A stretch of 26,627 nucleotides of DNA from Actinomycetota bacterium (lineage in GTDB: Bacteria > Actinomycetota > Acidimicrobiia > Acidimicrobiales > Ilumatobacteraceae). Both the position numbers and the translations under genes were made by a program. Under the pieces are notes generated by a model. That model searched no databases and was not told the DNA's origin. It saw only the letters and a program-made list of their open reading frames with translations. Within the stretch, counting starts at the first letter, position 1; every line of letters begins with the position of its first letter. The stretch covers positions 1-26,627 of the forward strand of contig JBDLRO010000118.1 of assembly GCA_039800025.1 (NCBI GenBank), in the 5' to 3' direction. This document shows positions 1 through 26,627 of the stretch, piece after piece.

Positions 1-1240
1 CGTCGCGGAAGCGCTCCGTTCCGAGATACTGCTCGAGCATTCGCAGGAGAGCGCCTCCCTTCTGGTACGTCAGGACATCGAACATGCCTTCGCAGTCCTG
101 GGGTGAGCGAACCTCGAATTCGACCGGTCGGGTGCTCGACAACGAGTCGGTCTCGAACGCGACGGAGCGCTCGAGAGAGAAGTTCGTCCATCGAGTCCAT
201 TCGGGCCGGTAGTCGTCGACCGCAGCGACCTCCATGAACGTCGCAAATGCCTCGTTCAGCCAGATGCCATTCCACCATCGCATCGTGACGAGGTCGCCGA
301 ACCACATATGGGCGAGCTCGTGACTGACCACGTCGGCCACGTTCTGCTGCTCCATCTGGGTGCTCGTCGTCGGATCGACCAGCAGCAAGCTCTCTCGAAA
401 CGTGATGCAGCCGACGTTCTCCATCGCTCCAGCGGCGAAGTCCGGCAGTGCGACGAAATCGATCTTGGCGTCGGGATAGGGAATTCCGTAGTAGTCGACG
501 AACCAGCGCAGGCTGGCGGCTGCGACATCGAGTCCGAATTCGGTGAGGCCACCCTTGCCGGGGGTGTGGACGATTCTCAGCGGAACCCCTCCCACGTCGA
601 TCGCTTCGGTCGCCTCGAGAGGACCCACCACGAACGCCACGAGGTACGTGCTCATCGGCATCGTGTCGGCGAAGGAGACGGCGATCTTGTGGCGCCTCTT
701 GCGGGCGAGCCAGGTCCGGTCGATCTCCGGTCCATTGCTGATGGCCAGATCGCCTTGCTCCACGATCAGGGTGATCGCGAAGACCGCTTTGAAATCGGGC
801 TCGTCGAAACACGGGAATGCACGTCGGCAGTCGGTCGACTGCATCTGTGTCGTCGCAACCACTCTCGAACGGCCTGCGGAGGTCGTGTAGGTGCTGCGAT
901 AGAAGCCGCGCAACTTGTCGTTGAGAATTCCACTGAAGGTGATGTCGATCGACACGCCGCCTGGATCGACGCGACTGGGCAGATGAATCATGAGCCGCTC
1001 GAGTAGCGGATCGAGGCTGTGGCGAACCTCGACTCCGTCGACTCTCACGGTCTCGATCGCAAGATCGGCCGAGTTCAGCACGATGAATCGGGTCGAACGA
1101 GCCACTCGAGCCTCGATGGAGACGCGTCCGTCGAAAGTGGCATTCAACAGATCCGGCTCGAGCACGAGGTGATACTTGATCGGTTCGATGTGTCGGGGGA
1201 GTCGATGCGGATCGAGACGACTCACATCATCGAGAGTCAT
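1..1240 (-). CDS. pepN: M1 family aminopeptidase (PepN/puromycin-sensitive aminopeptidase-like), N-terminal part; runs off the left edge of the window
   Basis: Manual minus-strand translation (not in the ORF track because the stop is outside the window): MTLDDVSRLDPHRLPRHIEP..., FAAGAMENVG (GAMEN), VSHELAHMWFGDLVTMRWWNGIWLNEAFATF (HExxH...E gluzincin), MFDVLTYQKGGALLRMLEQYLG. An alternative in-frame ATG lies at 1246. Confidence 0.95.
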   Translation of the reverse strand, partial: MTLDDVSRLDPHRLPRHIEPIKYHLVLEPDLLNATFDGRVSIEARVARSTRFIVLNSADLAIETVRVDGVEVRHSLDPLLERLMIHLPSRVDPGGVSIDITFSGILNDKLRGFYRSTYTTSAGRSRVVATTQMQSTDCRRAFPCFDEPDFKAVFAITLIVEQGDLAISNGPEIDRTWLARKRRHKIAVSFADTMPMSTYLVAFVVGPLEATEAIDVGGVPLRIVHTPGKGGLTEFGLDVAAASLRWFVDYYGIPYPDAKIDFVALPDFAAGAMENVGCITFRESLLLVDPTTSTQMEQQNVADVVSHELAHMWFGDLVTMRWWNGIWLNEAFATFMEVAAVDDYRPEWTRWTNFSLERSVAFETDSLSSTRPVEFEVRSPQDCEGMFDVLTYQKGGALLRMLEQYLGTERFRD

Positions 1241-1347
1241 GAGCATGTCATTCGTGGTCAGGGTACTCACACTCAGAGCGTAGTCCGGGCGAATTTTGCG
1301 AGCCTCCTCGCTCAGGGGCTTTACGGGCGGGCACCTCTTCGGTGCAG

Positions 1348-1353
1348 TAGTTT
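1348..1353 (+). promoter_or_regulatory. Putative -10 box (TAGTTT) 8 nt before GTG 1362; possible leaderless start
   Basis: TANNNT followed by GGATCATC-GTG, with no SD-like sequence. Confidence 0.35.
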
Positions 1354-1361
1354 GGATCATC

Positions 1362-2369
1362 GTGCGTAGCGAGCCCACGAGGAGAACCGAATACGACGTC
1401 GTGGGCATCGGAAATGCACTCGTCGATGTGATCGCGCACGCGGACGATTCGTTCATCCAGGGTCAGGAACTCGTCAAGGGATCGATGACCCTCATCGACA
1501 CGAACCGGGCCGTTGCGCTCTACGCCGCACTCGGCAGTGCGATCGAGATGTCCGGAGGCTCAGCGGCCAATACGGTGTGCGGAGTTTCGAGTTTCGGAGG
1601 GCGGGCCGCCTACATCGGCAAGGTCGGACACGATGATCTCGGGGATGTCTTCGGTCACGACATGCTGGCAGTGGGAGTGCATTTCAGCCCGGGTCGCAAA
1701 TTGGATGGAGTGGCGACTGGTCGCTGCATCATCGTCGTGACTCCCGATGCCCAAAGGACGATGAACACCTGTCTCGGAGTGTCGTCGTTCATGGAACCGC
1801 ACGACATCGACGTCGATCTGGTGGCCTCCGGCAAGGTTCTCTACATGGAGGGCTATCTCTTCGACAGAGACGATGCCAAGAGGGCATTTCGGCACGCCGC
1901 ACGGGCTGCTCACGATGCAGGACGCGAAGTCTCTCTGAGTCTCTCCGACAGTTTCTGCGTCGATCGTCATCGAGACGATTTCCGGGCCCTCGTCGAGGAC
2001 GAGGTAGACATTCTGTTCGGAAACGAGCACGAACTGCTGTCCCTGTACGAGCTCGACAATTTCGAAGCCGCGATTGCAGCGATTCGAAGAGACAGCTCGC
2101 TCGCCGTCATCACTCGCGGTCCATTGGGGGCAACTGTCATCAGCCGCAACGACATCATCGATGTGCCGGCTGAACACGTGCCTCACGTCGTCGACACCAC
2201 TGGGGCCGGCGACCTCTTCGCGTCAGGTTTCCTCTTCGGGTACACGAGAGGGATGTCTCTGCGTGAATGCGGGCGCCTCGGTTCACTTGCTGCGGGAGAG
2301 GTGATTTCCCATGTCGGACCGAGGCCGCTGATCGAGTTGCACACTTTGATCTCTTCGCTGTCAGACTGA
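1362..2369 (+). CDS. PfkB/ribokinase-family kinase, adenosine kinase-like
   Basis: YDVVGIGNALVD N-terminal motif, GGSAANT, and the C-terminal PfkB signature VDTTGAGDLFASGF. Start moved from 1296 to GTG 1362. Confidence 0.9.
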   Translation: MRSEPTRRTEYDVVGIGNALVDVIAHADDSFIQGQELVKGSMTLIDTNRAVALYAALGSAIEMSGGSAANTVCGVSSFGGRAAYIGKVGHDDLGDVFGHDMLAVGVHFSPGRKLDGVATGRCIIVVTPDAQRTMNTCLGVSSFMEPHDIDVDLVASGKVLYMEGYLFDRDDAKRAFRHAARAAHDAGREVSLSLSDSFCVDRHRDDFRALVEDEVDILFGNEHELLSLYELDNFEAAIAAIRRDSSLAVITRGPLGATVISRNDIIDVPAEHVPHVVDTTGAGDLFASGFLFGYTRGMSLRECGRLGSLAAGEVISHVGPRPLIELHTLISSLSD

Positions 2370-2373
2370 CGCC

Positions 2374-3990
2374 ATGGCGGATTCGCTGGGGTCGAATGAC
2401 CTCGACCGTGCTCGGGCGTGGCTCGCGGCGGAGCCCGATGAGGACATTCGCCATCAGTTGAACGACCTGCTCACTCGGAACCCAGCCGGTGTCGAGGAGT
2501 TGTTCGCAGGGACACTGACGTTCGGCACAGCTGGATTGCGAGCAGCGATCGGCCCGGGTCCGATGCGGATGAATCGCCTCGTGGTTCGCCAGGCTGCTGC
2601 CGGCCTCGTGGACCATCTCCTCGAGCAGGATCGAGGGTCCGCGGACCGGGGAATTCTGATCGGTTTCGATGCCCGCCACAAGAGTCGAGAATTCGCCGAG
2701 GACACCGCCCGTGTCGCGAGCGCTCGCGGGATGCGAGTTCTTCTCTTCGAGTCCCCTGTACCGACTCCGGTCCTCGCGTGGAACGTGACTCGACACGACG
2801 TCGCAGGCGCGGTGATGGTCACGGCGAGCCATAATCCGGCTGGCGACAACGGCTACAAGGTCTATCGAGCCAATGGAGCTCAGATCGTGTCGCCGATCGA
2901 CGAGATGATCGCGATCAAGATCCGCGCGGTGGATCCGTTGAGTATCCCCTTGGCTCCAGTCGATTCGCCGCTCGTCACTCGACTCGATCAACGGGCGGTC
3001 GACGATTATCTCGCTTGGGTGCCGTCGGTACGTCTGCGGCCCGAGGTGATCGGTGTTCCTCTCGCGTACACCGCGCTCCACGGGGTCGGAGGTGATGTGG
3101 CGGTTCGTGCACTCGAACTTTCTGGATTCGAAAGACCGTCGATCGTCGATGCTCAGCATCGTCCTGACCCGAACTTTTCCACGGTTGCCTTTCCGAATCC
3201 TGAGGAGCAGGGCGCAATGGATCTGGTGATCGATCGGGCGCGTGAATTCGGTGCATCGATGGCCCTCGCCAACGACCCTGACGCCGACAGGCTCGGCGTC
3301 GCCATTCCGACGAGGTCAGGTGAATGGAGACGTCTGTCAGGAGATGAAATCGGCTGGTTGATGGCCGACCACATTCTTGCGAATACGAAAGGGGATGACC
3401 GCTTGGTCGTCACCACACTCGTGTCGTCATCGCTGCTCGGCAAGATGGCCCTCGCCCATGGCGTCGAATTCGAAGAGACCTTCACGGGTTTCAAATGGAT
3501 GGCTTCTGCGGTCGAACGCCACCCTCGCTGTCGCCTCGTCTTCGCATACGAACAGGCGCTCGGTTTCCTCGTGGCATCCGAGCCTCTGGACAAGGATGGC
3601 ATCACTGCGGCGGTATTGATGGCCGAGATCGCTGGGCTGGCTGCCGATCGTGGCGAGACGATCGAAGATCGACTCGATGCCATCGCCGAGCGATACGGCC
3701 GCCATGTGACAGCCGAGTCGAGTATCCGGGTTCAACCTTCTGTGGGCTCGACAATGGTGGATGAGTTGATGAAGTTCCCGCCCGAGACGATCGAAGGCCG
3801 TCGTGTCATCGACGTGATCTCGTATCGCGAAGCGTCACTCGTGCGACTCCTGATCGAGGGGAGAGGAGAGGACCCCGTTCGAATCCAGGTGCGACCGAGT
3901 GGAACCGAACCCAAGGTGAAGGTCTATGCAGAAGCCGTTGGCGAAGACCCGAGCCCATTTCTCGAAGCAGTCGTCCGACTTCTCGGGTGA
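2374..3990 (+). CDS. Alpha-D-phosphohexomutase superfamily (phosphomannomutase/phosphoglucomutase/phosphopentomutase-like)
   Basis: FGTAGLR, phosphoserine loop TASHNP, metal loop DPDADR, C-terminal RPSGTEPKVK. Starts 4 nt after the kinase stop, so probably the same operon. Confidence 0.95.
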   Translation: MADSLGSNDLDRARAWLAAEPDEDIRHQLNDLLTRNPAGVEELFAGTLTFGTAGLRAAIGPGPMRMNRLVVRQAAAGLVDHLLEQDRGSADRGILIGFDARHKSREFAEDTARVASARGMRVLLFESPVPTPVLAWNVTRHDVAGAVMVTASHNPAGDNGYKVYRANGAQIVSPIDEMIAIKIRAVDPLSIPLAPVDSPLVTRLDQRAVDDYLAWVPSVRLRPEVIGVPLAYTALHGVGGDVAVRALELSGFERPSIVDAQHRPDPNFSTVAFPNPEEQGAMDLVIDRAREFGASMALANDPDADRLGVAIPTRSGEWRRLSGDEIGWLMADHILANTKGDDRLVVTTLVSSSLLGKMALAHGVEFEETFTGFKWMASAVERHPRCRLVFAYEQALGFLVASEPLDKDGITAAVLMAEIAGLAADRGETIEDRLDAIAERYGRHVTAESSIRVQPSVGSTMVDELMKFPPETIEGRRVIDVISYREASLVRLLIEGRGEDPVRIQVRPSGTEPKVKVYAEAVGEDPSPFLEAVVRLLG

Positions 3991-4031
3991 CCGTCACGCT
4001 GTGGAAGTCGATGGGTGTCGAGCGCTGCGAT

Positions 4032-5057
4032 TCATTCCGCTGTGCCGACGGGGGATCCGTCGATGATCTGATCGAGGTACTCCGATAGACCGTATCCCAC
4101 CTTGCCTCGGTGCTCCTCCGACTGCATCTCCCAGCGAGTCATGCCTTCGCTGATGCGCGTCGTCAACCAGTCGCCGTCGGGTGTCTGTCGACGGTTTCGC
4201 AGTGGAATGAGGCTCATCACTTCACCGGTGAATCGCCACTCCCGATTGCTGCGACTCGATTTCAGAACCGCTTCGATTCGATCGTGGTAGACGTCTTCTC
4301 CGCGAAATTCAGTCGAGACTTCGGCATGATCGCACAGGTGCATCTCGCCGTTCTCCCAGACGAAGCCGCCACGTGATCCGGGGCCATCCTTTTTTGCGAC
4401 ACGCGAGAGCATGAAGCCGAGGTTCCCGTCGAAATTCGCAGTCAGCCATCGGTAGTACCAAGGGGCCTGCCAATAGCGGGGTCCCCATGAATGGTCCCGC
4501 AGACCGAATCCGTCGATCTCCCATTCCTGATCGCCGACTCGAATGCTTCCCCGGGCTTGGACGAGTTGCTCGTAATGGCCCTTGGCGAATTCCTCACCGG
4601 GTGCCTCATGGGGAGTGTCGGGTTCGCCGCCGAACATACTGCTGCGTCCCTGACCCGAGAACGCGAGGTGAACTTCGCACTCGGCATACGGATTGTGGGT
4701 GAATGCCTCTTTGGGATCGACCATCTGCTCGGGTTCGGCCAACACGACCGTCTTGCCGATGAAGTCGACTTTCAACTCTTCGAACGGCTTCACCATGGTC
4801 CACGTGAGACCGCCAGCGTCGAGTTTGTCGTTGTTTTCGATCGTGGGTCGCTTGAACATGAATGCGACCGATCCATCAGGGAGATAGAGACACACCGTCA
4901 TTTCGGCGTAACCCTCGTTCGCCCTGTTCCCCATGCGGAACCAGCCGCCCACTTTGTTGATCGGGTCGAAACAGTTGATGTACATGCTTTCGTTGAAATT
5001 CGACTCGGGGCCGAGTTCGTGCATGTATTCGTCTGATGGTTCGAGGCGTACTCCCAT
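4032..5057 (-). CDS. Conserved hypothetical beta-rich protein; CrtC/tocopherol-cyclase-like fold suspected
   Basis: Long, natural-looking ORF rich in aromatic and beta-strand residues, with a GFGLRDHSWGPRYW motif. ATG 5057 preferred over GTG 5066 because a TACGGT box sits 7 nt upstream. Function not established. Confidence 0.75.
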   Translation of the reverse strand: MGVRLEPSDEYMHELGPESNFNESMYINCFDPINKVGGWFRMGNRANEGYAEMTVCLYLPDGSVAFMFKRPTIENNDKLDAGGLTWTMVKPFEELKVDFIGKTVVLAEPEQMVDPKEAFTHNPYAECEVHLAFSGQGRSSMFGGEPDTPHEAPGEEFAKGHYEQLVQARGSIRVGDQEWEIDGFGLRDHSWGPRYWQAPWYYRWLTANFDGNLGFMLSRVAKKDGPGSRGGFVWENGEMHLCDHAEVSTEFRGEDVYHDRIEAVLKSSRSNREWRFTGEVMSLIPLRNRRQTPDGDWLTTRISEGMTRWEMQSEEHRGKVGYGLSEYLDQIIDGSPVGTAE

Positions 5058-5064
5058 GTGCCTC

Positions 5065-5070
5065 ACCGTA
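5065..5070 (-). promoter_or_regulatory. Putative -10 box TACGGT (leaderless start at 5057)
   Basis: Minus strand reads TACGGT-GAGGCAC-ATG. Confidence 0.45.
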
Positions 5071-5114
5071 ATCCCTGGGCGTTCTCGATCTCGCCCCGAG
5101 CTGCTCTCCGCTGT

Positions 5115-5927
5115 CTAGAAACCGAGGACTCGTGCCTGAAGCTTGCGCATTCCCGCGAGCCAGCGATCGCGGTCCGCAGCTTTGCGCTGGATGAAATCGG
5201 CGACCTGTGCGTGGGGGAGGATCAAGAATGTCTCCGCTTCGATCGCCCGAGCAGTGAACTCGGCAACGTCTTCGGGTTCGAGGACATCACCGGCTGCGCG
5301 CACGATGCTGCTCGCCGTTCCGACTCCCGGGACGTCTCCCTGTCTCAACATGTCGGTGTTGACTCCTTGAGGACAGAGGCAGCTGACGCGGATTCCGCGA
5401 TCGCCATAGGTGATCTGGAGTGATTCGGCGAATGCGACGGCGGCTGCCTTCGTCACGGAGTAGGGCATCGAGCCGATCTGGCTGAGGAGTCCGGCAGCGG
5501 AGGCCGTGGAACAGAAATATCCGCGCCCCTGTTCGAGCCACATCGGAATCAGATGTTTGGCAGCCCAGCGGTGAGCATGAACGTTCACGTCGAAAGCGGT
5601 GTTCCAATCCGCCTCACTCGTGGATTCGAGGACGGTTCCCGTCCCGACTCCGGCATTCGCGAAGAACAGATCGATCCCGGAGACGAGAAGCTCGCGAGCG
5701 GTCTTCACGAGCGAACGATTTCCTTCCTCGGTGGAAACGTCGCACGGAACTGCCCAAGCAGAAGCCGGGCGCCGACCGTCGAGCTCTGCGGCGACGGCCG
5801 TCAATCGGTCTCCCGGAAGGTCTGAAAGGACGACCCGCGCTCCGAGAGCGTGAAACCGACGTGCGAGGGCAGCGCCAATTCCTCCCGCAGCACCCGTGAC
5901 GACGACCCCAGCTCCTTGAAAATCCAT
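5115..5927 (-). CDS. Classical short-chain dehydrogenase/reductase (SDR)
   Basis: TGAAGGIG Rossmann motif, NAG, catalytic YSVTK (YxxxK). Start moved to ATG 5927 (MDFQGAG). Confidence 0.93.
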   Translation of the reverse strand: MDFQGAGVVVTGAAGGIGAALARRFHALGARVVLSDLPGDRLTAVAAELDGRRPASAWAVPCDVSTEEGNRSLVKTARELLVSGIDLFFANAGVGTGTVLESTSEADWNTAFDVNVHAHRWAAKHLIPMWLEQGRGYFCSTASAAGLLSQIGSMPYSVTKAAAVAFAESLQITYGDRGIRVSCLCPQGVNTDMLRQGDVPGVGTASSIVRAAGDVLEPEDVAEFTARAIEAETFLILPHAQVADFIQRKAADRDRWLAGMRKLQARVLGF

Positions 5928-5933
5928 CAGCAG

Positions 5934-5939
5934 ATCGTA
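5934..5939 (-). promoter_or_regulatory. Putative -10 box TACGAT (leaderless start at 5927)
   Basis: Minus strand reads TACGAT-CTGCTG-ATG. Confidence 0.5.
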
Positions 5940-6068
5940 CGGTGGAATGCGTGTCGAACGACGCAAGGCGCGACCGAATTGGACTGCATCTGGCGGTTAC
6001 GCTTGGGGGAGTCCCCGAGCTCGTCGGGAGCAGCGAGAGCGGTCGAAACGGACCGTGAAGGAGTGCCA

Positions 6069-6281
6069 ATGACGAACGCACCGATGATCGACGGAACAGT
6101 AGACCTCGATATCCCGAGTGTCGATGCACCTCATACGAGGATCATTGCTGAAGCCGTTGCCGTCATCGACCTGGCGCTGTCGCAGATGGTGAGGCGTGAA
6201 CTCGTCTCCTCTGCCGAGGTCAGCGACTTGCTCCTCGACGTTCGCAACCTTCTCAGTTCTGCGGGTAAAGCAACCAACTGA
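6069..6281 (+). CDS. Small (70 aa) helical hypothetical protein
   Basis: Strong SD GAAGGAG shortly before ATG 6069. Amphipathic helical sequence IIAEAVAVIDLALSQMVRRELVSSAEVSDLLLDVRNLL. Fills the gap between two minus-strand genes. Confidence 0.75.
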   Translation: MTNAPMIDGTVDLDIPSVDAPHTRIIAEAVAVIDLALSQMVRRELVSSAEVSDLLLDVRNLLSSAGKATN

Positions 6282-6338
6282 GGCGTATCGCCGGCGTTGC
6301 GTCCAGCCGGGTCACGTCGACTTCAGATGTGCTGGTCG

Positions 6339-7730
6339 TCAGCGAGCCAGAGCGAGAATGTCGGCGAGCGCGGCCTCGAGACTTTCCGTGAGAAGCGATG
6401 GCTCGGCGATCGCTCGTGTGTCCATGTTGAGCCCCATGTCGAGGCTGCCGACATGTGAGAGCAGAGTCAGGTTGAATGCGACTCCGCCAAGCGGACCGAC
6501 AGGGAAGTTGCTCAAGATCTCGGAGCCCGCCACGTACACGGGTTGAGGAGTTCCTTTGACATTGGACGTGGCGAAGTCCACTGTTTGGGATTGAAGTCGT
6601 GCCAGACGGGTCGTGATTCCCGTCGGGAGTGAGCCGGCAACTGCAGCAATGGCGTTCAAGGCGTTGGCTGAGGATCCCGACGCAGCCTCCGTCGTGATCT
6701 CGTGAATGGCGCGAAATCGGTCGGCGACGGACATCTCGACCGTCGGGACCAGCATGCGAGCCAGAGAGAACGCGTTTGCTGAATCGTCACCTTTGGTCCT
6801 GGTGCTGATGGCCATCGAAGCTCGCAACTGGGGCACCGGTGAGCCGAGCGCCCGGTGATACCGTCCAGCTGCGTCACTCGCTGCGGTCAACAACAGGGTG
6901 TTCAGAGTTCCTCCGAGGAGGCGTGCGGCGGATCGGGCCTCGTCGAAGGGGACTTTGAGCACGTCGATTCGGCGACGCAAGGAGCGTTGCGTCCACAAAG
7001 GGGACTTTGCCGGTTCGATATCGGCCATCTGTCCGATGAGCGCACGCAGGGTATCCATCGTCGCAGCTCCAGCTGCGGGGACCTGCGTGGGGTCGGCGAT
7101 CAACTCGCGCATTTGCTTCACGAGTGCCAAGGGAAGTTTCAATGGCCCGGCGAGCACATCGCGCCACAGGTCCGAAGATCCGTGCTCGTGCATCGACCCT
7201 CGATCTCGTGAGTGTGACGAGATGGGTGGAGGCTCAGGAGCGGCACGGGTGAAATCGAAGAATTGGAGCGAGAGCTGAATACTGCCTTCTCCGTCGGCGA
7301 TCGTGTGGTGCAATTTCTCGACGAGAACCGCTCTTCCATCCGCGAGTCCTTCGACGACGACGAACTGCCACAGGGGTCGCGTGCGGTCGAATGGATCGTT
7401 GATGATCAGCGTCGCAAGATCGAGAAGCTGGCGCATCGAACCAGGTTGGGGAAGTGCGATCCGGCGAACGTGGTAGTCGATGTCGAAATCGGGATCCTCG
7501 ACCCACAATGGAGGCGTGAGATTGGCCGGAGCCGATTGAACCCGTTGTCGAAGACGAGGGATTGCGAACGTCGCTCGTACCATTCGTCGGCGGAGGCGAT
7601 CGAAGTCAGGCGCTCGATCCAATACGGAAAGATTGGCGAAGGTCGAGGAGAGATAGGGATCCTTGTCGATCCGCCACATGAGCGCCTCGGCATCGGACAT
7701 CTTGTGATCGAAGCGAATTTCTGCGGCCAT
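6339..7730 (-). CDS. Wax ester synthase/acyl-CoA:diacylglycerol acyltransferase (WS/DGAT)
   Basis: Catalytic HHTIADG (HHxxxDG), RDRPLW-like FDRTRPLW, WVEDPDFDIDYHV, C-terminal SNVKG. Confidence 0.93.
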   Translation of the reverse strand: MAAEIRFDHKMSDAEALMWRIDKDPYLSSTFANLSVLDRAPDFDRLRRRMVRATFAIPRLRQRVQSAPANLTPPLWVEDPDFDIDYHVRRIALPQPGSMRQLLDLATLIINDPFDRTRPLWQFVVVEGLADGRAVLVEKLHHTIADGEGSIQLSLQFFDFTRAAPEPPPISSHSRDRGSMHEHGSSDLWRDVLAGPLKLPLALVKQMRELIADPTQVPAAGAATMDTLRALIGQMADIEPAKSPLWTQRSLRRRIDVLKVPFDEARSAARLLGGTLNTLLLTAASDAAGRYHRALGSPVPQLRASMAISTRTKGDDSANAFSLARMLVPTVEMSVADRFRAIHEITTEAASGSSANALNAIAAVAGSLPTGITTRLARLQSQTVDFATSNVKGTPQPVYVAGSEILSNFPVGPLGGVAFNLTLLSHVGSLDMGLNMDTRAIAEPSLLTESLEAALADILALAR

Positions 7731-7736
7731 CGCCTC

Positions 7737-7742
7737 AGACTA
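7737..7742 (-). promoter_or_regulatory. Putative -10 box TAGTCT (leaderless start at 7730)
   Basis: Minus strand reads TAGTCT-GAGGCG-ATG. Confidence 0.5.
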
Positions 7743-7772
7743 TGAGGACGTCCGTATTACGTTTGCACCGAA

Positions 7773-8951
7773 ATGGGAGCGAACGCGTCGGCATCATCAG
7801 TTTTCCACCAGTCGTTCAGGCGATCGGCTTCTTTTGCGGCAATGCTGACGACGCTCATCATCATCGGATCGGCCTGCTCGTCCGATGATCCGATCAGCGG
7901 TCGGTCCGAGGACGTCGTGCACGATCTGATTCGAACCGACTCCCGTCCCCGTGTGGGTCCCGATGTCTGGGAAACGTTCGTCTGTCGGATCCCGGAAACC
8001 TATGACGCCGATCTCTACGACATGTCGGGAGTGAGGCTCGTCGAATCAGCCGAGTGGATCACGGCCGAGCTCGAGCCAGTGACGGGCTATTTCGAGCGGT
8101 GGTCGAACGGCCGTTACGTCGTCGAGTTCCGTGTCGGCGGTGAGGTCGAGGTGGATGTCGGCGGAGCAGAGGAATGCGTCGATGCGGCTCTCGACAGGAG
8201 CGCAGAGGACGTCGACGGTGTGTTGGTCGTGGCGGATGCTCAGCATCGTGAGGATCGAGTCGGCGGATGGGGAAGAGGCGGTCATCGGTGCGACGATCCG
8301 TGCTCCGTTCGTGAGTCGAAGAGGGCCATCTATCTCGGAGCTGCCGACTTCGTCGCAGGTTCTCCCGTGGTGCTCGATCTCGTCGAGCACGAATTCGGTC
8401 ATGCTCTCGAATGGCCGCACAGTTTCCGGAACGGACCCTATGACAGCGGAATCGATGTCATGAGCGACAGTGTTGCGCCCCGCCGAGACGTCGAAGCGCG
8501 AGTCCACGCGCCCGGAGTTCTCGCCATCAACCGGTATCTGTCGGGCTGGATGGAGAGCGAACCGCTCGCACTCGACTTGATTGCCGGAGATTCGGTCGAC
8601 ATCGATTCGGCGAGATTCGCCCTGTTGAAAACTTCGTCGTCACGGGCCATCTCGGTCGAGGTGATCGACAACGTGTCCGACAATTCACATCTCGACAGTG
8701 GAGGTGTCGCCGTCCACCTCATCGATTGGGATCATCGATCGTGCGAGAATCCGGGGCGCGTGAACGGCATCGGCGGTCGGTTCTGTCTCGGGGCGGCGCG
8801 CTCCCAACGACTCGTTGCACCTGAGAGTTCCCGCGATGGAGTGATGCGAACCGGCGATCAGGTCGATGTGGAGGGCGTGACGATCGTCGTCGAGTCGATT
8901 ACGTATCGATCGGGTTCGATCACGGCTTCGATCCGGTGGGAAGACGAGTGA
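7773..8951 (+). CDS. Putative lipoprotein zinc metallopeptidase (metzincin-like)
   Basis: Hydrophobic signal ending in a lipobox-like IGSA-C. Zinc motif HEFGHALEWPH followed by a Met-turn-like DVMS. Start uncertain (7773 or 7842). Confidence 0.7.
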   Translation: MGANASASSVFHQSFRRSASFAAMLTTLIIIGSACSSDDPISGRSEDVVHDLIRTDSRPRVGPDVWETFVCRIPETYDADLYDMSGVRLVESAEWITAELEPVTGYFERWSNGRYVVEFRVGGEVEVDVGGAEECVDAALDRSAEDVDGVLVVADAQHREDRVGGWGRGGHRCDDPCSVRESKRAIYLGAADFVAGSPVVLDLVEHEFGHALEWPHSFRNGPYDSGIDVMSDSVAPRRDVEARVHAPGVLAINRYLSGWMESEPLALDLIAGDSVDIDSARFALLKTSSSRAISVEVIDNVSDNSHLDSGGVAVHLIDWDHRSCENPGRVNGIGGRFCLGAARSQRLVAPESSRDGVMRTGDQVDVEGVTIVVESITYRSGSITASIRWEDE

Positions 8952-8953
8952 CA

Positions 8954-9053
8954 AGCGCGTCGCGGGTTCGGTTCCGCGCTGTCAGCGCGTCGTGAGTTCG
9001 GTTCCGCGCTTTCAGCGCGTCGTGAGTTCGGTTCCGCGCTTTCAGCGCGGAAC
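8954..9053. repeat. 30-bp tandem repeat x3 plus a partial copy, each unit internally palindromic, ending in a perfect 10-bp hairpin; candidate bidirectional terminator
   Basis: Units start at 8954, 8984 and 9014 with consensus AGCGCGTCGTGAGTTCGGTTCCGCGCTTTC; unit 1 has 3 substitutions. Terminal hairpin GTTCCGCGCT-TTC-AGCGCGGAAC spans 9031-9053. Lies between convergent stops. Confidence 0.95.
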
Positions 9054-9641
9054 TGACGTGTGCTTGAACTCGTTGAGAGAGTCCCATTCGATCAGGTCGA
9101 GAATTCGCGAAATGGTGTGTCGAGCGAGGGCTTCGTCGCCATCTGGTCGATCGAGGAGTCGAACGAAGACCGCAGACTCACCCACGATGAAGACTGGGAC
9201 GCCCCACACGTGGTGAGAGCGGGCATATCGGGTGTGCTCGTCGCGGATCGTCGCCAAAGGTCGACCAGAGTCGACTTCGGTGAAAACGGATTCGGGATCG
9301 ATTCCGCATCCTCGCAGGACGACCGACAACGCCTCTCGGTCACGAAGGTCGCCGTTGCGAGTGTGCCGAAATTCGTAGAGAGCGTGGTGCAACTCGACGA
9401 ACGCGTGAGGTTGGTTGTCGCGCACGGCAACTCCGACCTGCAGAGCGAGAAGCCCGGAATCGGATTCGGGGGCGTCCCACACATCGGGCATGCCGGGTTC
9501 GACGTGGGATTGTCCGAGACAGAAGGGGACGAAGGAGACATCCCAATCTGCTCCACCCCGCAATCCATGAACGACGTGGTCATGTGCGATGCGTCCGTAC
9601 GGGCATCGGTAATCCCACGTGATGGCAAAGGATCGAGTCAT
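9042..9641 (-). CDS. DsbA/thioredoxin-fold protein with a monothiol CPYG site
   Basis: WDYRCPYG at the N-terminus and cis-Pro loop VWGVPVF. SD GGAG precedes ATG 9641; 9656 is an alternative start. Confidence 0.8.
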   Translation of the reverse strand: MTRSFAITWDYRCPYGRIAHDHVVHGLRGGADWDVSFVPFCLGQSHVEPGMPDVWDAPESDSGLLALQVGVAVRDNQPHAFVELHHALYEFRHTRNGDLRDREALSVVLRGCGIDPESVFTEVDSGRPLATIRDEHTRYARSHHVWGVPVFIVGESAVFVRLLDRPDGDEALARHTISRILDLIEWDSLNEFKHTSVPR

Positions 9642-9684
9642 CTGTGAATCTCCCATGTACGACCCGAGGTTCCGGGTGTGTGGA

Positions 9685-10239
9685 TCATTTGAGTCTCTTC
9701 ACCAGGGGTCGGGCAATCAGACCGAGTCCGAGTCCGACAGCTGCGCCGCCGATCACATCCGAGGCATGGTGAATTCTTACGAAGACGCGGCTCGTTGCAA
9801 CGACACCGGCAAGACCGAACCACAACGGCGCAGAACGTCGCCCATCGAGGCAAGTGAGAAGTGTCGCCGCGAAGAATGCGGAACTTGCGTGCCCACTCGG
9901 AAACGAACTCGTGGACGGCGTTCGAACATCGAATCGCTCATCGCCGCTTTCGGTCGGCCTTTGACGACGGAAGAGCTTCTTGATTCCCTGATTGACGATC
10001 AGCGACTCGGCTCCAAGAAGTGCGGACAGAGCCAGAGCCTGATCGGCACGTCGGTCGCTCGTCACGCCTCGTGCTGCGGCGACGATGTGCCAGATGAGGC
10101 TGAAATCGCCGAGATGACTCGCAGACGTGAACATTCGGGCAGCAGAGGGAGAGTCACGAAGGACTTCCAGCCTCTCATCGACGCGGGCATCGAAACCTTC
10201 GAGGTTCCGTAGGAGGTCACTGAATTCCGGCTTGGTCAT
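9685..10239 (-). CDS. PAP2-family membrane phosphatase
   Basis: All three PAP2 motifs: KKLFRRQRP, SFPSGH, SRVFVRIHHASDV. Confidence 0.92.
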   Translation of the reverse strand: MTKPEFSDLLRNLEGFDARVDERLEVLRDSPSAARMFTSASHLGDFSLIWHIVAAARGVTSDRRADQALALSALLGAESLIVNQGIKKLFRRQRPTESGDERFDVRTPSTSSFPSGHASSAFFAATLLTCLDGRRSAPLWFGLAGVVATSRVFVRIHHASDVIGGAAVGLGLGLIARPLVKRLK

Positions 10240-10284
10240 GATGGGTGTCCGACATGCTTCTCGACGAGGACGTGAGTTTCTCGT

Positions 10285-11148
10285 TCAGGGCTCCAACGTG
10301 TCAGCGAACGTGTCGATGATGCGCGCGACTCGCACGGGATCGACGAACGGACCGAAGTGGTCGAGATCGCTGTATTCGATGTGGTTCCCCTTCGGCAAAC
10401 GATCAGCGATCGCTTCGGCGAAACCCGATGGCTGGAAAGGTTCGGGGTGTCCACTCAGGACCCATACGGGAATGTCGATGTCGGGCATCTTCTTCCACAG
10501 TTGCGGAATCTCCGGATTGCGGAAGTTCTCTGCTTCGAGCGCCGGATCACATTTCAAGTGGACTCGTCCATCGTCGCCCTTGCGGAACCCACCGCGGACG
10601 TAGGCATCGAGGGCCTCGGGCGTGAAGTGAGTCATGGGCATCTTCGCGCCGTAGTTCTCGATCGCCTCTTCGAACGACTTGAACGACGACTTTCGACGAG
10701 CGGCGCCCTCTGCGAGAACATTGGGACGATTCGCCGGTATCCGGAGATCGTCTGGCTTGACGATCGGCTCGTACAACAGCAGACCCCGAAAGAGCCCGGG
10801 ATTCTTGAGTGCTGCTAGGAGGAGGGTGGCTCCGCCCATCGAGTGACCGACGCCGATGATTCCAGTGGGTTCGGCGATCGATTTACCGACAGCTGCGGCG
10901 TCGGCTCCGTAGCCGGTCCACGACACCTTCCAATCCTTCGGTGCAGGAGTGTCGCCGTGGCCGCGATGATCGAAGGCGTAGCAGTGGAATCGCTTGACGA
11001 GATTGTCGGCAACTGGCTTCCAGCACAAGCCGTGAAATCCATTGGCATGGGACAGAACGAGGTTCGGACCGATGCCGCCAAAATCGTAGGTGGCGACTTT
11101 GACTCCATTGGAGGAGGCAACTTTCATCGTCTTGATCTCACTGTCCAC
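10285..11148 (-). CDS. Alpha/beta-fold hydrolase
   Basis: Oxyanion HANGF, nucleophile elbow GHSMGG, C-terminal DHFGP. SD GGAGA before GTG. Confidence 0.92.
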   Translation of the reverse strand: MDSEIKTMKVASSNGVKVATYDFGGIGPNLVLSHANGFHGLCWKPVADNLVKRFHCYAFDHRGHGDTPAPKDWKVSWTGYGADAAAVGKSIAEPTGIIGVGHSMGGATLLLAALKNPGLFRGLLLYEPIVKPDDLRIPANRPNVLAEGAARRKSSFKSFEEAIENYGAKMPMTHFTPEALDAYVRGGFRKGDDGRVHLKCDPALEAENFRNPEIPQLWKKMPDIDIPVWVLSGHPEPFQPSGFAEAIADRLPKGNHIEYSDLDHFGPFVDPVRVARIIDTFADTLEP

Positions 11149-11170
11149 GATTCTCCGGGGGGTTGGCTAC

Positions 11171-11216
11171 CAGGTCTTCTTGGCAGGTCTTCTTGGCAGG
11201 TCTTCTTGGCAGGTCT
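11171..11216. repeat. 13-bp perfect tandem repeat (CAGGTCTTCTTGG) x3.5, intergenic
   Basis: Copies start at 11171, 11184 and 11197, with a partial CAGGTCT at 11210. Confidence 0.95.
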
Positions 11217-11232
11217 CGTTTGCAGACAATCC

Positions 11233-11487
11233 TCAACTGTCCTTGCGCCGGCGTCGGCGCACCCCGATGAAAAGTCGATCGGAGAGGACGCCGAGAGCAA
11301 CGGCCACGACCAGGCTGACCCACTGGCGAGTGTCGGTCTCGAAGAAGAGAAAGTCGATGGAGACCTCGTCGCGATTGGACAGAACGAAGATCAGGGCGAG
11401 CACGGCGGCAATGATGAATCCGATGAGTCGCCAGGGGATCTCTTTGCCCTTCTGTGAACCGGTACCAGCGCTCGTGTTCTCGTCCAT
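11233..11487 (-). CDS. Small membrane protein, LapA/DUF1049-like
   Basis: Two hydrophobic segments around FVLSNRDEVSIDFLFF, a basic tail RRRRRK, and SD AAGGAG. Confidence 0.8.
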   Translation of the reverse strand: MDENTSAGTGSQKGKEIPWRLIGFIIAAVLALIFVLSNRDEVSIDFLFFETDTRQWVSLVVAVALGVLSDRLFIGVRRRRRKDS

Positions 11488-11540
11488 GATTCTCCTTGTT
11501 GGTTCTCTTCAGGGGTTCTCGTCGGGATGCGGAACGGAAC

Positions 11541-11570
11541 CTCGGAAGTCGCCGAGACCGACTTCACGAG
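11541..11570. terminator. GC-rich hairpin downstream of the acyl-CoA dehydrogenase; possible terminator
   Basis: CTCG-GAAGTCG-ccgagac-CGACTTC-a-CGAG. No U-tract. Confidence 0.4.
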
Positions 11571-11608
11571 CCGAATCATCGGGACGCATCGTTCGGTTTC
11601 GGTGAATT

Positions 11609-12736
11609 CTAACGGGAGTCTCGAGAATCGGGTCGGGGCTCGCGGGGGAGTCCGAGCAGCCTTTCGCCGATGATGTTCTTCTGGACTTGGCTCGTGCCCC
11701 CAGCGATCCGCCCCCCAGGGGCGGCCAGAACTCCGAACGACTCAGGACCATCCAGAACCGACTCGATGCCGGTGATGTCGGACCGCAAAATCGACGTTTC
11801 GAACATCATTTCGGTGATGCCGAGTTTCATGAGAGATGCGGCGGTGGAAGCCACGGGCCCCTGTCGCTGGGCCATGGCCTTGTACGCCATTCCACTCGAC
11901 AGCAGCGCGATCAAACGCTGCCGTTCGAGGACTGAGAGGTCTCGACCATGTGCGAGTCGGGAAATGGAGTCGAGGCGGCGCTCGAGAGATACGACGCTGG
12001 TGCCGATATGGCCGCGTTCCGAGGTCAACACGGCCATTCCGACACCCCATCCGCCATGGATGGGGCCGAGAAGAGAGTCTGCGGGAACGTGGACGTCGGT
12101 GAAGAACACCTCGTCGAACTCGGACTCGCCGGTCATCTGCTTGAGCGGCCTCACGTCGATTCCCGGGAGGCTCATGTCGAGAAGGAAGAAGCTGATGCCT
12201 TCGTGCTTCGGTGCTTGCGTGTCGGTGCGCGCCATGAGGATGCCCCAATTGCTGTACCGGCCACCTGAGCACCACACCTTTTGTCCATTGACGATGAAGC
12301 GGTCGCCGTCGCGCTCGGCGCGCGTCGACAGGGATCCGAGATCACTCCCGGCTCCCGGCTCGCTGAACAACTGACACCACACGTGCTCCGCGCGCAAAGT
12401 TGCCTCGAGATGGCGGGCTTGTTGCTCGGGCGTGCCGAACTTCTGGATCGCGCCGCCCGCAAGAACGAGACCGACCATGTTGAAGACGCCGGGGAGTCCG
12501 ACGATTGCACATTCGTAGAGCCATTGGGCCTGATGGGCCGGAGTCAAACCCTGGCCACCGAACTCGACCGGCCAGTGAATGCCCGCGCGTCCACTCGCGA
12601 AGAGATGCCGCTGCCACTGCAGACCCTGTTCGACGAGATCGGGAGGGCAGATCGCGCCGTAGTCGCGGGGCGCTCGCCCTGCATGGACAGCCAGCCACTC
12701 CTTTGCTTCCTGTGCGAACTCCTCGACGCTGATCAC
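11609..12736 (-). CDS. Acyl-CoA dehydrogenase (FadE-like)
   Basis: WCQLFSEPGAGSDL, NGQKVW, FDEVFFTDV, LTSERG, GGTSQVQKNIIGERLLGLPRE. Start moved to GTG 12736; the ORF-track extension overlaps the upstream SDR. Confidence 0.93.
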   Translation of the reverse strand: MISVEEFAQEAKEWLAVHAGRAPRDYGAICPPDLVEQGLQWQRHLFASGRAGIHWPVEFGGQGLTPAHQAQWLYECAIVGLPGVFNMVGLVLAGGAIQKFGTPEQQARHLEATLRAEHVWCQLFSEPGAGSDLGSLSTRAERDGDRFIVNGQKVWCSGGRYSNWGILMARTDTQAPKHEGISFFLLDMSLPGIDVRPLKQMTGESEFDEVFFTDVHVPADSLLGPIHGGWGVGMAVLTSERGHIGTSVVSLERRLDSISRLAHGRDLSVLERQRLIALLSSGMAYKAMAQRQGPVASTAASLMKLGITEMMFETSILRSDITGIESVLDGPESFGVLAAPGGRIAGGTSQVQKNIIGERLLGLPREPRPDSRDSR

Positions 12737-12762
12737 GGTCTCGGTCTTTCGATTGACGAGGT

Positions 12763-13656
12763 TCAGGCGAAGAACGGAAGGAACAACTGTGTTTCCTCTC
12801 CGAGATTCGCGGGCACGGCGTATCCGGTCTGGTCGGTGATCGTCGACCAGTTCGTCTCCACGTCCTCGGGAGTGAGATTCGGTGAGTAGAAGCCCTTCGT
12901 CTCTCCGATGAACACCTGAGCCACCCGACCGCCGCCGACCGAGAAGACCTGTCCCGAAGCAGGGCAATTCTCGTGGGCGAGGAACGCCACGAGAGGTGAC
13001 ACGTGACCGGGGTCGAGTTTGTCGGCCAGTCCTCCCATGATGTTCTCGGTCATCCGCGTCAGAGCGAGCGGAGCGATCGCGTTGGCTTTGATGTTGTTGC
13101 GGGCACCTTCGACGGCGAGAACTCGTGTGAAGCCGACAAGCCCCATCTTCGCTGCGCCGTAATTCGTCTGGCCGAAGTTGCCGAAGATACCGGCTGCCGA
13201 CGACGTCGAAACGATGCGTCCGTAGCCCTGTTCGCGCATGCGAACAAATGCGGGTTTGGTGACGTAGAAGGCGCCTTTCAAGTGCACGTCGAGGACCGGA
13301 TTCAACAAGTCGGGCTCCATGTTGTGGAACGCCTTGTCTCGCAGAATGCCTGCATTGTTGATGACGATGTCGACGCGTCCGTAGGCATCGATCGCTGATT
13401 GCACGATTGCCTCTCCGCCTTCGGGAGTGGCGACAGAATTCGTGTCGGCGACAGCCTCACCTCCAGCTTCTTTGATCTCGTCGACGACCTTTTGTGCAGC
13501 CGAGGTGCTCGCACCGGTTCCGTCGACGGATCCACCAAGATCGTTGACGACGATCAATGCGCCACGAGACGCCATGAGGAGGGCATGCTGGCGACCGAGA
13601 CCACCGCCTGCTCCGGTGATGATCGCAACTTTTCCGTCGAATCCGAGATTGGACAT
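12763..13656 (-). CDS. SDR, MFE-2/3-hydroxyacyl-CoA dehydrogenase-like (Rv0148-like)
   Basis: TGAGGGLG, VVNDLG, NNAGILRD, GNFGQTNYGAAK. SD AGAGGAG before ATG 13656. Confidence 0.93.
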   Translation of the reverse strand: MSNLGFDGKVAIITGAGGGLGRQHALLMASRGALIVVNDLGGSVDGTGASTSAAQKVVDEIKEAGGEAVADTNSVATPEGGEAIVQSAIDAYGRVDIVINNAGILRDKAFHNMEPDLLNPVLDVHLKGAFYVTKPAFVRMREQGYGRIVSTSSAAGIFGNFGQTNYGAAKMGLVGFTRVLAVEGARNNIKANAIAPLALTRMTENIMGGLADKLDPGHVSPLVAFLAHENCPASGQVFSVGGGRVAQVFIGETKGFYSPNLTPEDVETNWSTITDQTGYAVPANLGEETQLFLPFFA

Positions 13657-13794
13657 GGCACTCCTCTGGCTGTCGGTTTGATCTGATGTCCGATGTCGGC
13701 CGAGTGGGACGCCCGAACGAACAAGGTGACGATATCCGGGTCGCTCTCGCACCCTTCAGTCCGATCCAGAGGCTCACTGCGACCCCGTGATTCC

Positions 13795-13825
13795 GGTCCT
13801 CATGTTTTGGGTCCACATGTTTCGG
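13795..13825. repeat. 15-bp imperfect tandem direct repeat x2 (13/15 identical)
   Basis: GTCCTCATGTTTTGG (13796-13810) followed by GTCCACATGTTTCGG (13811-13825). Confidence 0.8.
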
Positions 13826-13861
13826 GCTCGCAGCGGCACGAGGAACATGAACGTCGTGCGA

Positions 13862-15484
13862 TCACCCAGTGAGTCGAGCAGCCAGGTCGGTCAGACCTCG
13901 GTAGTCCAACTTGCCATTGTTGGCTCGGTTGACGCTCGGAACCACGAGGACGCGCCTCGGAGACTTGTAGGCCGCGAGGTGTCGTCGCACGTGTCCGATG
14001 ACTTCGGCTTCGTCGATCGAGTGACCAGCATGCAGTTCGACGAGAGCCGTCACCGACTGGCCGAATCGGTCATCGGGCAGGCCGACCACTGCGGCATCGG
14101 CGATCGAAGGGTGCGTCTTGAGGGACTCCTCGACCTCTTCTGGGTAGACCTTCTCTCCGCCGGTGTTGATGCATTGGCTTCCGCGGCCGAGAAGGTGGAC
14201 CGTCCCATCGGCATCGATGCGTGCCCAGTCGCCCGGAATCGACCAGCGCACTCCGTCGATGACTTCGAAGGTTTTCGCCGACTTCTCGGGATCCTTGTAG
14301 TACCCGATCGGAGTGTTGCCGCGAAGGGCGACGCGTCCGATTTCGTCACTGCCCGGTTGGACCTCGCGCCCGTCTTCGGTCAGGACACGGGTATTGGGGC
14401 CGAGGACGAAGGTTGCGGTCCGTGAGGCTCCGTCGATGGTCGTGGTGTTCTGGGCCATTCCGATTGCTTCGGAGGAGCCGAGAGCGTCGACCATGATCAA
14501 ACGTTCATTGTGCGCGAGGAGGCCCTTCTTCGTCTCCGCTGCGAACATGACCCCGCTCGAGACGATGACTCGCAGTGACGAAATGTCCCATCGATTCGGG
14601 TTTGCGTCGAGAGTGCGAAGAATCGGCTTGGCGAACGCGTCACCGACGATCGATATCGAGTTGACCTTGCGTGCCTCGATGACGGCGAGCAGTTCCTCGG
14701 GATCGAACTTGCGTCCGAGGAGCGTGACCACGCATCCGCCCACCATCAAGTTGCTCATGGCGTTGAACAAGCCGGTGCCGTGCATCAACGGAGCAGCAGG
14801 AAGATTCTTGGGTCCTGGTTTTGCGTATCGATCAACGAGTGCATCAGCATCGGGCTCCGGCGGGAGTCGCTTCTTGTTCGTGCTGTCGAGCGTCAGGAAC
14901 AAATCCTCCTGCCGCCACATCACGCCCTTGGGCATGCCAGTGGTGCCACCCGTGTAGAGAAGCAGCAGATCGTCGCCAGAGCGTCCCCAAGGAGCTCGTA
15001 CCGAATCGACGGCACCGCGAGACGCGACTCGTTCGTAGTCGAGCGCCCATGAAGGACATGGGTGTGTGTCGTCGTCGACCCAGAGCCAGGTGCGAACTCG
15101 AGGGACTCGATCGCGGATTCGAGCGATCGTGTCGGTGAATGTTGCGTGGAAGACCACTGCAACGGCGTCCGAGTTGTCCCAGAGGTAGACCAGTTCGTCG
15201 TCCGTATAGCGGTAGTTGGTGTTGACGGGCGCCAAGCCGACCTTGAATGCCGCGAACAGTGACTCGAGGTACTGCGGACAGTTGTAGAGGTACTGAGCGA
15301 TCTTGTCCTGACGAGCGACCCCGCTCTCCAGCAGCGCTGCGGCAACGCCGTTCGCTCTCGAGTCGAACTCCTGCCACGACCACGAACTTTCCCCATGTTC
15401 CTGTGCAGGGGCGGCGGGAAGCCGCTGAGCGACCATCTCCCAAACATCGGCGAAATTCCATTGGGTCGTTGCAGGGCAGGTCAC
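13862..15484 (-). CDS. Acyl-CoA synthetase (AMP-binding; FadD19-like)
   Basis: YTGGTTGMPKG P-loop, PLMHG, GSSE, IPGD, INTGGEKVYPEEVE, NGKLD. GTG 15484 is supported by a TACCAT box 6 nt upstream. Confidence 0.93.
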   Translation of the reverse strand: MTCPATTQWNFADVWEMVAQRLPAAPAQEHGESSWSWQEFDSRANGVAAALLESGVARQDKIAQYLYNCPQYLESLFAAFKVGLAPVNTNYRYTDDELVYLWDNSDAVAVVFHATFTDTIARIRDRVPRVRTWLWVDDDTHPCPSWALDYERVASRGAVDSVRAPWGRSGDDLLLLYTGGTTGMPKGVMWRQEDLFLTLDSTNKKRLPPEPDADALVDRYAKPGPKNLPAAPLMHGTGLFNAMSNLMVGGCVVTLLGRKFDPEELLAVIEARKVNSISIVGDAFAKPILRTLDANPNRWDISSLRVIVSSGVMFAAETKKGLLAHNERLIMVDALGSSEAIGMAQNTTTIDGASRTATFVLGPNTRVLTEDGREVQPGSDEIGRVALRGNTPIGYYKDPEKSAKTFEVIDGVRWSIPGDWARIDADGTVHLLGRGSQCINTGGEKVYPEEVEESLKTHPSIADAAVVGLPDDRFGQSVTALVELHAGHSIDEAEVIGHVRRHLAAYKSPRRVLVVPSVNRANNGKLDYRGLTDLAARLTG

Positions 15485-15490
15485 GGCTCG

Positions 15491-15496
15491 ATGGTA
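15491..15496 (-). promoter_or_regulatory. Putative -10 box TACCAT (leaderless start at 15484)
   Basis: Minus strand reads TACCAT-CGAGCC-GTG. Confidence 0.5.
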
Positions 15497-15602
15497 CGCG
15501 GTCGAGGTATGCGGATGGGTCCGGAAACGACGTCGGTCGCTCCCGGCCATGGATGACTGTTGAGCGACAGACAATCAGCACCACGACGAGGAAGCCTCGG
15601 AC

Positions 15603-16844
15603 ATGAATTATCGTCACCTCATGGATTTCGAGTTACCCGGACAGGACGATGCGCGACGTACGGACATTCGCACGTGGATCGAAGCACATCCGAAACCGAC
15701 CGGTCGTGAACTTGCGGAGGCGGGTCTCGTGGCACCGCACTGGCCGAAACCGTATGGACGCGAAGCGGATCCGGTTCATCAGCTGATCATCGACGACGAA
15801 CTCTCGAAAGCCGGAATCCGCCGTCCAGCGAATCCGATCGGTATCGGATGGGCTGGACCAACGATTCTGTTTGCAGGAACCGAAGAGCAGAAGTCGACGT
15901 ATCTCACGAGACTCCTCTCGGGTGAAGACTTTTGGTGTCAGCTCTTCAGCGAACCGGGTAGCGGAAGCGACCTTGCCAATCTGTCGACGCGAGCCGTGCG
16001 TGACGGCGAGGAGTACATCGTCAACGGACAGAAGATCTGGACGAGCGGTGCACAGTTCGCAAAATTCGGAATTCTGATCGCGCGGACGAACCCTGACGCC
16101 CCCAAGCACAAGGGCGTGTCGTACTTCATCTGCCCCATGGACTTGCCCGGAATCGAGATTCGTCCGATCAAGGAGATGACCGGGGGAGCAACGTTCAACG
16201 AAGTCTTCTTCACCGATGTCCGGCTTCCAGCGGCGAACCTCGTGGGGGACGAGAACGAGGGTTGGCGTTTGGCGAAGGTGACGCTCGGCAACGAGCGCGT
16301 CTCGCTGTCGACGGGGGGCGTTCTTTGGGGAAGTGGTCCAACGGCGCTCGAGATGCTCGATGCTGTTCGGCTCCAAGGTCCGATCACGGATCCGGTGATG
16401 CGCCAGCGACTTGCCGGTGTCTACACCGAACACGTTCTCCTCGACTTGATCCGCATGCGAACTCTGTCGGCGAGATTGCGCGGTGAGCAGCCAGGTCCTG
16501 AGGCGAGTATCCGCAAGATCCTCGCCGATGAACACGGCCAGAACGTGATGGAGACAGCCCGCGATCTCATCGGCGCACATGCGATGTTGCAGCATTCTGG
16601 TGCAGACGTCCGAGATGAACACACGGGTCTCGGTGGTGGAGGCGGAGTGGGAACTCGGCCTCTCGAGCATGTTGGCTGGCTGCACGGGTACCTCTTCGCC
16701 CGCTCGTTGACGATCGGCGGAGGAACGGGTGAGGTTCAGAGAAACATCGTTGCCGAGCGTGTCCTCGGACTTCCCCACGATGTGGATGTCCAACACGGAC
16801 TGAGTTGGTCGCAAGCTCAGCGAGGTCCACAAGTAACGTCGTGA
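15603..16844 (+). CDS. Acyl-CoA dehydrogenase (FadE-like)
   Basis: WCQLFSEPGSGSDL, NGQKIWTS, FNEVFFTDV, TLGNER, TIGGGTGEVQRNIVAERVLGLP. Start at 15603 or 15621. Confidence 0.95.
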   Translation: MNYRHLMDFELPGQDDARRTDIRTWIEAHPKPTGRELAEAGLVAPHWPKPYGREADPVHQLIIDDELSKAGIRRPANPIGIGWAGPTILFAGTEEQKSTYLTRLLSGEDFWCQLFSEPGSGSDLANLSTRAVRDGEEYIVNGQKIWTSGAQFAKFGILIARTNPDAPKHKGVSYFICPMDLPGIEIRPIKEMTGGATFNEVFFTDVRLPAANLVGDENEGWRLAKVTLGNERVSLSTGGVLWGSGPTALEMLDAVRLQGPITDPVMRQRLAGVYTEHVLLDLIRMRTLSARLRGEQPGPEASIRKILADEHGQNVMETARDLIGAHAMLQHSGADVRDEHTGLGGGGGVGTRPLEHVGWLHGYLFARSLTIGGGTGEVQRNIVAERVLGLPHDVDVQHGLSWSQAQRGPQVTS

Positions 16845-16870
16845 ACAGGACGTTTCAAAGGGGAATCATC

Positions 16871-18091
16871 ATGACGATAGACACTGCAGCCGGCGCCCGG
16901 CCCACATTCGACTTGTTGGATCCGGAGTTCTATCGCTCCAATCCCCACGAGTCGTGGGCTTGGATGCGCGTGAACGAACCGGTGTATCGAGACGACCGGA
17001 ACGGATTGTGGGGCGTGACACGCCACAAGGACATCCAGGATGTCGAGCGTCGATCGTCGGTCTTCGTGTCCGGTCTCGGGTATCGCGCCAACTGGTCACC
17101 CGATGAAATCAACATGATCGCCCAGGACGATCCGCGTCATCGCCAGCAGCGAATGCTCATCCAGCCTCATCTGAGTCACAAAGCGGTAGCAGATCGACAG
17201 CCGGAACTGGACGGCCTGGTCGACGAGTTGATCGCCGGACTGATCGATCGCGGTGCTACTGGCGCGGAGATGATCGATGCATTGGCGGGTCAACTTCCAG
17301 CGCGCACGACGTGTCGACTGCTCGGGTTTCCCGAAGAAATGTGGCCGCAAGTCAAGCAGTGGAGCGAGCGCCTGATGCGGATCGACATGATCCATCGTGA
17401 CGGAACGCAGTTCTCCGAGTTCATCGATGCGAATATGCAGTTCGCGTCCGTTCTCGGAATGATCGCCCCGGAAAAGATCGAAGCAGCGGCCAAAGGCTGT
17501 CCGATGAACGATTTCCTCACCGTCTGGTTGACCGAGGCAATCGACGGGGCAACTCTTTCGCCCGAGGCAGTCGTCCACGAGACGGGTCTCTTCATTGCCG
17601 GAGGTGCCGAGACGACTCGTACGGCGATCAGCCACGGACTGCGGACCTTCGTCGACCACCCTGATCAGTGGGAGGCGATGGCAGCGGATCCGAGTCTGGT
17701 TCCCGGAGCTGTCGAGGAGGTGTTGCGCTGGGTGACGCCGTTGAACAATTTCTTCCGTCGTGCGGTCGTCGATTCGGAGATCGCTGGACGACCTGTCAAG
17801 CGCGGAGATCGCATCATCTTGTTGTATCCGTCGGCGAATCGTGACGAGACGGTTTTCGATCGACCGTTCGAGTTCGACATTCGTCGCGGATCGAATCCGC
17901 ACCTGGCATTCGGGTTCGGAACACATCTGTGTGTGGGAAGCAATTTCGCGCGCGCATCGCTGATCACCGTCTTCACCAAGATGTCGCAGGCGGTGACGAA
18001 TCTGCGAGTCGTCGAAGAGATCGATGTCGAGGCGAACATCTTTGCTCGTGCAGTGAAGTCGTTCCGAATGGGTTTCGACCGTCGAGTGTGA
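16871..18091 (+). CDS. Cytochrome P450 (CYP142-like by recalled motifs)
   Basis: I-helix AGGAETT, ExxR EEVLR, heme ligand FGFGTHLCVG. SD AAGGGG before ATG 16871. Confidence 0.95.
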   Translation: MTIDTAAGARPTFDLLDPEFYRSNPHESWAWMRVNEPVYRDDRNGLWGVTRHKDIQDVERRSSVFVSGLGYRANWSPDEINMIAQDDPRHRQQRMLIQPHLSHKAVADRQPELDGLVDELIAGLIDRGATGAEMIDALAGQLPARTTCRLLGFPEEMWPQVKQWSERLMRIDMIHRDGTQFSEFIDANMQFASVLGMIAPEKIEAAAKGCPMNDFLTVWLTEAIDGATLSPEAVVHETGLFIAGGAETTRTAISHGLRTFVDHPDQWEAMAADPSLVPGAVEEVLRWVTPLNNFFRRAVVDSEIAGRPVKRGDRIILLYPSANRDETVFDRPFEFDIRRGSNPHLAFGFGTHLCVGSNFARASLITVFTKMSQAVTNLRVVEEIDVEANIFARAVKSFRMGFDRRV

Positions 18092-18145
18092 CGAACCTAC
18101 GTCTGTTCATCGACGAACTGCCCGCCACAACTCTTCCGGGCGTCG

Positions 18146-18151
18146 TATTCT
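18146..18151 (+). promoter_or_regulatory. Putative -10 box TATTCT (leaderless start at 18158)
   Basis: TATTCT-GAGGCC-ATG. Confidence 0.5.
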
Positions 18152-18157
18152 GAGGCC

Positions 18158-19222
18158 ATGGCAAGAATTCCCCGGATTGTTCCCTTCGTCGTCGGCGTCG
18201 GACTGGTTTCGAGTCTCGTCGCCTGTGGCGACGAGACGTCGACAGAGAGCACGGGCTCGACACCAGTTTCTGCTGAAGAGCCGTGTCCGACGCGTGAACC
18301 CGTCGATGGCCGTGTTCTTCGCATTGCGACGACGGTGGCTCCGATCACGAGTATTGCTGCGAACATCGCATCGGGTACCGGCACCGAAATCCAGGGAATC
18401 GTCCCCGAAGGGACCAACAGCCATACCTACGAACCTCCTCCGAGTGTGGCGGCTACCCTCGAATCGGCTGACATCGTGTTCATCAACGGTCTCGTGCTGG
18501 AGGAGCCCACCAAGAATTTGGCTTTGGCGAATGCCGCAGAGGGTTCGGTGATCTGCGAACTCGGTACCGCGATCTTGCCGCGAGAGGAGTGGATCTTCGA
18601 CTTCTCCTTCCCCGAAGATGGTGGAAAGCCGAATCCTCATTTGTGGACGAACCCACCCATGGCGCTCGAGTATGCCGCGTTGATTCGCGACTCGTTGTCG
18701 GCAGCGGACCCGGACAATGCAGCAACGTATGCATCGAACTACGAGGCCTTCGCAGAAAAGGTGGCGGGTCTGGATGAGGCTCTGCGGAGCGACTTGGAGG
18801 GGCTGGACGAGTCCAAGCGCCAGTTGCTGACCTACCACGATGCATACGCGTACTTCGCGAAGGAATATGGCTGGACGGTCATCGGAGCAATCCAGCCGTC
18901 GTCGTTCGAAGAGCCGACGCCACGAGAGATCGCCGATCTCATCGAGCAAGTCCGATCGACCGGAATCACAGCAATCTTCGGCAGTGAAGTGTTCCCTTCG
19001 ACCGTTCTCGAGCAGATCGGCAACGAGACCGGCGTGCGATACGTGGACGTTCTGCGCGATGACGATCTGATCGGAGCGCCGGGTGACGCCGATCATTCCT
19101 GGCTCGGACTGATGCGGTTCAACTACGTGACGATGATCGAAGCCCTCGGCGGAACGGCTGAGAATCTGAAGGCTCTCGACGTGTCCGATGTCGGACCGGA
19201 CTCCGCCGTCTATCCGCAGTAG
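18158..19222 (+). CDS. Metal ABC transporter substrate-binding lipoprotein (cluster A-I, ZnuA/TroA/PsaA family)
   Basis: Lipobox LVAC. Motifs GTNSHTYEP, PNPHLW, TYHDAYAYF and EPTPREI. Confidence 0.93.
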   Translation: MARIPRIVPFVVGVGLVSSLVACGDETSTESTGSTPVSAEEPCPTREPVDGRVLRIATTVAPITSIAANIASGTGTEIQGIVPEGTNSHTYEPPPSVAATLESADIVFINGLVLEEPTKNLALANAAEGSVICELGTAILPREEWIFDFSFPEDGGKPNPHLWTNPPMALEYAALIRDSLSAADPDNAATYASNYEAFAEKVAGLDEALRSDLEGLDESKRQLLTYHDAYAYFAKEYGWTVIGAIQPSSFEEPTPREIADLIEQVRSTGITAIFGSEVFPSTVLEQIGNETGVRYVDVLRDDDLIGAPGDADHSWLGLMRFNYVTMIEALGGTAENLKALDVSDVGPDSAVYPQ

Positions 19223-19294
19223 TTGCAGCGCTTGACTGGCTCGACGTGATTCCACTCGTTGGGTCGTAGGCGATGAGAGGTCGTGTCCAAGCGT

Positions 19295-19300
19295 TAGGTT
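19295..19300 (+). promoter_or_regulatory. Putative internal -10 box TAGGTT, 7 nt before GTG 19308
   Basis: TAGGTT-GGACGCA-GTG in an 85-nt intergenic gap. Confidence 0.35.
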
Positions 19301-19307
19301 GGACGCA

Positions 19308-20126
19308 GTGATGTCGTCGCCACAGCCGTCGGACTCGTCCGATCTCGTCCAGTTCGATCACGTGTCGTGCTCGTACGGCGGGTCTCCCGTCGTCGAGGAT
19401 GTCGACATCGTCGTGCGTCGAGGCGATTTTCTCGGAATCGTCGGACCGTCGGGTTCTGGCAAGACGACCGTCTTGCGAGCGCTCCTTGGCTCGATTGCTC
19501 CCGTGCACGGTCGAATCAGAAGAAGCCCGGGTCTCCGCCTCGGGTACGTGCCCCAGTTGGAAACCGTCGATTGGAACTTTCCGGTCACTGTCGGAGAAGT
19601 CGTGGCGATGGGACGTCAGCAGAGCAAGTTGTGGCCGACGCTGTCAGCAGATGAGAAGAAGCAGATCTCGAGCATTCTCGAACGACTCGGTCTCGAGGGT
19701 CTCGAACGACGCCACATTCGCGAATTGTCGGGTGGACAACAGCAGCGGGTCTTCCTGGCACGAGCTTTGATGCAAAAGCCCGACATCTTGGTGCTCGACG
19801 AGCCGACTGCCGGTGTCGATGTGCGGACCCGCCACGAGATTCTCCACGTTTTGGTCGATCTCAATGAGGCTCCGCCGATCGGCGACGGCATCACGATCGT
19901 TCTGACGACCCACGATCTGAACGGACTGGCTGCTCACCTCCCGCGCCTCGTGTGTTTCAACAGGACAGTCATCGCCGACGGCCGTCCGAGTGATGTGCTG
20001 CAGCCATACTTCTTGGAACGCACGTACGGTGCCCCCATGGAAGTTCTCCTGCACGGGGGAATGCCCGTAGTTCTGGAACAAGGTGGCGAAGAACTGCGCG
20101 AACGACTCGGGCGTCGTGGAGCATGA
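19308..20126 (+). CDS. Metal ABC transporter ATP-binding subunit (ZnuC/MntA-like)
   Basis: Walker A GPSGSGKT, signature LSGGQQQR, Walker B LVLDEP, H-loop TTHDL. Confidence 0.95.
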   Translation: MMSSPQPSDSSDLVQFDHVSCSYGGSPVVEDVDIVVRRGDFLGIVGPSGSGKTTVLRALLGSIAPVHGRIRRSPGLRLGYVPQLETVDWNFPVTVGEVVAMGRQQSKLWPTLSADEKKQISSILERLGLEGLERRHIRELSGGQQQRVFLARALMQKPDILVLDEPTAGVDVRTRHEILHVLVDLNEAPPIGDGITIVLTTHDLNGLAAHLPRLVCFNRTVIADGRPSDVLQPYFLERTYGAPMEVLLHGGMPVVLEQGGEELRERLGRRGA

Positions 20127-20154
20127 GGGGAAGCATGACCTTCCAGCGGTTCGC

Positions 20155-21024
20155 ATGATGGCCGTCGATCTCCTCGAACCTTTTTCTTTCGCCTTCTTTC
20201 AGCGAGGACTCATCGTTGCAACTTTGGCGGGGGCCTTGTGCGGACTGATCGGAGTCTTCGTCGTCCTTCGAAACATGAGCTACATCGGTCACGGTCTGAG
20301 CCATGCGGTATTCGGCGGTGCAGCGCTCGCCGCCGTCCTGAATCTCAACTATTTCTTGGGTGCGGGAATGTGGGGTCTCGCTTCCGGTTTGATGATCGCC
20401 CAGGTTGCTCGCAAGAGAATCATCGGAGCGGACGCTGCGATCGGAGTCATCACGACAGCCTCGTTCGCAATGGGACTCGCTCTCCAGGCGAGGTTCGGTC
20501 AGGCGAAGCGCAGTATCGATGCAGTGCTGTTCGGGAACGTACTCGGTGTGTTCAACCGTGACATCTTCGCCGTTCTTGCGGTGGGCATCGTCAGTATCGC
20601 CGTCATCGTTCTGCTCTACAGGCGACTCCTCTTCACGACCTTCGATCCGGAGGTGGCTGGCGTCAGCGGTGTGAGCGTCCCCCGAATGGAGGGCGTTCTG
20701 ATGCTCCTTCTGTCAGCGACAATCCTGGTGACGGTCAGAGTCATCGGAGTGCTCCTGATCTCAGCACTGCTCGTCCTGCCTGCTGTCACGGCGCGCATGA
20801 TCACCAATTCGTTCGGGCGCATGCTGTGGCTGTCTCCCGTCCTCGGTGCCGTGTTCGGAGGAATTGGCATGTACGCGAGTTGGTACGCCGATGTCCCGAG
20901 TGGCGCGGTGATCATTCTCGCCGGGACGATCGTGTTCATTGCGGTGTACTCGACTGTCGGTGTTCGACGTCGCGCCCGTGTGGCAGGACTCGATCACCAC
21001 GGATCCTCACTTCGATCCGCGTAG
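20155..21024 (+). CDS. Metal ABC transporter permease (ZnuB/MntB-like)
   Basis: VVLRNMSYIGHGLSHAVFGG, LFGNVLG, FDPEVA and multiple TM helices. Start uncertain (20155 or 20158). Confidence 0.93.
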   Translation: MMAVDLLEPFSFAFFQRGLIVATLAGALCGLIGVFVVLRNMSYIGHGLSHAVFGGAALAAVLNLNYFLGAGMWGLASGLMIAQVARKRIIGADAAIGVITTASFAMGLALQARFGQAKRSIDAVLFGNVLGVFNRDIFAVLAVGIVSIAVIVLLYRRLLFTTFDPEVAGVSGVSVPRMEGVLMLLLSATILVTVRVIGVLLISALLVLPAVTARMITNSFGRMLWLSPVLGAVFGGIGMYASWYADVPSGAVIILAGTIVFIAVYSTVGVRRRARVAGLDHHGSSLRSA

Positions 21025-22287
21025 CTCCCAGGTCGCTCCTTGTGGTGTGTCGTGGACGTCGACACCGAGCTCGACCAGTCGATCGCGAATGAGGTCGGAG
21101 AGGTCGTAGAGCTTGTCCGATCGGACACGGGTGCGAAGGTCGAGGAGAGAATCCACGAACGGGGCGACGATTGCACGTGGGTCGACAAGTCCGGAGAGCG
21201 CCGCATCTCCGAGGCTGACGACCATCGAGCGCAACGTGGCTCGAGCGAAGTCCATGTCGTCGCTCTGCAGGGTGTCGGCAGACCATTGGTGGATCGCGGT
21301 CTCGAGTTCGAGGATCGCTCGCACCGCTGCAGTGGCATCGAGATTGCCCAATGCGGCTTCGAAGGCTGATCGTGCCGATTCGGCCTCGGCTGCCAATGAG
21401 GTACCGAGAACGCTGTCGCCGTCGGAATTCGTTTCCTGTACGAGACCAGCAGGAATGAACACCTGGGTGCTTCCCGGCTCGCGCAAAGCATCGATTGAGA
21501 GTGTCGTTCCTGAGCGGTGTTCGGTGGAGGTTCCCCGAATGCGAACAGTGACCGACCCGTTTCCGACGATCGTCGCCATTCCTCCGTCGACATCGATGAC
21601 GAGCCCTGTGTGTTCGTCGATCCCGATGACGTGGGCATCATCGGGAAGCATGTTCTCCATGACGTCGAGTCGACGCTGACCGAGGTAGCAAAAACGCGTG
21701 TCGTGGTGGCCGCCCTCGGCGTTGTCGAAGTGGGGGATGATCGCAACGTTCAGACCGATTGCAGACAGGACGTCGAGACCATCGAGCCAATGAGGCTCCA
21801 TGCCCACCTTGTAGATCTCGTAGACCGGAACGGTGAACCGCCCGAGAGTCAGCGCTGCCGCCGACGAGAACGTGATGATCCCTCCGCTGCGCATCTTGGA
21901 GGTGAGAATTTCTGGGAGCGGAGTTCCTGTCCATTGGTGGAGCGCGTATGTCGGACTTCCCGGGCCAGCGAAGACGTAGTCGGACTCCCGGACCCGGTTC
22001 AGCCCATGTTCGACTGCCACCTCGTCGACGTCCGACTGTCCGTTGAAATCCACGGACTTGATTCGAGCGAGTCCCGCTGCGCCGACTTCATGGCCGACGC
22101 TCTGTTTGAAGTAATCGATCGCTCGCTGTGCCAATTCGGCTGCATTCTCCTGGAATCCGTAAGGCGTGTCGAGGATGACTCCGCGAGCCTGTGCACCGAG
22201 GCGCGCGAGGAGGTCTCGATGGGTCTTGATCATCGTCGGAGACGTCTCACCCGAACCCATGATGGTGATGATGCGAGGGAGAGTCAT
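21007..22287 (-). CDS. Fusion protein: peptidase S51/class I glutamine-amidotransferase-like hydrolase plus a C-terminal CysRS-like anticodon-binding helical domain (426 aa)
   Basis: N-terminal IMGSGE, FAGPGS, FSSAAA (Ser142), IPHFD (His186), GIDEHT (Glu225). C-terminal LLDLRTRVRSDKLYDLSDLIRDRLVELGVDVHDTPQGATW. True start ATG 22287 overlaps the upstream stop (ATGA). Confidence 0.85.
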   Translation of the reverse strand: MTLPRIITIMGSGETSPTMIKTHRDLLARLGAQARGVILDTPYGFQENAAELAQRAIDYFKQSVGHEVGAAGLARIKSVDFNGQSDVDEVAVEHGLNRVRESDYVFAGPGSPTYALHQWTGTPLPEILTSKMRSGGIITFSSAAALTLGRFTVPVYEIYKVGMEPHWLDGLDVLSAIGLNVAIIPHFDNAEGGHHDTRFCYLGQRRLDVMENMLPDDAHVIGIDEHTGLVIDVDGGMATIVGNGSVTVRIRGTSTEHRSGTTLSIDALREPGSTQVFIPAGLVQETNSDGDSVLGTSLAAEAESARSAFEAALGNLDATAAVRAILELETAIHQWSADTLQSDDMDFARATLRSMVVSLGDAALSGLVDPRAIVAPFVDSLLDLRTRVRSDKLYDLSDLIRDRLVELGVDVHDTPQGATWELRGSK

Positions 22288-23174
22288 CGCAGGAAGCCTT
22301 CTTCGAGGTTGTCGATCAGAACATGAGCGGTTCGCTCGGGGAACTGCGCATGAAGGTCGTGATGTGCGGGTCGAAACCAATGGGCCCGTCCGCACGCAAG
22401 TATCTTCAGCGCTTCGTCGATCGCATGCTCCTTGTTGCGAGTCCAGGAGACATCTCCTGAGTCCGCGGGCAGGAACAGGAGTGGTTGGCCGATCTCGGAG
22501 AACATGGCCGACGGTCGATGCATCCAGAGCTCGCGCAGAATGGTCATGTGGCGGTCGAACGAGAGCCACGGACTGAGAGTCCCATCGTCGTGGTACTGGA
22601 AGTTGGAAAGTGCTCCGATGATTCCGGATTCAGGCCAATCGGCGTTCATCGACCTGATGGCGCTCTCGAGGCGGCTCGCTCGTGTTCCTGCGAGCCGCGG
22701 TGGCTGCAGATGGTTGGCGCAGTCGTCCCACGACGGAAACGACTGTGCGAGTTCGATGAAGCCGCCGTCCACGGCGACCCCGGACGTGAAGACATCCGGG
22801 CGTTGGTGCAGCCCATGAACGGCGATGTTCCCGCCCCATGATTGTCCGACGAGGATCGCGCGCGTGACGCCGAGTGCGTGCACCGCCGAGACGATGTCGC
22901 CAACGACGGTGTCGAAGTCGTAACCGTCGTCAGGTTTGTCGCTGAGGCCGTGTCCTCGCAGGTCGATCGCGACGCTCGAATACCCACGGGCATCGAGGGC
23001 GGCAGCGACGCCGTCCCACATTCGGGCATTCGATGCGAGCCCGTGCACGAGGACGAAGACGGGACCACGTTCGAGGTCTCCTCTGATGAGCGATCTCAGA
23101 GTGGGACCTCCTGGCACGGGGAGTCGTCGATCGACTGCGTCGTTCACGGGGAATCGATCGTACGGCGTTGTCAT
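22284..23174 (-). CDS. Alpha/beta-fold hydrolase
   Basis: HGLASN, DLRGHGLS, GQSWGG nucleophile elbow, C-terminal HHDLH. Confidence 0.92.
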   Translation of the reverse strand: MTTPYDRFPVNDAVDRRLPVPGGPTLRSLIRGDLERGPVFVLVHGLASNARMWDGVAAALDARGYSSVAIDLRGHGLSDKPDDGYDFDTVVGDIVSAVHALGVTRAILVGQSWGGNIAVHGLHQRPDVFTSGVAVDGGFIELAQSFPSWDDCANHLQPPRLAGTRASRLESAIRSMNADWPESGIIGALSNFQYHDDGTLSPWLSFDRHMTILRELWMHRPSAMFSEIGQPLLFLPADSGDVSWTRNKEHAIDEALKILACGRAHWFRPAHHDLHAQFPERTAHVLIDNLEEGFLR

Positions 23175-23227
23175 GAGGTCTCAGTCTGCCGGGCGGTCGG
23201 GGCGATGATGTGCCACGATGGTGTGGC

Positions 23228-24082
23228 ATGAGTGAGGCCGACGTTCAGCAAGTCGACATCGACGTCAAGCTCGAGCGATTGCGCGGGATCCTTGCGGATT
23301 TCGAATCCGTCGTCGTCGCCTTCAGCGGGGGAGCAGATTCCACTTTTCTCGCTGCGGTCGCGAACGAGGTACTCGGGGTCGACCGTTGCCTGTGTGTCAC
23401 GGCGATCTCTCCCAGCCTTGCTTCGTCGGAGCACGCCGAGTGCCGAGACATTGCGGATGAACTGTCTCTGCGATGGCAGCCCGTGGCAACGGCGGAAATG
23501 GAAAACGCCGCCTATCGGATCAATGATCCGGAACGCTGTTATCACTGCAAGGCCGAGTTGATGGACGTGATCGAACCCATTGCGCGAGGCGAGAGAGCAA
23601 CGGTCGTTCTCGGCGTGAACGTGGACGATCTGTCCGACCATCGCCCGGGCCAGCGGGCGTCGATCGAACGCGGGGCTGTGTTCCCACTTCTCCTCGCCGG
23701 TTTCACCAAGAACGACGTGCGCCTTGCATCGCGACGCATGGGTCTGAGGACGTGGAACAAACCTGCGGCAGCATGTCTCGCAAGTCGAATTCCCTACGGC
23801 ACCCCGGTGTCGGTCGAGGTGCTCTCCCGAGTCGATCGTGCCGAAGCTGCATTGAGAGCGTTGGGGTTCGGTCAAGTTCGAGTTCGCCACGATGGCGATG
23901 TGGCGAGGATCGAAGTGCCCGAGGAGGACTTCGCTGGAATCATGGCCGTACGCCGGGAGGTCGTCGAGGCCATGTCCTCGGCGGGCTATGCGTTCGCGAC
24001 ACTCGACCTCGAAGGTTTTCGTTCGGGCAAACTCAACAGAGTGCTCGACGCGAGTTCGTCATCCGGCAGCCCACGCCCATAG
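23228..24082 (+). CDS. larE: LarE-family ATP-dependent sulfur transferase (PP-loop), CxxC-C type
   Basis: PP-loop FSGGADS, RCYHCK, DDLSDHRPG, KPAAACLASRIPYG, QVRVR, DLEGFRSG. Start moved to ATG 23228. Confidence 0.9.
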   Translation: MSEADVQQVDIDVKLERLRGILADFESVVVAFSGGADSTFLAAVANEVLGVDRCLCVTAISPSLASSEHAECRDIADELSLRWQPVATAEMENAAYRINDPERCYHCKAELMDVIEPIARGERATVVLGVNVDDLSDHRPGQRASIERGAVFPLLLAGFTKNDVRLASRRMGLRTWNKPAAACLASRIPYGTPVSVEVLSRVDRAEAALRALGFGQVRVRHDGDVARIEVPEEDFAGIMAVRREVVEAMSSAGYAFATLDLEGFRSGKLNRVLDASSSSGSPRP

Positions 24083-24136
24083 GGTTCAGAGCGGAAAAGC
24101 GGCCGAACCTTCCGAGCCGTAGGGAAAAGGTGGACG

Positions 24137-25192
24137 ATGAAGCTGTCGATGATGCTCAATTACGCGGGTGGTTTCCATGCTGCGGTGGACAAAGTGGTCG
24201 AACTCGAAAAGGCCGGGCTCGATGTCGTCTGGGTCGCAGAGGCGTACAGCGCCGATGCCATCAGTCAGGTCGGTTATCTGGCGGCCAAGACCGAGCGAGT
24301 CGAGATCGGAACGGGCATCGTCAACGTCTACAGCCGAACAGCGGCCTTGATGGCGATGACAGCAGCGGGATGCGATTACGTGAGCAATGGCCGATTCATC
24401 CTCGGTCTCGGAGCGAGCGGCCCCCAGGTGATCGAAGGTTTCCATGGCGTGCCGTATGAAAAGCCGATGGTGCGGATCAAGGAGTACATCGAAGCATGTC
24501 GCATGATTTGGGCTCGTGAGCAGCCCTTCCAGATGGACGGAGAGACCGTGAAAGTCCCTCTTCCAGCGGGACAGGGCACGGGTCTCGGCAAGCCGCTGAA
24601 GATCATCAAGCCCGGTCAGGAGATTCGCACGGACATTCCGATCTGGTGGGCGAGCCTCATGGGATTGAGCGTCGCTGCAACCGCTCAGTACGCAAACGGG
24701 TGGTTGCCGATCTTCTTCGACCCGGAAAAGTTCCAGCAGGTCTGGGGCGACGATCTGAAGAAGGGAACCGCAAAACGCGATCCTTCGCTCCCTCGGCTCG
24801 AGATTTCGGCAGGTGGAATGGTCGCCATCGACGAATCGCTCACGGGTGATGCACAGAAGAAGATCCTCGACTTCTCACGTCCGAATACTGCGCTCTACAT
24901 CGGTGGCATGGGAGCACGCGACAAGAACTTCTACAACACGATCTGCCGCAAGTACGGGTACGAGAAAGAAGCTGGAGAAATCCAGGATCTGTACCTCTCC
25001 GGGAAGAAGGACGAAGCTGCCGCTGCGGTTCCGCACGAGATGCTCGCGAACACCAACCTCGTCGGACCGAAGAGCTACGTCAAGGAGCGGATTGCTGCCT
25101 ACAAGGAGGCAGGAGTGACGGTTCTCTCGGTGAACCCTGTCGGCCCGGACGCAGTGAAGACGATCGAGACACTCAAGGAGATGATCGGCTGA
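24137..25192 (+). CDS. LLM-class F420-dependent oxidoreductase (Rv3520c-like)
   Basis: WVAEAYSADA, YSRTAALMAMTAAG, GRFILGLGASGPQVIEGFHG. Confidence 0.9.
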   Translation: MKLSMMLNYAGGFHAAVDKVVELEKAGLDVVWVAEAYSADAISQVGYLAAKTERVEIGTGIVNVYSRTAALMAMTAAGCDYVSNGRFILGLGASGPQVIEGFHGVPYEKPMVRIKEYIEACRMIWAREQPFQMDGETVKVPLPAGQGTGLGKPLKIIKPGQEIRTDIPIWWASLMGLSVAATAQYANGWLPIFFDPEKFQQVWGDDLKKGTAKRDPSLPRLEISAGGMVAIDESLTGDAQKKILDFSRPNTALYIGGMGARDKNFYNTICRKYGYEKEAGEIQDLYLSGKKDEAAAAVPHEMLANTNLVGPKSYVKERIAAYKEAGVTVLSVNPVGPDAVKTIETLKEMIG

Positions 25193-26382
25193 TGGCCGCG
25201 ATCGGGGGAGTCGTCGCTTCTGGATGGGAAAGCGTTCGCGACGCATTCGTTGCGAACCTCGACAGTGGTGAAGAGACCGGCTGTGCGGTCTCGGTGTATC
25301 ACCGAGGAGACAAAGTCGTCGACTTGTGGGGAGGGTCGTTCGATGCCGAGCATTCGAAACCCTACGAAGAGGACACTCTCCAGCTGGTCTTTTCCACGAC
25401 CAAGGGGATCACGGCGATTGCCGTCGCGATGTGCGTCGAGCGGGGGCTCTTGTCGTATGACGCTCCTGTTGTGAAGTACTGGCCGGAGTTCGCCCAGCAC
25501 GGCAAGGATTCTGCGACCGTTGCCCAGCTCTTGTCGCATCAGTGCGGTCTGTACACCGTCGATGGAGACATCACCCTTGCAGAGGCCCTCGACTGGGATG
25601 CGGTCACGGCTCGACTGGCCGATACGAAGCCACGCTGGCCGATCGGCTCGACGCACGGCTATCACGCTCTGACATACGGCTGGCTCGCCGGTGAACTCGT
25701 TCGTCGCGTCGACCCAGCGGGGCGCTCGCTCGGAACGTTCGTGAAGGACGAGATCGTGGATCCGCTCGGTGTCGAGTTGTGGATCGGTCTGCCCGAGCAC
25801 CTCGAGCCGCGAGTGTCGCCGATGATCGGAAGCCTCGATTCGGGAGCGGACGACATCGCTGATCCGGCCATCAAGGCGATGATGGAGCAATTCCTCGGTC
25901 CCAATTCGCCTGGCGGTCAGGCGCTCAGTCTGAACGGTGCCTTCTCGGTCGATGGCGCGTTCAACCGCCGTGACGTTCATGCAGCGGAGATTCCCGCCGC
26001 CAACGCCATCACCAACGCTCGCTCACTCGCTCGCATCTATTCGGCGACGCTCGGTTCCGTCGATGGCGTTCGACTTCTCGCACCGAACACTGTCGATGTC
26101 GTGCGCAACACGGTGACGCCAGCAGGCGAACCCGACGCGTGTCTCATCATGCCGACGACCTTCGGCATGGGATTCATGACGCATGGACCCTTCTCTCCCT
26201 ATTCGGGTCCTGGTGCGTACGGACACCCGGGAGCCGGAGGATCGGTCGCGTTCGCCCATCCGGAGCGCGGACTTGCTGTCGCCTACGTCATGAACCAGAT
26301 GGCGAAGAATTTGGCGAACGATGTGCGGGCTCAGCGGGTGTCGGAGGCTGCAGCCGCGTGCGCAGACTCCGTGTCGCGTTGA
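25192..26382 (+). CDS. Serine hydrolase, beta-lactamase/class C esterase fold (EstA-like)
   Basis: FSTTKG (SxxK), LLSHQCGL, YHALTYG, GHPGAGGS. TGATG coupling to the upstream gene. Confidence 0.92.
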   Translation: MAAIGGVVASGWESVRDAFVANLDSGEETGCAVSVYHRGDKVVDLWGGSFDAEHSKPYEEDTLQLVFSTTKGITAIAVAMCVERGLLSYDAPVVKYWPEFAQHGKDSATVAQLLSHQCGLYTVDGDITLAEALDWDAVTARLADTKPRWPIGSTHGYHALTYGWLAGELVRRVDPAGRSLGTFVKDEIVDPLGVELWIGLPEHLEPRVSPMIGSLDSGADDIADPAIKAMMEQFLGPNSPGGQALSLNGAFSVDGAFNRRDVHAAEIPAANAITNARSLARIYSATLGSVDGVRLLAPNTVDVVRNTVTPAGEPDACLIMPTTFGMGFMTHGPFSPYSGPGAYGHPGAGGSVAFAHPERGLAVAYVMNQMAKNLANDVRAQRVSEAAAACADSVSR

Positions 26383-26627
26383 CATAGACCAGGCTTGCAA
26401 ATGCGGCCGCTAGGGCGAATGCGCTGATTGCCTGCCGGACTCCGAAGGCTTCCGACACCGCTCCTGCGAGCGCGCTCGAGATCGACAATGTCAAAGTAAC
26501 GAGCGCGAAGTCGCCGGCAAGAATTCGTCCGCGAACTGCGTCGGGCGAACGAATCTGGAGGCCGTATGTGCTCAGCGTCCACTGGGCTCCGCCGCCGAGG
26601 TGGGCGATGGTGATGAAGATTGCCGTC
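26288..26627 (-). CDS. MFS transporter, C-terminal part; starts beyond the right edge of the window
   Basis: Manual translation: ...IFITIAHLGGGAQWTLSTYGLQIRSPDAVRGRILAGDFALVTLTLSISSALAGAVSEAFGVRQAISAFALAAAFASLVY... The PxxxRGR loop and TM helices are typical of an MFS C-terminal half. Confidence 0.8.
   Translation of the reverse strand, partial: TAIFITIAHLGGGAQWTLSTYGLQIRSPDAVRGRILAGDFALVTLTLSISSALAGAVSEAFGVRQAISAFALAAAFASLVYVNATRSLRTRLQPPTPAEPAHRSPNSSPSGS

Follow-up and report, generated by a model that had tools for sequence, protein, structure and literature searches.

Peptidase family S51 includes the acI-B1 actinobacterial peptidase 6NQC, the cyanophycinase CphB and the aspartyl dipeptidase PepE. 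To date, only hydrolases have been characterised among the S51 enzymes, and those of the PepE type cut after an N-terminal residue bearing a free amine. In cyanophycinase an acyl-enzyme has been trapped with 2,3-diaminopropionate in place of the catalytic serine, and an S51 acyl-enzyme is documented in PDB entry 7uqw. The C-terminal part of cysteinyl-tRNA synthetase (CysRS; about residues 335-461 in the E. coli enzyme, PDB 1U0B) is known from a complex with tRNA-Cys. According to papers dealing with this complex, R423, R427, W432, and D436 contact G34, and R427, W432, D436, and R439 are treated as anticodon-specificity positions (PMC12684709, PMC13449415). A CysRS paralogue, the Cys:GlcN-Ins ligase MshC, also has CysRS-derived parts tied to cysteine chemistry. 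It keeps the catalytic core, is devoid of the anticodon domain, and uses ATP but no tRNA. FemX/FemAB, L/F-transferase, and MprF, and likewise YbaK, AlaX, and DTD, act on the ester of an aminoacyl-tRNA, from which the residue is transferred or released by hydrolysis. To our knowledge such tRNA-dependent transferases and editing deacylases recognise the acceptor arm and do so without a synthetase anticodon-binding domain, and CysRS has no editing domain. We know of no other catalytic fold outside the synthetases that has taken over a synthetase anticodon-binding domain, and a literature search for such reuse found none in print.

The window analysed here is the whole stretch of 26,627 nucleotides from a member of the Actinomycetota. 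An open reading frame on its minus strand, window:21007-22287(-), starts with ATG at 22287, stops at 21007-21009, and gives a product of 426 amino acids. The gene encodes an S51-type (peptidase-E/cyanophycinase) serine hydrolase joined to a homologue of the CysRS piece that reads the tRNA-Cys anticodon. The features are as follows:

21007..22287, minus strand: whole gene, S51-like hydrolase with a putative CysRS-type tRNA-Cys-binding module; 426 codons plus stop
21478..22287, minus strand: residues 1-270, peptidase-S51/class-I glutamine-amidotransferase-like fold, from fold match and motif conservation
21862..21864, minus strand: Ser142 codon, putative nucleophile, aligned with the Ser of CSAGA in 6nqc
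21730..21732, minus strand: His186 codon, triad histidine, aligned with IPHF of 6nqc
21613..21615, minus strand: Glu225 codon, triad acid, aligned with GIDE of 6nqc
21397..21477, minus strand: residues 271-297, low-confidence and probably flexible linker, from pLDDT
21181..21396, minus strand: residues 298-369, helical bundle, homologue of E. coli CysRS from about 335 to about 405, from profile alignment
21010..21180, minus strand: residues 370-426, CysRS-type anticodon-binding domain of two helices and a beta-hairpin, with Pfam CysS_C at 378-420
22284..23174, minus strand: upstream alpha/beta-hydrolase gene, 296 amino acids, Pfam Abhydrolase_1/6

The reading frame and the motifs quoted in the initial annotation (FS-S142-AAA, IP-H186-FD, and GID-E225-HT) were all found in the 426-residue translation, and the C-terminal peptide quoted there corresponds to residues 304-426 (21010-21378). 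The AF2 model of the protein has a pLDDT of 92.3. In the linker the values are 45-53 across residues 271-290, and they are below 50 at 275-277 and 280-292. The helices of the bundle span residues 298-314, 318-335, and 342-365 in the model, and the bundle is shorter in some family members. A linker of about 25 residues joins the S51 domain to that end of the bundle which holds the synthetase core in CysRS. The architecture first suggested, where the aminoacylation core is replaced by an S51 hydrolase domain, followed by the CysRS bundle and anticodon domain, is supported by these data.

The assignment of the N-terminal 270 or so residues to the S51 type with a Ser-His-Glu triad was borne out by both fold and conservation. 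The protein and the S51 enzymes named above have a common fold (Z 20-25), and the N-domain of the AF2 model matches 6nqc with Z 25.5, cyanophycinase (7uqw/3en0) with Z 23.9, and PepE (6a4r) with Z 20.4. Foldseek matches of this domain range from E 1e-14 to 1e-9, and a profile of 69 family members matches 6nqc with E 1.3e-12. In the alignment with 6nqc, S142, H186, and E225 fall on its Ser, His, and Glu motifs, in the order kept by the family, and GSGE and GxSAxA-type motifs are common to the two proteins. Ser142 is a serine in 68/69 and 120/121 members, His186 is invariant (69/69 and 121/121), and Glu225 is a glutamate in 67/69 and 119/121. However, the protein differs from other S51 enzymes in having its own insertions and motifs. 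Its single-sequence score against Peptidase_S51 (PF03575) is 18.6-19.9 bits, below the Pfam cut-off of 23.9, and the cyanophycinase model TIGR02069 gives 26.9 bits against a threshold of 126.6. The family motifs are GSGE (11-14), GPGSP (108-112), PVYEIYKVG (154-162), EGGxHDTRFCY (191-201), and DEHT (224-227). Of these, PVYEIYKVG, DEHT, and EGGxHDTRFCY, the last directly after the catalytic histidine, are specific to the family and unlike other S51 proteins. The triad and the extra motifs are kept in 121 sequences from both clades of the family. The putative tRNA-binding module is absent from every characterised S51 enzyme.

The last 120 or so residues are homologous to the C-terminal part of E. 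coli CysRS, with the same order of helices and the same terminal beta-hairpin. The family profile recovered both the S51 structure 6nqc and the CysRS anticodon-domain homology. Against CysRS structures in the PDB the 69-member profile gives E values from 3e-14 to 2e-11 (8qhp, E 3.4e-14; E. coli 1li5/1u0b, E 7.7e-12), and profile positions 297-417 align to residues 335-460 of the E. coli chain. Pfam CysS_C (PF23493) is present in 47/50 family members with a best E of 1e-11, while the single-sequence score, 20.8-22.4 bits, lies just under the cut-off of 23. The proposal that the C-terminal 123 or so residues are CysRS-like is thus upheld by the profile match (E 8e-12 to E. coli CysRS) and by CysS_C.

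The structural comparison is less clear. CysRS-tRNA(Cys) 1u0b was matched by the full model with Z 8.3 (model residues 299-423 on chain residues 332-461), and for the isolated C-terminal domain it ranks first among PDB folds and gives the one clear match. However, the superposition on CysRS that had been suggested gave a poor rigid-body fit, and the bundle is predicted to pack in a way different from that in CysRS. The values for the isolated domain, TM 0.37 and rmsd 15.9 Å, mean that structure alone is insufficient proof of CysRS homology. Only positions 343-464 of the 466 in the cysS model TIGR00435 match, and the catalytic part of the cysS models does not. Neither HIGH nor KMSKS is found in the 426 residues, as the initial annotation had also stated, and the MshC model (TIGR03447) does not match the protein. 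Unlike CysRS, it has no Rossmann catalytic core, CP domain, or SC-fold domain either, and would thus not perform aminoacylation. MshC shows the reverse selection of CysRS parts.

Residues R385, R389, Y394, D398, R401, D413, and W420 correspond to R423, R427, W432, D436, R439, D451, and W458 of E. coli CysRS. The C-terminal 134 amino acids contain six invariant columns, and all of them map to E. coli R423, R427, D436, R439, D451, and W458. In the 69 sequences R385, D398, and R401 are each kept in 69/69, R389 is found in 67/69 (lysine in the other two), and position 394, equivalent to W432, is aromatic in 68/69. These tail residues are kept across sequences that are just 34-59% identical and come from at least four phyla, and the active-site and anticodon residues are identical between the two clades. 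Since the invariant residues of the family are the anticodon contacts of E. coli CysRS, the suggestion of tRNA-Cys as target gains support. As every anticodon-contact residue is kept, the protein is predicted to be an enzyme that very probably acts on tRNA-Cys. The tail was not recently copied from that of the host CysS (BLASTP E 4.6, not significant; hhalign E 2e-5).

The genome encodes a full CysS elsewhere, as had been anticipated, an MshC-like gene at a separate site (G000:C43; 421 bits to TIGR03447), and tRNA-Cys(GCA) with U73. On these grounds the protein is not a synthetase, whole or fragmentary. The CysS carries its own C-terminal domain, which rules out complementation of a truncated CysRS. 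MshA-, MshB-, MshC-, and MshD-like genes are all present in the lineage of the window. No tRNA-Cys gene was found beside the family gene among 121 loci, and no regulatory RNA was found in the window using Rfam.

The family is large and unstudied. At least 590 species genomes from Actinomycetota, Chloroflexota, Dormibacterota, Rokubacteria, and one sulfate-reducer-type phylum encode a member, and the family makes up at least 8000 clusters at 90% identity and about 500 at 50% identity with E<1e-30. It occurs patchily, in 31/401 genomes of Actinomycetota and in 24/201 of a second phylum. Most database names are 'cyanophycinase-like exopeptidase' or hypothetical. Misnaming as CysRS had been foreseen and occurs in at least one entry, AFDB A0A7W0YYB5, a fragment of 322 amino acids labelled 'Cysteinyl-tRNA synthetase'. 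Members seemingly without the CysRS tail, such as P0137 and P0208, end in junk sequence rich in Arg, Pro, and Trp, of the kind that frameshifted reading frames give, and genomic variants of 379-389 amino acids keep the tail and are shortened in the bundle alone; there is thus no evidence for alternative C-terminal modules.

The family consists of two clades, and the window belongs to the one coupled to an alpha/beta hydrolase. The stop codon of the hydrolase overlaps the start of the family gene as ATGA (22284-22287), and a hydrolase gene lies directly upstream in 61/80 of the nearest loci and in 69/121 of all loci, from four phyla. In this clade the gene is, by these signs, translationally coupled to the hydrolase in a conserved two-gene operon. 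The hydrolase has a GQSWGG nucleophile elbow and gives only generic matches to epoxide hydrolase, haloalkane dehalogenase, and esterase families, so it offers no clue to a substrate. Two other neighbours were considered and rejected as partners. The larE gene is beside the operon in just 11/80 related loci and reflects lineage synteny rather than a module. The znuABC transporter genes point towards the operon and are not transcribed with it; their neighbourhood, mostly confined to Acidimicrobiia, was treated as synteny. Genes for ClpS-DUF2017, NIF3/Zn-ribbon, and malic enzyme also occur nearby, with a recurrence too low to interpret.

The sister clade is found in operons where the family gene lies together with genes for a FemAB-like GNAT protein, an MshA-like GT4, PIG-L, a phosphatase, and Ino1. 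In these GlcN-inositol operons the relatives of the protein occupy the place expected for MshC, and the genomes mostly lack MshC. When the MshC model was run on ten such genomes from one phylum, nine gave only a match at the level of CysS. MshD was not found in the sister-clade genome G401. This context points to acyl transfer in cysteine-thiol metabolism as at least as well indicated as editing.

As best explanation we tentatively propose that the protein docks on tRNA-Cys and performs acyl chemistry at the 3' end of the tRNA. The CysRS-derived bundle and anticodon domain, with its G34-reading residues kept, would hold tRNA-Cys(GCA), and Ser142 would attack the aminoacyl ester of Cys-tRNA(Cys), giving a cysteinyl-enzyme, for which the S51 acyl-enzyme in 7uqw is a precedent. 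The cysteinyl group might then be passed to an amine acceptor belonging to the GlcN-inositol (mycothiol-type) thiol pathway, a reaction that would correspond to the MshC step but depend on tRNA instead of ATP. The translationally coupled alpha/beta hydrolase would act on the same metabolite, earlier or later. A conserved cluster of His195, Cys200, and His226 beside the triad could conceivably be a ligand for the cysteine thiol, possibly via zinc as in CysRS and MshC. The established homology of both halves, the conserved anticodon contacts and triad, and a genome with tRNA-Cys(GCA), U73, and a separate CysS are in favour of docking and acyl chemistry, and the sister-clade operons, with MshC matched only at CysS level in nine of ten genomes, favour transfer. 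On the other hand, the C-terminal model fits CysRS poorly as a rigid body (rmsd about 16 Å). With MshA-, MshB-, MshC-, and MshD-like genes already in the window's lineage, there is no obvious need for another cysteine ligase there, and the thiol operon is absent from 94/94 loci of the window's clade. In the thiol operons the part of tRNA-dependent transferase could be played by the FemAB-like protein, and the hydrolytic nature of the characterised S51 enzymes also speaks against transfer. It is unlikely, though conceivable, that the S51 domain represents a new structural class of aminoacyl-tRNA-dependent transferase, guided by the borrowed anticodon reader and passing Cys via a Ser142 acyl-enzyme to an amine acceptor such as GlcN-inositol; its catalytic fold would be unrelated to the GNAT or YbaK-type folds of the enzymes known for such chemistry.

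The same docking and triad evidence would serve a trans-acting deacylase, in which the triad hydrolyses residues attached to tRNA-Cys that are incorrect, oxidised, S-modified, or N-blocked, and no acceptor takes part. Such an activity, which we regard as doubtful, would agree with the hydrolytic S51 precedents, with a CysRS that lacks an editing domain, with a hydrolase-fold partner, and with MshC-like genes in the same genome. However, it leaves unexplained why the sister clade sits in a biosynthetic GlcN-inositol operon without a cysteine ligase, the patchy distribution is odd for a general quality-control factor, and the fold searches revealed no likeness to the editing folds YbaK, AlaX, and DTD. 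Alternatively, uncharged (or charged) tRNA-Cys may be a signal sensed by the C-terminal module, switching an S51 exopeptidase or amidase that, together with the alpha/beta hydrolase, frees cysteine from mycothiol, its desacetyl form, or peptides. Cys-GlcN-Ins has the free-amine N-terminal form after which PepE cuts, a complete mycothiol-like set of genes is present in the lineage, and two hydrolases would suit deacetylation followed by Cys release. Nevertheless we find this improbable, since no enzyme of the thiol operons would then obviously add cysteine, apart perhaps from the FemAB-like protein, and the linker meets the bundle at the end facing the acceptor arm in CysRS, an arrangement more in keeping with catalysis on the tRNA than with sensing. 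Nor do we know of a precedent for allosteric control of a peptidase by a synthetase anticodon domain serving as sensor. Very unlikely is an S51-type exopeptidase of the ordinary kind with a CysRS-derived tail that has lost tRNA binding and serves folding, oligomerisation, or partner binding, even if the database names, the varying bundle length, and the poor rigid superposition would suit it. Surface residues contacting RNA should drift once tRNA binding is lost, and yet the only invariant residues of this divergent tail are those at the anticodon-contact positions of CysRS.

If acyl transfer from tRNA-Cys to a GlcN-inositol-type acceptor were true, it would provide an ATP-independent route to mycothiol-type thiols, also in phyla not known for them. 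More generally, if the protein binds tRNA-Cys as its residues predict, the family would either supply the cysteine-adding step that mycothiol-like pathways outside Actinobacteria are missing, be the first quality-control factor dedicated to tRNA-Cys, or act as a new tRNA-sensing switch on thiol metabolism.

In the fusion protein, an intact serine acyl-hydrolase fold is tethered to a predicted reader of tRNA-Cys, and the tether meets the helical bundle at the end which in CysRS faces the acceptor arm. Compared with Pfam as a single sequence, it matches Peptidase_S51 at residues 97-232 and CysS_C at residues 378-420, both just below threshold, while the cysS models are matched at model positions 343-464 only. 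A family profile built from 69 full-length members, 34-59% identical to the query, finds the S51 structure 6nqc (E 1.3e-12), the CysRS structure 8qhp (E 3.4e-14) and E. coli CysRS 1li5/1u0b (E 7.7e-12; profile 297-417 to chain 335-460), and CysS_C is found in 47 of 50 family members. The AF2 model has a pLDDT of 92.3 and a pTM of 0.79, with disorder limited to residues 275-292, and its N-domain superposes on 6nqc, cyanophycinase and PepE with Z-scores of 25.5, 23.9 and 20.4, respectively. Both halves of the initial annotation, an S51-like N-terminus and a CysRS-like C-terminus, are thus borne out. Folded in isolation, the C-terminal part reaches a pLDDT of 94.7, and its sole clear PDB match is 1u0b, aligned over 134 columns at 25% identity with a probability of 1.00. 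As rigid bodies the two superpose poorly (TM 0.37, rmsd 15.9 Å), and the CysRS homology therefore rests mainly on the sequence profiles.

Residues S142, H186 and E225 of the N-domain align with the Ser/His/Glu motifs of 6nqc and are kept in 68, 69 and 67 of the 69 members. Also conserved in the family are three residues of an insertion that immediately follows the catalytic His (His195, Asp196 and Cys200) and, beside the catalytic Glu, His226; as a lead only, these are a candidate thiol- or metal-binding site. When it comes to the C-terminal 134 residues, the mean column identity is 37% and exactly six columns are invariant: R385, R389, D398, R401, D413 and W420. Counted on the HMMER alignment, their E. 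coli CysRS counterparts are, in the same order, R423, R427, D436, R439, D451 and W458, while position 394, aromatic in 68/69 members, aligns with W432. A re-analysis of 1U0B states that G34 is hydrogen-bonded by R427 and D436, stacked by W432, and connected through a water network to D436 and R423 (PMC12684709). In an engineering study, mutating exactly R427, W432, D436 and R439 of CysRS altered anticodon specificity (PMC13449415). Since the invariant columns match published contacts, the strongest selection on the tail falls on the residues that read the tRNA-Cys anticodon. This conservation is good indirect evidence that the fusion protein binds tRNA-Cys, and it would be quite improbable for a tail selected in this way to have lost tRNA binding.

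The operon and its surroundings in the window comprise:
21007-22287, minus strand: fusion gene, 426 aa, from the ATG at 22287 to the stop at 21007-21009
upstream of the fusion gene, ATGA overlap at 22284-22287: alpha/beta-hydrolase gene, 296 aa
18158-21024, plus strand: znuA/znuC/znuB-like metal ABC transporter, converging on the fusion gene
23210-24082, plus strand: LarE-type ATP-dependent sulfur transferase gene (TIGR00268, 297 bits)
within 24137-26382 and 15603-18091, plus strand: luciferase-like monooxygenase, beta-lactamase-family protein, acyl-CoA dehydrogenase and cytochrome P450

The ATG of the fusion gene shares the ATGA with the TGA of the hydrolase gene, so the pair is translationally coupled. 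The transporter and the fusion gene have 18 nt in common at their 3' ends (21007-21024). CysRS and MshC are zinc enzymes, and roughly half of the nearest loci, mostly from Acidimicrobiia, have znuB within a few kb of the fusion gene; the neighbourhoods of these loci gave no evidence of a functional tie. The larE-like gene, upstream of the hydrolase gene and divergently transcribed, probably reflects lineage synteny and not a functional module, as just 11 of 80 related loci have larE beside the hydrolase operon. The outermost genes belong to ordinary metabolism, and no connection between them and the fusion gene was seen.

The window's genome (G000) contains a tRNA-Cys(GCA) with U73, a separate CysS complete with C-terminal domain, and the following mycothiol-like genes:
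contig C43, 133-1281: MshC-like CysRS paralogue, 382 aa, without the anticodon-binding domain
contig C220: MshA-like GT4 (383 bits)
end of contig C40: MshD-like fragment

The paralogue scores 421 bits on the MshC model, below the cut-off of 485. With a complete CysS and this paralogue elsewhere in the genome, the fusion protein is neither a synthetase nor the complement of a truncated one. Two complete relatives (G062 and G105) encode a full set of MshA-, MshB-, MshC- and MshD-like genes together with the hydrolase/fusion operon. With the genes of G000, their gene content points to a divergent mycothiol pathway in this lineage of Acidimicrobiia, and because of this co-occurrence the fusion protein is not simply a "missing MshC" here.

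The family is large. Among the 8000 scored 90%-identity clusters, which were the candidates sharing most words, 7995 match at E <= 0.001, so that there are at least 7995; 512 clusters at 50% identity have E<1e-30. Relatives occur in at least 590 species genomes. Sampling found the family in 31 of 401 Actinomycetota genomes and, in a second phylum whose members bear the NCBI labels Desulfobacteraceae and Planctomycetota, in 24 of 201. Four database representatives (P0137, P0208, P0228 and P0264) have Arg/Pro/Trp-rich C-termini where the CysRS tail is expected; they resemble gene calls frameshifted in high-GC assemblies rather than genuine variants. The initial annotation had foreseen homologues misnamed as CysRS, and the 322-aa family fragment AFDB A0A7W0YYB5, named "Cysteinyl-tRNA synthetase" in UniProt/AFDB, is such an error.

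In a tree of 121 sequences the family falls into groups of 94 and 27. The larger one, which holds the window, spans Acidimicrobiia, other Actinomycetota, Chloroflexota, Dormibacterota and Rokubacteria, and an alpha/beta hydrolase is found directly upstream in 69 of its 94 rows. In 14 of the 27 rows of the smaller group the fusion gene has as neighbours a FemAB-like/Acetyltransf_6 GNAT and the GT4 with the best MshA match in its genome; genes for a PIG-L deacetylase, a phosphatase and inositol-1-phosphate synthase usually come next. Nine of ten operon-bearing genomes of the second phylum give just one, CysS-level match to the MshC model, and no MshD was found in the operon-bearing genome G401. 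All catalytic, family-specific and anticodon-contact residues are kept in both groups, and the two clades probably have one biochemical activity in common. In three thiol-type operons the gene immediately upstream of the fusion gene encodes a small free-standing S51 (cyanophycinase-like) paralogue (loci L087, 7223-7945; L111, 7399-7917; L128, about 7155-7832). In two distant actinobacterial loci, the only such cases, clpS and a DUF2017 gene precede the fusion gene on the same strand (L064, 5952-9317; L113, 7187-9245); ClpS is in other bacteria an N-degron adaptor associated with aminoacyl-tRNA protein transferases.

Full-text literature searches found no paper on this architecture, nor does it feature in the Aravind-lab survey of synthetase-like proteins in non-ribosomal peptide synthesis. 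New here are the division of the family into two clades, the coupling to an alpha/beta hydrolase that is conserved in the window's clade, the coexistence of the fusion gene with a full mycothiol-like gene set, and the finding that all invariant tail residues map onto published anticodon contacts.

In the most economical mechanism, Ser142 would attack the aminoacyl ester of (Cys-)tRNA-Cys. S51 enzymes form such acyl-enzymes, PDB 7uqw being an example. The acyl group would then pass either to an amine or to water. Transfer to an amine, tied to mycothiol-type metabolism, is tentatively and slightly favoured, the reasons being the operons of the sister clade and the active sites, which are identical in both clades. 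With water as acceptor the protein would be a pure deacylase on tRNA-Cys, which is possible, while a tRNA-sensing amidase is unlikely. The boldest form of the transfer reading is doubtful: cysteine would be taken from tRNA to build a mycothiol-like thiol.
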